Shown: positions 1 to 64,000 of the stretch, piece after piece
How positions within the stretch are numbered: position 1 is the stretch's first letter
How the letters are laid out: each line of letters begins with the position of its first letter
Assembly (NCBI GenBank): GCA_945861645.1
Contig: CAMAVZ010000001.1
Location: 32,001 to 96,000, forward strand
DNA length: 64,000 nt
DNA from: Opitutus sp. GAS368
GTDB lineage: Bacteria > Verrucomicrobiota > Verrucomicrobiia > Opitutales > Opitutaceae
Reading direction: 5' to 3'
Notes under the pieces: generated by a model
What the model saw: only the letters and a program-made list of their open reading frames with translations
What the model was told of the DNA's origin: nothing
The model's database searches: none
Translations under genes and position numbers: made by a program

Positions 1-7
1 CCATCAT

Positions 8-856
8 TCAACGAGGCGTCAGGATAACGGGCTGGTAGCCGTGACGATCGGCGTTGACGGGCCCCAGCGAGAGGAGGGCTAGGCCAAATAAAATGAGGCA
101 CACCCAAGCGAAACGAACGGAGACCAGTCGACCGCGCCAGCGGAGGAGCAAGACAATCAGGTAAGCCAGCCACACGCCCATTGTGACCATGAGTTTGGGG
201 AGGTGTACCGATTCAATATTGCGCACCCACCAAGCAGCGCCGACCGACAAAGAGATACTGAGCAGGGTAACGCCGAGCAGAACGAGGCGGTAGTTGATTT
301 GTTCCAGCTGAACGACGGAGGGGAGAAACCAAAATAAACCATTGAGGCGTTTATTTTTGAGGCTCCAATTTTGCAGGAGCTGCATGAGGGAAGTCAGCGT
401 GAGTAAACCAAAGACGCCGTAGCTAAAAACGGCGAGAGCCGCATGGGCTTCAATCCACGGATTATTGCCCAAAAGTTTCTGCCCGCGGACTAAATCCCAC
501 TGGGGAATAAGAAGCGAAACGAGCGCGAGGGTTGCCGCGTAACCGGCGGTGAATAGTCCGAGCAGGCTGCCGCGGAAAGTGGAGCCGACGAAGAAATAAA
601 CCAGCATGGCCGACCACGCGACGAATTGAACGATTTCAAACGTATTGCCCAAGGGGCAGCCCCGCCCCGCGAGACCGCGTTGGTACAGGCCGAGCCATTG
701 GAAGCCCCAGCCGCCAATGAGTAGGATATTGAGCATCGTCCGCAGTCCCGCGGGTGAATGCCGCCGGGTCAGTCCGATCAGGCCGACGAGAAAACCCGCG
801 AGGTAGAGGAGGGCGCCGAGCCAGAGGAGGGCGCGGTCAGTGAGAAGTGAGGCCAT
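8..856 (-). CDS. CcsA/HemX-like cytochrome c assembly family membrane protein
   Basis: About 8 TM segments, CPLGNTFE loop, conserved His in WIEAHAALA..SYG, LPS..QLEQINYR and PKL...W motifs. Lacks the canonical WGxxWxWD. Another minus-strand ATG at 7 runs off the window. Confidence 0.75.
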   Translation of the reverse strand: MASLLTDRALLWLGALLYLAGFLVGLIGLTRRHSPAGLRTMLNILLIGGWGFQWLGLYQRGLAGRGCPLGNTFEIVQFVAWSAMLVYFFVGSTFRGSLLGLFTAGYAATLALVSLLIPQWDLVRGQKLLGNNPWIEAHAALAVFSYGVFGLLTLTSLMQLLQNWSLKNKRLNGLFWFLPSVVQLEQINYRLVLLGVTLLSISLSVGAAWWVRNIESVHLPKLMVTMGVWLAYLIVLLLRWRGRLVSVRFAWVCLILFGLALLSLGPVNADRHGYQPVILTPR

Positions 857-919
857 CGCATTAATTTAGCGGCAGCTGCCCTGTGCCGCAAGGATTACAG
901 CAGAAAATTAATTGCCGCG

Positions 920-1717
920 TCACTTCGTGGGCGAAGTTGGTGCGGTAGATTTTTGTGCCACCCAGAATCGGCAGTTGTCAGAAAAATTGCGCACTTTGGG
1001 CGTTTCGCTCGCGAGCTCATTGCGGGTGGCGTCCTCAACGTGGACCCAATGAGTGGCCGCTAAGTCCTCCAATACTTCGCGCCGGTCGGGCAGGTGCATA
1101 AAGGTGTTGCCCGTTTCATCGCTGAAGTAGCGGTCCCCAAATTCCAATAAACGCGGATTTTGTTCACCGCGGGCCCAGCGCGCCGCTTCTTTGGCCCACT
1201 CCTTTAGGTCGGCCGGATCTTCGCGGTCGTGCGTGGTAAAAATAAAATGGGCGGCGGGGCGGCAGACCTGATGCAGCGCCGTCAAGGCGGCGCGCCGCTG
1301 TGCGCGGCTGGGAATTTGCATCAGGCCATTAAACATAAACAGGACGCCACCGAAGGGTTGGTGGTTGAAGGGAGGATTGGTCAGCGGCTGCGTCGCATCG
1401 GCCGGCAAAAAAGTGAGACCAGTGACGCCCTGCTCTTGGGCGAGATTGATAGCTTGTTCGACTAATTCAGCGGCGAAATCAAAGGCGGTGATTTGCCGGT
1501 AGCCTTGATGCCATAGCCCCACGGCCACGCGGCCGGCACCGCAACCGGCTTCCAAGAGCGGCACCGTTTGATCGGGAAAATATTTTTGAATCAAAACTAA
1601 CTCTGATTTCCACAAGCCAATAAAATGTGCCGCGCGCGTGTAATGCAGCACCGTGTTGATGGCATTAAAGTCGGCGCAAACGGTCGCAGCGGTGATTTTT
1701 TCTACCGAAGGTTCCAA
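920..1717 (-). CDS. Class I SAM-dependent methyltransferase
   Basis: Motif I LLEAGCGAGR, AFDFA acidic motif II, ADAT. TTG start is uncertain. Confidence 0.8.
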   Translation of the reverse strand: MEPSVEKITAATVCADFNAINTVLHYTRAAHFIGLWKSELVLIQKYFPDQTVPLLEAGCGAGRVAVGLWHQGYRQITAFDFAAELVEQAINLAQEQGVTGLTFLPADATQPLTNPPFNHQPFGGVLFMFNGLMQIPSRAQRRAALTALHQVCRPAAHFIFTTHDREDPADLKEWAKEAARWARGEQNPRLLEFGDRYFSDETGNTFMHLPDRREVLEDLAATHWVHVEDATRNELASETPKVRNFSDNCRFWVAQKSTAPTSPTK

Positions 1718-1801
1718 GGAAAGTTAAGGGTCGAAGGTAATTTGGGCTTTGAGCGGATAAGTGCGGGCGGAATAATTTTCCGTCAGCCCCGCCGCGCTTA
1801 C

Positions 1802-2926
1802 TCAAATTTTCTTGCGCCAAGCGGCGATGAACATGCCGTTCGCATTGAGATCCTGCGGCCAGAGGGTCAGGGCGGAAAGGGCTGAACCCAAGGCAGTGAG
1901 GGGGAATGGGGCCAATTCTGGATGCGCCGCGGAGAAGGCCTCGGCGAGCGCGGTGGTTTCCGCGCGAGTGAGGGTGCAGACGGCGTAGATTAAGCGGCCG
2001 CTGGGCATTAAGGAGCCGGCTACATGGTCAAGCAGTTGGCGCTGCACGGCGGCAAGTTCACGCACGTCTTGTGGGGTAGTGGTCCAGCGCGCGTGCGGGT
2101 TGCGTTGCCACGTCCCGACGCCGCTGCAGGGTGCGTCGACGAGAATGCCAGCAAATTTAGTTTTGGTCGGTGGTTTGGCCGTCCCTGCCCAAGGCACGGT
2201 GCGGAAATTAAAAACCTGCGCCCGCGCGGCCCGTTCTTTAAGTTTAGCTAACCGGCGGAGGGAGCGGTCGCTGGCCCAGAGCAGACCCTTGTTCTGCATC
2301 AAATCGGAAAGATGCATCGTCTTGCCGCCTTCACCGGCGCAGGCGTCCCACCACGTTTCCCCTGGTTGGGGGGCCGCCGCCAAGCCGACGAGTTGAGAAG
2401 CTAGGTCTTGAATTTCAAACTCCCCGTTTTGGAATTCTGGGGTGCGGTAGAGGTCGGTAATCCCAGTGTAGCGCAAGGCGTCTGGTGATTGCGGCGCCGG
2501 AAAGCAATGGCTCAGCTTTTTGGTGAGGGCGCTGCCGGTGCCGGCTTTAGCTCGAATCCAGAGGGCGGGTTCGCGTTGCCACTGCGTGAGTAGGGCGGGC
2601 GGGATGACATCCATTTCAGCTTTGAGCCAGTCTGGGACCGCGCGGGCGGCGAGGGTTTCCGCTTTTAAGCTCGCGGGATTACTATCAAAGCGCTGCTGGC
2701 AATCGAGGGCGGCGATCAGTTGAGTTCGCCGCGAATCTTTTTCATTTAGCCAGCGCCACCAGCGATAATAAGCAAAGACGGCTCGACTGATCCCGCGGCG
2801 TTCACCGGGCGCGGTGAAAAGGCGATTCTGCGTCAGCGATTCGCGCAGCGCTTGATCGGCGGGCGTGCCCGTCGCCACGAGTTGGAGGACGCGCGCGGCG
2901 TTGTTGATGATCGAAGATTCAGCCAT
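1802..2926 (-). CDS. RsmB/NOL1/NOP2 family RNA m5C methyltransferase
   Basis: IQDLASQ, WDACAGEGGKT, ILVDAPCSGVG and YAVCT with both catalytic Cys. Confidence 0.9.
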   Translation of the reverse strand: MAESSIINNAARVLQLVATGTPADQALRESLTQNRLFTAPGERRGISRAVFAYYRWWRWLNEKDSRRTQLIAALDCQQRFDSNPASLKAETLAARAVPDWLKAEMDVIPPALLTQWQREPALWIRAKAGTGSALTKKLSHCFPAPQSPDALRYTGITDLYRTPEFQNGEFEIQDLASQLVGLAAAPQPGETWWDACAGEGGKTMHLSDLMQNKGLLWASDRSLRRLAKLKERAARAQVFNFRTVPWAGTAKPPTKTKFAGILVDAPCSGVGTWQRNPHARWTTTPQDVRELAAVQRQLLDHVAGSLMPSGRLIYAVCTLTRAETTALAEAFSAAHPELAPFPLTALGSALSALTLWPQDLNANGMFIAAWRKKI

Positions 2927-2972
2927 GAGGATCCCACGGTGGCCCGCCGACAGGGCCGAAGTGGCGTGGGGT

Positions 2973-5900
2973 TTAAGTTCGTTTGCTCCAGCGTCGAGAT
3001 TCTTTGATTTCGAGGCGGCGGGCCTCCACCTGCGTTCCCGCCACCGCGGGGTGGTTGCGTAATTCCTGAAAGGCCGCCGCCGACACGCGCCAGTTGAGGC
3101 TACCCGGTGCTTCTGCGAGGGGCATTACGTTTCCGTCGAAAATGAAGCCTAATTTAATGCGCGTATCGCCGCCGGCGGCCATAATCGCGGTTCGGAGTTT
3201 TTGCAAAAAATCGGGCAAGGCGGGATGCTCGGGGTGGAGCAGCCACGTGATCTCACGGATGGCACCGGGCAGGTGCGCATCGAGGGGATAGCATTCCTTG
3301 ATGTTGAGGCGAGCGCCGTCGTTCCCGCGCATGACCGCGCCTAGCAGTACCGCGGGTTGATTTTCTGCTAAATTTTTTCCGTAATTTTCGTAGGCCTCCG
3401 CGTACATATTAACGGCTAAGGTCGCCCGTTTGGTGGCCAAATTAAAAAAAGCCCAGGGACGATTATCGCGGCGGGAAAGTTTTTTCGTAATGCCGGAGAC
3501 AATGCCGCAGAGACGGAATTCGATCCGATCCCCTTCAAGCAGGATTTTTTCTTCGGTGTGCGTGGCGAGCGCCTCGGCGAGACCGAGGTAGGCGTTCATC
3601 GGGTGGCCCGAAATATAAAATCCGAGCAGTTCTTTCTCGAACTGAAGTTTTTCGGCGGGAGTAAAATCGGGATGACGCGCGGTCCCCGCCTGCGCTGCAT
3701 GGGTTTTGCCGACCGGGGCGGGTTCGTTGAGTTCATCCAGAAAAGAATGCTGCCCCGCCGCGAGATCGCGGGCGCGGGCGGCGGAGGCGGCGAGGGCTTC
3801 ATCAATGCGGGCAAACAGCGCGCCCCGGGGCTCGCCTGAGAAATCAAAAGCGCCGGTCTTGATGAGATGTTCCAGCACGCGCTTATTGAGCGCCCGGGCA
3901 TCAACGCGCGCGATAAAATCAGGAAAATCCTTAAAGGGGCCTTGCGCTTCGCGTTCGGCGATAATCTTGAGCGCCGCTTGTTCGCCGACGCCTTTGATGC
4001 CGGCCAGACCAAAGCGGATCGCTCCCGCCGCATTCGCGGAGCCGTCGCCGGCCGGTGCGCGGGCGGGCAGGGGGGTGAACATCGCGCGACTTTCATTTAC
4101 ATCCGGTCCGAGCACGATGAGGCCCATGGCTTCGCATTCGGCGACGAAATGCGCAACTTTTTCGGCATTGCCCAGTTCGGAGCTGAGCATGGCCGCCATG
4201 AATTCAACGGGGTAGTTCGCTTTGAGGTAGCCGGTCTGGTAGCTGAGGACGGCATAAGCAGCGGAGTGCGATTTATTGAAACCGTAACCAGCAAACTTAT
4301 TAAGAATATCGAAGATCGAGTTAGCCGTTTTATCGTCGATGTTGTTTACCCGCTTGGCGCCCGCTACAAAGTTGGCGCGTTCCTTGGCCATGGCCTCAGC
4401 ATCCTTTTTGCCCATCGCGCGCCGGAGCATGTCGGCGCCGCCTAGAGTGTAGCCGGCAATAACCTTGGCGGCTTCCATGACTTGCTCTTGGTAAACCATG
4501 ATGCCGTAAGTTTCGCGGCAAACTTCTTCGAGTAATGGGTGCGGGTAGGTGACCGTACTCGGTTCTTTTTTGCCGCGCACGTAATCGGGAATCCACTCCA
4601 TCGGGCCGGGGCGGTAGAGCGCGATGAGCGCCACAATTTCCTCAATCGAGGAGAGGCTGATCTGTCGGCATAAATTCTGCATACCGCCTGACTCGAGTTG
4701 AAATACGCCGGTGGTGCGGCCGGAGTTCAGGAGGACGTAGGTCTTGGGGTCCTCAAAGCCGATCGTCTCAAGATCGAATGTGGGGTGGGCGGTCCGGCGC
4801 ACGTTATCCACTGCATCAGCTAGCACCGTGAGCGTTTTGAGTCCGAGAAAGTCCATTTTCAACAAGCCCAGCTTGCCGACGGCATTCATGTCGTACTGCA
4901 CGGTGACGTTGCCTTCTTGGAGGGTCAGTGGGACGAATTCCTCCAGGGGCCGATCGGTGATAATGATCCCCGCGGCGTGTTTACCCGTATTGCGGACCAT
5001 GCCTTCCAGGACGAGGGCTTGATCGATAATTTTCTTGGCGAGGGGATTCGAGGTGAATTCGTTGCGTAGTTCCGTCGATTTTTCGAGGGCCGTCTTCAGC
5101 TCGATATTGAGTTCATCGGGAATCATTTTCGCCAAACGATCCGCTTCGGCGTAAGGCAGGTCGTGGACGCGCGAGACATCCCGCATCACCATCTTGGCGC
5201 CGAGGGTGCCGTAGGTGATAATATTGGCGACGCAGTCGTTGCCATATTTCTGGCGGACATAGTCAATAACTTCACCGCGGCGGCGCATGCAGAAATCGAT
5301 ATCGAAGTCGGGGGGCGAGACGCGTTCGGGATTCAGGAAGCGCTCAAACAGTAATTTAAAGCGGAGGGGATCGAGATTGGTGATGCCGAGTAGGTAAGCG
5401 GCGAGGCAACCGGCGCCCGAGCCACGGCCAGGACCGACGGGGATGCCTTGGCGCTTGGCCCAGTCGATAAAATCCCACACGAAGAGGAAATAATCGATGA
5501 ACCCAGTTTTGGTGATGATGGAGAGTTCGTAATCGATCCGCTCAATCAGAATTTGGGCGAGCGCTGGGTCGGGCGCTTTTTTGGGCTTATGGTAATCGAC
5601 GCCGTAGCGGTGTTGCAGCCCGCTAAGGCAGAGACGTTTCAGGTACTCCGCGCGATCGGTCTTCACTTCGGGGGGCAGCGGATACTTGGGGTAGCGTTCG
5701 GAGCCCTTGGGGAAAGGAATCGTGAGATCGCACATCTCGGCCACGAGTTGAGTATTTAATACCGCCGCGGGCATCTCCGCGAACAGTGAGGCCATCTCGT
5801 CGCGCGACTTCAGGTAAAATTGGGTGCCGCTAAATTTCATCCGGTCGGTCTCGGCAATTTTGGAGCCGGTTTGAATGCAGAGCAGCGCATCGTGCGGGCC

Positions 5901-6563
5901 GGCGTCGGTGTGATTGACGTAATGAACGTCGTTCGAGCAGATCACTTTCAGGCCAAATTCTTCGCCTAATTTGAGCAGGCCCGGAATAATTTTCCGCTGC
6001 TCCGGAATCCCATGGTCTTGAATTTCCACGAAATAATTTTCGCGACCAAAGATCTCGACGAAGCGGCCGCAGGCCTGCCGCGCCTCGGCGACGCGCTCGT
6101 GCAGGAGATGCTGAGGCACCACGGAGGCGAGGCAGCCGGTAAAGCCAATCAAACCTTGAGCGTGGCGGGCGAGGGTTTCGAGATCGGTGCGCGGTTTATA
6201 ATAAAAACCCTTCAGGTGAGCATCGGAGACCAGCTTGAGTAAATTTTGGTAGCCCGTGAGATTTTTTGCAAGCAAGCCAAGGTGAAAAATGCTTTTCCCC
6301 TCATCGGTGCGAGCGGTGCGTTCTAGGCGCGAGCCGGCGGCTAAGTAGAGTTCGCAGCCAACCAGTGGTTTAATGCCTTTGGCCTTGGCCTGATTGTAGA
6401 ATTCGATCGCGCCAAAAAGATTACCATGGTCGGTGAGGGCGAGGGCCTTCATTCCCAGATCGGTGGCGCGATCCATCAATCGGTCGATGCGGCAAGCCCC
6501 ATCTAGGAGGCTATAGTCGCTATGGACGTGAAGATGAACGAAATTCTGGTCGACGGAGCCCAC
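2973..6563 (-). CDS. dnaE: DNA polymerase III alpha subunit
   Basis: PHP domain FVHLHVHSDYSLLDG, GPGRGSGAG, PDFDIDF, KMDFLGL, FNKSHSAAY, C-terminal OB fold; 1196 aa, GTG start. Confidence 0.98.
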   Translation of the reverse strand: MGSVDQNFVHLHVHSDYSLLDGACRIDRLMDRATDLGMKALALTDHGNLFGAIEFYNQAKAKGIKPLVGCELYLAAGSRLERTARTDEGKSIFHLGLLAKNLTGYQNLLKLVSDAHLKGFYYKPRTDLETLARHAQGLIGFTGCLASVVPQHLLHERVAEARQACGRFVEIFGRENYFVEIQDHGIPEQRKIIPGLLKLGEEFGLKVICSNDVHYVNHTDAGPHDALLCIQTGSKIAETDRMKFSGTQFYLKSRDEMASLFAEMPAAVLNTQLVAEMCDLTIPFPKGSERYPKYPLPPEVKTDRAEYLKRLCLSGLQHRYGVDYHKPKKAPDPALAQILIERIDYELSIITKTGFIDYFLFVWDFIDWAKRQGIPVGPGRGSGAGCLAAYLLGITNLDPLRFKLLFERFLNPERVSPPDFDIDFCMRRRGEVIDYVRQKYGNDCVANIITYGTLGAKMVMRDVSRVHDLPYAEADRLAKMIPDELNIELKTALEKSTELRNEFTSNPLAKKIIDQALVLEGMVRNTGKHAAGIIITDRPLEEFVPLTLQEGNVTVQYDMNAVGKLGLLKMDFLGLKTLTVLADAVDNVRRTAHPTFDLETIGFEDPKTYVLLNSGRTTGVFQLESGGMQNLCRQISLSSIEEIVALIALYRPGPMEWIPDYVRGKKEPSTVTYPHPLLEEVCRETYGIMVYQEQVMEAAKVIAGYTLGGADMLRRAMGKKDAEAMAKERANFVAGAKRVNNIDDKTANSIFDILNKFAGYGFNKSHSAAYAVLSYQTGYLKANYPVEFMAAMLSSELGNAEKVAHFVAECEAMGLIVLGPDVNESRAMFTPLPARAPAGDGSANAAGAIRFGLAGIKGVGEQAALKIIAEREAQGPFKDFPDFIARVDARALNKRVLEHLIKTGAFDFSGEPRGALFARIDEALAASAARARDLAAGQHSFLDELNEPAPVGKTHAAQAGTARHPDFTPAEKLQFEKELLGFYISGHPMNAYLGLAEALATHTEEKILLEGDRIEFRLCGIVSGITKKLSRRDNRPWAFFNLATKRATLAVNMYAEAYENYGKNLAENQPAVLLGAVMRGNDGARLNIKECYPLDAHLPGAIREITWLLHPEHPALPDFLQKLRTAIMAAGGDTRIKLGFIFDGNVMPLAEAPGSLNWRVSAAAFQELRNHPAVAGTQVEARRLEIKESRRWSKRT

Positions 6564-6788
6564 GGGTAATCATGGGAATCCCGTCGGCTAAACCGATCAA
6601 GCAGTAAAGTGTAAGGTTATTTGGTGCCGAAGTTTACCCAGCTCAGGCGGAATGCCGGCCTTAGCTTTCAGGGAAGGCGGGCGTTGATTCGGGCTGAGTG
6701 CGTGCTGCCGGTTAAAAATTGGGGTTGACGGTGACGGAACCGGCTGGCTTCGTCCTTCTTTTCTCCAACGCCAACCTGTCTATTTCCC

Positions 6789-6986
6789 ATGTCTATTGAG
6801 ATCAAAATGCGTAAAAATGAGCCGATCGATCGTGCGCTGCGTCGCATGAAGAAGAAGCTGGAGCGCGAGTGCATCATTAAAGATGCCCGCATGAAGCGCT
6901 ATGCTGAAAAGCCCTCAGAGCGCCGTCGCCGCAAGGAGAAGGTCATGGCCTTCACCTGCATGCTCCGCCGTCGTTACGCTGAGTAA
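6789..6986 (+). CDS. rpsU: 30S ribosomal protein bS21
   Basis: EPIDRALRRMKKK...YAEKPSERRRRK, 65 aa and basic. Confidence 0.95.
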   Translation: MSIEIKMRKNEPIDRALRRMKKKLERECIIKDARMKRYAEKPSERRRRKEKVMAFTCMLRRRYAE

Positions 6987-7011
6987 TTCTTGGAACTAGC
7001 TGATTTTCAAT

Positions 7012-7041
7012 GGCCGGCATCTGCGGATGACCGGCCTTTTT
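7012..7041 (+). terminator. Rho-independent terminator after rpsU
   Basis: GGCCGG-CATC...GATG-A-CCGGCC hairpin followed by TTTTT. Confidence 0.8.
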
Positions 7042-7155
7042 CTTGCCCCCATGCGACCCTGTTGGCATTTAAGCGACTGATGCCTCGATGGGCCGTGGCT
7101 GCTATGATGCGCGGTGACTTGATTCAGGCGCTGGGGCGTGCAGACTGATTTAGTC

Positions 7156-8106
7156 ATGAAACCTCGCGTCGCTCTTTCTTCCTGTTGGTGTTCGCACCGG
7201 CATCAAGATGGCTACGCGATGCTGCAGGAAATGGCTGATCTGGGTTTTGAGTGGGTGGAATTGAGCCACGGCATCAAAATTGTGCTGGTGCCGGGTATTC
7301 TCAAAGCCGTGGCTGAGGGACTGGTGAAGATCGCCTCGGTGCATAATTTTTGCCCGCTGCCGACGGGGGTCACGCATGCCGCGCCCAATCATTATATGCC
7401 GTCAGCGACTGATGCGCGGGAGCGGGATATGTGGCTGCGGCAAAGTAAGCGGACCATCGATTTTGCCCATCAGGTCCAGGCGACCAAGCTCGTCCTGCAT
7501 CTTGGCGCGGTGGAATTTTTCTGGTTTAACCCCGCCCGCCCAGTGGACCGCTACGCGCAAGATCACCTCGGGGTCGATCTAGCCGCGGATCCAGTTTATC
7601 GGAAAATTTTGGCAAAATCGCTAAAGCGATTGGCGGCTCGTCACCCACGTTACTGGAAAAATACCCAAGAGGGCCTGGCCACCCTATTATCTTATGCGGA
7701 GCCCAAAGGCGTTAAGTTAGGTTTTGAGAATCGAGAGAAATTTGAAGAACTGCCTCGCGATGCGGACCACGCAGCGCTGATCGCGGCGCTGGGCAAGCCG
7801 GCGGCCTGTGGTTATTGGCACGATACTGGCCATGCTCAAATTAAGGATCGGATGGGTTTGCTGAAGCACCGCGATCATCTGGCTCAAAATGCGGCTCACT
7901 TAATCGGCTTCCATCTGCATGATGTCAGCGCTGATGGTCGTGACCATCAAGCGATCGGCTCGGGGCAGATTGATTTTAAGATGGTCAGCAGCTTTTGGCA
8001 GCCTGAGCACACGTTAGTAATAGAGCTCAGCCCGCGCGTAACTTCGGCCGAAGTGCTGGACTCGAAGCGGCAGGTGGAGGCCCTGCTCGCCGCGCGATTT
8101 GGTTGA
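7156..8106 (+). CDS. Sugar phosphate isomerase/epimerase (xylose isomerase-like TIM barrel) protein
   Basis: VELSH, SVHNFCP, LGFENRE, WHDTGHA, FHLHD, IELSP metal-binding pattern. ATG at 7156 preferred over GTG at 7138. Confidence 0.85.
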   Translation: MKPRVALSSCWCSHRHQDGYAMLQEMADLGFEWVELSHGIKIVLVPGILKAVAEGLVKIASVHNFCPLPTGVTHAAPNHYMPSATDARERDMWLRQSKRTIDFAHQVQATKLVLHLGAVEFFWFNPARPVDRYAQDHLGVDLAADPVYRKILAKSLKRLAARHPRYWKNTQEGLATLLSYAEPKGVKLGFENREKFEELPRDADHAALIAALGKPAACGYWHDTGHAQIKDRMGLLKHRDHLAQNAAHLIGFHLHDVSADGRDHQAIGSGQIDFKMVSSFWQPEHTLVIELSPRVTSAEVLDSKRQVEALLAARFG

Positions 8107-8157
8107 GGCGAGCGATCGGGTGGGCGCGCGCGTGTGTCTCCGCTCGGCCTGATTCAG

Positions 8158-9084
8158 TTAACTTGGCTGGTAATCCTTCCACTGGAAGAAACCAATGGCC
8201 TCAAGTTCCGTGAGCATGGCTTTTACGCCGGCGGCATCGGGGTTAGCGTTGGGCAGGCGGGTGGGGCCCACGGGCACGCCGAGATGGGTCATGAGAGCTT
8301 TCGCTGAGCCTAGATAACCGCGTTGGGCGACAATCCGAATAACTTGCATCAGGCGTGCTTGTTCAATTTGCGCGGTCGCCAAATCGTTGCGGCCAAAAGC
8401 GGCGATCATGCGGTGCAGGGGACCCGCGGAAAAATTATAAGTGCTGCCGATGCCGCCTTGAGCGCCCATGGCGAGAGCGGACAGAAAATATTCATCAATG
8501 CCCCAAGGTAGGTCGAAGCGGCCTCCGGCCAATTGGCGGCCTAAGAGATAGGTGCCCAGGTCAGGATTGGAGTATTTTACACCGGCCAAATTGGGGATCC
8601 GTTGGGCGGCGAGGGTGAGGAATTGATCCACCGGAAAGCTAATCCCCGTCAGGGCCGGAATGTCGTAGTAATAAAAAGGGGTGCGCGCCGCGGCTCGCGC
8701 GACTTGTGCACAGCAGCCCACTAAATCTTCCAAGGTGCGGGGCTTAAAATAAGACGGCGCGATCATGGAGATGGCGGCGGCATGGTTTTTTTCCGCTTGG
8801 GCGGCGAGCGTGGCTGCATCCGCCAAGCAGTTGGCGCCGACATGCACGACGACTTGGATCCCGCTGTTTTGAGCAACTTGCGCCCAGCGATCACCCAGAG
8901 CGAGGCGCTCAGCTAACGTGAGGGAAGTGCTTTCGCCCGTCGTGCCACCAATGAAGACAGCCTTAATGTGGCGCGCCTGAAGGTAGGCCGCCTGTTTTTC
9001 TACGACCGCTAGGTGCAGCGAACCATCGGCGTGGAAAGGCGTATGCGTGGCAGGGCAGAGACCGTGAAACTTGAAGACAGGCAT
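8158..9084 (-). CDS. N-acetylneuraminate lyase / dihydrodipicolinate synthase family protein
   Basis: GGTTGES, HVGA, YYYDIPALTG, Schiff-base Lys in GVKYS, GIGSTYNF; closest in style to NanA/NPL. Confidence 0.85.
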   Translation of the reverse strand: MPVFKFHGLCPATHTPFHADGSLHLAVVEKQAAYLQARHIKAVFIGGTTGESTSLTLAERLALGDRWAQVAQNSGIQVVVHVGANCLADAATLAAQAEKNHAAAISMIAPSYFKPRTLEDLVGCCAQVARAAARTPFYYYDIPALTGISFPVDQFLTLAAQRIPNLAGVKYSNPDLGTYLLGRQLAGGRFDLPWGIDEYFLSALAMGAQGGIGSTYNFSAGPLHRMIAAFGRNDLATAQIEQARLMQVIRIVAQRGYLGSAKALMTHLGVPVGPTRLPNANPDAAGVKAMLTELEAIGFFQWKDYQPS

Positions 9085-9192
9085 GATGCTGGGAGTGGAG
9101 CTGGGGTGAAAATTGCGGCTCAAGGGATAAATTGATAATGGGCGCGAAAGCAATGTCAGGTCGCGAGAACCTGCCGCGTTAGTTAACGGGAA

Positions 9193-10254
9193 TTATTTTT
9201 TACGAAGTTCTTCAATCCATCGTTTATGGGGACCCGATAGAGCGAGAAGCGGCAGTTGAGCAAAAGAGATCCACTCCAGATTAGCTTGGGCTTTGATTTT
9301 ATTTTTTATGGTCGGGGTCAGGGGCACGCGGTAAATGGCTTCAGTGATCTGGTACCGCGTGATCGCGCGCCGCTTGACCGCGAGCAAAAATTTCGCGCTC
9401 GGGGTGGGGCGTTTAAGATCAGCGGCTTCGGGCAGCTCGTACAATCCGGCGAGCCGCTTGGCCTGAGTATGGCCCCGCCGCAATAATAGCCGATCGCCAG
9501 ATTCGCACCAGAGGCGGGTGACGGTGCGGTGCTCGATTTGCTTAGGTTGGAGGCGGGGGATTTTTTCGGGCTGACCATCGGCGCGGGCCTGACAAAAATC
9601 GGCGACTGGGCAGGTTGAGCACAGCGGATTTTGGCGAACGCAAACGGTGGCTCCCAGCTCCATCATCGCTTGGTTATGTTCGCCCGGTTGGCTCGCAATT
9701 ACCAGGGCATCGGCCAGTGGGGTGAAATATTTTACCGCGGCCGATCCATCTTTAAAAAGTTGGCCTTCACCCGCGAGGCGGGCCAGAATGCGCACGACAT
9801 TGCCATCAACCACGGCGGCCGGTTCGCCAAAGGCAATGCTGGTGATCGCCGCGGCGGTGTAGGGACCGATGCCGGGCAATTCGCGCCACTGAGCTGGCGC
9901 GCGGGGTGGCGTGGGCTGCGCCGCTATTTGTTGGGCTAATTTATGCAGATTTCTCGCCCGCGAATAATAACCGAGACCTTCCCAAAGTTTCATAACTTGA
10001 GACTCAGGGGCCGCCGCGAGCGCTGTAAAATCGGGCAAGGCGCGTAGCCAGCAGTCGAAATAAGGGAGGACCGTCTTGACCTGAGTTTGCTGAAGCATGA
10101 ACTCGGAGACGACCGTTTTGTAGAGGGAAGGGGTCGTGCGCCAGGGCAGCCGGCGTTGATGCACGCGGTACCACGCCTGCAGCGCTCGTTGGAAAGAGCG
10201 GCGTTGAGCAATGAGCTTTGCGGAATGAGCCACGAAATAACCAGCAGACACCAT
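9193..10254 (-). CDS. mutY: A/G-specific adenine glycosylase
   Basis: SEFMLQQTQV, WEGLGYYSRARNL, HhH LPGIGPYTA, VDGNV, intact C-x6-C-x2-C-x5-C Fe-S motif. Confidence 0.95.
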   Translation of the reverse strand: MVSAGYFVAHSAKLIAQRRSFQRALQAWYRVHQRRLPWRTTPSLYKTVVSEFMLQQTQVKTVLPYFDCWLRALPDFTALAAAPESQVMKLWEGLGYYSRARNLHKLAQQIAAQPTPPRAPAQWRELPGIGPYTAAAITSIAFGEPAAVVDGNVVRILARLAGEGQLFKDGSAAVKYFTPLADALVIASQPGEHNQAMMELGATVCVRQNPLCSTCPVADFCQARADGQPEKIPRLQPKQIEHRTVTRLWCESGDRLLLRRGHTQAKRLAGLYELPEAADLKRPTPSAKFLLAVKRRAITRYQITEAIYRVPLTPTIKNKIKAQANLEWISFAQLPLLALSGPHKRWIEELRKK

Positions 10255-10322
10255 AAAAGCGGAAGTGGAAAGAGGCGTTTTCTCGGCGTGCTTTTTAGGG
10301 TTTTTTGTGGCTAATCCTCCCT

Positions 10323-11333
10323 ATGCCCAAACGGTTCGACGACGCGGAGGAAAAGAAGCCCAAGGCGATCACTTCCTATACGATCAAGCTTGATGACGCC
10401 CGGATGAAAAAGCTGCAGGCGGCGTGCGCGGCCCAGCACTGGGAGACGGCGGAGGTGCCTTACGCGCGTTTCGCCTTCAAGGGGCCTAAGGTAAACGTCA
10501 CCGCCTACACCAGTGGCAAGGTGGTGGTCGCGGGTAAAGAGACGGAAGAATTTGTCCAAAATGTCATCGAAGCTGAGGTGACGGGGGCGCCGAAGCTCGG
10601 GTACGATGAGGTGCTCCATCCTGACTGGTTTGAGCCGCATGCTGGTCTGGATGAGAGCGGCAAGGGCGACTTATTCGGGCCCGTCGTGGCGGCGACGGTT
10701 ATCGCTGAAGGGGATGCCGTGCGCCGCTGGCTCGCGGCGGGCGTGCGGGATAGTAAGACGATTGTTGATGCGCAGATTTTAAAATTGGACGATCTGATCC
10801 GCGCTACCCCGGGCGTCGTAGTGGAGGTGCGTCATCTGGATATGGCCGAATATAACCGGACCATGTTACAACCCTTTGCTAGTCTTAATCGTTTGTTGGC
10901 GCAGCACCACGCTGATGCGCTGGATGCGGCGCTGCAGAAAAAATGGGTGCCGCGCGGGCTGCTCGATCAATTTTCCAAGGAGCCGCTGGTGCAGCGGGTG
11001 ATGAAGAAGAAAGGGCTGGCGCGATTTGATCTGCAAATGCGGACGAAGGCTGAAGAGGATCCCGTTGTGGCCGCTGCTTCCATTGTGGCCCGGGCGGAAT
11101 TCGTGCGGCTGATGCAGGCGCTCTCGCGCGAGTTCGGGGACAAGCTCCAGAAGGGGGCCGGCGCACCGGCCAAGGCGCAGGCTAGCTTGCTAATTGAAAA
11201 ATTAGGGGCTCGCTCGCTCGGGCATTTTGCTAAGTTGCATTTTCGGACCTGCTACGAAGTGGTCGCGGCGGCGGGCAAATTAGCCGAGTTGCCGCTGAAA
11301 GAACCCAAGGAAAAAACGGAGTGGAAGCGGTGA
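10323..11333 (+). CDS. rnhC: Ribonuclease HIII
   Basis: N-terminal TBP-like domain (VTAYTSGKVVVAG), GLDESGKGDLFGP, GVRDSK, DQF, VAAASIVAR, AKLHF. Confidence 0.93.
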   Translation: MPKRFDDAEEKKPKAITSYTIKLDDARMKKLQAACAAQHWETAEVPYARFAFKGPKVNVTAYTSGKVVVAGKETEEFVQNVIEAEVTGAPKLGYDEVLHPDWFEPHAGLDESGKGDLFGPVVAATVIAEGDAVRRWLAAGVRDSKTIVDAQILKLDDLIRATPGVVVEVRHLDMAEYNRTMLQPFASLNRLLAQHHADALDAALQKKWVPRGLLDQFSKEPLVQRVMKKKGLARFDLQMRTKAEEDPVVAAASIVARAEFVRLMQALSREFGDKLQKGAGAPAKAQASLLIEKLGARSLGHFAKLHFRTCYEVVAAAGKLAELPLKEPKEKTEWKR

Positions 11334-11391
11334 GCGGTTGGTTGGTTCAACTCCCGAGACAGCGCTAACTCGCTTTCTCTGCTCAAAGCCC

Positions 11392-12153
11392 ATGGCTACT
11401 AAGCGCCGTCAGCTGCGTGGATTCGATCTTAAGCAAATATTTAGCTTGGGCAGTCTCATTGGGGTCGATGAGGCCGGTCGTGGCGCGCTGGCGGGACCGG
11501 TGGTCGCGGCCGCGGTGCTGGTCACCCCTGAATTCCTCGAGGGTCGCTGGGCGGTGAGTAAATCCAGTCGGGTTAATGATTCGAAGCAACTCAGCGCGCT
11601 CGAGCGCACTGAGTTGTGGTTGGAATTTGAAGACTTGGTGCAGCAAGGGCAGATCCATGCTAATTACGGCAGCGCGAGCGTGGCCGAAATTGAGGCGGTC
11701 AATATTTTGGGGGCCACTAAGCTCGCCATGCGCCGGGCGCTTGAGGGGATTTACCCGGCGACAGCTTTTGAACGAAAAGTAGAGCCGGATCTTTTTGCCA
11801 GTGATGCGGAAAAAGAATCGTTCCAGCCCAGGGTCTCTTGTCGCATTCTGATCGACGGTTTGCCGCTGCGGAACTTTCCGTATCCGCACGAAGGCATTGT
11901 CAGCGGTGACGGGCGCTCACTCTGTATCGCGATGGCTTCAATTATTGCCAAGGTCACGCGCGATCGCTTAATGGATGAACTCGATCGTCACCATGCGGGC
12001 TATGGTTTCGCGCAGCACAAAGGCTATGGGACCGAAGAGCATCGGGCGGCGATCTTGAAGCTGGGGCGCAGTGCGGTGCATCGGGATAGTTTTTTGCGCA
12101 AACTCTATGCCCAGCCGCGTGATTTGGAGGGACAGATGATACTGTTTGATTGA
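11392..12153 (+). CDS. rnhB: Ribonuclease HII
   Basis: GVDEAGRGALAGPV, NDSKQL, LIDG, GD..S..IAMASIIAKVTRD, HKGYGT..H, HR.SF. Confidence 0.95.
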   Translation: MATKRRQLRGFDLKQIFSLGSLIGVDEAGRGALAGPVVAAAVLVTPEFLEGRWAVSKSSRVNDSKQLSALERTELWLEFEDLVQQGQIHANYGSASVAEIEAVNILGATKLAMRRALEGIYPATAFERKVEPDLFASDAEKESFQPRVSCRILIDGLPLRNFPYPHEGIVSGDGRSLCIAMASIIAKVTRDRLMDELDRHHAGYGFAQHKGYGTEEHRAAILKLGRSAVHRDSFLRKLYAQPRDLEGQMILFD

Positions 12154-12182
12154 ACGGCCGGAGCGCTTATGGCTTTTCTCTG

Positions 12183-13358
12183 ATGTCAGGCAAAAAACTC
12201 AGTTCACTGGATAAAGTGCTCGGTCGGCTTGATCGACTGGATGCGGCTGGTTTGCAGACGTTGGTGCAGCGCTTAGCCCGCGAGCGGACTATGCTCGATG
12301 CGGTGTTCAATATTTTGCAAGAGGGGGTGCTGGTGATCACCGCTGATGGGGAGATTGATTATGCCAATGATGCGGCGGCGCAGATGATCGGCTTTAAAGA
12401 TCAGAGCGGAGCGGCGGCCACGCTGTGGCGGTTGGTCCCAGGTTTACGGGCTTCCCTCGAAGGGGAAAGCGCTGGCGGGCAGACGCTGGGGCCGCCGTTA
12501 ATCACGCGGGAGTTCGAACTCACTTATCCCCAGGCCCGCGTGGTCCGGCTCTACATGGTGCCTTTTCATGAAGGCGAGCAAGGGGAGGCGCGGTTTGTTA
12601 TCATCTTGGCGGATATTACGCGGCAGAAAAAATCGACGCAGGAGCTCATTGAAAATGAACGAACTTCATCGGTCTTGCTGCTCGCGGCCGGGGTCGCCCA
12701 TGAGTTGGGCAATCCGCTGAATTCGCTGACGATTCATTTGCAGCTCATCGAGCGTAAGTTGAAAAAATTGCGCGATGCTAAAGAGGCGGCGGCCTTGACG
12801 GAGTCCATCCAGATTTGTCAGGGGGAGGTGACGCGCCTCGATGGCATTATTCAAAATTTCCTTGAAGCGATTCGCCCACGCCCGCCGGATTTGGCGGACG
12901 TTAATATTGTCGAAGTCATTGAAGACGTTCTGCGTTTTCAGGAAAAGGAATTTGCCGACCGAGAAATTAAAATCGAAGGTGAGTTACCGGAGAGTACGCC
13001 GCTGATCATGGCGGATCGCAATCAGTTGAAGCAGGTCTTTTTCAATTTATTAAAAAATGCCATGGAGGCCATGCAGCCCGGTGGCATGCTGGGCATTCGG
13101 GTCCGCGCGGATGACGATTCTGTTTTTGTCCGCGTCGCTGATGCGGGGGTGGGCATTAAGCCGGAGGATCTGGCGAAGCTCTTTTCACCCTATCACACCA
13201 CGAAAGTTGGTGGGCACGGTTTGGGTCTGATGATCGTCCAGCGCATTATGCGCGAGCATGGCGGGCAGGTTGGAATTGAAAGCAAAGAAGGCGTGGGCAC
13301 GGTGGTGACGCTGCAATTTCCCCAGAAGCACCGGCGCGTGCGAATGCTGAAAAGCTAA
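12183..13358 (+). CDS. PAS-domain sensor histidine kinase (NtrB/AtoS-like, cytoplasmic)
   Basis: PAS (EGVLVI..GEIDYANDAA), H-box AHELGNPL, N-box QVFFNLLKNA, DAGVGI, G2 GHGLGL. Confidence 0.92.
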   Translation: MSGKKLSSLDKVLGRLDRLDAAGLQTLVQRLARERTMLDAVFNILQEGVLVITADGEIDYANDAAAQMIGFKDQSGAAATLWRLVPGLRASLEGESAGGQTLGPPLITREFELTYPQARVVRLYMVPFHEGEQGEARFVIILADITRQKKSTQELIENERTSSVLLLAAGVAHELGNPLNSLTIHLQLIERKLKKLRDAKEAAALTESIQICQGEVTRLDGIIQNFLEAIRPRPPDLADVNIVEVIEDVLRFQEKEFADREIKIEGELPESTPLIMADRNQLKQVFFNLLKNAMEAMQPGGMLGIRVRADDDSVFVRVADAGVGIKPEDLAKLFSPYHTTKVGGHGLGLMIVQRIMREHGGQVGIESKEGVGTVVTLQFPQKHRRVRMLKS

Positions 13359-13419
13359 TGCGGCCAACGGGGGGTCGACTAAAAATAATTAGCCGCGACC
13401 TGCGTTGGGCGTTCCGCCC

Positions 13420-13656
13420 TTAATTCGCCGGGGGAGTCGTGCGGCGGTAGTAGAGATACAATTCTTCAACCTTCGCTCGTGCCCAGGGCGTCCGGCGGAG
13501 AAATTGCAGACTGGATTTGACGCTGGGGTCAAAATTGAAGCATCGAATGTCGATGCGCCGGCCGAGTTCCGCCCAGCCGTAGTGCGCCGATAACTCTTGG
13601 AGAATCATCTCAAGCGTGACGCCATGCAGGGGGTCGTGAGCGGAAGCGTTCGTCAT
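13420..13656 (-). CDS. VF530/DUF2132 family small DNA-binding protein
   Basis: DPLHGVTLE.IL..L...YGW..L...I.IRCF..DPSVKSSL.FLR.TPWAR.KVE.LY signature. Confidence 0.88.
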   Translation of the reverse strand: MTNASAHDPLHGVTLEMILQELSAHYGWAELGRRIDIRCFNFDPSVKSSLQFLRRTPWARAKVEELYLYYRRTTPPAN

Positions 13657-13668
13657 CGATCGGAGGGC

Positions 13669-14082
13669 TTAGGGTTCCAGCTCGTAGCCAAAGATCGCGA
13701 TTTCTTCCACGCGGGGCGGGAAGGGCACCAGCGAGAGCTTGCCCGCCACGACGGGATAAACGGGGGCCATTATTTTTCGATTTTCGGTCAGCGATCTCAG
13801 TTGGGCTTTGTAAATAAGGTCCTGGGAAAACTTGTTTTCCACTTTCAGATTGAGGAAGAGTTTTTTCTTCGTCGGATCAGTGGGATCCAGGGTGAGAATA
13901 ACTTGGGCTTCAGGATCTAGGGTCTGGGAAACTTGGGCTAATTTAATTTTTCCGCCCAGCTGAGTGAAGCGCACGTAGATGGTTTCGCCCGGGTGAATCA
14001 GGACGGTGTTGGCTTTCTCGGCTGCCGCGTAGGCGAGAGGCCAGAACAGCAAGCCGGCCAGTAGGCCTAAAAGTTTTCTCAT
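13669..14082 (-). CDS. Hypothetical exported protein (137 aa)
   Basis: Signal peptide MRKLLGLLAGLLFWPLAYA followed by a beta-rich body; upstream ORF extension is implausible. Confidence 0.7.
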   Translation of the reverse strand: MRKLLGLLAGLLFWPLAYAAAEKANTVLIHPGETIYVRFTQLGGKIKLAQVSQTLDPEAQVILTLDPTDPTKKKLFLNLKVENKFSQDLIYKAQLRSLTENRKIMAPVYPVVAGKLSLVPFPPRVEEIAIFGYELEP

Positions 14083-14263
14083 AATAAATATTGCGGCTAA
14101 TCTGCTCGGAACCTCGTCAACAGGGAATAAAAAAATGTGCGGCGGCGGATGCGGGGGGGCGTCGAGGGGGAGTGCGCGAGCTTGACGCCGTCGCCGCGGG
14201 GGTTTGCGTAGGTGGCAGTTTAAATAGCAACCGCTCGGGCCAGAGCCAATTGGAGCAAATAAT

Positions 14264-16462
14264 ATGGCCACACCTGATACCGTATTGCCGCCTCGCCTGA
14301 TTTGGGCGCGCCGTTGGTTTTTTGTCATTAGTTTTTCTTTTCAATGGGTAGTGGGGGGCGGCTCGGTCAATTATGCGGCCGAGGTGGCGACGGCCGCCGA
14401 GATCGCGTCGTTGCCACTGGCGGAAGTACGCGAGCGCATCGCTGCGCTGCGGGCGGAAGTGGCCCATCATGATGAGCTTTATTTTAAGCGCGCCGCGCCG
14501 GTCATCAGTGACGCCGCTTATGATCAGCTGAAGCGTGAGCTAACGGATTGGGAGGGCCGTTACCCTGCGCTGAGTACCGCGCCCAGCGATGGGTTGGGGG
14601 TCGATGATCGGACGGGGCTGCGGCCGGTTTATCGCCATCGTGAGCGGATGTTGAGCCTAGATAAAAGTTACTCGGAGCTAGAATTACGGTCCTTCGATGA
14701 GCGGATCAGGCGGCAGTTGGGGCGGCAAAATTTAACCTATGTAGTAGAGCCCAAGTACGATGGTTTAGCGCTTAGTGTGACTTACAAAAATGGCCGACTC
14801 GTTCGGGCGGTGACGCGCGGTGACGGCGAAGTGGGGGATGACGTCACGGCAAATGTGCTCGCCAGTACGACGCTGCCGAAAATGTTGCGCGGAGCGGGGC
14901 CGACGGGGAGTGCGCCCGGGATTCCGGCCGTGCTAGAAGTACGGGGAGAAATTTATCTAGAATTCGCGGAGTTTGCGCGAATTAATCAAGCGCGCCTCCG
15001 GGCCGGAGAGCCGTCCTTTAGTCATCCGCGTAATTTGGCGGCGGGGACGTTGCAGCAATCTGACCTGAGCACTGCAGCCGCACGGAAATTGACGGTAGTT
15101 TTTTATGGTTACGGGGGCTGCGAACCCCTCTCGCTCCGGCCTGTTGCGCAGCAAAATTGGCTGCAGCAGCTGCGTGCGTGGGGCTTGCCGACGGTTGAAA
15201 ATGCGCGGGTGGTGCAAGGCGCCGATGCGTTATGGTTGGCGGTACAAGCCATGGGGCGAGAGCGGAAAAATTATCCCTTTCCCACGGATGGAGTCGTGGT
15301 GAAGTTGGATGAAGGCCTCCTGCAAAAGCAAATGGGTGCAACCCATCAGGCCCCGCGGTGGGCGCTGGCTTATAAGTTTTCACCCGAGCGGGCCCAGACC
15401 AAGTTGCTGGCGATTGCCCTGCAAGTCGGACGCACCGGGGTGTTGGCGCCCGTGGGGGAGTTGCAGCCGGTGCCGCTCAGTGGGGCCACGGTGACCCGTG
15501 CTTCGCTCTATAATCGGGACGAGATTGCGCGGCGAGATATTCGGGTGGGTGATTACGTGTACGTCGAGAAGGCCGGAGAAATTATTCCGGCCATCAGCGG
15601 AGTAAATCGCAGTCGGCGCACGGCGGGAGTTCTCGCCTATGTTTTTCCCGTGAGCTGTCCGTCTTGCCAAAGCCGGTTACAGCAATCACCCGAGCAGGCC
15701 GCGGTGCGCTGTCTTAATCGACACTGTCCAGCGCAGGTGCGTCGCCGTCTCGAGCATTTTTCCTCAAGTGCTGGGGTCAATATTGCTGGTCTTGGGCCGG
15801 CGCTGATCGATCAATTAGTGAGTACGGGACGGGTTAAAACGACGGCGGATCTTTACCGCTTGCGGCGAGAAGATTTCCCCGCCGGCAATGGCAAAACCGC
15901 GGAGCGAGTACTCCGCGCCATCGCCCAAAGTAAGCAAGCGGAACTGTGGCGTTTTATCCATGGGCTCGGAATTCCCGGAGTGGGGGAAGTGGGCGCGCGA
16001 GCTTTGGCGCGGCAGAGCGGCGGACTCGTGGAATTAGCGCGAGCATTTCACAACGCGGAGACCGCGGCGGCGTGGGAAAAAAAAGTGGATTTAGGCGAAG
16101 CCAGCCTTCAAGCGGTTCAGGAATATTTCAGTGAACCCAGTCACCAGGCATTACTAGTCGACTTAGTGGCACTCGGCGTTCGGCCGAATAATTCACCGGA
16201 GGTAGGTGGGGCTGACCAGTTATTGCAGGGCAAGAGATTCGTTCTAACTGGGGCGCTGCAGCGGCTAACCCGAGCGCAGGCCACGGCGTTAATTATGGCG
16301 GCCGGCGGCGCCGTTGAGGCCAAGGTAAGTCGACGCACTGATTATCTGATCGTGGGAGAAGGTGGTGGCGCGAAGTTGCCTGAGGCGGCGGCTTTCGGGG
16401 TGACGATGATCGATGAAGCTAAGCTGCAGCAGCTGCTGCGACCGGGCGCGGCTTGGCAATAA
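14264..16462 (+). CDS. ligA: NAD-dependent DNA ligase
   Basis: Ia domain (HDELYF...ISDAAYD), KYDG adenylation motif, EVRGEIY, DGVVVK, AYKF, GRTG, KAGEIIP, CPSC..C....C zinc finger, HhH, BRCT (FVLTG). Start is uncertain. Confidence 0.95.
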   Translation: MATPDTVLPPRLIWARRWFFVISFSFQWVVGGGSVNYAAEVATAAEIASLPLAEVRERIAALRAEVAHHDELYFKRAAPVISDAAYDQLKRELTDWEGRYPALSTAPSDGLGVDDRTGLRPVYRHRERMLSLDKSYSELELRSFDERIRRQLGRQNLTYVVEPKYDGLALSVTYKNGRLVRAVTRGDGEVGDDVTANVLASTTLPKMLRGAGPTGSAPGIPAVLEVRGEIYLEFAEFARINQARLRAGEPSFSHPRNLAAGTLQQSDLSTAAARKLTVVFYGYGGCEPLSLRPVAQQNWLQQLRAWGLPTVENARVVQGADALWLAVQAMGRERKNYPFPTDGVVVKLDEGLLQKQMGATHQAPRWALAYKFSPERAQTKLLAIALQVGRTGVLAPVGELQPVPLSGATVTRASLYNRDEIARRDIRVGDYVYVEKAGEIIPAISGVNRSRRTAGVLAYVFPVSCPSCQSRLQQSPEQAAVRCLNRHCPAQVRRRLEHFSSSAGVNIAGLGPALIDQLVSTGRVKTTADLYRLRREDFPAGNGKTAERVLRAIAQSKQAELWRFIHGLGIPGVGEVGARALARQSGGLVELARAFHNAETAAAWEKKVDLGEASLQAVQEYFSEPSHQALLVDLVALGVRPNNSPEVGGADQLLQGKRFVLTGALQRLTRAQATALIMAAGGAVEAKVSRRTDYLIVGEGGGAKLPEAAAFGVTMIDEAKLQQLLRPGAAWQ

Positions 16463-16727
16463 TTCTCAGCTTTCAAGCACTAGAACTCATGGGGGCTAGT
16501 CGGACCTTGGGGTAATTTGGGCATTTAATTGATCATTCTTGCCTTGGTATTTTCTTCATGCCGCCCTGTCCCTTGCTCACGCTGGGTGTTCGTTAGTCTG
16601 TGGGGTAGGGAGTTTTTCATTCCAGCCGTTCATCACCCCGTCGCGACTGCCCCGCGTCGTTGCCACAAGGAAGCTAGTTGGTCTTTCATCTTTCGTTTCG
16701 GTTTATTCAGGTATTTCCTCTCCCCAT

Positions 16728-17507
16728 ATGGAAGTGATTTTCATGGGTACGGGCACATCGCAAGGGGTGCCGATGATTGCGTGTGATTGTGCGGTGTGTC
16801 GGTCGGTTGACCCGCGGGATCAGCGCACGCGGTCTAGTCTGCATGTCGTGATGGATGGGTTGCATATTCAAATTGATGCGGCGCCCGAGTTTCGGCTCCA
16901 GTGCTTGCGAGAAAAAATTCCCTGGGTGGATTTTTTTATTCTGACGCATGGTCATGCTGATCACCTCAACGGGATGGACGACTTGCGGCGCTTCTGTGAT
17001 TTACTCGGCGGGAACGCGTTGACGGTTTACACCACCGAAGAGGGGGCGAATCGCACGCAAGCGGTGTTTCCCTATGCGATCGCGGCCCGCCCAGTATCGG
17101 TGGGTTATGCCGCCTTTAAGCTGCAGATGATGCCAGCCGTGCTGGAGTTGCCCCAAGGGACGATCCGATCGACTCGGCTGCCGCATGGCGGGATCAATAC
17201 CTTGGGCTTAATTTTTGAGGAAAAATCGTCGGGAAAGAAATTTGTCTATTACAACGATTGCAAGGAGGTGCCGCCGGCGGCCGTGGCTTTGGCGCGTGGA
17301 GCGGATGTGGTCGTGCTCGATGGGTTACGCGTCGAGCCTCACCCTACCCATATGAATATTGCCGAAGCGTGTGCCGCGGCGGCAGAGATTGGGGCCCCGC
17401 TTAGTTATTTAACTCATCTCACGCACCGCATCGGCCACCTCGAGTGGAGCGCCCAACTGCCTCCGCGGGTCCACTTGGCGTATGACGGATTGCGACTGAG
17501 CCTCTAG
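16728..17507 (+). CDS. PhnP-like MBL-fold metallohydrolase
   Basis: GTGTSQGVP..CDCAVC, RTRSS, THGHADHLNG, HPTH, LTHLTH, AYDG. Confidence 0.9.
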   Translation: MEVIFMGTGTSQGVPMIACDCAVCRSVDPRDQRTRSSLHVVMDGLHIQIDAAPEFRLQCLREKIPWVDFFILTHGHADHLNGMDDLRRFCDLLGGNALTVYTTEEGANRTQAVFPYAIAARPVSVGYAAFKLQMMPAVLELPQGTIRSTRLPHGGINTLGLIFEEKSSGKKFVYYNDCKEVPPAAVALARGADVVVLDGLRVEPHPTHMNIAEACAAAAEIGAPLSYLTHLTHRIGHLEWSAQLPPRVHLAYDGLRLSL

Positions 17508-17533
17508 GCCAGGCTGGGGTAGTGCGGCGCCGT

Positions 17534-19324
17534 TTAAAAAGCCCAGACACGTGGAATCACATACATGGCGACGAGAAAGCAGATGAGGTTGAGTGGGACC
17601 CCAATTTTGATAAAGTCGCTGAAGCGATATCCGCCGATGCCATAAACATAGGTGTTGGTTTGGTAGCCAATGGGGGTCGCAAAAGCGGCGGAAGCAGCGA
17701 AGGTAATGGCGATGATAAAGGGTCGTGGATCAAGGCCCGCGGCTGCCGCAAGTCCTAGCGCGATGGGGGCCATGAGGGCGGCGATCGCGGTGTTGGAAAG
17801 CACTTCGGTGAGCAGCATCGTTACGAGGTAAAGGCAGGCCAGTAGGGCTAGTGGTTTATATGGACCTGCGACGACATGATCGGTGCCGGACACGATTATC
17901 TGGGCGAGCCAAGCGGCCGCGCCGGTGTGTTGCATGGCCGCACCAAGAGCGAGTAGGCCAAAAATAACAAAGAGCAGATTCCATTCGATCGCCGCATACG
18001 CTTCGCGAGTTTTCAGGCAGCCGCAGAGGCACATTAAAACGCAGCCAGTGATGGCGCCGATCTCGATGGGGATTAGGCCAAAAGTTTCGGCGAGAACTAC
18101 ACTGGCAATGGTAGCGATGACGAGGGGGATGCGTCGGTGGAGAGAGAAGGAAGGCAGTGGTGGCCGGTCAAAGAGGATCAGATCATCCCCTTGGCGTAGG
18201 CTATTGATGGCCTGCTCCGTGCCCATCATGAGGAGAATATCGCCGATCGCGAGGGGCAGGGAGGCAACATCATGGCGGACATTTTGTCCACCCCGATGGA
18301 TGGCAAGGACGACGACGCGGAAGCGTTGGCGAAAATTAAGTTCGCCGATACTGCGACCGATTAATTCTGAATTGGGCGCTACGGCTCCTTCAAAGATGAC
18401 GCCTTCGTGGGCGGTAATTTGTTCGAGTCCAGCCTCAGCGGTAAAATCAAAGCCTGGCATCGCACGGGCGCGGGCGATCCCTGAGGGCCGGCAGGATAAC
18501 ACCATGCGATCGCTGACGCAGAGTGGGGTGGTGTCAGGGTCCATCGTGATGGCGACTCCGTCGCGGACGACCTCAATGACTCGGAAGCCGCGGGTGCTGA
18601 TCAGACCAGCGGCTTTCAGGCTTTTACCGATGAGGGGAGACTTTAATGGGACAAAGGCTTCGGTGAGATATTCGCGACGTTCTTCTTCGGAGAGAATCGA
18701 GGTAAGCATTTCACGCGCGGGCAGGAGACGTTTGCCGGCTAGGGCGAGATAGAGCGCGCCGATGGCCGCGGCGGGGATGCCCACCCAGGCGAGTTCGAAC
18801 ATGCGCAGGCCGGGTTCACCCCGATCGAGCAGGATGCCGTTAACTACGAGATTAGTGCTGGTGCCGATGAGGGTGCAGGTGCCGCCGAGCACGGAGGCAT
18901 AGGACAGGGGGATCAGGAATTTTGAAGCCGGCAGGTTCATCTTACGGGCCAAGGCCAGCACCACGGGAACAAAAACGACGACTACCGGGGTGTTATTGAT
19001 CCAGGCAGAGATGAAGGCCACCGTGACCACCAAGAGAAAAATAACCAACGGGTAGGGCAGCGTGGCTGTTCGGCTAAACCAGCTGGTGAGGTAGTCGACC
19101 GCCCCGCATTTAACCAAAGCGGCGCTCAGCACGAACATCGCCGCCACCGTGATCGCAGCGGGATTCGCGAAAACCGCCATGGCCTTCTCCCGCGGCAGCA
19201 CACTAGAAAGCAATAGGGTGCTAAAGACACTCAGGGCGATGATGTCGGGGGGGTATTTTTCCCAGATAAAGGCCAGCAGCGTCAATAAAAGCAGGCCGAG
19301 AACAAAGGCGATTTCCCAAGTCAT
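17534..19324 (-). CDS. SLC13/DASS family permease with two TrkA-C (RCK_C) domains
   Basis: [25 protein letters not shown], two soluble TrkA-C repeats, [25 protein letters not shown]. Confidence 0.92.
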
Positions 19325-19449
19325 GAACTAATCGTTTAAATGATTGCGCGAGGCCCGCCGAGGGTAAATTACCGCGGCCGACAGACTTTCGTAAGGCGCG
19401 CGGGAATCTGTTTTTTGCAATAACCCATAGATATATTCTCTGTTTACTT

Positions 19450-19499
19450 TTACTCTAACATAAGTAAAGTTATTATGATTAACCGATCTAGTTAGGTAA
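19450..19499. promoter_or_regulatory. AT-rich divergent promoter with imperfect palindromes (candidate repressor operator)
   Basis: TTACT-N8-AGTAA at 19450-19467 and TAACCGATCTAGTTAGGTAA at 19480-19499 (14/20 self-complementary), between SLC13 and cysK. Confidence 0.4.
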
Positions 19500-19525
19500 G
19501 CTATTATTTTCACCCTTCCTCGACG

Positions 19526-20509
19526 ATGGCCAAAATCTACCACGACATCACTGAAACGATCGGCAACACCCCGCTTGTGCGTCTTAATCGCACGGCCGCA
19601 GCCCACGGGGCCGCAGCGGATATCCTGCTTAAGCTAGAATTTTTTAATCCACTTTCCAGCGTTAAGGACCGCATCGGGTTCGCGATGATTGAGGATGCGC
19701 TGAAGTCAGGGAAAATTAACAAGGACACTGTCCTGATTGAACCGACCAGCGGCAACACCGGGATTGCGCTGGCCTTTGTCGCGGCCGCCAAGGGGCTCAA
19801 GCTCATCCTGACCATGCCGGAGACGATGAGTAGCGAGCGTCGCAAGCTGCTCAAAATCCTCGGCGCCCGGCTCATTCTCACGGAGGGGCCCAAGGGGATG
19901 AAGGGGGCTATTGCCAAAGCCGAAGAGTTGGCCGCAAAAATCCCTGGAGGAGTTATTTTGCAGCAATTTGCTAATCCTGCTAACCCAGCGGCGCACCGCC
20001 AGACGACCGCCGAGGAAATTTGGCGAGATACGGATGGCCAGGTTGACTTTGTCGTCTCGGGCATTGGCACCGGTGGTACCATTACGGGAATCGGTGAGGT
20101 GCTTAAGGGGCGCAAAGCGGGGGTAAAAATTGTGGCGGTGGAGCCGGATGCTTCCCCGGTGCTTTCCGGTGGCGCGCCGGGTCCACATAAATTGCAAGGC
20201 ATTGGCGCCGGCTTTGTGCCCGCGGTACTGAATACCAAAATTTACGATGAGATTATCCGCGTGAAGGAGGCTGATTCGGGTCCGGTGTCGAAGCAGGTTA
20301 ATCAGCTCGACGGCATCCCCATCGGCATTTCTTCGGGGGCGGCGGTCTGGGCCGCCATTCAGCTCGCCAAGCGGCCCGAAAATAAGGGCAAGCAAATCGT
20401 CGTGATTATTGCTTCGAGCAGCGAACGCTATTTATCCACTTGGCTGTTTGCTGATATCAGCGTCGAGAGTGACTCGATCGACGATCTGCTGGCGCCAGCG
20501 GGCAGCTGA
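19526..20509 (+). CDS. cysK: Cysteine synthase A
   Basis: IGNTPLV, PLP Lys in [43 protein letters not shown]. Confidence 0.97.
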
Positions 20510-20557
20510 TCCGTCAGCGCTTAAAATTTAGTTCTACCCAACACGCGTGGCGAGCGG

Positions 20558-21358
20558 TTAGGCGCGTCCCTGCTGGACGGCGGGCTTCGCGTCCGCTTGA
20601 AACCATCGGTAGAAGCTGACGCCGAAAGCGATCATGGCGACGGACATCCCGATGAGTTTCATCATGGCACCAGCCAACAGTTGATCAGCGGCGGCGGTCA
20701 GGCTTGTAATGCGCGGGGCATATTCATAGGTGGGGTAGAGCACGTCGGAAGAAAACATGATGTAAGCAAATACGGGCGTCATCGCGATGACGACAGCCAC
20801 GAGGTAAAGCATCTGCCAAGCATAGCTGGCGGGCGGAAATTCTTTTGAAGGACTGAGCAGCGGCCACCAATAAAAGAGCGCAGCGCTGAACATCGTAAAA
20901 TGCTCGGCAATGTGGATCGCGCGGTTTTGCAGGGCCCAGTCGTAGAGTAAGGGCAGGTGCCAGCCAGAATACACGGCCGTGTAGATGCCGCCGCAGACCA
21001 GGGGATGGGTGAGAATTTTGAGCGGCCCTTGGAGCCTCGCTTGACTGGTGAGGGGACGGACCATCCAGTCAGGCAAGCCGCTCAAAAATAAGATGGCGGC
21101 CGGGTAGATCAAGATTTGGTGCTGCAGCATGTGCGCGCTGAATAAAAAGCGTTCAGCGATCTGATCGAGCGGGGAGCCAACCCCGAGATAAAAACATAAT
21201 AATGCCGCGTAAAACTTGAGCGCGGGGCGGCGGGGATAAGGCGTTCCGGGCGCGAGTCGCTCACGCCATGGCCCCGCGAGAATCGTATAAAGCCAGCCTA
21301 GGAAAATAAGCCCGCCAATGAGGAACGGCTCATTGTGCCAATGGGTCCAGTCGATCAT
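20558..21358 (-). CDS. ctaG: caa3-type cytochrome c oxidase assembly protein CtaG
   Basis: SPLD..AERFLFSAHMLQH, WHLP..YD.AL, HIAEH, DQ.LAG.MMK. Confidence 0.88.
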   Translation of the reverse strand: MIDWTHWHNEPFLIGGLIFLGWLYTILAGPWRERLAPGTPYPRRPALKFYAALLCFYLGVGSPLDQIAERFLFSAHMLQHQILIYPAAILFLSGLPDWMVRPLTSQARLQGPLKILTHPLVCGGIYTAVYSGWHLPLLYDWALQNRAIHIAEHFTMFSAALFYWWPLLSPSKEFPPASYAWQMLYLVAVVIAMTPVFAYIMFSSDVLYPTYEYAPRITSLTAAADQLLAGAMMKLIGMSVAMIAFGVSFYRWFQADAKPAVQQGRA

Positions 21359-21454
21359 AGCTGCTAATCTATATTAACGCGTAGCGGAATGGCCACCAAA
21401 AGCGGGCAAAACGGCCGCAGTATTTTGCGCGGAATTTGGCGGCCCGAGTAAAAT

Positions 21455-21482
21455 AAAAAAGCCGCGCGGGGTGGCGCGGCTT
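21455..21482 (-). terminator. Rho-independent terminator after oxidase subunit IV
   Basis: On the minus strand, AAGCCGCGC-loop-GCGCGGC followed by TTTTTT. Confidence 0.8.
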
Positions 21483-21503
21483 AGATTCCACTTTGAGTCT
21501 GGT

Positions 21504-21869
21504 TTAACCGAGCGTGGTGCGAGTGTAGGTTAGCGCGGCGGCCGTCAGCGGTTTGCCGGCCTCAGAGGCAAACAGCTCCATGAGGGCAAACATGGTGAAA
21601 CCCGCGAGCACGAGTCCGATGAAAAACAGGATCGTGCAGAATACTTTATCCCAGCGCAGGTGCATGAAGTAAAAGATAACGAACATGAACTTCACCGTGG
21701 AGAGCCCAATGAGCGTCGTAACAACCAGCCACTTTGCGATCGGAAGGTAGATCAGCACGACCTCGATGCCGGTAATAACCGCCAGAATCATCGCGATCTG
21801 GATATAGAAATGAAATTTGCTCGGCTCGTGGTGGCCGGCGGCAAGGGCGGGAGCAGTGGGTGCGGACAT
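21504..21869 (-). CDS. Cytochrome c oxidase subunit IV (prokaryotic)
   Basis: LAVITGIEV, K..FVIFYFMHLRWD signature, 3 TM. Confidence 0.9.
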   Translation of the reverse strand: MSAPTAPALAAGHHEPSKFHFYIQIAMILAVITGIEVVLIYLPIAKWLVVTTLIGLSTVKFMFVIFYFMHLRWDKVFCTILFFIGLVLAGFTMFALMELFASEAGKPLTAAALTYTRTTLG

Positions 21870-21906
21870 GGGCGGTAGAGCGAAGAGTTAAGAGCTGAGC
21901 TTAGGC

Positions 21907-22743
21907 TCAGAGGTACTCGAGAAGATAGACGGCGGTAAAAATGATAATCCAGACGATATCGACGAAATGCCAGTAGAGGCCGATGGCTTCAACATCGATG
22001 GCGTTTTTTTCGCCGAACTCCACCGCTGGATCGCTCGTACGGGCAAACCAAACGAGGGCCGCGCACGCGAGGGCCCCGAGGAGGAGGGGCTTGGCATCAT
22101 GGCTGAGCATGGCGCGGAGGCTCTCGCCCTCGATTACTTCCAGTAGACCGGGGACAAAGAAAAGAAACGCCACGCCTGCCGCTACTGCGAAGGCTAACAA
22201 GTGGAGGAAATTTCGGCCCAAGCCGCCGCCGTGAGTTGGCTTAAAGGTCCGCACATACATCATGCCCAGTAAGAGTACGCCGATTGCAACGTGGGTGCCG
22301 TGGGTGCCGGTGAGGGTGTAGAAAGTGGAGCCGAAAATGCTGTTCGATAGGGTCATTTTCTTGTCCTGCACGAAGTGGGCGAACTCAAACACTTGGCCGC
22401 CGAGGAAGATACAGCCGAAGAAGATCGTGCCGAGGAGCATCGTGCGGGTGCTCTTCACGTTACCCTTCTGGATGGCATTCACCGCGAGAGCCATGAGGAG
22501 CGACGACATCAGCAAGATGAACGTCGAGAAAGACGTTAGCTCGATATCGAAAATCTGGGTCGGGATCGCATTCCCTGGGGGCGGGTTGAGGCGGTAGACG
22601 AGATGTGCCGAGATCAGCGCGCCGAAAAACATGCAGTCCGAAGCGAGGAAGGCCCACCAAAGGAGCTTCTTGTTCGGAATACCGGTGGCGGTCGTGTGAT
22701 CGTGATGGTGGTCGAGGTGACCGTTAGCCGCAGGACTGCTCAT
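21907..22743 (-). CDS. ctaE: Cytochrome c oxidase subunit III (with internal two-TM insertion)
   Basis: FLASDCMFF, T.ILLMSS, GQVFEF, FYTLTGTHGTHV, GLYWHFVDIVW. Confidence 0.93.
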   Translation of the reverse strand: MSSPAANGHLDHHHDHTTATGIPNKKLLWWAFLASDCMFFGALISAHLVYRLNPPPGNAIPTQIFDIELTSFSTFILLMSSLLMALAVNAIQKGNVKSTRTMLLGTIFFGCIFLGGQVFEFAHFVQDKKMTLSNSIFGSTFYTLTGTHGTHVAIGVLLLGMMYVRTFKPTHGGGLGRNFLHLLAFAVAAGVAFLFFVPGLLEVIEGESLRAMLSHDAKPLLLGALACAALVWFARTSDPAVEFGEKNAIDVEAIGLYWHFVDIVWIIIFTAVYLLEYL

Positions 22744-22761
22744 GAGATAGTTCGGTAAAGC

Positions 22762-24768
22762 TCAGTGGTGATCGCCGCGGGACTCGGTAACTTTGCCTTC
22801 TGCGTCGATATGAAGATGGTAGCCGCCGGGACCTTCGAGGGCCCACAGATAGCAGGCGGCGACCATGAGGCCGAGGCCGGTGATGGCGAGGGGTAGGTGC
22901 GAAGCGAGGACTTGCTGGCCGAACATCGTCACGGGGTAATGGAGTTGGGCCAAATTGTACGCCCCCACCAGCAGGCCGATGGCTGCGAATAAGGGGTACC
23001 ACGATTGGTCCGGCATATGGATGCCCCCGCGCGATTCCTCGGCCTTGATATGCGCCGCCTTTTCTTGAGCGATCTCTTCTTTATGTGTTTTCTCATACCA
23101 CCAGGCATCGCGAGCGTGGACGGTAGGAATGGCGGCGAAATTATGCTCAGGGGGCGGCGAAGGAATGGACCATTCCAAGGTGCGGGCATCCCAAGGATCG
23201 TTGCCGCATTTCTCGCCTTTGAAGTAGGACCAAACTAACACGGCAAAATAGGTAAACATACCAAGGCCCAGCAGATAGGCACCGTACGTGGCGAAGAGGT
23301 TCCCCTCGTTCCAGCCCATATTAGAATCATAGGTCCAAGTCCGGCGCGGCATGCCGTTCAAGCCCAAGAAATGCATCGGGAAGAAGGTCGCGTTGAAGCC
23401 GACAAAGATAATCCAGAAGGAAACTTTACCCCAGAACTCCGGCACCATGCGGCCGAAGAATTTTGGAAACCAGAAATGAATGGCCGCCAGCAGAGCGAAG
23501 GTCGCCCCGCCGATGAGGACGTAGTGAAAGTGAGCGATAACAAAGTAACTGTCTTGCTGTTGGGCATCAGCCGGAGCCGCGGAATGCATGATGCCTGAGA
23601 GCCCGCCCATCATGAACATCCAGATAAAGCCGAGGGCGAACATCATGGGCACGCGGGTGACAATCCGGCCACCCCAGAGGGTCCCGATCCAGTTGAATAC
23701 TTTTACGCCGGTCGGCACCGCGATCGCCATCGTCGCCAGCGCGAAGGCGGCCGTGGCCACCGTCCCAAGCCCGGTGGTGAACATATGGTGACTCCATACA
23801 CCGAAACCGATGAAGCCGATGGCGACGCCCGAGAATACCACGATGGGATAACCAAAGAGTGGTTTACGCGCAAAGGTGGGGAGAATTTCTGAAACATAGC
23901 CCATCGGGGGCAGAATCAGAATATAGACCTCAGGGTGACCGAAGACCCAGAAGAGATGCTGCCACAGGATGGGTTGACCGCCGCCGGAGACCTCAAAGAA
24001 ATTGGTCCCGAAGTTGCGATCAAACATCACCATGACGAGCGCGATGGCGATCGCCGGCAGGGCGAGCACTAGGAGGAAGCTCGTAACCAAGGCCATCCAG
24101 GTGAATACGGGCAAGCGCATCATCGTGAGGCCGGGCGCCCGTAAGTTGATGATCGTGACGATAAAATTCAGTGAGGCCACGATGGAGGAAATGCCTAGGA
24201 CCTGAATACCGAGCACCCAAAAATCGGTCGAGAGATCAGGGGTGAAGCTCTTAGAGGTCAGCGGTGCGTAGCCGAACCAGCCAACATCAGGAGCGCCGCC
24301 AAAATTCCAGCTCGGCACGAAGTGAGAAATCCAGCCGACATTGAGCAAAATGGCCCCGACGACCCAGACCCAGAGGGAAAAAGAGTTGAGGCGGGGAAAC
24401 GCGACATCGCGTGCGCCCACCTGGATGGGGATGAGTAAATTGAAAAACGCCGCATTGAGGGGCATGACCGCGAGGAAGATCATCGTGGTGCCGTGCATCG
24501 TGAACAACTCACTATAGAGTTGGGCGCTGATGAAGCGATTATTTGGCACCATGAGTTGGGTGCGGATCATCAGGGCTTCGATTCCGCCGATGAGGAAAAA
24601 TAAAATGGCGAAGCCGCCATAGAGCATGCCGATCTTTTTGTGGTCGACGGTCGTCAGCCAGCTGACGAGGCCCGTTTTTGCGGTCGGGCGCGGGAAAAGA
24701 GCAAAGGTGGTAGCCGGCTGAGCTATTGCTTGGCCGGTGTAACCGGACTGGGTGATGACTTTTGCCAT
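22762..24768 (-). CDS. ctaD: Cytochrome c oxidase subunit I, A1-type
   Basis: TVDHKKIG, TMHGTTMIF, WVFGHPEVYILILP (A1 Glu), WSHHMF, AHFHYV, GMPRR. Two extra C-terminal TMs as in caa3 enzymes. ATG at 24768 preferred. Confidence 0.98.
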   Translation of the reverse strand: MAKVITQSGYTGQAIAQPATTFALFPRPTAKTGLVSWLTTVDHKKIGMLYGGFAILFFLIGGIEALMIRTQLMVPNNRFISAQLYSELFTMHGTTMIFLAVMPLNAAFFNLLIPIQVGARDVAFPRLNSFSLWVWVVGAILLNVGWISHFVPSWNFGGAPDVGWFGYAPLTSKSFTPDLSTDFWVLGIQVLGISSIVASLNFIVTIINLRAPGLTMMRLPVFTWMALVTSFLLVLALPAIAIALVMVMFDRNFGTNFFEVSGGGQPILWQHLFWVFGHPEVYILILPPMGYVSEILPTFARKPLFGYPIVVFSGVAIGFIGFGVWSHHMFTTGLGTVATAAFALATMAIAVPTGVKVFNWIGTLWGGRIVTRVPMMFALGFIWMFMMGGLSGIMHSAAPADAQQQDSYFVIAHFHYVLIGGATFALLAAIHFWFPKFFGRMVPEFWGKVSFWIIFVGFNATFFPMHFLGLNGMPRRTWTYDSNMGWNEGNLFATYGAYLLGLGMFTYFAVLVWSYFKGEKCGNDPWDARTLEWSIPSPPPEHNFAAIPTVHARDAWWYEKTHKEEIAQEKAAHIKAEESRGGIHMPDQSWYPLFAAIGLLVGAYNLAQLHYPVTMFGQQVLASHLPLAITGLGLMVAACYLWALEGPGGYHLHIDAEGKVTESRGDHH

Positions 24769-24855
24769 AAAATTGGAAGTGAAGACGATGGAGAGAGGCA
24801 GTGTGGACTGGTTCGGCGAGGAGCGCGGGCGCGGGTTAGCGCGGCGCTGCGGCAA

Positions 24856-26151
24856 TTATTTTAGGCTGTGCAGATAAGCGACGAGGGCGTCGATTTCTTG
24901 ATCATTCATGGTGAAGTTTAGCTTCCAATTATCGCCGTCTTTTACTTTGTAGCCACCAAACCACATCTTGTTGCCGGGCTTAAAGTGATTGGGGTTTTTA
25001 ATCCAAGCGTGCATTCGCTCGTGGGTGTTTTCCAACACGCCAGCGGCGATCGTGGAGCGGGCGCCGACGCGCGTCAGGTCGGGGCCGCTGATGCCGACGC
25101 CTTCATGGCCACGGATATTGTGACAGCTGACGCAAGTTTTGGCGGCAAACAACTGGCGGCCGGTCGCAATCAATTGGGCATTTTCACCGGCTTCAGGATG
25201 CTGCATTTCCCGCCAGGCGTTGAGGGGATCGGCATCGAAGGCTGGGGAGGCCGAAAGCGCTTCGCCGGGATTACGTTTCATGGCCGCAAATTGCACACGG
25301 GCGCTGCGATCCACGGCGTCGGCTAACACCGCTGGCGTAACCGTGCGCGCTGGGGCTTTTTGATTCTCCAGCCATTGGGCATAGTCGCGAGGCGACAGGG
25401 CGATGACGCGGAAACGCATGATGGCATGCGATTCACCACAAAATTCAGCGCATTGACCGTAAAAGTAGCCTGGCTGATCAGCTTTAAACCAAAGAAAATT
25501 TGCTCGGTTCGGCATCATGTCGACTTTTCCGGCAAGCTTGGGTATCCAAAAACTATGAATTACATCAATGGTGCGCAGCTGGACCCGAATGGGGATGCCA
25601 GCGGGGACCACCAGTTCGTTGCCCGTCACTAAGGGGGCTTCCCCGCCGTTGGGTAGCTTCACAAGCTCTGAGGGATACTCAAATTTGAACCACCATTGAT
25701 TACCCGTGGCGACGACTTCCATGGCGTTACCCTTCTCGTCTTCCGGCACATCGTGCGTGTACCAGATATCCCGCAAGGTGGGGATGGCGATGATGATTAA
25801 CAAAGCGACCGAAGCGGCGATTAAGCCGATTTCTACCAAAGGATTGCCGTGCGCCTCAGGCGGTGGCTCGGCATGCTCATCGGACTCCGAGCGAGCGCGA
25901 AACTTGATCTGGGCGTAGGCCAAAATCGCGCCGACCACGATGAAGATGAAGGTGCAGACGTAAACCGTGACCATGAACAAATCCCATTGCGCTTTGGCCA
26001 CGGGGCCGGCGGTGAGCATGGTGGACTGATTGCCGCTTAGGGAAAAAACATCCGCCAGCTTGCAGCTGGACAAAAGCACTAGGCCAAGCCCAGCGACTAA
26101 GGCGCGAGTTGCGCGCGAAAAAGGGCGATGATCGAAGCGGATGCGGGTCAT
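24856..26151 (-). CDS. ctaC: Cytochrome c oxidase subunit II fused to cytochrome c (caa3 type), lipoprotein
   Basis: Lipobox LVLLSSC, QWWF, DVIHSFW, CuA motif CAEFCGESHAIM, heme c motif CVSCH and KPGNKM. Confidence 0.96.
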   Translation of the reverse strand: MTRIRFDHRPFSRATRALVAGLGLVLLSSCKLADVFSLSGNQSTMLTAGPVAKAQWDLFMVTVYVCTFIFIVVGAILAYAQIKFRARSESDEHAEPPPEAHGNPLVEIGLIAASVALLIIIAIPTLRDIWYTHDVPEDEKGNAMEVVATGNQWWFKFEYPSELVKLPNGGEAPLVTGNELVVPAGIPIRVQLRTIDVIHSFWIPKLAGKVDMMPNRANFLWFKADQPGYFYGQCAEFCGESHAIMRFRVIALSPRDYAQWLENQKAPARTVTPAVLADAVDRSARVQFAAMKRNPGEALSASPAFDADPLNAWREMQHPEAGENAQLIATGRQLFAAKTCVSCHNIRGHEGVGISGPDLTRVGARSTIAAGVLENTHERMHAWIKNPNHFKPGNKMWFGGYKVKDGDNWKLNFTMNDQEIDALVAYLHSLK

Positions 26152-26315
26152 GTATAACGGTGATGTTCGCAGCGGGAGGCGCTGGGGCAATAGTATCGGT
26201 ATAACCTCAGCAAATAATCAGTCATTTCAACTATAAAACCACCGCGAGATATGCGCTATCTGCTCCCGCTGGAGATATTATCTACGCAGGGGAAGGTATT
26301 AGATATTTAGCAACC

Positions 26316-26329
26316 TTGACCTGCGTCAT
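26316..26329 (+). promoter_or_regulatory. Candidate FNR/CRP-family operator upstream of azurin
   Basis: TTGAC-CTGC-GTCAT (9/10 match to TTGAC-N4-GTCAA), about 20 bp upstream of a TGTAAT -10-like element at 26349. Confidence 0.4.
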
Positions 26330-26366
26330 TGCGCTCCCGCGGGCGGTGTGTAATAATCGGATTCCC

Positions 26367-26855
26367 ATGAAAACTCATCTCCTCCTCCCTCTCTTGGCTG
26401 CCAGCTTGATGCTGGTGGGCTGCGGTCAAAAAAATGAATCAGCGGCCCTCGTGGCAAGCGCACCCGTACCGGCGGGCGCATCGTTTGAGCTGACGGCTAA
26501 CGATTCGATGAAATTTAACCTCGCCCGTCTCGAGGTCACGGCGGGTCAGGATGTAACGGTCAGCCTAACTAACATGGGTAATATGCCTAAGGTGGCCATG
26601 GGCCATAATTGGGTTCTGCTTAAAAAAGAGGCAGACATTAAAGCCTTCAACGACGCTGCTATCATGGCGGCCGCCACCGACTACGTTCCGGCTGCCTTGG
26701 TCAGCCAAGTGATTGCCCACACCAAATTGCTTGGGCCCAAGCAGAGCGACGAAGTTAAGTTCAAGGCCCCCACGGAACCAGGCGAATATGTCTACCTCTG
26801 CACTTTTCCGGCCCATTATCTCTCGGGCATGAAAGGCGTGCTGGTCGTTAAGTAA
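26367..26855 (+). CDS. Azurin-family blue copper lipoprotein
   Basis: Lipobox LMLVGC, NDSMKFN, MGHNWV, IAHTKLLG, type-1 Cu loop CTFPAHYLSGM. Confidence 0.93.
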   Translation: MKTHLLLPLLAASLMLVGCGQKNESAALVASAPVPAGASFELTANDSMKFNLARLEVTAGQDVTVSLTNMGNMPKVAMGHNWVLLKKEADIKAFNDAAIMAAATDYVPAALVSQVIAHTKLLGPKQSDEVKFKAPTEPGEYVYLCTFPAHYLSGMKGVLVVK

Positions 26856-26899
26856 CATTTTTGTTGGTGCGCCTGCTGAGAGCGGGCGGCGATTTATGC

Positions 26900-26927
26900 A
26901 AAAGCCGAGCGAAAGCTCGGCTTTTTT
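26900..26927. terminator. Bidirectional Rho-independent terminator between convergent azurin and DUF420 genes
   Basis: AAAAGCCGAGC-GAAA-GCTCGGCTTTTTT perfect stem with GNRA loop. Confidence 0.9.
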
Positions 26928-26981
26928 GTTGGGATGAACGGCGGGACGGGGCCGCGCGTCTTTTTTTACGACTACCGCGAT

Positions 26982-27425
26982 TTAGGCCGCGGGGGCGCTT
27001 GGCCACCAGATATAGAGAAAAAAGTAGACGAGCACGCCTGTCACCGAGACATAGTACCAGATGGGAAAGGTGAATTTAGCCCAGTGTTTATGGGTTTCGA
27101 AATCACCTTTGATGGCAAAAAGAAAGGTGCGGGGCACCAGGTACGCAATCGAGATAGCGAGGATGATGTGCGAAATCAGCATCGTATAATAGAAGGCGCG
27201 GAGCGCGGGGCTTTCACCGCCAAAGGGCGTGTGGACGCCTTGCATAAGGATCTTGTGCGTCACGTAACCCACTAGAAAAATAGCCGAAACAAATCCTGCG
27301 GTGAGCATGCTGGCGCGGTGCGCTTCACGTTTGCCTTGTTTGATGAAAATAAAGCCGAGCGTAATTAGCACGGTGGCGGTGGCATTAAGCGCCGCATTCA
27401 GGGTTGGAATGTCTTGAATTGTCAT
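26982..27425 (-). CDS. DUF420 (CtaM-like) membrane protein
   Basis: PTLNA.LN, HRASML, SAIFL..Y, LISHI.LA, HK.WA.FT.PIW.YVSVTGV.VY. Confidence 0.9.
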   Translation of the reverse strand: MTIQDIPTLNAALNATATVLITLGFIFIKQGKREAHRASMLTAGFVSAIFLVGYVTHKILMQGVHTPFGGESPALRAFYYTMLISHIILAISIAYLVPRTFLFAIKGDFETHKHWAKFTFPIWYYVSVTGVLVYFFLYIWWPSAPAA

Positions 27426-27466
27426 AGGGGGAAATAATCCAACGCAGCGCCCGCTGGTTAGGTCAA

Positions 27467-28384
27467 TTAAAGTTTAAAGATCAGCCGGTCCGCGACCAGC
27501 AGGCCGAGTAGCAGCGGAAGATAGGCAATCGAAATAAGAAATAGCCGCCGCGCTTCGGTTTCGCGCCGGTCGGGATTCAGGAAAATAATGGCAGACCAGA
27601 GAATCCAGCCTCCTAACGCCACGGCTCCAGCGAAATAATACCAAGAACAATAGCCGAGGAGCGTCGGCATTCCGCTGGCGGCGAGGAGCAGCACGGTCCA
27701 GATGAAGGCCCGGCGGGAGACGCGGCGACCACTGGGGTCGACGACCGATAGAATTGGGAAGTCGGCCGCGGCATAGTCTTTGCGGTAGGTCCAAGCTAAG
27801 GCAAAGAAGTGGGGCATTTGCCACGTGAACAAAATGGCGAAGAGTGTCCAACCGAGTGCCGGATTTGATCGGCCGGCTGCCGCCCAACCAATCATCGGGG
27901 GCAGGGCGCCGCTGACCGCTCCAATCTCCGTTGACCAACGCGACCATTTTTTTGCGGGGGTGTAAATGGCAAGGTAGGCGACCACCGTTGCTAAACCGAG
28001 AAAAGCGGAAGGTCCGTTTACTTGCTTAAAAAGTAAGCTGAGTCCGGTCAGACATAGGATCCAGCCGACAACAAAAGCTGAACCCGGCGCAATGATGCCC
28101 TGCGGAATAGGGCGATCCCTGGTGCGCTGCATTAAGGCATCGCGATCGCTCTCCATCCACTGATTCAGGGCCGCCACGCCGCCCGCGCACAAGGCAGTGC
28201 CGACCATGAGAAAGAGAGTTCGCGTCCATTCCAAATAAGGAACGGCCGCTAGGTAGCCGACCATAGCGGTGGTGACCGACAACAGACTCAGACGCGGTTT
28301 CGTTAGCTCAAGATAATGGCGCCAAGTCGCCGGCGTGGGCTGGGCGATGTTACCGGAAAGGCTCTGCTCAGGCGCGGGGGTCAT
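27467..28384 (-). CDS. ctaB: Protoheme IX farnesyltransferase (heme O synthase)
   Basis: ELTKPR, NQWME.D.D.LM.RT..RP, YTPAK, G.LPP.IGW, WQMPHF. Confidence 0.96.
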   Translation of the reverse strand: MTPAPEQSLSGNIAQPTPATWRHYLELTKPRLSLLSVTTAMVGYLAAVPYLEWTRTLFLMVGTALCAGGVAALNQWMESDRDALMQRTRDRPIPQGIIAPGSAFVVGWILCLTGLSLLFKQVNGPSAFLGLATVVAYLAIYTPAKKWSRWSTEIGAVSGALPPMIGWAAAGRSNPALGWTLFAILFTWQMPHFFALAWTYRKDYAAADFPILSVVDPSGRRVSRRAFIWTVLLLAASGMPTLLGYCSWYYFAGAVALGGWILWSAIIFLNPDRRETEARRLFLISIAYLPLLLGLLVADRLIFKL

Positions 28385-29352
28385 GCGGGGTTATTTTTGA
28401 CTGAGCCGTGGTAAGTGAAGCAGGTCAGCAGAAAAGTTACCGCCAGCGTCAAGGCCCCGATGATCACATGCCCCGTCGTCATCGACACACTGCGGCCCGT
28501 CCAGATGATTTGTGCGCCCAGATAAATTTGCAGGCTAATAAGACCGAGCAGCCCAATCCCCAGCCAACGCAAGGCCGTGGGGGCCGAGGGCTCGCGCCAG
28601 AGCTGTCGCACAAAAGCGATGAGGGCGAGCGACACCACGCCCGCCATCACGCGGTGCGCAAAATGAATGCTCACGCGAAAATCCCAGAGCGCGGGGAGTA
28701 GATTACCTTCGGGCGTCGAGAGCGGAAAGGTGGGGATGGCGAGTCCGGCAAAACTATGCCGAACAACTGCGGCAATGGAAAGTTGCACAAAAAGCAGAGC
28801 GACGCAGATCGCGCTTAATCGCCGCAGTCGCCGAGAAAAAACGCCCGTCCAACCGCTGCTGCCTTCAATCCACGGGCGCGAACTGGCGATCGCAATGGCG
28901 AAGAGCGTACAAACGAAAGCTTGAGCCAAGACCGCATGCAGCATCGCAAACAGGCGGCCGAGGCTGGTGTTGACGAGGTCGAGGTGCTGGTGATCGAACA
29001 AGACGCGCGATCCGCCCACCGCGGCTTGGGTCAAGACGAGGCCAACGGCAAAATAGCCGAGACGCCGCAGCCACGTGCGCTCTTCAGTTAGCCACAACCA
29101 AACCGCGAGAATGATGGTAATCGAACTCATCAAGCTCGCGCTGAGGCGGTGCGAATGCTCGGCAAATTTATCGATTTCTGTTAACCAGCCTAAGGGGTTG
29201 ATTGACCCATTGGAGAGCGGCCAGTCGGAAAAAGCCATGCCGGCGCCGATGCTCGTAGTAAATGCGCCCAGCGCGACGAGAACAAAAACCCAGCCACTGC
29301 CCAGCGTGGCGAAGGCGGCGAGGCCAAATTTATAATGAGCGGTGCGCGACAT
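28381..29352 (-). CDS. ctaA: Heme A synthase (COX15/CtaA family)
   Basis: GAGMAFSDWP, EHSHR, MLHA, HFAHR, GHV; 8 TM; 4-bp overlap with ctaB. Confidence 0.88.
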   Translation of the reverse strand: MSRTAHYKFGLAAFATLGSGWVFVLVALGAFTTSIGAGMAFSDWPLSNGSINPLGWLTEIDKFAEHSHRLSASLMSSITIILAVWLWLTEERTWLRRLGYFAVGLVLTQAAVGGSRVLFDHQHLDLVNTSLGRLFAMLHAVLAQAFVCTLFAIAIASSRPWIEGSSGWTGVFSRRLRRLSAICVALLFVQLSIAAVVRHSFAGLAIPTFPLSTPEGNLLPALWDFRVSIHFAHRVMAGVVSLALIAFVRQLWREPSAPTALRWLGIGLLGLISLQIYLGAQIIWTGRSVSMTTGHVIIGALTLAVTFLLTCFTYHGSVKNNPA

Positions 29353-29448
29353 AAAAAGAGAGTGGCGGAAGAAACAGGAAGTGATACTTGCCGAATGGGC
29401 AGCGCAAACCTTTTGACAATTTCTGCCTTTGGCAAATGGGTGGAGCTG

Positions 29449-30369
29449 ATGACGTCAGGTTATTCACTCATCCGTCCTTGGGCTGCAGGTTTGCTAATGA
29501 CCGCGGTCGGCTTGGCGGCGGGTTGCGCCAAGGCTAAGCCGGCGGCAGGGGCGGTGCCCCTTGTCGTGACCGCACCCACCGAGCAACGCTATCCGTTGAC
29601 GGGCGAAATCATCGAGGTGCAGCGGGCTAGTCAGACCCTGGTCGTGACGCATGATGAGATTAAAGGCTACATGCCGGGTATGACCATGGAGTTTAAGGCG
29701 GCGCGGGGTGATTTGGATAATGCGCAACCCGGCCAGCATATTCGGGCCGAGTTGGTGGTGCGTGGGACGGAGCTTTTTCTCGAAAAAATTTGGCCAGCAG
29801 ACGCCGTGACCGAACGTGCTCTGTCGGCCGCGGCGCAAAGCTTGGCGCAAGATACCGCCATGCGCGGAAAGTCAGCTTATCGGGAAATTGGGGAGACGCT
29901 GCCCGAATTCACCTTGCTTGATCAAACGGGCCGCACGATTTCGCCGAGCCGCTTTCGCGGTAAGCAGGTGGTGCTCAACTTTATTTTCACCCGCTGCCCC
30001 GTTGCTACCATGTGCCCCGCCGCGACCCTGCGCATGCAGGAACTGCAGCAGGCGGCCCGCGCGGCGGGCGTCACCGACTTAGAATTGGTGTCGATTTCTC
30101 TCGATCCAGAATTTGATACTCCGGGCGTCTTAAAAGAATACGCCGAAGTGCGGGGAATTGATTTGGCTAATTTTTCCTTTCTAACCGGACCTGATGCGGC
30201 GGTGCGTCAACTCCTCGCGCAGTTGGGGGTGATTCGAGAATTTGAAGGCGCCACGATTAAGCATACCCTCGCGACCGTGTTACTTAACCCGCAGGGTAAA
30301 ATTATTTATCGGGCCGACGGCAGCGCTTGGGCGGTGGACGATTTTGTGCGGCGCTTGAAAAAAGAATGA
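29449..30369 (+). CDS. CusF-like domain + SCO1/SenC fusion lipoprotein
   Basis: Lipobox LAAGC; HDEIKGYMPGMTMEF (CusF-like His/Met site); SCO domain FIFTRCPVATMCP, SISLDPEFDTP, IKH. Confidence 0.9.
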   Translation: MTSGYSLIRPWAAGLLMTAVGLAAGCAKAKPAAGAVPLVVTAPTEQRYPLTGEIIEVQRASQTLVVTHDEIKGYMPGMTMEFKAARGDLDNAQPGQHIRAELVVRGTELFLEKIWPADAVTERALSAAAQSLAQDTAMRGKSAYREIGETLPEFTLLDQTGRTISPSRFRGKQVVLNFIFTRCPVATMCPAATLRMQELQQAARAAGVTDLELVSISLDPEFDTPGVLKEYAEVRGIDLANFSFLTGPDAAVRQLLAQLGVIREFEGATIKHTLATVLLNPQGKIIYRADGSAWAVDDFVRRLKKE

Positions 30370-31274
30370 ATCAACCCAACAAAAATTCTGCTCGCCATCG
30401 CTCGGTGTTGATCATCACCGCGGTGGCGCTAGGGCTTTATCTCTTGGTGCGAGCATTGCCGACGGGCACAAATCTAAATCACATGGATTTTCGGACAGAA
30501 GGGAAGGGGGCCTTGGAAATGTGTGACGCGAACAATCCGCAGTTCATTCCCGTTGTGCAGGTGCGTTCGCCGGTGGTACTCGGGCTTAAGGCGACAACCG
30601 GCGTGGCGCCCGATCAGCCGGTGGCCCTGACGCTCACGCTCCAAACTGCGCGCGGCAAGCCCATCGCGCCTGAGGATTTGCAACTGGCGCACACGCGCAA
30701 ATTGCACCTGCTGATTGTCGATCCTACCCTCGAAGATTATCAGCATGTGCATCCCGAGCCGGGCCAGCGTCCGGGCGAATGGGGGTTCACGTTGACTCCG
30801 CAGCGCGCCGGAGTTTATCGCATCTTTGCCGATTTTACACCGGTGGCCACCGGCCGCGGGCTTTATGGAGTGGTTGAACTCAACGTGCCAGGATCGGTCG
30901 CACGACTGGCGCGCTCACCTAATTTCACTTACACGATCGGCGGATTCGAATTTACCTTGGCCGCAGCGCAACCTTTCCGGGCTGGGCAGCCGATCGATTT
31001 GCGATTTTGCGTGAGTCAACGCGGTGGTGGGGCGACGCAGCTGCAACCGGTGATGGGGGCTTTTGCGCATTTGGTGGCCTTTGATGAAGGGCGCAGTGGC
31101 TTTGCGCACCTGCACCCGGCGCAGGTTGATTTGACGCAAGCCTTGGATCCGGTGCGTCCTGAGCTGACGTTCAAATTAACTATCCCGCAGCCCGGTCGCT
31201 ACGTCATTTGGAGTCAGGTTATGATCGCAGGGCAGCAAATCTTCGCGCCTTTTTGGATCGATGTGCTGCCCTGA
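30366..31274 (+). CDS. Membrane-anchored His/Met-motif protein with two similar beta domains (putative metal chaperone)
   Basis: ATGA overlap with the SCO gene; N-terminal TM; repeats HTRKLHLLIVD..L.DYQHVHP..G.YR.F.DF and MGAFAHLVAFD...FAHLHP..GRY.IW.Q. Confidence 0.7.
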   Translation: MNQPNKNSARHRSVLIITAVALGLYLLVRALPTGTNLNHMDFRTEGKGALEMCDANNPQFIPVVQVRSPVVLGLKATTGVAPDQPVALTLTLQTARGKPIAPEDLQLAHTRKLHLLIVDPTLEDYQHVHPEPGQRPGEWGFTLTPQRAGVYRIFADFTPVATGRGLYGVVELNVPGSVARLARSPNFTYTIGGFEFTLAAAQPFRAGQPIDLRFCVSQRGGGATQLQPVMGAFAHLVAFDEGRSGFAHLHPAQVDLTQALDPVRPELTFKLTIPQPGRYVIWSQVMIAGQQIFAPFWIDVLP

Positions 31275-31301
31275 AAAGCGGCGAACTTAAAGGGCGGCGC
31301 T

Positions 31302-31994
31302 TTACACGGGCTCACCGGCGAGTTGCATCACTTTGCCCGTCCCAGTGGTTAAAAATCTTCCCAATTGTGCGCCAGGAAAACTGCCAAAATTTCCGGGATA
31401 ACAACGCAACAAGCCCTCGCGGGCTAGCCGCACGATACTCCGCGTATTCATTTCGGGATCGGCGCAGAAAAAATGGGGCGCGGCGCGATTGGGCCAGAGG
31501 ATGCTGCCCCGCAGGACATCGCCGATAATCGCTTCGCCGGAGTCGAGCACCACCGAAGCAGATCCTAACGTATGGCCGGGAGTGGCCAGCACGCGCCCTT
31601 TGATTCCGTAGGGCGTGAGAGAAAAGCTGTCGCGGAAAATGACGTCGGGTTCAAACGATTCAAAGGGTTCATCCACGAAGGGGCGCACGAGCCGCCCGAA
31701 TTGATCCTGCGCGGCCAGAACGCCATTTTCCCCTGAGCGCGCGAGACTAGCATCGCCACTGTGCAGCGCAATTTTTGCGCCGCTGCGCCGGCGCAGTTCC
31801 GCCGCGCCGCCCGCGTGGTCGCTGTGGCTGTGAGTCAGAAGAATCAGAGCAATTTGGTTTAATTCGAGGCGGTGAATCTTCAGGGCATGCAAGATGCGCT
31901 GCAGATCGCCGGGCGCCCCGGTATCAACGAGCACCGGCCGCTCACCGAGGAGCAGGTAGCAGTTGGAGATCGCGCATTTAATTCTGATTAACAT
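31302..31994 (-). CDS. MBL-fold metallohydrolase
   Basis: LVDTG, THSHSDHAGG, TPGHT, IIGD; the final His position reads PGN. Confidence 0.88.
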   Translation of the reverse strand: MLIRIKCAISNCYLLLGERPVLVDTGAPGDLQRILHALKIHRLELNQIALILLTHSHSDHAGGAAELRRRSGAKIALHSGDASLARSGENGVLAAQDQFGRLVRPFVDEPFESFEPDVIFRDSFSLTPYGIKGRVLATPGHTLGSASVVLDSGEAIIGDVLRGSILWPNRAAPHFFCADPEMNTRSIVRLAREGLLRCYPGNFGSFPGAQLGRFLTTGTGKVMQLAGEPV

Positions 31995-32025
31995 TTAGAT
32001 CGGCGTAATAACTACGAGGAGCGCT

Positions 32026-33516
32026 TTAGGCTTCGGGTGTCGCCGTGGGCGACAGGGCTTGTTGGGTTGATCGCAAAGAAGGCCAGGCCAGCTCCGGCCG
32101 GCGGGCGAGCTGGGCGCGGAGATCACGTACGATTTCGGGATATTCTGCCGCGTGATTTTTTGTTTCAGCCCGATCGTTGATGTAATCGAAAAGCTCAAAC
32201 TGGGCGGCGCCGGCCGCATTATAGGAGGCGATCAGGCGCCAGCGATCGGTGCGGATCGTGCGTTGACCATTAGCCCAAAAAGCTAAGGCAGGTTTCGCCG
32301 TCGGCGTCGTGGGCTGAGCGAGTTGGGGCTGCAGGTTGTGGCCATCAAGTTGTGCGGGAGTGGGGAGCCCGCAGAGCGCCGTGAGCGTGGGAAAAATATC
32401 CACCGTCTCGACGAGGGCGGCACTGGCGGTACCCGGTTGAACTAGCCCCGGGCTCCGGATGAGTAAGGGCGAGCGCAAGGCGTTTTCGTAGAGGCAATGC
32501 TTGCCCCAGATCGCGTGTTCCCCCAGCGAAAAGCCGTGATCGCCCCAGATGACGACGATCGTGTTCCCGTCGGGATCGATCTTTTTCAACTCGGCGAGCA
32601 CGCGCCCCACTTGGGCATCGACGTAACTTACGCACGCCGTGTAAGCCTGCCGCAGCTCCCGCGCATAAGCGGAATCATTGGTGGGATCGCGCCCTCCGTG
32701 GCGGTAGTTGCTGCGAAATTCATTACTGTTATGCCACGTCGACGGCCAAGTGGGTTTCGCCGCGACGGCGGGATCGAGGGCCGGGATTTTTTGGGCATCA
32801 TGCAAATCAAACCAGCGCTTCGGTGCCGCGAAGGGCAGATGGGGCTTAAAAAATCCGACCGCAAAAAACCAGGGCGCCGGAGAGCTCGCGAGCTCGCGCA
32901 GATTTTTGACGGCTTCATCAGCAATCCAAGCATCAGGGTAAGCGGAGTCTGGTCCAGCGAAGGACTCGAGGGCGGGAGTTTTTCCGGGAGTACGGGCCAC
33001 CCCGTTGGCGTAGCCGTGCATGATGTGCTGGGCCTCTCGCCACGGGGTTTCTGGAATCCACGAGCGGGACCACGCCCCCGGCAATTCTTCAGGGCCTTCA
33101 TTCCAGAGCTGGCCGGTGCGGCCACCTGGATAGTGGGTGATCTTACCGAGCGCGAGGGTGCGATAGCCATGACCTTGAAACCAAGCGGGCAAATTAGCTT
33201 CGCCCCAACGAGCGTGAGTCAGGGCAATGCCGCCATTATCGACTTGCGCTACCTCGTTCGGATAGCGGCCGCGCAGCAGGGCGCAGCGGGATGCCCCGCA
33301 CGTAGGAACTTGCACATAATGGTGCGTAAAACTGCGCGCGGTTGCCGCGAACGCGTCGAGTTGGGGCGTCTGCGCATCGGTTGCGCCCAGGGCACCGAGG
33401 TCATGGCGCAGATCATCGATTGCAATAAACAGCACATTCGGCCGCGGGCGTTCGGCGGCGGCGAGCACCAGCGGGCTCAAGAGCAGGGTCAGTAACCAGC
33501 GGGGGAAATGCTTCAT
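32026..33516 (-). CDS. Exported sulfatase (iduronate-2-sulfatase-like)
   Basis: Signal peptide, PNVLFIAIDDLR, formylglycine motif CGASR, GKITH, GFFKPHLPF, GDHG..LGEH..WGK. Confidence 0.93.
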   Translation of the reverse strand: MKHFPRWLLTLLLSPLVLAAAERPRPNVLFIAIDDLRHDLGALGATDAQTPQLDAFAATARSFTHHYVQVPTCGASRCALLRGRYPNEVAQVDNGGIALTHARWGEANLPAWFQGHGYRTLALGKITHYPGGRTGQLWNEGPEELPGAWSRSWIPETPWREAQHIMHGYANGVARTPGKTPALESFAGPDSAYPDAWIADEAVKNLRELASSPAPWFFAVGFFKPHLPFAAPKRWFDLHDAQKIPALDPAVAAKPTWPSTWHNSNEFRSNYRHGGRDPTNDSAYARELRQAYTACVSYVDAQVGRVLAELKKIDPDGNTIVVIWGDHGFSLGEHAIWGKHCLYENALRSPLLIRSPGLVQPGTASAALVETVDIFPTLTALCGLPTPAQLDGHNLQPQLAQPTTPTAKPALAFWANGQRTIRTDRWRLIASYNAAGAAQFELFDYINDRAETKNHAAEYPEIVRDLRAQLARRPELAWPSLRSTQQALSPTATPEA

Positions 33517-33738
33517 GGCAGATCGAGATGCGGGGGAATAGTGAGATGGGCGCGACGGATCCTGCGTTGCATTTTTAGCGGGCTGTCGGCGGAGTTCACT
33601 CGAGCTTTTTTTTGAACTGATGTCCACCGACCTTTTTTATTACGCTTGGGCCCGCCCCGCGGGTGATTGCGCTGGCCGAACGGATGATCAGCGTAAATCT
33701 TCATAACCGCGGCGGCGCCCGTCTGAAACTATTAGCCC

Positions 33739-34644
33739 ATGATTATCGCATCCCTTGATCAAGGCCGGGCTCGGCTCAATCGGCCTAGCTGGTTGGGTTG
33801 GCCGCTGGGCGTCCACGCCTTCGCGTGGGGTGGGTTGATCGCGCTGATACTTTTATTAATCGGCTTAACGCATTATTTTCGGGGTGATAATATTTGGCAG
33901 GGCTGGGTAGAAAGCCGCGGACTGCGGCAAGCGACTTATGCGGAGCGCATCTATTTTGATCAGGTTTTTCGGACCCAGGCGAATACGTGGTCAAATTTGG
34001 CTTACGTCCTCGTCGGTCTCTATGCTTTGGCGCTGGGGCGCTTTGATCAGCGTGCGCGAACTGCGGAGGGGCGCGGCTACCTGCGCGATACGCCGGCGCA
34101 CAGTTTTTTATTTGGGGCGGCTTGTTGTTATCTGGGATTTGGGAGCGGACTCTTTCATGCCTCGCTCACGCGGTGGGGGCAGCAACTGGATGTCGCGGGT
34201 ATGTACCCGCCGCTATTGAGCTGCCTTGCAATCCAAGTGGGTCGTGGGCTGCGCGGGGCCCAGCGCCGGTGGGGCTGGGCCTGGACTCCGCCGGTCGCTT
34301 GGCTGGTCAGTCTGGTGCTGCTGGTGAGCGGGCTGCTTTATTATTACAAATGGTCGATGTCGGCTAGCTTGGTGCTGACCACGCTGATCTTATCCCTCAC
34401 GGCCTTGACGCTGGCCGATATTATTTTCGCGCGGCGGGCCATGAGCTTTCGCTGGCCGGGGTTGGCCGCGGGCTCCCTTGGCTTAGGGGTGATGTGTCGC
34501 CAGCTGGATGTAGCCGGAAAATTTAGCGGTCCTGATACCTGGCTCCAAGGTCATGCCTTTTGGCATGTATTGACCGCGGCCTCCCTCGCTTGCCTTTATG
34601 CGTACCATCGCTCTGAGGTGAGGGCCGTGCCCGCGGTCGCCTAG
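33739..34644 (+). CDS. Ceramidase-like CREST-superfamily 7-TM hydrolase
   Basis: NTWSNLAY, GSGLFHAS (SxxxH), QQLDVAGM, GHAFWH (HxxxH). Confidence 0.8.
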   Translation: MIIASLDQGRARLNRPSWLGWPLGVHAFAWGGLIALILLLIGLTHYFRGDNIWQGWVESRGLRQATYAERIYFDQVFRTQANTWSNLAYVLVGLYALALGRFDQRARTAEGRGYLRDTPAHSFLFGAACCYLGFGSGLFHASLTRWGQQLDVAGMYPPLLSCLAIQVGRGLRGAQRRWGWAWTPPVAWLVSLVLLVSGLLYYYKWSMSASLVLTTLILSLTALTLADIIFARRAMSFRWPGLAAGSLGLGVMCRQLDVAGKFSGPDTWLQGHAFWHVLTAASLACLYAYHRSEVRAVPAVA

Positions 34645-34682
34645 CGCATCGTTAGTTCGGCCCGCGCTTCAGCGGCGGCCGA

Positions 34683-35453
34683 TCAAAACTTTAGGTGCTT
34701 AACCGTCACGCCTTTGTTGATGAGCTGCTTGAGTGAATCAATGCCAATGCGCAGGTGCATTTCGACAAACTTAGCGTCCACTTGCTGGTCGCTCGCGTGG
34801 GTCTTCACGCCTTCTGGAGTCATGGGTTGGTCGGAGACGAGCAGCAGGGCGCCGGCGACGGTCTCATTGGCAAAAGCAGTGATGAAAATGGTCGCGGTTT
34901 CCATATCGACCGCCATGACGCGAATTTTGCGGAGATACTTTTTGAAATTCAGATCGTGCTCCCAGACGCGTCGGTTGGTCGTGTAGACTGTGCCGGTCCA
35001 ATAGTCGCGGCGATGATCGCGAATGGTGGTGGAGATGGCCTTTTGCAGAGCGAAGGCGGGGAGGGCGGGCACCTCGGGGGGGAAGTAATCGTTGCTCGTG
35101 CCTTCGCCGCGAATCGCCGCGATGGGCAAGATTAAGTCGCCAATTTCCGCGCGGTGTTTGATGCCGCCGCATTTTCCTAAAAACAGCACCGCTTTGGGGT
35201 TAATCGCGCTCAGGAGATCCATCACCGTGGCCGCGGTCGCACTGCCCATCCCAAAATTAATAATTGTGATCCCGTTGGCCGTCGCGCTGGGCATCGGTTT
35301 GACTTTGCCCATGACGGGGACGCGATGCCATTGCGCAAAGAGTTGCACGTAATGCTGGAAATTGGTGAGCAGAACGTAACGGCCAAAATTCTTGAGCGGT
35401 ACCCCCGTGTACCGCGGCAGCCAATTTTCGACAATTTTTTTCTTGGTCTCCAT
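34683..35453 (-). CDS. amn: AMP nucleosidase (short Bacteroidetes-like form, PNP/UDP fold)
   Basis: IVENWLPRYTG, LLTNF, NFGMGS..AA..MDLL, GKCGG, AIRGEGTS, TTNRRVWE, DMETAT, LLVSD. Confidence 0.9.
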   Translation of the reverse strand: METKKKIVENWLPRYTGVPLKNFGRYVLLTNFQHYVQLFAQWHRVPVMGKVKPMPSATANGITIINFGMGSATAATVMDLLSAINPKAVLFLGKCGGIKHRAEIGDLILPIAAIRGEGTSNDYFPPEVPALPAFALQKAISTTIRDHRRDYWTGTVYTTNRRVWEHDLNFKKYLRKIRVMAVDMETATIFITAFANETVAGALLLVSDQPMTPEGVKTHASDQQVDAKFVEMHLRIGIDSLKQLINKGVTVKHLKF

Positions 35454-35533
35454 GGGAGTGAAGCCCTTAAAAAATGACTTAGCGCCTCGGGTGGCGAGGT
35501 TATTTCAAGCGGGTCAGCCCGCGCCTTGCGGAC

Positions 35534-37549
35534 TTACCACCGGCCGCTCACTTCACAGCCCCACGTGGCTGGAGCGCCGGGGGTACCGTGAAAAACTCCG
35601 GGGGTGATGGAGCTGTAATATTTCTGGCTGGTCAGGTTGCGGCCAAAAGCGCGAAACTCCAAGCGGTCGTAGGTGTAGCCGGCCCGAGCTTCGAGCAAAG
35701 TGTAGCCGGCTTGCGAGAACGAGGCTGACTCCTGTTCATCGTAGAAGGTTCGACCGATCCAAGTGGCACCGGCGCCGCAAAAGAATCCTGACTCGGCGAC
35801 ATAATCAAATTGCAGGGCGGCGTTGCCGCTGGGCGCGTAAGGCGCGCGATTACCCGAGTAACTCACTTTGGTGAAGGGATCGGTAAAGGCTTGGAGGGTG
35901 GCCTGCGTTAACCCCGCGATCGCGCGGAGAGTAATCGTCGGGCTCAGCCGCCACAACGATTCCAATTCAGCCCCAAGCACGTGAGCGCGTTGGGCATTGA
36001 CCACGAGATACTCATCCGTGGACGTGGCCGGTACAGCGAACGAGCGTTCGATTTGATAGCCGCTGACGCGATAGGCGTAGGCTCTTGAGGTGAATGCCCA
36101 CCCCGTCGTGGTCTCAGTCGTGGTGAGGGCGGCTTCGAGGCCCCAGGTCCGCTGCGAATCGTAACCGGCGAGGTCGGCTCGACCGGTGTAGGCCGAGTAG
36201 CCGCCGGCCTTGAAACCGCGCGCTAGGGTGAAGACGGCATCAGTCCTGCGGTTTAAGTGGTGGGTCGCCGAGACGCTTGGCAGCAGGGCGCTCCAGTTGT
36301 CACTTTGCCGCTGCACCATGGCGCTCGGCACAATCTCCGTGCGGGTAAAATTCTTAGCTGTGTTTTCCAGCCGCAGGCCCGGGGTGATTAGCCAATCGGT
36401 GGTGGGCTTAAAATTGCCTTGGCCAAAAAAAGCCCAAGTGGCACTGGCCAGTTGAAAATTAGAGTTTTCGATGGTGTAACCGCTAAAGGTTCGGCTGGCT
36501 CCGCCCCGAGTGCGGGCGTGCGAATAAAATATTCCCCCAGTAAACCAATCACTCACGTATCGCACTTCTTCGTTAAAAGTGCGTTGCGACTGCGTCAGCA
36601 CGGAGTCGAAGTTGAAACCGCCAAATACAACGAGGCGATTGGCGTACGGTGACAAATCCCAATCCGTATAACTCGTGGTTGCCGTCAGCGTCGCCGTCGC
36701 GAGTCGCTGGGAAAGCCCCAACGCCAGCGCATTGAAGTCAGTGTCAGCCTGGCCTTCCTTGCTCCGTCTGACGCTCGCGAAAGACTCGCCCAGCGGCACC
36801 AGCGCCTGCGCGCCATCACGGGAGCGTTGAGTGAGGAGATGGACGGAAAATTCGAGCTCTGGCTGGGGACGGTAATGGAGCTGGACTCGGCCGAAGACGG
36901 CTTGGCGATCATCGACGGTCTGCTTGAGCTGGGTATTGTATAAATAGCCATCACGCTGGCTCGTGCCGAAGTGAAGGGCGGCATCAAACGTGTCGGTTCG
37001 CGCCGTTTGCGCGGAGGCGCTGAAGCTTGCTTGGCCCGCAGATCCGATGGCGGCCCCGACGTGGGCTTGGCTACTGGTGCCGGCCGGCCTTGAGGTGAAC
37101 TGAATCACGCCCGCATCACCGGCGCGACCAAACTGGGCCGCGGCTTGGGGGCCGCGGTAAATGGTCATCTGGCTGAAATCGTAAAGCTCCGTCGGAAAAG
37201 TGAAGGCGGTGGCCAGCGGAATGTTGTCGAGGTAAACGGGGGCCGAGGCGTCGCTGAAGAAAGGCGTATTACCTAATCCACGCAGGGTGGTGGTGGTGCC
37301 AAAACCACGGGCGCCGGCGTCATTGACCGCCAAGCCCACGGTCTGCTGCGCGAGATCGTACCAGGCTTCCGCCACCGTCGGCCCGGATTTCGTGCGGACG
37401 GTCGTGGTGGCGTTGGCGTTGAAGCTCAGCTGGTCGGTGACCGAGAGAGTCGGCAGTACGACCACGTCGGACACCACGGCTGACAGCGGCAAATGGCAGA
37501 ATAAAGTGAGAGCCGTCAGGGCGGCGATTGGGCGAATATTTCCGAGCAT
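35534..37549 (-). CDS. TonB-dependent outer-membrane receptor
   Basis: Signal peptide; plug motifs LRGLG, VYLDNIP, YRGPQ..FG...GVI; beta-barrel with RGFKAGG, GRNL and C-terminal W. Confidence 0.9.
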   Translation of the reverse strand: MLGNIRPIAALTALTLFCHLPLSAVVSDVVVLPTLSVTDQLSFNANATTTVRTKSGPTVAEAWYDLAQQTVGLAVNDAGARGFGTTTTLRGLGNTPFFSDASAPVYLDNIPLATAFTFPTELYDFSQMTIYRGPQAAAQFGRAGDAGVIQFTSRPAGTSSQAHVGAAIGSAGQASFSASAQTARTDTFDAALHFGTSQRDGYLYNTQLKQTVDDRQAVFGRVQLHYRPQPELEFSVHLLTQRSRDGAQALVPLGESFASVRRSKEGQADTDFNALALGLSQRLATATLTATTSYTDWDLSPYANRLVVFGGFNFDSVLTQSQRTFNEEVRYVSDWFTGGIFYSHARTRGGASRTFSGYTIENSNFQLASATWAFFGQGNFKPTTDWLITPGLRLENTAKNFTRTEIVPSAMVQRQSDNWSALLPSVSATHHLNRRTDAVFTLARGFKAGGYSAYTGRADLAGYDSQRTWGLEAALTTTETTTGWAFTSRAYAYRVSGYQIERSFAVPATSTDEYLVVNAQRAHVLGAELESLWRLSPTITLRAIAGLTQATLQAFTDPFTKVSYSGNRAPYAPSGNAALQFDYVAESGFFCGAGATWIGRTFYDEQESASFSQAGYTLLEARAGYTYDRLEFRAFGRNLTSQKYYSSITPGVFHGTPGAPATWGCEVSGRW

Positions 37550-37603
37550 GTCGATCCATTGTCCTCCGAATTATTCCTAGCGCAAATGGAAAAGCGGCGA
37601 AAC

Positions 37604-38971
37604 CTAGCGCAGATCTTGCGCGGTGATATCATGCGTCCAGCGCGTCACCCCTTGCTTATCGATACAGCTGATCGTGACCACCCGCGCTCCCTTGGGTCCG
37701 TGCAAGGCCAGAATGCAAAAATTCTGATCACTGACCAAGGTGCCCTCGATGCGGTGCGGATCCTGGGCGCGTTCCGTGCGGCCGATGGACGAAACGCCGC
37801 TGCTGATGGGTGAGGAGGTTAATTCATAGACCCAGTGCGAGCCGCCAATGTTTTTCTTGGCGAGTTCAGTGAAGTGCACATCGCCGGTGAGAAAGATGAC
37901 GCCGGTGATCTGGTGGTCTTGAATAAATTTCAGCAATTCCTCCCGTTCTCGCTGATAATACGCGAAGGTTTCGCTCACACCGCCAAAGTCGGTGACTACC
38001 TGTCCGCCCGTAACAATAAATTTAAAGGTAAAATGATTGAGCGTTTGGGCGTGGAGTAAGGATTGTTTGAGCCAATCGAATTGGTGCGCACCGTACTGCG
38101 ATTTCTGGGGATTCTGCGCGTCCATGAGGTGGTCGTCATCGCGGTACCACCGGTTGTCCATGACGAAGAAGGCCGCATCGCTTTGATAAAATTTTTGGTA
38201 AACTCCGGGGTGGCCCGACTCGCCGTACATCGGATTGCCCCAGTAAGCTTTAAAAATTCGCAGCGTCTCATCCTTAAACTCGAAGCTCTTGTTCGCATCG
38301 TTCGAGCCGTAATCGTGGTCATCCCAAGTGGCGTAATGCGGCATGACGGCAAAAAGTTTACGCAATTCAGGCTGCGCGCGCGTCAGTTGAGCGCGGTACC
38401 AGAGCCCGCTGATGGAATCAAAATCGGTTTCGCGATAATACCAATTGTCGCCCCCCCAGAGCATGAAATCAGCTCCGCTGTCGGCCATGAGCCGAAAAGT
38501 CTCCATCGTTTTCCCGTAGTCCGGACCAGGCCGATCGGCGGCTGGTTCATTGAAGTAGGCGCAGGTCCCGAAGATGAATTTAATATCAGGGGCTGGGGTC
38601 CGCCACTCCCAGAGCGGGCTGGTTTTGAATTGGGCGGGAAAGGGCAACGCCTGCTTCACGCCATCAATACTAATCGCATACTCATACTGCGTCCCGACCG
38701 CGAGTAAGCCGGGGCGGAAATGCGAAATCTGTCCACCGATCGGCGTCGAACTTAAATTCGTTTTGGTGATGGTCTGCTTGGTTTCTGGTTGGCCGCGGCG
38801 CCAGTAGTCGAGGCTCACTTGCTGGGCGTCTTTTGTCTCCACCCAGATCAAGGCTTCGCGGCGCGCTTGATGGCCGAGCATCGGTCCGGAGACTAAGGTG
38901 CCCGCGGCCTCGACCCGAGCGAGAAGTAGGGCCATGCTGATCACCAACCAAAAAATTGCGCGCAGTTTCAT
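37604..38971 (-). CDS. PhoD-family alkaline phosphatase/phosphodiesterase
   Basis: Sec signal, SGPMLG, FGTC, WGGDNWY, WDDHDYG.ND, DNRWYR, Q..WLK, TGDVH, ELTSSP. Confidence 0.9.
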   Translation of the reverse strand: MKLRAIFWLVISMALLLARVEAAGTLVSGPMLGHQARREALIWVETKDAQQVSLDYWRRGQPETKQTITKTNLSSTPIGGQISHFRPGLLAVGTQYEYAISIDGVKQALPFPAQFKTSPLWEWRTPAPDIKFIFGTCAYFNEPAADRPGPDYGKTMETFRLMADSGADFMLWGGDNWYYRETDFDSISGLWYRAQLTRAQPELRKLFAVMPHYATWDDHDYGSNDANKSFEFKDETLRIFKAYWGNPMYGESGHPGVYQKFYQSDAAFFVMDNRWYRDDDHLMDAQNPQKSQYGAHQFDWLKQSLLHAQTLNHFTFKFIVTGGQVVTDFGGVSETFAYYQREREELLKFIQDHQITGVIFLTGDVHFTELAKKNIGGSHWVYELTSSPISSGVSSIGRTERAQDPHRIEGTLVSDQNFCILALHGPKGARVVTISCIDKQGVTRWTHDITAQDLR

Positions 38972-39066
38972 GGCCGGAGCAAAGCAACTCCGCGGGCAAA
39001 ATCAAAACCTCAATTCCGGCCGCGTTGATCGTGGCCAGTCATCCCGCGGGGAGGCGCGGGGTCGGT

Positions 39067-39333
39067 TTATTTATTATTAGGCGGACGGTCCTGGGGACCC
39101 CAGCGCCACTCGGGCGATTCCCCTTTCCACCAGCAGATGAAGATGAGGACGGTGCTGAGGGCGGTCGTGTAGATTAGGAGATAAGTGTGCGATCGACTGA
39201 TCAAAAGCGTGCCGGCAAGGAGCCCCGCTAGATAGACGACGAACACCACCCAGCCCTCCCAGCGCCGCGGCAAGCCCCAGCCCCAACCGAGGGTCTTCAT
39301 GGGCAACCAAGCTTGGTCTGGCGGAAGAGGCAT
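39067..39333 (-). CDS. Small two-TM hypothetical membrane protein
   Basis: W.P.K..GWGWGLP..WEGW and KGE.P.WRWG Trp-rich motifs; co-oriented directly after lipA. Confidence 0.75.
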   Translation of the reverse strand: MPLPPDQAWLPMKTLGWGWGLPRRWEGWVVFVVYLAGLLAGTLLISRSHTYLLIYTTALSTVLIFICWWKGESPEWRWGPQDRPPNNK

Positions 39334-39354
39334 GCAGCTTGGATCAACCGGAGG

Positions 39355-40257
39355 CTAAACGGCACTCGCCAAAATATTCGCGTTATTGAGGTGCTCGACG
39401 CCGGTGTACTTCAGCGACTGCTCATCAGCGTGATAACTTGAGCGGACGAGTGGGCCGCTTTCCACGGTGCCGAGACCTGCCGCTAGAGCAAAATCCTTCC
39501 AGTGTTTAAATTCCTCTGGCGTTACCCACCGGTCGATCTTCCAATGCTGCGGCGTTGGTTGGAGGTACTGGCCGAGCGTGAGAATGTCGGTTTTGTCACT
39601 GGCAATATCGCGTAGGCATTGCTCGATCTCGGTGGGCGTCTCGCCGAGGCCGAGCATAATGCCGGTTTTTGTGATGAAGCCGCGGCTCTTGGCGTGGCGG
39701 AGCACGCTGCGGCTGCGATCATAACGCGCCTGCACGCGCACAGGTTTTTGCAGCCGCTCCACCGTTTCAACGTTGTGGTTAAAAATATCCGGTCGGGCAT
39801 CGAGCACGAGATCGACCTGATTAAAGTTTCCTTTGAAATCTGGCACGAGCACCTCAATCGCGCAGTGCGGATTTTTATGCTTGGTCGCGCGAATAGTTGC
39901 CGCCCAGACGCTGGCGCCGCCGTCGGCGAGATCATCGCGGGCCACGGAGGTAATGACGCAATGTTTGAGCCCCATTTTTGCGACGGCATCAGCCACGCGG
40001 GCCGGTTCCCCAAGGTCGAATTCGGTGGGCCGGCCGGTTTGGATCGCGCAGAAATTGCAGGAGCGCGTGCATATATTGCCCAAGATCATGACCGTGGCGG
40101 TGCCGCGCGACCAGCATTCCCCGATGTTGGGGCATTGGGCGCTCTGACATACCGTATGAAGCTTATTTTCCTCCACGAGGCGCCGCGTCGCCTGATAGGC
40201 GGGGCCGGCGGGCAATTTGGCGCGGAGCCAGTCAGGTTTGCGAGTAGGGGGATTCAT
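39355..40257 (-). CDS. lipA: Lipoyl synthase
   Basis: RKPDWL, C-x4-C-x5-C, CTRSCNFC radical-SAM motif, NHNVETV, GQYLQP, RSSY. Confidence 0.98.
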   Translation of the reverse strand: MNPPTRKPDWLRAKLPAGPAYQATRRLVEENKLHTVCQSAQCPNIGECWSRGTATVMILGNICTRSCNFCAIQTGRPTEFDLGEPARVADAVAKMGLKHCVITSVARDDLADGGASVWAATIRATKHKNPHCAIEVLVPDFKGNFNQVDLVLDARPDIFNHNVETVERLQKPVRVQARYDRSRSVLRHAKSRGFITKTGIMLGLGETPTEIEQCLRDIASDKTDILTLGQYLQPTPQHWKIDRWVTPEEFKHWKDFALAAGLGTVESGPLVRSSYHADEQSLKYTGVEHLNNANILASAV

Positions 40258-40883
40258 TTTTCGACCTCCGCCACGACCGGCTCTTCGACCGGTTCGGCGG
40301 TCTCATCCCAGAGGCTCGGGGCTCCACGGCGTTGGGCCAGCCATTCCATGATGCCAGCAAAAAGTCCTGTGAACAGGAGATCGCCGAAAAGCGTGTTACG
40401 GAAAAAGAAAAGGGTGGGCGGATATTCTGGATGGCCAATGGTCAGCGCCTGCCACCAGCCGGCCAAGGTTTTCGCGTAAAAGACATCCCCAGCCCACGAT
40501 TGAGTATTGGTCACAAGGTAGAAAATTATCGCCCCGAGCAGGCCGCCATTGAGCAAACTGAGCCAAGATTTGCGCGAGCGCACCCACGCGCCGATGAGCA
40601 GTGCGCCGCCAAAACAAGCGGTGCGCGCGCCTAGGCCGGCGAGGGACCAGTGGAAGCCGTATTCGCGGGCGTAAAAATGATTGAGGTAAAGATCAGATAA
40701 AGCGAGGGCGCCAAAAGGAAGCGCCCAGCGCCAGCCGGGGCGAAAATAAACCCCGCCACAGAACGCGATCGCCATCACCGGAGAGAAATTAACGAGGGAC
40801 GGGTCAACCGTCGGAGCGAGTCGCGCGAGGGCCGCGAGCACGAGTAAAATAACGGCGATGAGCATGGTAATGAGTTTAGGCAC
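40254..40883 (-). CDS. DUF6580-like / ECF S-component-like membrane protein
   Basis: About 6 TM, NFSPVMAIA..GG, P..AL..SD, FYLVTN..SW, Y..T..G, FFRNTL.GDL; ATGA overlap with lipA. Confidence 0.75.
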   Translation of the reverse strand: MPKLITMLIAVILLVLAALARLAPTVDPSLVNFSPVMAIAFCGGVYFRPGWRWALPFGALALSDLYLNHFYAREYGFHWSLAGLGARTACFGGALLIGAWVRSRKSWLSLLNGGLLGAIIFYLVTNTQSWAGDVFYAKTLAGWWQALTIGHPEYPPTLFFFRNTLFGDLLFTGLFAGIMEWLAQRRGAPSLWDETAEPVEEPVVAEVEK

Positions 40884-40919
40884 AAATGATCGGATGCACA
40901 GATTATTTCAATCAGCGGT

Positions 40920-41468
40920 TCAGGCTTGTTCGGCCTCACGGGCCATCAACCACAGCAGATCAGATATGCGATTAACATAGCACAAGAGCACGGGTCGCAC
41001 GGTGGGAGTTGGCGATCCGAGCCCCACGAGTTGGCGCTCAGCGCGACGGGCGGCGGTGCGCGCAAGGTCGAGGGCCGCGGCATGCACGTTCGCGCCCGGC
41101 GTGGCCCAACCATCAAATTTTGGCTGGCGGGCCTCGATCACGGCGATCGCGGCATCGAGGTTCGCTAACTCCGCTTCGCCAATTTTTGCAAAAGAGGACG
41201 CGGCGTAACGCGCGGCGTCACTCGGCGCGCAACTGAGTTCCCCCATGAGGCCAACGAGCTCGCGTTGGATTCGTTCGATCGCCGTGCCGCTCGTGCCGGT
41301 GGGGCGGGTGGCTTTGGCGAAACCTAAAGCGGCGTTGAGTTCATCCAGTACCCCCACGGCTGCGATCTGGGGATGATTTTTAGGCACCCGCTGTCCGTAA
41401 AGCAGGCTGGTGGTGCCATCATCGCCGGTGCGCGTAGCGATGGAGCGAGCGGGGGGGAGGTCAGACAT
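40920..41468 (-). CDS. PduO-type ATP:cob(I)alamin adenosyltransferase
   Basis: TRTGDDGTT.L..G.RV.K, G.LDELNA.LG, ARTAARRAER, YVNRISD.L..MAR. Confidence 0.92.
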   Translation of the reverse strand: MSDLPPARSIATRTGDDGTTSLLYGQRVPKNHPQIAAVGVLDELNAALGFAKATRPTGTSGTAIERIQRELVGLMGELSCAPSDAARYAASSFAKIGEAELANLDAAIAVIEARQPKFDGWATPGANVHAAALDLARTAARRAERQLVGLGSPTPTVRPVLLCYVNRISDLLWLMAREAEQA

Positions 41469-41469
41469 A

Positions 41470-42039
41470 TTAAGATTTTTCCGCCAATTTACGGGTGCGC
41501 TTTTTCAAAGCTTTTACCAGAAGATCGATGTCGTTTAGGCTTGGCTTGGTCATGCGATCGATGAAGAGCACGCCATTCAGGTGATCAACCTCATGTTGCA
41601 CGCAGCGGCTCAACAGGCCATTGCAATGGAGGGTGTGATCGTGGCCGGCGGTGTCTTGAAATGTTACGGTGATGGTCTCAGGTCGCACCACATCGCCGCG
41701 GATTTTAGGGAAAGACAAACAGCCCTCCTCTGCAATGGCGGTGGGTTCGACCACCGATGTTACCTCGGGATTAACCAACACCAGCGGCATAAACAGATCC
41801 AGTGGCAGATGGGTGCCATCGTAGGTCCACTTAAATTTTGCTTCGACCCCGCTGAGGTCGACGACGCAAAGCTGCAGGGCTTCGCCGATTTGCTGAGCGG
41901 CCAGACCGATCCCTTCGGCCGCGTGCATGGTATCGATCATGACTGCAGCCAAGTGACGCAGGTGAGCGTTGTAGGCGGTGACCTTAGCGCCTTGCTTGCG
42001 CAAAATCGGATGGTTATAGTGAACAATTGGCAGCGACAT
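41470..42039 (-). CDS. def: Peptide deformylase
   Basis: GIGLAAQQIG, EGCLS, QHEVDHLNG. Confidence 0.97.
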   Translation of the reverse strand: MSLPIVHYNHPILRKQGAKVTAYNAHLRHLAAVMIDTMHAAEGIGLAAQQIGEALQLCVVDLSGVEAKFKWTYDGTHLPLDLFMPLVLVNPEVTSVVEPTAIAEEGCLSFPKIRGDVVRPETITVTFQDTAGHDHTLHCNGLLSRCVQHEVDHLNGVLFIDRMTKPSLNDIDLLVKALKKRTRKLAEKS

Positions 42040-42130
42040 TGGTCTGAGTTAAGTTCGCTAGTGTATTTGTTTGTGCCGGCGCGCGGCAAATAAATTTGTT
42101 TCCGCCAGCTTAACCGTTATGTCTTCCGCC

Positions 42131-43789
42131 ATGCCCATCAATTCCCGACCGACCGACGCCCGGGCTGCTCCCTGGCAGCTCTGGCTGGGGTTGGGCGTAG
42201 GGCTGTTGGCCGTGGCTTGGCTACTCCCAGTCAATGTTAAGTCCCTCAATGTCGCGCTGCTTCGTGAGGCCGGCCGGGGGACCCAAAGCGTCGCAGGTTT
42301 TGGGCGCGACTTGCTCGAATTAGATAAACCAGGCCCCGCCGCGCTGGTGTTAGCCGCGGCGAAAAAAACGGGCGATAGTGGCGCGGGCGCTCTCGAGATG
42401 ATCGCCGATAATTTTTCCCGTCAGCATCGCGAGATGATGCCATGGGGAGGATGGGATGTCGCGCTGGAGCCCTTGCTGGCCAACCGCAACGCCGCCGCTT
42501 CGGCGGCTTCGCAGCCGGTGCTCAAGTTTATGATCTTGCCGCAGGCGCGCGATAATCTCCGGCGTTATCTGACCGTCTCGCGCTTACCTGCGGTCCAAAC
42601 TTTGCTGAAGACGGCAGCGCTGACTACGACGCAGCGCTTTGTGCCAGCTAATCGTCCGGGCGGACAACCGTTGGAAGCGGTTATCTTACTGACCGCTTAT
42701 CTTTGGCAGACCGAGCATCTCTCGGCTCCCCTGCAGCGTGAGGTGCGGGCTCTCGCAGAACGAGCGGTCCAGTCAGGGCAGATGGGCGAGTTGGAGGATT
42801 TTTATTTGGATATTCTCACGCTGGGTCAGCGGCTGAATTGGATTCAGTTAGCGGAGCTTTTGCGCACGACGGGCAGTCTCGGGACGGTGGGGCAATTTGC
42901 GCATTTGACGCGCATGGCCCCGGAGCATCTGCCGATTATTTATACGGCGGCCTTGATGGCTAAATCCGCCGACACCGTCGCGCATTATCTCATTACCTAT
43001 GGCCGACGCGGCCTCGATAGCTTGCAACTGGCGCTTTCCTTTGGCGCAGGAGCGGTGGTGCAACTGGTGCAACGGCAAGTGCCAGTTACGAGTGGGGCGG
43101 GACTAGAATTTGAATGGGGGGCCGCCTTTGCCCTGCGTCATCCTGAGCTCGCGCTCTTGGCAAAATACGCGGCTTTTCTGGGAGGCATCTTTCTGCTGCT
43201 CCGGGCCGTCGATACGGGGCTTTTTTTTACGGTGGAAGCAACCTTGCGCAGTGCTTTTCCCCGCATGAGTAGCGGCCTGATTGCGATCATTCTCACTTTT
43301 ATCTTTTTTGTCTTTTCGGAGCCTTTTTTGTTAAAGGCTGCTCCCGTTTCTGATTATAAAATTAAACTCACTATTCCAGTTATCGGCGCCTTGGCGGCGC
43401 CGGTGACGAGCGAAGTAACCACCCCCACCACCATGGACCTCTCCACCATTCTCTCGATCACGCTGTTCGCCTGCTTGCAGGTCGGCATGTACGTTATCTG
43501 TTTGCTGAAAATCGCCGAGATCGACCGGCAGACCTTGGTCGCCACCGCTAAGCTCCGCCTCATGGAGAATGAGGAAAATCTGTTTGATGGGGGACTCTAC
43601 CTGGGCATTGCTGGCACCGCGACCGCGCTGGTGCTGCAAGTCCTCGGCGTGATCGATGCGAACTTATTAGCGGCTTATTCCTCCAACTTGTTTGGCATTG
43701 TCTGCGTGGCCCTCGTGAAGATCCGTCACGTGCGACCCTATAAGCGGAAACTGATTGTGGAATCACTAGGCACCGCCGCGACGGTTTAA
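42131..43789 (+). CDS. Multi-pass membrane protein with C-terminal MotA/TolQ/ExbB-like proton-channel region (putative)
   Basis: N-terminal TM, large helical soluble region, further TMs, then YLGIAGT and LLAAYSSNLFGI helices resembling the GLxGT and ALxTTxxG motifs. Start could be 42119. Confidence 0.6.
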   Translation: MPINSRPTDARAAPWQLWLGLGVGLLAVAWLLPVNVKSLNVALLREAGRGTQSVAGFGRDLLELDKPGPAALVLAAAKKTGDSGAGALEMIADNFSRQHREMMPWGGWDVALEPLLANRNAAASAASQPVLKFMILPQARDNLRRYLTVSRLPAVQTLLKTAALTTTQRFVPANRPGGQPLEAVILLTAYLWQTEHLSAPLQREVRALAERAVQSGQMGELEDFYLDILTLGQRLNWIQLAELLRTTGSLGTVGQFAHLTRMAPEHLPIIYTAALMAKSADTVAHYLITYGRRGLDSLQLALSFGAGAVVQLVQRQVPVTSGAGLEFEWGAAFALRHPELALLAKYAAFLGGIFLLLRAVDTGLFFTVEATLRSAFPRMSSGLIAIILTFIFFVFSEPFLLKAAPVSDYKIKLTIPVIGALAAPVTSEVTTPTTMDLSTILSITLFACLQVGMYVICLLKIAEIDRQTLVATAKLRLMENEENLFDGGLYLGIAGTATALVLQVLGVIDANLLAAYSSNLFGIVCVALVKIRHVRPYKRKLIVESLGTAATV

Positions 43790-43801
43790 GGAGACTGCGC
43801 G

Positions 43802-45190
43802 ATGAACAAGACGCTCTTATTAATTATGTGCGACTTTATGTTGCTCAATCTCCTCGCGCTCACGCGCTGGGAGAAAGCGGAGCCATCGCATACGCAGCTC
43901 GAGTCCGCGGCCCCGCGCTCGGCCGTCAATGCGCCCGCCATCAATGCGGACATGGTCGAGTTGATGCGCCTCACGCTCGAGGATGAAAAAACTGCCCGCG
44001 ACGCACTCGCCACGCAGCTAGCCGCCACGCGGGGTTCTTTGTCAGAGCGCGAGAAAAATCTGGCCGCGCTGCAACAGCAGAAGGGCCAGCTTGAAAATTC
44101 CTTGGCGGCCAACCAATCGAGTACCCGCGAGTTAGAGAAACGCTTTACGGCCACCGCGCAGGAGGCGGCCTTGTCCAAGGAACAGTTGGCCAAAATGCAG
44201 CGCGAACTGGAAGAGCGTCGCGCTGAGGCGGAGCGACAGAAAGCTGAGTTGGTGCGCTTGGATCGGCAAAATGCCGAAGCCCGGCAGCGGATTGAAAATC
44301 TTAATGTCGCCGTCCGCGTGGCCGAGCAGGAAAAAAAGTTGATTAGTCAAAACCTGACCGAGGCCAAACAGCAGGTGGAAGTCGAGCGACTCGAGCGCGC
44401 TAAAGTGCAGGAGCAAACTTCGCAGCTGACGCTGGGCGTGGGTCAATTGGCCCAACAATCAGGCGCCCTGAGTCAGGAGATTCGCAGTAATCGGCCCATT
44501 AATCCCAATATTATCTTCAGCGAATTTTTGGCGAATCGGGTGCAATCAAAATTTATTGCGCGCCGGCCAGGATTATTTAGCCCGACCGTGAAGGAGCATA
44601 ACACGCAAACGATTTTGGTGAGCGATGGTCAGCAAATTTATGCGCTGATGCATTTGAGCGACACGCCTTTTGTGTTGGGAGAAATTGCGATCGATTATGA
44701 TCAAGTAGCGGGTCGGCTGACCCGGGGTTCCTTCAGCGCGCCCTTGGCTGAGCTGCATTTTCTACGCTTGGATCCGCGCGTGATGGTGGCGCCGATCGAT
44801 GCCTCGCTGGCGGCCCTGATGGGTGGGAAAATCTATCGGCTGGCAGCGGAGCCTTTTAAATTTCCCGAAGCTGTCTTGGTGCGCGCGGATGACGGTCGTT
44901 ACGGCGAGACGCCCTTCCGCATTGACGCAGCTAACGCCAGCTACGTGAAGCTCGACAACCGAATTACCACGCGACTCTTCGGGGAAATCGCGCCCAAGCG
45001 CGGCGATCTCGTTTTTAGCAAAACGGGCGATCTGATTGGCATGATGGTCAACAGCGACTACTGCGCCGTGCTCGGTAATTTTACGGCCGCTTACATTCTG
45101 AAGACCGGAGAAAATCCTGAACCAAAGACGAGCGTCGTTTTATCGGAAGCATATACCCGGCTCCAGCGGTTACCTTTTAAATTACAGTGA
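43802..45190 (+). CDS. Single-TM protein with MotB/ExbD-like Asp, long coiled coil and degenerate trypsin-like C-terminal domain (putative)
   Basis: AGGAG RBS; N-terminal LLLIMCDFMLLNLLAL; heptad-rich E/Q/K/R region; C-terminal RGDLVFSKTGDLIGMMV. Confidence 0.6.
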   Translation: MNKTLLLIMCDFMLLNLLALTRWEKAEPSHTQLESAAPRSAVNAPAINADMVELMRLTLEDEKTARDALATQLAATRGSLSEREKNLAALQQQKGQLENSLAANQSSTRELEKRFTATAQEAALSKEQLAKMQRELEERRAEAERQKAELVRLDRQNAEARQRIENLNVAVRVAEQEKKLISQNLTEAKQQVEVERLERAKVQEQTSQLTLGVGQLAQQSGALSQEIRSNRPINPNIIFSEFLANRVQSKFIARRPGLFSPTVKEHNTQTILVSDGQQIYALMHLSDTPFVLGEIAIDYDQVAGRLTRGSFSAPLAELHFLRLDPRVMVAPIDASLAALMGGKIYRLAAEPFKFPEAVLVRADDGRYGETPFRIDAANASYVKLDNRITTRLFGEIAPKRGDLVFSKTGDLIGMMVNSDYCAVLGNFTAAYILKTGENPEPKTSVVLSEAYTRLQRLPFKLQ

Positions 45191-45262
45191 GGCGTTGGGC
45201 CCCGTCGGTGTACTCCGATCACAATTTTCCGGGTCTCTAATCGTCGTGGTCGATGCTTGAGC

Positions 45263-46033
45263 TTACAGACTCGTTGGTAAGGTGAGTTCGCGCACCCAGA
45301 TATTGCGAAAGGCGATGGGATTGCGGTGATCCTGTAGCATGAGCGGAAGTTTGGCGGCATGCGGAACATATTTGGGCTCGCCGCGATAAACTGTCGGGCC
45401 GCGCACGATGGCATCGTGCTGCACGAGCACGCCATTATGTAAAACCGTCAGCCGCGCGGGGCTGAGCAGGGTGCCATCCGCGGCAAAGCGCGGGGCTATA
45501 AAGACGGCCTCATAGGTCTGCCACTCGCCCGGGGGGCGACTGGCATTTACGAGCGGGGGATGCTGTTTATAAATTGAGCCGGCTTGGCCATTGACGTACG
45601 TGGGGTTATTAGACGAATCGAGCACCTGCAATTCATAGAGCCCCATGAAAAATACTCCGCTGTTGCCGCGGCCTTGACTCGAACCGACGACTTGGGCCGG
45701 AGTGCGAAATTCGAGATGCAGCTGGACGTCGCCGAAAGATTGTTTCGTCTGTTGATCATATGTGGGCGCAGGCGCGGGCTTAGTCGCCACCACCATTGCG
45801 CCAGCTTCAATCTGCCAAAGGTGGCCGTTGGCCTTGACTGGCTTCCAGGCCGCGAGCGAGGTGCCGTCGAATAATACGAAGGCGTCGGAGGGAACAAGGC
45901 CCGCGGTTGCCGTGACTACCGCTGGTACGGGCTGCCAATATTCCGTCACTTCAGGGGGCGGGAGATTTTCGGCATAGGTCAATCCAGTTAGGCCCGATAA
46001 TAAAAATAGGGCAGCGGAGGTGGGGCGCGTCAT
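45263..46033 (-). CDS. DUF1080 (3-keto-disaccharide hydrolase-like) exported protein
   Basis: PSDA.VLFDG, FGDVQLHLEF, GNSGVF, YELQVLD, WQTYE, LQDH, FRNIWVREL. Confidence 0.9.
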   Translation of the reverse strand: MTRPTSAALFLLSGLTGLTYAENLPPPEVTEYWQPVPAVVTATAGLVPSDAFVLFDGTSLAAWKPVKANGHLWQIEAGAMVVATKPAPAPTYDQQTKQSFGDVQLHLEFRTPAQVVGSSQGRGNSGVFFMGLYELQVLDSSNNPTYVNGQAGSIYKQHPPLVNASRPPGEWQTYEAVFIAPRFAADGTLLSPARLTVLHNGVLVQHDAIVRGPTVYRGEPKYVPHAAKLPLMLQDHRNPIAFRNIWVRELTLPTSL

Positions 46034-46117
46034 GGGGAAAAATTTGTGCAAGCGCGGCTAGGAGGCAAGAGCAGGAATCGCCGCCACGGCGAGAGCGCGT
46101 GCATCGATCAGGCTGAC

Positions 46118-47236
46118 TTAGGCAAACACGCCGCCGCCGAGTAGTTGCTCGCCACGGTAGAGCGCCATGATTTGGCCGGAGGCAAGGGCGCGTTGCGGTT
46201 GGGTAAAAGTTATGCGGGCCGATCTGGTTGTTGGCGGCGCGGCGGAATCTCCTGATGCTAGGGTCGGATAAAAATTAATCCCGACGCGCGGGTCGCGGTA
46301 GCGCACCCGGCATTCGATGGCTTGCGGTGAGCTCGCGGCCGATGGGGTGATGGGTTCACCAATAAAGCTGAGACGGTGAATTTGGCATTCGTGGGTCCAC
46401 AGGCCAGGTGCAGTCGGGCTGTCGAAAGCGACAAGTAAGGCGTGATCGCTGACGCGTTTGCCGGTGACGACATAAGCTTGATCGTCCGTGTTCGAGGGAA
46501 TGCGAATGCCGCGGCGTTGGCCAATCGTGTAATAGTGAAGCCCGCGATGTTCGCCGAGGATCTGCCCATCGGTGGCGCGTACAATGGGACCCGGGTGATC
46601 CGGCACATATGCCGCGAGAAAATCAGCCATCTTGACGGCGCCGATGAAGCAGATCCCTTGGCTGTCTTTTTTGTCCGCCGTCGCGAGGTGGGCGGCGGTC
46701 GCGATCCGTCGCAGTTCGGGCTTAGGCAGATGGCCAATCGGAAAGCGGGCGAAACGCAGTTGTGCCTGCGTCAGGAGCGCGAGAAAGTAGGATTGATCCT
46801 TATTTTTATCGAGCCCTTCTCTTAAAATATAATGATCCGGCGCGATCGCGATGCGTTGAGCATAGTGACCGGTCGCAAGAGCCGTGAAGCCTTCCGCTTC
46901 GGCGTAGGCGCGGAGGACGCCAAACTTAATGCGGCTATTGCACATCACATCAGGATTGGGGGTGAGCCCGTGCTGGTAGCCTTCGAGGAGATAATCCACG
47001 ATCAGTCGACGGTAGTCGGCCATGAGATTGAGGACGCGAAATTCAAGGCCGAGTTGATCCGCTACCGCGCGGGCATCGGCGATATCCTGCATCCAGGGGC
47101 AGTGGCCGATCACGTTATCTTCATTGATCCAATTTTTCATGTACGCGCCGACCACCGTGAAGCCTTGCTGCTTCAGGAGGAGAGCGGCGACGCTGCTGTC
47201 GACGCCGCCGGACATGGCCACTAAGATACGTTCCAT
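46118..47236 (-). CDS. mnmA: tRNA-specific 2-thiouridylase
   Basis: [46 protein letters not shown]. Confidence 0.97.
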
Positions 47237-47361
47237 CGGCTTAAGCAGTTCGCGGCGCAGGCTTTTTGTCAATCCACCTGCGCGCGACGATTCGAGACCC
47301 CGCATATTTTGCTGCGCGCAGTGATGCTTTACAGATGAGGGCGGGGGCTTAGCTTCAGAGG

Positions 47362-48324
47362 ATGCGATATTTTATCATCAGCCTGTGCCTTGCGGTGATC
47401 ACGATGCGGGCAGAAACCTTAACGCCTACGGCGGCTCCGCCTTTAGTTATTCCTGCGCGAACAGCGGCGCGGCCGGTCCGACCTTATCCCGACGTCGATC
47501 ACGTAGTCATCATCAGTATCGATGGACTGCGGCCGGATCGACTTTTGTTGGCCAACACGCCGACCCTGCGCGGTCTCATCGCGCGCGGCGCCTATACTTT
47601 TTGGGCCAAAACCACCGCCTTGGGCACTACCTTGCCCTCGCATACCAGCATGCTGACGGCGGTGAAGCCGCGTAAGCACGGCATTTTATGGAATACAGAT
47701 TTACCGCTGAAGGCAGCGATATACCCCAATTATCCGACGCTGTTTGAGCTGGCGCGTCGTGCGGGTTACACGACCGCAATGGCGGCGGGGAAAACTAAAT
47801 TTAATGGTATCAACAAGCCCGGCACGATCCAACATGTTGATGTATCCAGTAAAGACGAGGTCGAGGATGAATCCGTCACCGTCGCGGCGGAAAGCATGAT
47901 CGCCGCGCATCAGCCGGAAGTTTTATTTATACATTTGCCCGCGGTGGACTACGCGGGCCACAAATATGGTTGGGCTTCGGTCGAGCAATTGGCCACCATC
48001 GAAAAGGTGGATGGCCAGGTGCAGCGGATCTTTACCGCGCTGGCGCGGGCGGGTTTGACGGAGCGCACGGTGGTGATGCTGACGTCCGACCATGGCGGGG
48101 CGGGTAAGACGCACGGGCAGGAGGATGATCCGCGGAGTCGGCATATTCCTTGGATTATGGTAGGGCCGCACATCCAGCCGGGTGACCTCACCCGTGAGGC
48201 TGATTTGGTGGTTAATACGGAAGACACCGGTGCGACGGCCTGTTATTTATTAGGTTTATCCCAGCTGCCGTATTTCGACGGTCGACCGGTGTTAGCGGCC
48301 TTGATCAATCCCCCCGCGCCTTGA
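47362..48324 (+). CDS. Exported alkaline phosphatase superfamily protein (nucleotide pyrophosphatase/phosphodiesterase type)
   Basis: Signal peptide, ISIDGLRPD, Thr-nucleophile [19 protein letters not shown]. Confidence 0.88.
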
Positions 48325-50795
48325 TGAAGCTTGATTTGTCGTCGGTGGATTATCCGCATCGCATCGTCCGCGCTTGGTTGAATTCTACTTCCTCGGGCGT
48401 GATTGCGCTTGATGCCGATTGGCAAGGCGATGCGCTCCCGCTGTTGGCGCCGGGGGAGCCGGCTTTTGCGTTTGCGAATTTGGGGCCAGCGGCGGCGTCA
48501 CTCTATGCCGAAGAGGCGGCGTACTATGTGGATGAGGCGGGGCAATTAGTTTTCGTGCTCGATCCGGCTGATTACAGCTGGATCGATTTTAAAACGATGC
48601 CGGTTTATGTGGCGGGTAGTTTTAATGGCTGGGCCGCCGCGATTGGTCAGCCCGAGTGGCGTTTGCAACTGAGCGGGTTAAATGGTCGGCCCGTTTGGCT
48701 GGGGCGGACCCGCGCTGCGCCCTTGCTCACCGCGCCGCCGCAACAATTTAAATTTATTACCGCGGAAGGGCGTTGGTTAGAGTTGCCGCGTGAGGCGAGC
48801 AATGGAGTTAGTGCGGGTCAGGGATATTTAAATCGGGCAATTTTTCCTCACCGCACGGGGCGCAATTTATTTCAATTTACGACCATTGAGCCGCTGCTAC
48901 TGACGCAGACTTATTCCGTTATTCAGGTGCGCGATGGCCGGCACGCGCCGAAGACTCGGCTGCGCTTGGGGAAGTTCTTCCATGAGCTGAGCAGTCCGCT
49001 ACCGATGGGCGCGCAGGTGCATCAAGCCGAGACGACGTTTCGGCTCTTTGCGCCCCGGGCTAAGTATGTGCGGCTTTTCCTTTGTGAAAAACTAACGGAG
49101 CAGGAGCACGCTTTTGGCTATGAATTAGACCGACGGGATGAGGCCGGCCGTTGGTCCGGAGTGTGGGAAGCGCATCTCGATCGAAATCTGCATGGCTGGT
49201 ATTACTGGTATTCGATCAATGGGCCCCATGATTTTTTTGGTCATTTTCAGCCCAGTCACAAAGTGCTCGATCCCTACGCGCAGGCGGCAGTGGGGCCCGC
49301 CGGTCCGGGGGTAGTGCTCGATCCCGCTTGGGTGGGGCGCGGGGACCGATCGTGGGCTACGCCGCCTTGGCAGGATTTGGTGATCGCCGAGGCGCACGTG
49401 CGTGATCTCGTCGCGCACGCGCCACTCCCGCTGGCGGCGAACGCGCGCTTAGGCTTTGCCGGTCTGACGCAGTGGGTGAATCACCCTGATTTTTATTTAA
49501 AAAAATTGGGCGTGAACGCGGTCGAGTTGCAGCCCATTCATGAGCATGATGCGCGGCACTCGGCCGACTATCATTGGGGTTACATGACTACGAATTTTTT
49601 TGCGCCGGCGAGCGGCTATGGTTTGGTGCCGGGAAGCATTCAGGTCGTCAAAGAATTCCAAGCCCTCGTGGCCGCTTTTCATCGCCAAGGGATCGCGGTG
49701 ATTATCGATGTGGTTTATAATCATGTGGGGGAGCCGCCCCACCTGCAGTTAATCGATAAGCTTTATTATTTTGAACTCGATGATCAGGGGCAACTCACCA
49801 ACAGCAGTGGCTGTGGCAATGATGTCCGCTGTCGCTCGGCGATGGCCACCCGGCTGATCAGCGACAGCCTCATTCATTTAATCGAAGTGTACGGCGTCGA
49901 TGGCTTCCGTTTTGATTTGGCGGAGTTAATCGGGGTGGATGTGTTGCGCACGGTCGAGGCCGCGGTTAAAAAAGTGAAAGCCGATGTTATTCTCATCGCC
50001 GAGCCCTGGAGTTTCCGCGGACACAGCGCGGCCGCTTTGCGTTCCACGGGCTATACCTCATGGAATGACGGCTATCGGGATTTCTTGCGGGCCTATGTGC
50101 ACGGCCGGGGCACGGCGGAGAAAATGGAGTATTTTTTGAAGGGCTCGCCGTGGCATTTTGCTTACTGGCCAGCCCAGACCGTAAATTACACGGAGTCGCA
50201 CGACGATCGGACGTGGGTTGATATGATTACGGAGCGCGGCGATCATAATGGCTTCGATCCCACGCCCGCTGATCGGCAACGCACGCACTTGATGGCGGCG
50301 ATTCTCTTGGCCTCGATCGGAATTCCCTTGCTGGCAGCCGGCCAGGATTTTTTGCGGTCAAAATATGGCGTAACTAATACCTATCAGCGCGGAGATCTGA
50401 ATGCGCTCGATTACCAGCGGTGCACTCGTTTCGCCGCGACGCAGCAGTATTTCGCCGACTGGATTGCTTTTCGGCGTTCGCCCCGCGGACACCTGTTGCG
50501 CCAGTGGTCGCGGCCGAGCGAAGGATTTTTTCAATGCATCGCTCAGCTCGATGGCCCCGCGCTGATGGCCATTTATAATGCGGATGGGAGTCAGGGACCG
50601 GAGCGGATATTATTAGCGCTCAACCCGCATAGGGCGGCCGCTACGATTGCGTTGGGAAAATTTGCCGACTGGAACTGGCGGCCGATCGCTGACCAGGAGA
50701 GCTTTTATGTGGCAGGGCAGGGTCAATTGATGTCGATTTCGGTCGACCTCTGTATACCGGCGCTCGGTTGTAGTTTGTGGGTAACGGAGCGGTAA
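48324..50795 (+). CDS. GH13 pullulanase/glycogen-debranching-like enzyme with CBM48-like modules
   Basis: VYVAGSFNGW..QFKF (CBM), FRLFAP, DPYA, YHWGY, DVVYNH, GFRFDL, AEPW, ESHDD catalytic residues. Confidence 0.9.
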   Translation: MKLDLSSVDYPHRIVRAWLNSTSSGVIALDADWQGDALPLLAPGEPAFAFANLGPAAASLYAEEAAYYVDEAGQLVFVLDPADYSWIDFKTMPVYVAGSFNGWAAAIGQPEWRLQLSGLNGRPVWLGRTRAAPLLTAPPQQFKFITAEGRWLELPREASNGVSAGQGYLNRAIFPHRTGRNLFQFTTIEPLLLTQTYSVIQVRDGRHAPKTRLRLGKFFHELSSPLPMGAQVHQAETTFRLFAPRAKYVRLFLCEKLTEQEHAFGYELDRRDEAGRWSGVWEAHLDRNLHGWYYWYSINGPHDFFGHFQPSHKVLDPYAQAAVGPAGPGVVLDPAWVGRGDRSWATPPWQDLVIAEAHVRDLVAHAPLPLAANARLGFAGLTQWVNHPDFYLKKLGVNAVELQPIHEHDARHSADYHWGYMTTNFFAPASGYGLVPGSIQVVKEFQALVAAFHRQGIAVIIDVVYNHVGEPPHLQLIDKLYYFELDDQGQLTNSSGCGNDVRCRSAMATRLISDSLIHLIEVYGVDGFRFDLAELIGVDVLRTVEAAVKKVKADVILIAEPWSFRGHSAAALRSTGYTSWNDGYRDFLRAYVHGRGTAEKMEYFLKGSPWHFAYWPAQTVNYTESHDDRTWVDMITERGDHNGFDPTPADRQRTHLMAAILLASIGIPLLAAGQDFLRSKYGVTNTYQRGDLNALDYQRCTRFAATQQYFADWIAFRRSPRGHLLRQWSRPSEGFFQCIAQLDGPALMAIYNADGSQGPERILLALNPHRAAATIALGKFADWNWRPIADQESFYVAGQGQLMSISVDLCIPALGCSLWVTER

Positions 50796-50920
50796 CCGGC
50801 ACGGGGGGATGGCTGATTTTTAGGCGGGCCCAGTCGCCTCTCAATATGGCACGCATCTCGCTTGCCAAGCTAGTCGGCCTCCTTTTCATAGCGGCCTCTA
50901 CCCATATTTCTGTCGGCTAG

Positions 50921-51994
<1,074 letters not shown>

Positions 51995-52026
51995 TCCCCC
52001 GCGCGGCTCTCCCCGCTATTATTTCG

Positions 52027-52066
52027 AGCGAGTAGCGAGTAATGCCTAGCTCCTACTCGCTTTTTT
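52027..52066 (+). terminator. Intrinsic terminator between gap and pgk
   Basis: AGCGAGTAG...CTACTCGCT 9-bp stem (extendable by GAG/CTC) followed by a T-run. Confidence 0.75.
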
Positions 52067-52111
52067 ATCAAGGCGCCTATTTGGTATCTTCCGCCCGATT
52101 TTCCCGTCGCC

Positions 52112-53356
52112 ATGTCGAAATTCAAATCTATCCGTGATCTCACTTTGGCTGGTCAACGCGTGCTGCTACGCGTCGATTTTAATGTGCCGCAGGACAAGGT
52201 CACCGGCGTGATCACGCATAACCAGCGGATCGTCGCTGCCTTGCCTACGATCAAATATGCGCTCGCCCAAGGCGCGGCGGTGGTGTTGATGTCGCATCTG
52301 GGTCGGCCTGACGGGCAAAAAATTGCCAAGTTTTCCCTTCGGCCGATTGCGGTTGAGCTCGAGCGGTTGCTTGGTCAGCCGGTGAAATTTTTGGATGACT
52401 GTGTGGGGCCGGCGATTGAGGCGGCTTGCGCGCGCTTAGTGCCCGGCACGGTGGTGTTATTAGAAAATTTGCGTTTCCACCTCGAAGAAGAGGGTAAGGT
52501 GAAGCTGGCGGATGGGACCACGCAGAAAGCTGAGCCGATCGCGGTGGCGGCCTTCCGCGCCTCGCTGACGAAATTGGGCGACGTATTTGTGAACGATGCT
52601 TTTGGCACCGCGCACCGCGCGCACTCGTCGATGGTCGGGGTGGGTTTGCCTGTGAAAGCGGCCGGCTTCCTGATGGAAGCTGAGCTGAAGGCTTTCGCGG
52701 CCGTCCTTGATCAGCCGCAGCGGCCGCTGCTGGCGATTCTCGGCGGAGCTAAAATTGCCGATAAAATTCCGCTGATTCAAAATCTCATTAAAAAAGCCGA
52801 TGAGATCATCATTGGTGGAGGCATGGCTTACACTTTCAAGAAAGTGACGCAGGGGATGGAAATCGGCACGAGTTTGTTCGATGCCGATGGCGCCAAGTTG
52901 GTGCCCGAGCTCGTTGCGCAGGCCGAGGCGCGCGGCGTAAAATTAATTTTCCCCGTGGACTATATTTGCGCTGATAAATTTGATCCGCAAGCCGCCACCC
53001 AGCCGGCGAGCGATGCCACGGGTATTCCGGTGGGTTGGATGGGGCTCGATGGTGGACCCCAGTCGAGTGTGCTCTATCGCGAGGCGATTTTACGGGCTAA
53101 GACCGTGATCTGGAATGGTCCCTCTGGCGTCTTTGAATTTGAGCAATTTGCTGGCTCAACCAAAGCGATGGCGGCGGCCGTGGCCGAAGCGACCGTTCGC
53201 GGGAGCATCACCGTGATTGGCGGCGGTGATACGGCGACCGCGGCGAAGAAATTTAACATCGCCGATCGCGTGACGCACTGTTCCACCGGCGGCGGCGCGA
53301 GCCTCGAATTCCTCGAAGGCCAAGTATTGCCCGGGGTGGCTTTCTTGGAAAATTAA
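52112..53356 (+). CDS. pgk: Phosphoglycerate kinase
   Basis: [58 protein letters not shown]. Confidence 0.99.
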
Positions 53357-53416
53357 ATTGTAGGAATCAATTTATCCCTGACTGTTAAGGACCGATTAAT
53401 TTAAAACTATTTTTAC

Positions 53417-54181
53417 ATGCATCGCAAAAAACTGATCGCGGGAAATTGGAAGATGAACAAGGCAGCGACTGATGGGGTCGCGTTGACCCGTGAGTTGATC
53501 GCGGCGCTCGGCCGTGAAACCGCCGTCGAGGTCGTGCTGTGTCCACCCTTTACCGCCTTGGAAAGTGTGGGTCGGGCGCTTGAGGGGCATGCGCTTAAGC
53601 TCGGGGCGCAAAATATGCATGCGGAGAAGAGTGGCGCTTTTACCGGAGAAATTTCGGCGGAGATGCTGCGGGGTCTTTTTGTGACCTATGTGATTCTCGG
53701 CCATAGTGAGCGCCGCTCTTACAATGCGGAGACTGATGCCAGTATTAATCAGAAAGTTTTGGCGGCGTTGGCCCATCAATTGAAACCTATTTTGTGTGTC
53801 GGGGAGACGCTGGCTGAGCGCGAATCCGGGGCTACCCTGGCCGTCGTGCAACGGCACGTTGAGCGCGGGTTACAGGGCGTGGCGCCGGAGCAAATGGGTG
53901 CCTGCATTATTGCCTACGAACCAGTCTGGGCGATCGGCACGGGCCAAGTGGCCACCACGGCCCAGGCGCAAGAAGTGCACGCTTTCATTCGCGAGCTGCT
54001 AACCAAGCTTTATGGCGCACCGCTGGCACAGAAGGTCCGCATTCTTTACGGTGGTTCGATGAAGCCCGCCAATGCGCCTGAATTATTGGCCGCGCCGGAT
54101 ATTGATGGCGGCCTAATTGGCGGGGCCGCCTTGGAGGCTAAATTATTTATCGAGCTCGTGCGGGCGGCGGCGGCCCGTTGA
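53417..54181 (+). CDS. tpiA: Triosephosphate isomerase
   Basis: AGNWKMN, GAFTGE, GHSERR, AYEPVWAIGTG, YGGS, GG.L.GG. Confidence 0.99.
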   Translation: MHRKKLIAGNWKMNKAATDGVALTRELIAALGRETAVEVVLCPPFTALESVGRALEGHALKLGAQNMHAEKSGAFTGEISAEMLRGLFVTYVILGHSERRSYNAETDASINQKVLAALAHQLKPILCVGETLAERESGATLAVVQRHVERGLQGVAPEQMGACIIAYEPVWAIGTGQVATTAQAQEVHAFIRELLTKLYGAPLAQKVRILYGGSMKPANAPELLAAPDIDGGLIGGAALEAKLFIELVRAAAAR

Positions 54182-54198
54182 GGCCCCGCTCCTCGGGC

Positions 54199-55080
54199 TC
54201 AATGCGAGCGTGTGCCCAAGTGGGTGGCGAGGGCGGCGAGAAAAGTGGTATCCCCTGCTAATTGACTGAGGGCGGCCAGCGCCGCCTTGGTTTGGCGAGC
54301 GGCGTGCTTGGCTGAGGCTTCTAACCCGTGGATTTTTACGTAGGTTGTTTTGTCCGCCTGCGCATCTTTGCCCGCAGTTTTACCGAGCGTTGCCGTGTCG
54401 GCGGTCGCGTCGAGCATGTCGTCGGTGATTTGAAAAGCCAAGCCGAGGTGTCGGCCGATGATCCGCAAGCGAGCGAGTTGCTGATCGTCCGCACCGCCGC
54501 ACCGCCCGCCCACCACCAGCGCCGCGCTGAGCATCGCGCCGGTCTTGCGGTGATGAATGTATTCTAAGTCAGCGGCCGTCACCTTGGCTTTTTTTTCCGC
54601 TAGGAGATCTTCCATTTGGCCACCAATAAGTTGCTCGCTTCCGGCGGCATCGCCGATTTCGCGCGTCAGGGCGGCGCAGAGAGTTGGGGTGGTGGCGTAG
54701 TGGCGGGGGAGAAGTTGAAAGGCCAAGGTGAGCAGTGCATCGCCGGCGAGAAGGGCGGTGGCTTCGTCGAATTGCTTATGGGCGGTGGGGTGGCCGCGCC
54801 GGAGGTCATCATTATCCATGCACGGCAAGTCATCGTGGATCAGCGAATACGTATGGAGGCATTCGAGTGCGATGGCCGCGGGGAGGGCATCGACCGCCGC
54901 GCCGCATGCGTCGGCGGCGGCCAAAACTAAAACGGGGCGGAGTCGTTTGCCGCCGGCCTGCAAGCTGTAGCGCATCGCCGTATGGAGGCGACTGGGCCGC
55001 GTGGTCGCCGTCGGGACTAAGCAATCGAGACCTTGCTCAATGCGTTCACGATAGTGCTTAAGTTGGCCGTGAAAATCCAT
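54199..55080 (-). CDS. ispA: Short-chain polyprenyl (farnesyl/geranylgeranyl) diphosphate synthase
   Basis: GGKRLRP, SLIHDDLPCMDNDDLRRG, GQMED, KTGA, FQITDD.LD, GKD. Confidence 0.92.
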   Translation of the reverse strand: MDFHGQLKHYRERIEQGLDCLVPTATTRPSRLHTAMRYSLQAGGKRLRPVLVLAAADACGAAVDALPAAIALECLHTYSLIHDDLPCMDNDDLRRGHPTAHKQFDEATALLAGDALLTLAFQLLPRHYATTPTLCAALTREIGDAAGSEQLIGGQMEDLLAEKKAKVTAADLEYIHHRKTGAMLSAALVVGGRCGGADDQQLARLRIIGRHLGLAFQITDDMLDATADTATLGKTAGKDAQADKTTYVKIHGLEASAKHAARQTKAALAALSQLAGDTTFLAALATHLGTRSH

Positions 55081-55214
55081 CGGGCGGTCAGAATTTATCC
55101 CTGCAGGGAAGTTGGCAAACGGATTCCACCGCGCTCACCAATGCCGCTGCCCTAGGCCCAAGAAAGGCTCGCCAAGCGCGCGGCGCCTAATCATACCCAT
55201 GGTCAATTTTTCGG

Positions 55215-55478
55215 ATGCCCACCTACGAATACATTTGTTCTAAATGCGGCCATGAAATGGAGGCGTTTCAGTCGATGAACGACCAACCGCTCAAGCTTTG
55301 TCCAGCGTGCAAGCGCCGCGTCCTCAAGCGCCAGATCGGCGGCGGTGCGGGCCTGATTTTTAAAGGCACGGGCTTTTACACTACTGATTATAAGAAAAAA
55401 TCTGGCGATAAAAGCGAGAGTACCTCAGCCGCGCCAGCTACCACCAGTCAACCGGCGGCTTCGGTCGCGAAAAAATAA
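55215..55478 (+). CDS. FmdB-family zinc-ribbon protein
   Basis: MPTYEY.C..CGH..E..Q....CP.C, FKGTGFY.TDY. Confidence 0.9.
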   Translation: MPTYEYICSKCGHEMEAFQSMNDQPLKLCPACKRRVLKRQIGGGAGLIFKGTGFYTTDYKKKSGDKSESTSAAPATTSQPAASVAKK

Positions 55479-55492
55479 CCTCCCTACTACCT

Positions 55493-56311
55493 ATGAGCTT
55501 TAATAAAATTGATGGAGCACTGTATGGTCCGAGCACCCTCGAGGTCGCTCTCGGTGCGGCCTTAGGTCTTGCACTGGGTGCGGTGGTGGCGGCGACTTAT
55601 TTAGTGCTCAAGCCGGTGATCGTAGTAACCCAAATGCCCAAGGAGATGTCTCTGACTTCCGTTTATTATCAACCGGGTTCGGCGAACAAAGCCAAGAGCA
55701 CGGATTGGCCGGCGAAGCAAAATCAATTTATTGCTGGAACGACGGTGCAAGTGACGGAAGATGAATTAAACGCTTGGTCCTTGGCTGGGGGTACGCCGCC
55801 GCGGAACGCGATGGCGAGGTCGATTATCGCACCATCGATAAAATTAGCTGAGAAATCAAAATTTGCTGAGGTACCCGATAAAACTAAGCCTAGCGCGAAG
55901 GCTAAACCAGTGGAGGCGGGCCAAGCTTCAGGGGGACCCCAGCCGGCTACGGCGACCAAGATGGAGTTGCCGGTTACTGATACCTTCCTGACCACAAAGG
56001 TTTCAAATTTTCGTATCGTGGGTGATGCGCTCCAGATTGGCTGGCATTGTACTTTGAATGTATTTGGCCTCACGCGCGAGGTTGCCCTGGTGGCGACGGG
56101 GCATTTTGAGACCTCGGGGGCTCAAGTGAGCTTCGTTCCGGACAAAGTCTTTTTAGGTTCCTGCCCGCTGCATTGGCTGCCCATGGCCTCCAGCCAATTG
56201 CTGGCTTACGTTTTCAAAAATCAAAAGACGCCCGATAATATTCGCCTTGCCTGGGCTAAGTGCACCGCGGTGCAGGTTGTCGATGGTGGATTAAGGTTGA
56301 TCTTGCCTTAA
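55493..56311 (+). CDS. Hypothetical membrane-anchored protein
   Basis: Hydrophobic N-terminal segment, VTEDELNAW, Pro/Ala/Lys linker, beta-rich C-terminal half; co-oriented between fmdB and murJ. Confidence 0.7.
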   Translation: MSFNKIDGALYGPSTLEVALGAALGLALGAVVAATYLVLKPVIVVTQMPKEMSLTSVYYQPGSANKAKSTDWPAKQNQFIAGTTVQVTEDELNAWSLAGGTPPRNAMARSIIAPSIKLAEKSKFAEVPDKTKPSAKAKPVEAGQASGGPQPATATKMELPVTDTFLTTKVSNFRIVGDALQIGWHCTLNVFGLTREVALVATGHFETSGAQVSFVPDKVFLGSCPLHWLPMASSQLLAYVFKNQKTPDNIRLAWAKCTAVQVVDGGLRLILP

Positions 56312-56338
56312 GGCTTCGCGCGTTTTTTTGCCCGCGCT

Positions 56339-57922
56339 GTGTCGAAGCACTTAAAAAACATCAGCGTTATCGCGACAGCTACGGTGGTGTCGCGGGTGTT
56401 GGGCTTAGGGCGAGAAATGATGATTGCGGCGGTGTTCGGTACGAGCGCGCTGAGCTCTGCATTTGTTTCGGCTTTTACCTTACCCAATCTTTTTCGTCGC
56501 TTACTCGGGGAAGGGGCGCTCACGGCGGCGTTTGTGCCGACCTTAAGCCAAGAATTGGAACACTCTCAGCGAGCTGGGGCTTTCACTCTCGTCAGTAAGG
56601 TGACGAGTTGGCTGTTAGTGGTGACGGCGGGCGTGGTGGCCTTGGCGATGCTGGGATTAGCCAATGCCGGTTTATTTTTGCGGCTGCTGGGTCCGCTTGG
56701 GTTGTCCTCGGCGACGGCGCAGCGTTTATTGTTAGGCGCTGATCTCGCGGTTTTTTTATTCCCCTACTTGGTGCTGGTTTGTCTCGCGGCGGCCTTCAGC
56801 GCCGCTTGCCAGGTGCTGGGGCGATTTACTGAGCCCGCGCTCTCCTCCATTTGGTTGAATCTGGCGATCATGGGGGCGCTGGGTTTGGGGGGCTGGTGGG
56901 CTTGGGGCGATGCGGCGCGAATTAATTTACTCTGCGGTGGGGTGCTTGTCGGGGGATTTTTTCAAATGGCGGTGCCCGCTTTAGTTCTTTGGCAAGAGGG
57001 CTGGCGCCCCCGTTTTGATTTGCGGCCGGATGATCGCGTGCGGGCAATTGTGCGGTTGATGGGGCCGACGGTAATTGGCTCCGCCATTTATCTGATCAAT
57101 ATTTCAGTTTCCCGCTTCATCGGGCTGTCCCTCAATGATCAGGCGGCCGCCGTGCTTAATTGGGCAACGCGGGTGATGGAGTTGCCCCTTGGGGTCTTTA
57201 CGGCGGCGATTACGACCGTGATTTTTCCCCTGATTGCCCGCCATGCGGCGCGAGCTGACTGGGATAAATTAGGGGAAGATTATCACAAAGGCCTGCGATT
57301 GGTATTGGTCCTGAACGTGCCGGCGGCAATTGGGCTCGCCTTGTTGAGCCAGCCGATCGTGCGATTATTATTTCAGCGGGGAGCTTTTCAGTCGAGCGAT
57401 ACGGCTTTGATGGCCCCCCTATTGGCGGTGTATGCGCTCGGTTTGCCGTTTTTAGCTTTCACCACCGTGGCGCTGCGGGGCTTTTATGCCTTGCAGGATA
57501 TGGCCACGCCCGTGCGCGCGGCCTTATTAAGTTTTGTGGTTAATTTTATTTTGAGCATCGCGCTCATGGCGTGGCTTTCAACGGTGGGACTGGCATTGGC
57601 CAGCACCTTGGCGGTCGTGGCGCAGGCGTGGTTTTTGCAATCTCGGCTCACGCGCCAGCTGGCCGGGCTGGGGTTTGCGCCCTTGCTGCCTAATTTATTT
57701 AAAATCGCGATTGCCAGTGGCTTGATGGGCGTCGTCGTGTGGGGCGGTCTGCGCGCGCTGGCGGCACTCGCGCTTTCGAGCCAGCGTCACGATTGGCTGG
57801 TGGTGGGCGGTTTAATTCCTGTCGCCGGGCTCGTTTACGGCGCGCTCCTTTGGCTGTTCAAAATCGAAGGTCGGGCTGAGCTCGCGGCGCTGCTGGCCAA
57901 GGTCAGAGCTAAATTTGCGTGA
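56339..57922 (+). CDS. murJ: Lipid II flippase
   Basis: SRVLG..RE, AF..AF.LPNLFRRL.GEGA...AFVP, R.MELPLGVF, RGAF, FYA..D..TP; GTG start. Confidence 0.96.
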   Translation: MSKHLKNISVIATATVVSRVLGLGREMMIAAVFGTSALSSAFVSAFTLPNLFRRLLGEGALTAAFVPTLSQELEHSQRAGAFTLVSKVTSWLLVVTAGVVALAMLGLANAGLFLRLLGPLGLSSATAQRLLLGADLAVFLFPYLVLVCLAAAFSAACQVLGRFTEPALSSIWLNLAIMGALGLGGWWAWGDAARINLLCGGVLVGGFFQMAVPALVLWQEGWRPRFDLRPDDRVRAIVRLMGPTVIGSAIYLINISVSRFIGLSLNDQAAAVLNWATRVMELPLGVFTAAITTVIFPLIARHAARADWDKLGEDYHKGLRLVLVLNVPAAIGLALLSQPIVRLLFQRGAFQSSDTALMAPLLAVYALGLPFLAFTTVALRGFYALQDMATPVRAALLSFVVNFILSIALMAWLSTVGLALASTLAVVAQAWFLQSRLTRQLAGLGFAPLLPNLFKIAIASGLMGVVVWGGLRALAALALSSQRHDWLVVGGLIPVAGLVYGALLWLFKIEGRAELAALLAKVRAKFA

Positions 57923-57982
57923 GGGGCCGTGCTGGTTAAGCTTGGCCAGAAAATTAAACCTGCCGTCGGTCTATTTTAAATT

Positions 57983-58264
57983 ATGCCTATGCCTGAAATT
58001 CTGCACCATGTCGCGGCGCACCGCTACGCAGTAACCGTTGATGGTCACTGGGCGGTTTGTGACTACCTGCTTACGGACGGGCGGATGATCTTCACGCATA
58101 CGCTGGTTCCACCTGAATTGCGGGGGCAGGGTCGGGCGGAGCAACTCGTGCGTCGGGGATTGGCTGATGCCCGTGCGGCTGGTCGCCAAGTCGTGCCCGC
58201 TTGCTCTTACGTGGCAAAATTTATCAAAAGGAATGCGGAATTTCAGGATCTCCTAGCCGGCTAG
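57983..58264 (+). CDS. GNAT-like acetyltransferase (YjdJ type)
   Basis: FTHT.VP..LRGQG.A..LV...L..AR.....VVP.CSYV. Confidence 0.88.
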   Translation: MPMPEILHHVAAHRYAVTVDGHWAVCDYLLTDGRMIFTHTLVPPELRGQGRAEQLVRRGLADARAAGRQVVPACSYVAKFIKRNAEFQDLLAG

Positions 58265-58330
58265 GATGGAACATATTGTCTCCCGGCAGTTGGTTGTGCG
58301 GTCAAGCGGTGCACGGTTTTGAGTGGGCAC

Positions 58331-58360
58331 AAAAAAACCCGCAGCCATGAGCCGCGGGTT
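58331..58360 (-). terminator. Rho-independent terminator after rpmB
   Basis: On the minus strand, AACCCGCGGC-TCAT-GGCTGCGGGTT followed by TTTTT. Confidence 0.8.
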
Positions 58361-58376
58361 GAAGAGGTGAAGGAGC

Positions 58377-58607
58377 TTAGGCCTTCTGCACGAGTCCGGC
58401 CTTGATGGCCTTGACTGAGACCCACATGCGTTTGGTGCCACCGTTGGGCAGCTTGATCTTGATCCACTGCAGATTGGGGCGAAACAGCCGCGTCGTCAGG
58501 CTGGTGACGTGCGTGCCGATGCCTCCGCTCTTCTTGGATTGGCCTTTACGGTTAATAATTCTGCCCTTGGTGGGGCGTCTGCCGGTGATTGCGCAAATTC
58601 GTGCCAT
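58377..58607 (-). CDS. rpmB: 50S ribosomal protein bL28
   Basis: MARICAITG, GG.G...T..T.R.F.PNLQ, V....IK.G. Confidence 0.95.
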   Translation of the reverse strand: MARICAITGRRPTKGRIINRKGQSKKSGGIGTHVTSLTTRLFRPNLQWIKIKLPNGGTKRMWVSVKAIKAGLVQKA

Positions 58608-58693
58608 GGTGTTGCTTGAGTTAAAGGGTCGGAAGTAAAGGATCGTCCGACCGCTTAGCAAGGGCAATTTTGGTTTTCGGCCCTGGCGCAGCT

Positions 58694-59680
58694 TTATTTA
58701 CGTAAAGCATAGAGGGCCTGAAACTTCTGGCCCATGTTGGCGGGGTGCATCAGCTGCATCAGCATGCGCTTTCTCGGACTGAAACTGCTCGTCTCGGTGG
58801 TGGTTATGTGAGCGAGCACCTTGGCGGCATGGGCCATGAAAAAACTTTCTTGGGAGTCGACGCGAGTTTCCCCGAAACCGGCGCGGACTAGGCCATCTTC
58901 GAGCCAATCCCAGCAAATATGACAGGTGAGATCTTGTTTGCCAGGCCGCGCGAGGAGGTCGTTGCCCATTTTTTGGCGGTGGTAGGTGCGGCCGGTGCCG
59001 CTGGGGAGGTGTTCCGCGAGCTCAGGCCAGAATTTCCCGTAATCGAAGGCGATGAATAGCCCCTTCCAGTTGGGTCCAATGATGCGCTCTAAGATCGGAA
59101 TAGTGCGCAGGGGCATATCGATGTGATAATTTTCCTCCGACTGTTTGGGGAGACGGTCGGTGTGGGCCGCGAGTTCAGGGGTTAATTCCGGTAACTCCAC
59201 TTCCCGCAAGGTGCGGCCCGCTAAGGCGACGCCTAGCTCGCGCCAGCGCCCTTGGCGCCAGACAACCCGGTGAAAGGGTTGGGCATCGAAGAGTTCATTG
59301 GAAAAAACCACCGCGTTGGGCGGGAGGACAAAGGGCTGGCCGAGGGCAATGATCTGATAACTGCCAAAGGGGTGGGCGAGGTTCCGTAAAATGCCGCCGC
59401 CGGGTTCGGCGCCGATCTCAACAAACACAAAATCTGCCGGCTGGGCGGGGGCCAGCAGCTTAACGACCGCGGCGATCACGAGCTCGCCAAAGATCGGACT
59501 AAAGGTTGTAGAGGTGAAGAAATCCGCTTTGTCATCGCGGCCGACGCGCTTGAAGTTACGGGTGTAATAGCCCGCGGTCGGGTGATACATGGCCAGCTCC
59601 ATGAAGCGGGCAAAAGACACGCCAGTGGCCGCCGTTGGCTCAGTAGCAAAGATTTCAAAAAAGTCGGAGGAGGAACCCAT
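58694..59680 (-). CDS. MidA/NDUFAF7-family SAM-dependent methyltransferase
   Basis: SFARFME.A.Y.P..GYY, DFFTS, VEIGA..G, FSNELFDA.P, FDYG, PGKQDLT.H, MG.KF. Confidence 0.9.
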   Translation of the reverse strand: MGSSSDFFEIFATEPTAATGVSFARFMELAMYHPTAGYYTRNFKRVGRDDKADFFTSTTFSPIFGELVIAAVVKLLAPAQPADFVFVEIGAEPGGGILRNLAHPFGSYQIIALGQPFVLPPNAVVFSNELFDAQPFHRVVWRQGRWRELGVALAGRTLREVELPELTPELAAHTDRLPKQSEENYHIDMPLRTIPILERIIGPNWKGLFIAFDYGKFWPELAEHLPSGTGRTYHRQKMGNDLLARPGKQDLTCHICWDWLEDGLVRAGFGETRVDSQESFFMAHAAKVLAHITTTETSSFSPRKRMLMQLMHPANMGQKFQALYALRK

Positions 59681-59778
59681 TTGCCAATAGAGGCAAATGT
59701 GCCCACTGAAAGCCATGACCAAACTATTTTTCGCGCAATTGCGGTCTGGGGCTAATCCCTGACCCGCCGTCCCCTGTT

Positions 59779-61038
59779 ATGTTTAAACGTATATTCTTCC
59801 TCGGGGCAGCAGTTTTGGCCAGTTATGGCCTCGGCCAATACGTGGCACACTCCGGGGCGCCCAGTTGGTGGCCGGACCGCACGCGGGACCAAAGCGTGCG
59901 CTATTATCGGGAGGTGATACAATTAGTGCAGGCAGGTTACGTGGGGCAGGCGCCTGCCGACTACGAGGAGCTCACCCGGGCAGCCCTTGAGGGCATGGTC
60001 AAGACTCTCGACCCGCATTCGCAATTTCTGCGGGCTGATGCTTTTCAGGAAACCGAGGATGAGTTAACGAATGCATTTGGTGGGGTGGGCATTCAGGTGG
60101 AACAGCGGGATGGGCAAATCGTCATTGTCACGCCAATCGCGGGCACGCCGGCTGAACGCGCGGGGATGTGGCGCGGGGATCGCCTGCTGCAAATTAATGG
60201 GGCCGTCTTAAAAAATCCGACGGTGGATAAAATTATCAAGCTGGTGCGCGGTGCACCCGAGACCGAGGTGGCCTTGACCGTTTTTCGCCCCAGTCAAAAT
60301 CGCAGTCTGGAATTTAAGCTCAAGCGGGAGCGCATTCAGCTCAATAGCGTCCGCAACGCCGCTCATCACGCCGGCGGGATTGGCTATCTAGCGATTACCC
60401 AATTTAGCGAACGCACGGGCGATGAATTCAAGGCGGCGTTGACGGGCCTCGAGGCTGTGGGCTTACGGGCTTTGGTGATCGACCTACGCAATAATCCCGG
60501 CGGCTTGCTCGATGCGGCCATCGCCGTCTGCAACGAGTTTTTTGAACGCGATGAGCTCATCGTTTATACGCAAGGGCGCACGCCGGAGTCGCGGGAGAAT
60601 TTTAAAGCGGATGGTCGGCACGTGCGCCGGACTTATCCCATGGCGATTCTCGTCAACGGCGACACGGCCAGCGCTGCCGAGATTGTTGCGGGGGCCATGA
60701 AAGATACGCGGCGAGCGTTCATTGTGGGCGAGAAAACCTTTGGTAAGGGTTCAGTCCAAAGTGTGATACCGTTGCGCCAGGGCGAAGGGTTGCGGCTGAC
60801 GACAGCGCGTTATTATACGCCGAGTGGCATTACGATTCATGAGCGCGGCATTACCCCGCAGGTCGAACTGGAAATTTCCGCGGAAGATGAAGCCAAGTTG
60901 CGCGTGCAACACACGCGACTTGATCTGACGGCGGCCGCGGAATTTCATGAGCGGTTGGGCTTTGCGCGCATCGAGGATTGGCAACTCAACGCGGCGGAGG
61001 AAGTGCTGGCGGGGGTGCTCGTGGCGCAGAAAAAATGA
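59779..61038 (+). CDS. S41 family C-terminal processing peptidase
   Basis: LDPHS, PDZ GGVGI..GTPAERAG, IDLRNNPGG, TASAAE (Ser), TFGKGSVQ (Lys), TTARYYTPSG. Confidence 0.95.
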   Translation: MFKRIFFLGAAVLASYGLGQYVAHSGAPSWWPDRTRDQSVRYYREVIQLVQAGYVGQAPADYEELTRAALEGMVKTLDPHSQFLRADAFQETEDELTNAFGGVGIQVEQRDGQIVIVTPIAGTPAERAGMWRGDRLLQINGAVLKNPTVDKIIKLVRGAPETEVALTVFRPSQNRSLEFKLKRERIQLNSVRNAAHHAGGIGYLAITQFSERTGDEFKAALTGLEAVGLRALVIDLRNNPGGLLDAAIAVCNEFFERDELIVYTQGRTPESRENFKADGRHVRRTYPMAILVNGDTASAAEIVAGAMKDTRRAFIVGEKTFGKGSVQSVIPLRQGEGLRLTTARYYTPSGITIHERGITPQVELEISAEDEAKLRVQHTRLDLTAAAEFHERLGFARIEDWQLNAAEEVLAGVLVAQKK

Positions 61039-61112
61039 TCAGCTTGTACTCATTCTGCCGCGGAGTGGGCTTGCGCGCCTCGCCTCGTCTCCACCAAATT
61101 AACGACTAATCG

Positions 61113-62153
61113 ATGATTCTGGCGTTTGAAAGTTCCTGCGATGAGACCGCCGTTGCCTTGTTTGATCCGGGCTACGGCTTGGTGGGCGAGTGGGTGCATA
61201 GTCAAATCACATTGCATGAAATTTATGGTGGCGTGGTCCCCGAGCTCGCCAGTCGTGAACATTTGCAGAATTTTGGTCCGCTGTTGCAGTTGGCGCTTGC
61301 GCAGCAGCCGGCCTCGGCCGTTACCAAAATTGCCGTAACCGCCGGTCCTGGGTTAGCCGCGTGCCTTGCGATGGGTTTAGCCACCGCTAAAAGTCTTGGC
61401 CTGGCTTGGCAGATTCCCGTGGTGGGGGTGAATCACCTCCGGGCTCATGCCTTTTCGCCCTTCTTGGCTTTGCACGCCGCGCACCCCACCACGTTTGACT
61501 CCGAGTTGGCTCGCTTGCTCCCGCAGCTGGGTTTGCTGGTGTCTGGGGGTAATACAATTTTACTTTCCATCGATGAATCGCGGCGGATTAAATTATTAGC
61601 GACCACGCTGGATGATGCCGCGGGTGAAGCGCTGGATAAAGGCGCTAAACTCATGGGGCTCGGCTATCCGGGTGGACCCCAAGTAGAAAAATTGGCGGCG
61701 ACTGGGCAGGCAACGGCCTTTGAATTTCCCAAGGCGGTGGCGCAAAATGCTTCGCTGGAATTTAGTTTTTCCGGACTCAAGACGAGCCTGCGTTATCAAT
61801 TAGAAAAAATGCCCCCGGCCACCATTGAGCAACGGCGGCCTGATCTTTGTGCGAGTTATCAGCGGGCGGTTTTTGAGTCGCTGGTACGCAAGTCTCGGCT
61901 GGCGCTAGCGCGGGGTGCCTATCGCAGCTTTGGTTTGTCCGGGGGCGTGGCGAACAATCAGACGCTGCAGGCAGAATTGGGCAAGTTAGCGCGACAGCAG
62001 GGCGTCACTTTTTGCCGTGCCCAACCACCGCACACGGGCGATAATGCCGGCATGATCGCCTTCGCCGCTTGGGTGGAGCGGGAGGTCGGGGGGCTTAATG
62101 TATCCGGCCATGCGCTGGGCATTAACCCAAGCCAATCGCTCGTCGTGAAATAA
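61113..62153 (+). CDS. tsaD: tRNA threonylcarbamoyladenosine biosynthesis protein TsaD
   Basis: ILAFESSCDET, GGVVPELASREH, GPGL, NHLRAH, VSGGNT, DDAAGEA.DK, FSFSGLKT, GGVA.N, DNA.MIA. Confidence 0.95.
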   Translation: MILAFESSCDETAVALFDPGYGLVGEWVHSQITLHEIYGGVVPELASREHLQNFGPLLQLALAQQPASAVTKIAVTAGPGLAACLAMGLATAKSLGLAWQIPVVGVNHLRAHAFSPFLALHAAHPTTFDSELARLLPQLGLLVSGGNTILLSIDESRRIKLLATTLDDAAGEALDKGAKLMGLGYPGGPQVEKLAATGQATAFEFPKAVAQNASLEFSFSGLKTSLRYQLEKMPPATIEQRRPDLCASYQRAVFESLVRKSRLALARGAYRSFGLSGGVANNQTLQAELGKLARQQGVTFCRAQPPHTGDNAGMIAFAAWVEREVGGLNVSGHALGINPSQSLVVK

Positions 62154-62168
62154 AAAGCGCGCCGCGTT

Positions 62169-63998
62169 TCAGCGCCGCTTAACGCTCGGGCGGGCTAATT
62201 TTGCCCGGAGATACGGAGCGGTGGGGCTGCGCTTAACGTCTAATAAGTTGGCGAGTGGTCCTTGATAAATAATCTCGCCGCCGCGCGGTCCACCGCCGGG
62301 TCCGAGTTCGATGACGTAATCGGCTTCGGCCAGCAGATCGAGGTGATGTTCGATCACAATGACGCTATGGCCTTGCTCGACGAGATTGTGCAGCACGCGA
62401 ATGAGCTTTTCGCAGTCACTCAGATGCAGCCCGATGGTGGGTTCCTCGAGCAGGTAGAGATTGCGCACCGTGAGATCATGCGAGCGTTCGCGAAAGCTCG
62501 GCAGGCCTTTCGCTAATTCTGTGACGAGTTTTAGCCGCTGCGCTTCCCCGCCGGAGAGTGAGGGGCTGCTTTGGCCCAAGGTCAGGTAACCCAATCCGCA
62601 ATCGATCATCAGTCGGCACACTTGCGAGAGCTGCGAGTGGAAATCAAAAAAGAGGGCGGCCTCATCGAAGGATAGGCGGAGCACTTGGCCGATGGTTTTA
62701 TTTTTCCACGTAATGTCGGCTAGCTCTGGGCTATAGCGGGAGCCGTTGCAGTCATCGCAGGGCAGATAAGAATCTGGCATGAAGGCCATTTCCAATTTGA
62801 TCCGGCCGGCTCCAGAGCAAGTCGCGCAACGGCCGCCCGCGGTATTGAAGGAAAAACGGCTGGCCGTGTAACCGCGCAGTTTGGACTCGGGGAGCGTCGC
62901 AAAAAATTGTCGAATGAGATCAAAAATTCCGAGATAAGTTGCCGGCGTGGAACGCGGGGTCTTGCCGATGGGGTTTTGGTCAACCTCGATGACCGCCTTG
63001 AATTTACTGACTCCCGTGAGTTGGGCAAAAGGCGGCGCCGGGTTGGCGGGCGTATTTTTGGCCTCCGCCGCAAATTTCGCCCAACGTACAAAATCTTTGC
63101 CGGTAAGCTTAGCTTTACGGTTTTGAATCGCGCAGTTCACCGCGGGGTCGAGAATATCGCGAAAGAGGGTCGATTTTCCCGCGCCGCTGGGACCGCAGAC
63201 CATGACGAGTCGACCGAGGGGCAGGCGCAGCGATTGGTTGCGCAGATTGCGATAGGTTATCCCCTTTAATTCCAGCCAGGCGACTGGGGCCGTGGGGGGC
63301 GCTGGCTGGCTCGCGGGACGTCGGCCCGCCAGTTTGATTAATTCTAGAGGGCGATATGCGCCGCGCAGCGGGTGGGTGATGCCTTGCTTGAGGTAACGCC
63401 CAGTGAGTGAGGCGGCATTTTTTTTAAGTTGAGCGGGCGAATCGTTAGCCAGGACGGCGCCGCCGTGAATCCCCGCCCCGGGCCCGAGGTCGATAATCCG
63501 ATCAGCTCGTTTCATGAGGCCATCGTCATGTTCAACTACCAGGAGGGTATTCCCTTTGGCCCGCAGGGCTTCCAGCGTAGCGATGAGTTGATCATTATCG
63601 CGGGCGTGCAGTCCGATCGAAGGTTCATCGAGCACATAGAGCACCCCGGAGAGATTGGAGCCGAGCTGGGCCGCGAGACGAATGCGCTGGGCTTCTCCGC
63701 CCGAGAGGGTTTCGGTGGGTCGATCGAGTTCGAGATAATCAAGACCCACCGATCCAAGAAAACGGAGACGTTCGGCAATTTGCGGAATGATGTCTTGCGT
63801 GATGAGGCGGCCGCGGGCTTCGAGTTGCAGATTGCGCAGGGTGGCGAGCAACTGATCGGGCGTGAGCCGGCTTAAGGCGGGCAGCGTGATGGGGTCACCT
63901 TTTTTTAGCGGTAACTTGACGGCCCGCGCGATGCGGCTGAGGCGTTCGCCCTGACAAGTGGGGCAGAGTTGACCGTCGGCGGACGGATCATCGGGGTC
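62169..63998 (-). CDS. uvrA: Excinuclease ABC subunit A, 3' part (5' end lies beyond the window)
   Basis: Frame is open to the window edge (CPTCQGERL zinc finger), LSGGEAQRIRLA..DEPSIGLH, GPSGAGKS, PIGKTPRS.PATY, FSFN..GRC..C.G, second LSGGEAQR. Confidence 0.96.
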   Translation of the reverse strand, partial: DPDDPSADGQLCPTCQGERLSRIARAVKLPLKKGDPITLPALSRLTPDQLLATLRNLQLEARGRLITQDIIPQIAERLRFLGSVGLDYLELDRPTETLSGGEAQRIRLAAQLGSNLSGVLYVLDEPSIGLHARDNDQLIATLEALRAKGNTLLVVEHDDGLMKRADRIIDLGPGAGIHGGAVLANDSPAQLKKNAASLTGRYLKQGITHPLRGAYRPLELIKLAGRRPASQPAPPTAPVAWLELKGITYRNLRNQSLRLPLGRLVMVCGPSGAGKSTLFRDILDPAVNCAIQNRKAKLTGKDFVRWAKFAAEAKNTPANPAPPFAQLTGVSKFKAVIEVDQNPIGKTPRSTPATYLGIFDLIRQFFATLPESKLRGYTASRFSFNTAGGRCATCSGAGRIKLEMAFMPDSYLPCDDCNGSRYSPELADITWKNKTIGQVLRLSFDEAALFFDFHSQLSQVCRLMIDCGLGYLTLGQSSPSLSGGEAQRLKLVTELAKGLPSFRERSHDLTVRNLYLLEEPTIGLHLSDCEKLIRVLHNLVEQGHSVIVIEHHLDLLAEADYVIELGPGGGPRGGEIIYQGPLANLLDVKRSPTAPYLRAKLARPSVKRR

Positions 63999-64000
63999 GA

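Follow-up and report, generated by a model that had tools for sequence, protein, structure and literature searches.

A hypothetical membrane gene pair of Opitutus and its relatives as a candidate ion-driven envelope complex with a pseudo-protease head

Two neighbouring genes for hypothetical membrane proteins, A and B, in the genome of Opitutus sp. GAS368 are found as a strict pair in related bacteria, and the chances are about even that their products form an ion-driven, stator-type complex of the inner membrane, the B subunit of which would itself be the periplasmic force transducer. To our knowledge, the ion-driven motors of the stator type described to date fall into few families (flagellar, Ton/Tol, gliding/type IX, and Zorya), and with every addition a new way of spending the proton gradient in the envelope has come to light. 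If the pair is a true motor, it would show how small such motors can be, would represent a natural case of a transducer fused to the axle, and would imply that Verrucomicrobiota and Lentisphaeria, groups with a poorly understood envelope biology, have an envelope process not yet recognised; otherwise, the two proteins still make up a membrane complex that is widespread, always paired, devoid of any annotation, and equipped with a pseudo-protease head.

The window, i.e., the whole analysed stretch of 64,000 nucleotides, carries both genes on the forward strand. According to the open reading frames and their translations, gene A (42131..43789, +) encodes a polytopic inner-membrane protein of the long form, with 552 aa counted from ATG, and gene B (43802..45190, +) a bitopic membrane protein of 462 aa. 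The stop codon TAA of A takes positions 43787-43789 and the ATG of B begins at 43802, which leaves an intergenic gap of 12 nt, and a ribosome-binding site AGGAG of B is read directly at 43789..43793 (+), where it overlaps the last base of the stop codon of A and lies 8 nt from the ATG. The common orientation, the 12-bp distance, and the AGGAG had been described in an earlier sequence-only reading and were recovered on re-reading the DNA, as were all the motifs quoted there in the translations of A and B. The frame of A is open from TTG 42071, and the alternative starts are this TTG or the in-frame ATG 42119, from which the protein has 556 aa, the same length as its closest database homolog (P0003). 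The first homolog searches, with 8,000 candidates scored and a threshold of E ≤ 0.001, returned more than 1,400 homologs of A, forming a family of 551 clusters at 50% identity, and more than 1,300 homologs of B; all the A homologs that bear a name are called "hypothetical". RNA-library contigs lie on both genes, including one of 500 nt that spans the A/B junction, which is not proof of transcription.

The association of the two genes is beyond chance, as confirmed by the homolog numbers and by the synteny at all related loci. Gene B directly follows A on the same strand in 20 of the 20 fetched loci, with a gap of -25 to +134 nt by our own ORF calls, and in two further locus sets a B with Asp in its membrane helix stands directly after A in 44 of 44 cases; the 20-locus and 44-locus sets overlap and together comprise 49 distinct genomes besides that of the window. 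The co-occurrence of A and B in relatives, on which the earlier proposal had been made to depend, was thus found as adjacency at every locus examined. No third gene was conserved beside the pair in the related loci compared, and no ton, tol, flagellar, or zor genes adjoined it, in agreement with what had been read from the window. The neighbours are def, the genes of a cobalamin adenosyltransferase and a 3-keto-disaccharide hydrolase family protein, mnmA, and others of this kind; the pair, present in a single copy, has a housekeeping context, not that of a defence island. The profile of the conserved A core, described below, was positive in 73 of the 201 sampled genomes of the phylum (72 strong matches of 1e-40 to 1e-64, one marginal match, and none between). 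Such a patchy family is not a core feature of the phylum, and the description of the pair as a core machine has to be changed in this respect.

The AlphaFold2 (AF2) model of A (pLDDT 88.7, pTM 0.82) contains six predicted membrane helices. Membrane helix 1 (42179..42238, +) covers residues 17-36 by the hydropathy scan and 13-31 in the AF2 model; it is followed, in the long form only, by an all-helical domain of residues 37-337 (42239..43141, +; AF2 pLDDT mostly >90) and by membrane helix 2 of residues 338-364 (43142..43222, +; hydropathy scan and AF2). The conserved four-helix core, residues 376-552 (43256..43786, +), is common to the long and short forms and consists of a helix 376-401, a low-confidence loop 402-436, a helix 437-458, a short predicted cytoplasmic helix 459-486 with 'ENEENLFD' at its end, a helix 487-508 with 'LYLGIAGT' (LYLGIAGTATAL, residues 489-500), and a helix 512-531 with 'AAYSS..GI' (LLAAYSSNLFGI, residues 512-523), after which comes the basic tail KIRHVRPYKRKL. 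The order of one membrane helix, a short soluble helix, and two membrane helices, proposed earlier for the end of A, is therefore borne out by both the hydropathy scan and the AF2 model. Ten core residues are invariant in 21 of 21 sequences (Q450, D486, L489, Y490, G492, A515, Y516, G522, I523, and L541), six more are kept in at least 90% of them (N480, F485, G495, T496, S518, and P536), and both groups concentrate in 'ENxExxFDxxLYxGLxGT' and 'AYSSTxxGI'.

In Victivallaceae (Lentisphaeria), A is the core alone, in proteins of 170-210 aa, and residues 37-337 are absent from these short forms. As judged by this comparison, the conserved unit of A is the last four helices (~376-552), smaller than had been thought, and the N-terminal extension of ~375 residues is specific to certain lineages and lies outside the conserved machine. 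The figure of about 430 extra N-terminal residues given earlier becomes ~436 if they are counted to the last three helices and ~375 if the count is made to the four-helix core; within the extra part lie a helical domain of ~300 aa and another three membrane helices. Residues 37-337 are predicted to be periplasmic by the helix parity and the basic C-terminal tail; in structure searches that covered this part lightly, they had no known fold and no convincing match. The cytoplasmic mass of A is predicted to be almost nil, with a helix/loop of ~27 residues, a tail of ~20 residues, and no recognisable output domain.

Protein B (AF2 pLDDT 79.9) has ~2 residues on the cytoplasmic side and a single membrane helix of residues 3-21 (43808..43864, +; hydropathy scan and AF2), with 'IMCDFMLL' at residues 8-15 and Asp11, encoded by nucleotides 43832-43834, near the cytoplasmic end. 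The conservation of this Asp, earlier singled out as a check on the motor proposal, is complete: it is present in all 21 aligned B sequences, where it is one of five invariant residues in all at identities down to 14%, and in all 44 loci. The helical stalk (43931..44488, +; AF2), residues 44-229, comprises two helices, 44-121 and 126-229, separated by a break at 122-125, and by sequence its only matches are to coiled coils; the monomer model resembles antiparallel stalks, such as 8i3j_A (VIA: Z 12.3, rmsd 1.7, 142 residues), so that an extended parallel dimer is not established by the model. The beta-rich C-terminal domain of residues 232-455 (44495..45166, +) has a trypsin/HtrA-like fold by Foldseek, in which 213 PDB chains pass E ≤ 0.001 and 4fln_A scores best (E 3.6e-6), and by VIA (2w5e_A, Z 12.6; 7sjy_B, Z 12.3; 3qo6_A, Z 11.7). 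Thus, of the ~170 residues of coiled coil and the globular domain expected earlier for B, the helical part stands, as 44-229 with its break, and the globular domain turns out to be trypsin-like; the stalk and this domain take the place of an OmpA-like or ExbD periplasmic domain, the lack of which had been correctly noted.

The head of B is invariant only at G401, D402, and G413, which belong to the conserved motif 'GD...G...G' (residues 401-413; 45002-45040, +), and has no conserved His or Ser among the 21 aligned sequences. The residue after 'GD' is Leu, Ile, Phe, or Tyr, in the position presumably expected for the nucleophile Ser of 'GDSGG', and the catalytic His-Asp-Ser triad of the S1/HtrA proteases was not found, judging by the conserved alignment columns. 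The modelled head is thus a trypsin/HtrA-like fold devoid of the catalytic serine, i.e., a predicted pseudo-protease. The same fold occurs in the HtrA/DegS/Deg1 (S1C) proteases and in the pseudo-protease S1C domain of RsgI9; however, the head of B has neither a sequence match to them nor a PDZ domain.

The assignment of A to the MotA/ExbB-like proteins, made earlier from the motifs, is weakly supported: the motif order and register and the fold matches to ZorA and MotA speak for it, while the lack of a significant profile match speaks against it. No Pfam family was recorded for A even at E ≤ 10, no NCBIfam or PADLOC model matched it, and the curated cut-off of PF01618 (22.9 bits) was not reached; of the 21 core sequences, one gives a hit to this family (E 0.032), and unrelated families score just as weakly beside it. 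The genome of the window has three canonical MotA/ExbB genes by PF01618 (89-103 bits), and A is not among them. The A-core HMM ranks one of these three genes 8th among 5,998 ORFs and leaves the other two outside the top 15, the canonical HMM places A outside the top 15 of the same genome, and a search of 201 genomes with the A-core profile brings up none of the canonical MotA/ExbB genes at E ≤ 0.001. No MotA, ExbB, TolQ, or ZorA chain was found with the A profile among the PDB sequences, and the PADLOC Zor models matched neither A, nor B, nor the 21 core sequences. In hhalign comparisons with 30 canonical MotA/ExbB proteins from related genomes of the same clade, the probability was 1.4% for the whole A core and 13.5% (E 0.0021) for the last two helices, the motifs of which align, at low stringency, in order and in register with 'LLGLLGTV' and 'ALitTxaGL' of the canonical set. 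The score of 23.4 exceeds those of 60 column shuffles (10.1 ± 1.8, maximum 15.4), a lenient control because hydrophobic runs are destroyed, and that of the reversed alignment (11.1). Gly-Thr and Ser/Thr positions are present in these two helices (G492, G495, T496, and S518), and the positions aligned to them are those that we take to line the ion path in the known motors. For B, no ExbD/TolR (PF02472) or MotB family appeared at E ≤ 10, and its residues 1-30 aligned with 18 canonical ExbD/TolR proteins at a probability of 0.1%, the reversed control scoring higher.

Among 48,161 PDB representatives, the membrane proteins that repeatedly match residues 434-552 of A are ZorA chains (8qyh_A with Z 9.6, rmsd 4.4, 116 aligned residues, and 14% identity; 8qyk_A with Z 8.3; 8qyd_A and 8vvn_C with Z 8.2 each), and in a second structural look MotA (8ucs_G) matched residues 447-552 with Z 7.2, rmsd 3.6, and 102 aligned residues; for helix bundles, Z below ~13 may reflect a common arrangement only, and soluble generic three-helix bundles reach equal or better scores (RRF, Z 11.3). 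Foldseek returned nothing for the A model at E ≤ 0.001. No GldL or GldM chain is among the structural matches listed for A and B. The loop between helices 1 and 2 of the three-helix unit of A is ~27 residues long, at the place where canonical MotA/ExbB proteins have a large cytoplasmic domain. Taken as a whole, a diverged kinship with the known motors is faintly suggested and is not proven.

The complex may work in the manner of the MotAB, ExbBD, TolQR, and ZorAB stator units. Several four-helix cores of A would enclose the dimerised membrane helices of B, an ion, be it the proton or a different one, would bind to and leave the buried Asp11 of B beside the conserved Thr496 and Ser518 of A, and this cycle would drive the movement of B relative to A. 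ExbBD and TolQR pass their work to the separate TonB or TolA; here, B itself may be the transducer, its membrane helix continuing into the helical stalk of ~185 residues and its dead trypsin-like head gripping a periplasmic, peptidoglycan, or outer-membrane partner. With almost no mass of A in the cytoplasm, the site of work would be the periplasm. In the long form, the N-terminal domain of ~300 aa may have been added later in certain lineages, perhaps as a collar or anchor in the periplasm. With somewhat less than even confidence, it can be proposed that the pair represents one more, so far undescribed family of envelope motors of the 5:2 type, driven by ions and limited to bacteria of the PVC group (Opitutales, Victivallaceae/Lentisphaeria, and a few further families), with the smallest A known, of four helices and almost no cytoplasmic domain, and with a B that would combine axle, shaft, and gripping head as a one-piece ExbD plus TonB.

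The gene order, A then B, is that of ExbB-ExbD(-TonB) and TolQ-TolR(-TolA), with which the pair also shares the last two helices of A bearing 'GLxGT' and then 'A..(S/T)T..G' in the same order, a bitopic B whose helix bears, close to the cytoplasm, an Asp that looks essential, and presumably the delivery of work across the periplasm. However, the cytoplasmic domain of A has only ~27 residues and no significant sequence or profile match to ExbB/TolQ, B carries the long helical stalk and trypsin-like head instead of the ExbD/TolR periplasmic domain, and no separate TonB or TolA gene lies beside the pair. The short-form four-helix core, with both ends predicted to be cytoplasmic, resembles MotA, and the Asp in the helix of B resembles MotB, whereas the large rotor-contacting cytoplasmic loop of MotA, the OmpA-like peptidoglycan-binding domain of MotB, and neighbouring flagellar genes are all missing. 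Like ZorA-ZorB of the Zorya anti-phage defence, a 5:2 motor, the complex would have a very long helical appendage; in Zorya it is a cytoplasmic tail on ZorA, whereas here it is a stalk on B, periplasmic, A ends ~20 residues past its last helix, and there is no zorC, zorD, or zorE nearby. In the 5:2 motors GldL-GldM and PorL-PorM, the single-helix subunit spans the periplasm as a dimer and presumably passes rotation on to the outer membrane; the charged pair is an Arg in GldM and a Glu in GldL, and the periplasmic part of GldM is a chain of globular domains. By analogy, these would be the nearest working model for B, with a differently arranged charged pair. The idea proposed here has a published counterpart: TolQ-like pentamers with TPH-vWA partners have been predicted in Proteobacteria and Verrucomicrobia, where a TolR/ExbD-like trans-pore helix with a conserved Asp inserts in the pentamer and the partner itself carries a periplasmic effector domain (Mol Biol Evol 2025, PMC12204202). 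The A subunit of that system is recognisably tolQ-like and its effector is vWA (PMC12204202), while here no MotA/ExbB model recognises A and the long stalk ends in a dead trypsin-like domain as the effector.

The absence of any motor family with significant similarity would also be expected of a passive membrane complex, a rather unlikely explanation that still has to be weighed: B would be an anchored scaffold or adaptor, its stalk and dead-protease head binding an envelope partner, for example to regulate cell-wall enzymes as EnvC does together with FtsX, and A would be its membrane partner or chaperone. The buried Asp would then serve the helix-helix assembly by a hydrogen bond to Q450, Y454, Y490, or Y516, and not ion transfer; conserved polar residues in the membrane helices of A could indeed pair with it, A has almost no cytoplasmic mass, and solved pseudo-protease binding or sensor modules match B (the RsgI9 S1C domain, 7sjy_B, as above, and the Umb1 particle chain 8w20_C, Z 10.7). 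Such a complex, however, does not account for two features: conservation in A peaks in a helix pair rich in Gly, Thr, and Ser, which aligns in register with the MotA/ExbB ion-path motifs, and the acidic residue of the lone membrane helix of B stays invariant at identities as low as 14%. Moreover, the genes next to the pair include none for an ATPase or another source of energy, so that an FtsEX-EnvC-type regulator would have no driver.

Improbable, too, is an ion-coupled machine that is analogous and not homologous to the MotA/ExbB superfamily, with a stoichiometry that may differ, a precedent being GldLM/PorLM, which have the architecture in common without sequence similarity. The sharp boundary of the family in the 201 genomes, which leaves the canonical genes untouched, the failure of every sequence test for homology, and the minimal cytoplasmic loop of A would fit it, but the motif order and register shared with MotA/ExbB and the ZorA/MotA structural matches, neither of them strong, fit divergence better. 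For the head of B, the S1C-NTF2 bi-domain of RsgI9 (7sjy_B) is a structural match (Foldseek E 5.4e-5; VIA Z 12.3). As this S1C domain presumably lets the anti-sigma factor RsgI9 sense an envelope cue, a transmembrane signalling pair may be imagined, where the head of B would sense such a cue and the signal would reach the cytoplasm via A. This is very improbable, B having only ~2 cytoplasmic residues, the 27-residue helix and 20-residue tail of A forming no recognisable output domain, and no sigma factor or regulator being conserved beside the pair.

The pair is also carried by Victivallis vadensis DSM 14823, a cultured strain, which makes the idea of an ion-driven complex testable.

The genes A (42131-43789, forward strand, 552 aa) and B (43802-45190, forward strand, 462 aa) constitute a conserved, single-copy, two-gene inner-membrane module, in which a protein with a four-helix core is paired with a bitopic one that combines an invariant buried Asp, a helical stalk and a pseudo-protease head; this description is solid. 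The two genes share one orientation and are separated by 12 nt, with an AGGAG at 43789-43793 of the forward strand ahead of B, and every motif cited for them in the sequence-only reading was found in their sequences. The frame of A is open from a TTG at 42071 and has an alternative ATG start at 42119; the Met at 42131 is the usual start among the aligned A homologs. According to Pfam matches, the genes upstream of A, all on the opposite strand, encode a PhoD-like phosphatase, a radical-SAM protein, a DUF6580 protein, a cobalamin adenosyltransferase and a peptide deformylase, while those downstream of B encode a 3-keto-disaccharide hydrolase family protein and an mnmA-type tRNA methyltransferase on the opposite strand and, further on, a phosphodiesterase/sulfatase-like protein and an alpha-amylase-family protein on the same strand as the pair. 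This naming of the nearby genes upheld the earlier statement that ton, tol, flagellar and Zorya genes are absent from the neighbourhood; the three ordinary MotA/ExbB genes of this genome all lie away from the A/B locus.

The search with A gave matches in 72 of the 201 genomes of the phylum, spanning the full length of the protein within the window's own order; in the other families the match was to ORFs of 170-210 aa, aligned to A residues ~376-552 only. The conserved unit is smaller than gene A and corresponds to residues ~376-552 (the core, i.e., the last four membrane helices). The core profile, built from an alignment of 21 A cores, found a single copy in each of 72/201 genomes (1e-40 to 1e-64), a marginal match in one further genome (1.1e-4) and no match in the remaining 128; the family has a sharp boundary and a patchy distribution. 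The short form, consisting of the core alone, is carried by Victivallis, Victivallaceae and Lentisphaeria, among them Victivallis vadensis DSM 14823, which is in culture, and the close homologs of A and B with a source name belong to Lacunisphaera and to Opitutaceae or Opitutae bacteria, the product being always a "hypothetical protein". The exhaustive search of 1.84 billion representatives yielded 551 clusters for A (E<=0.001); in the ESM Atlas, residues 376-552 of A matched unnamed Verrucomicrobiota clusters only, and the short form had no usable match to named clusters. One long-form genome (G026, contig C21, 17952-18458) has a single in-frame TGA inside the core match.

The pairing of A and B is strict. 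A B-like helix starts the next same-strand ORF after A in 20/20 loci fetched for their A match, namely 10 long forms of Opitutales, two long forms of another family and eight short forms, and in two more sets (29 loci from the 201-genome search with A and 15 obtained with a short-form protein) B follows A in 40 of the 44 loci by ORF calls and in the remaining four by motif search; the locus sets overlap and jointly represent 49 distinct genomes besides that of the window. The synteny of the pair across relatives, named as a check in the sequence-only reading, was borne out in 20/20 and 44/44 loci. Clustering of the ORFs from 21 extended loci revealed no third gene common across the phylum, only A and B being shared, and the local neighbours vary by lineage, with def in Opitutaceae and lptF/G, a kinase-FGE protein and an ABC-F protein in Victivallaceae. 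In three Victivallaceae short-form loci (L095-L097; e.g., L096, 5758-14049) the pair has two conserved neighbours, an lptF/lptG-family permease upstream on the opposite strand and, downstream, an 886-aa protein with Ser/Thr kinase and FGE-sulfatase domains and, after it, an ABC-F type ATPase. The flanking synteny is local and was not seen in Opitutales. In the locus L115, from a long-read Lentisphaeria MAG, the B homolog (~nt 3568) has a GTG start and its frame is shut after 245 aa, against ~600 aa in relatives, and the ORF called for A, at 140 aa, is likewise short, which could reflect frameshifts in the long-read assembly or a decayed copy.

The hydropathy scan and the AF2 model of A (pLDDT 88.7, pTM 0.82) agree on six membrane helices at residues ~17-36, 338-364, 376-401, 437-458, 487-508 and 512-531. 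The first two are separated by a domain of ~300 aa made up of helices only (residues 37-337), a Pro/Thr-rich loop of low confidence occupies residues 402-436, a short helix with "ENEENLFD" at its end occupies residues 459-486, and the protein ends in the basic tail KIRHVRPYKRKL. If this tail lies on the inner side, the even helix count would place the large N-terminal domain in the periplasm; the region was barely probed by the structural comparison with the PDB, which gave poor matches only, such as NCX_Mj (Z 8, rmsd 9).

The AF2 model of B (pLDDT 79.9) comprises a membrane helix (residues 3-21), a disordered linker (22-43), two stalk helices (44-121 and 126-229) and a beta-rich domain (232-455). 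Among 21 aligned sequences, with identity down to 14% and lengths of 440-614 aa that vary mostly in the stalk, only M1, D11, G401, D402 and G413 are invariant, and the Asp of the membrane helix to which the sequence-only reading had drawn attention, D11, is hence fully conserved. The same reading envisaged a stalk of about 25 nm: its helical nature is borne out by the model, and the extension is possible but not established, since the monomer model is doubled back on itself, resembling antiparallel stalks such as that of dynein (rmsd 1.7 over 142 residues). The break in the stalk sits within the motif "(E/D)(A/S)x(L/V)S(K/R)E(Q/R)L" (residues ~118-128), conserved in Opitutales, a hint that the hinge is genuine and not produced by the modelling. 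The profile of B matched coiled-coil proteins only among the PDB sequences. The head has a trypsin/HtrA-like fold, with 213 PDB chains at E<=0.001 by Foldseek (best Deg2, 4fln_A, 3.6e-6) and, in the further structural comparison, the astrovirus protease (Z 12.6), RsgI9 S1C (Z 12.3) and Deg1 (Z 11.7). The serine of such proteases is borne by the motif "GDSGG"; in the head of B a hydrophobic residue follows the conserved "GD" at the expected place of the serine, and the 21-sequence alignment contains no conserved His or Ser. Most likely, then, the head is an inactive protease that serves in binding.

By sequence, A is not demonstrably a relative of MotA/ExbB. No match to A was found in Pfam, NCBIfam or PADLOC, no relevant family match to its short forms, no match of the Zor models to the A cores, and nothing relevant with the A profile among the PDB sequences, while PF01618 touches one of the 21 cores at E 0.032, alongside equally weak unrelated families. 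The hhalign comparison with 30 canonical MotA/ExbB proteins of related genomes gave a probability of 1.4% for the core and 13.5% for its last two helices, and the weak match is well placed, with "Y.GL.GTV" on "LLGLLGTV" and, at low stringency, "AAYSST..GI" of A on "eALitT.aGL". Its score of 23.4 is far higher than those of 60 column shuffles (10.1 +/- 1.8, maximum 15.4) and exceeds the 11.1 of the reversed alignment; the shuffles are a lenient control because they break up the hydrophobic runs. In the harder test against the genome's 5,998 ORFs, the A-core HMM placed one canonical MotA/ExbB gene at rank 8 (E 10) and the other two outside the top 15; conversely, the canonical HMM did not place A among its 15 best ORFs. 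The N-terminus of B showed no similarity to 18 canonical ExbD/TolR proteins.

The structural kinship of A to known motors is suggestive only. Foldseek found no match of the whole A model in the PDB at E<=0.001. Against 48,161 PDB representatives, residues 434-552 matched numerous bundles of three helices (Z 11.3 for RRF, Z 8-10 for spectrin repeats and designed bundles), and the recurring membrane-protein matches were to ZorA, namely 8qyh_A (Z 9.6, 116 aligned, 14% identity), 8qyk_A (8.3), 8qyd_A (8.2) and 8vvn_C (8.2), besides 8vvi_F (Z 9.2), a chain of 99 residues (ZorA or ZorB) from a type II ZorAB complex; for helix bundles, Z below ~13 may reflect the common arrangement alone. No ExbB, TolQ or GldL chain is among the 50 matches listed for this region, and MotA (8ucs_G) appeared in a second look at the Foldseek top 1,000 (Z 7.2; rmsd 3.6 for 102 residues). 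The most likely mechanism, put at about even odds, is a stator-type complex driven by ions, with B as what would be both its axle and its periplasmic transducer; this reading rests on the invariant Asp, the overall architecture, the register of the motifs and these ZorA and MotA matches. The main rival, a passive scaffold in which the same Asp would serve assembly, is considered rather unlikely; the prediction for four copies of A(376-552) with two of B(1-45), run with no controls, speaks neither for nor against binding (score 0.06, mark 0.32). The closest idea in print is that of predicted TPH-vWA transducers paired with TolQ-like pentamers (PMC12204202), and the excerpts covered of the 2025 survey of MotAB homologs (PMC12505986) bear no sign of the A/B family. 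Nor is the family described in the titles or abstract openings of the papers listed by full-text searches on stators and motors, although their supplements might list such genes.

Contigs from four metatranscriptome libraries (three studies; freshwater or lake) map to both A and B; a 500-nt contig with one difference (43385-43884) bridges the A/B junction, and a 3,173-nt contig of a ~95%-identical relative covers 41567-44739. Such contigs are no proof of transcription, as DNA may be present, and the course of the long contig across the divergent def-A spacer agrees with this caveat; the parts of A and B without contig cover in single runs prove nothing. As to the surroundings, the DUF6580 protein (40257-40883, reverse strand; 209 aa, E 6.5e-34) is a multi-pass membrane protein, and its gene is flanked by those of the radical-SAM (lipoyl-synthase-like) protein and the cobalamin adenosyltransferase. 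The GC skew is above zero in all 2-kb bins of the window (1-64000), with the cumulative skew climbing steadily, which places the window inside one replichore.
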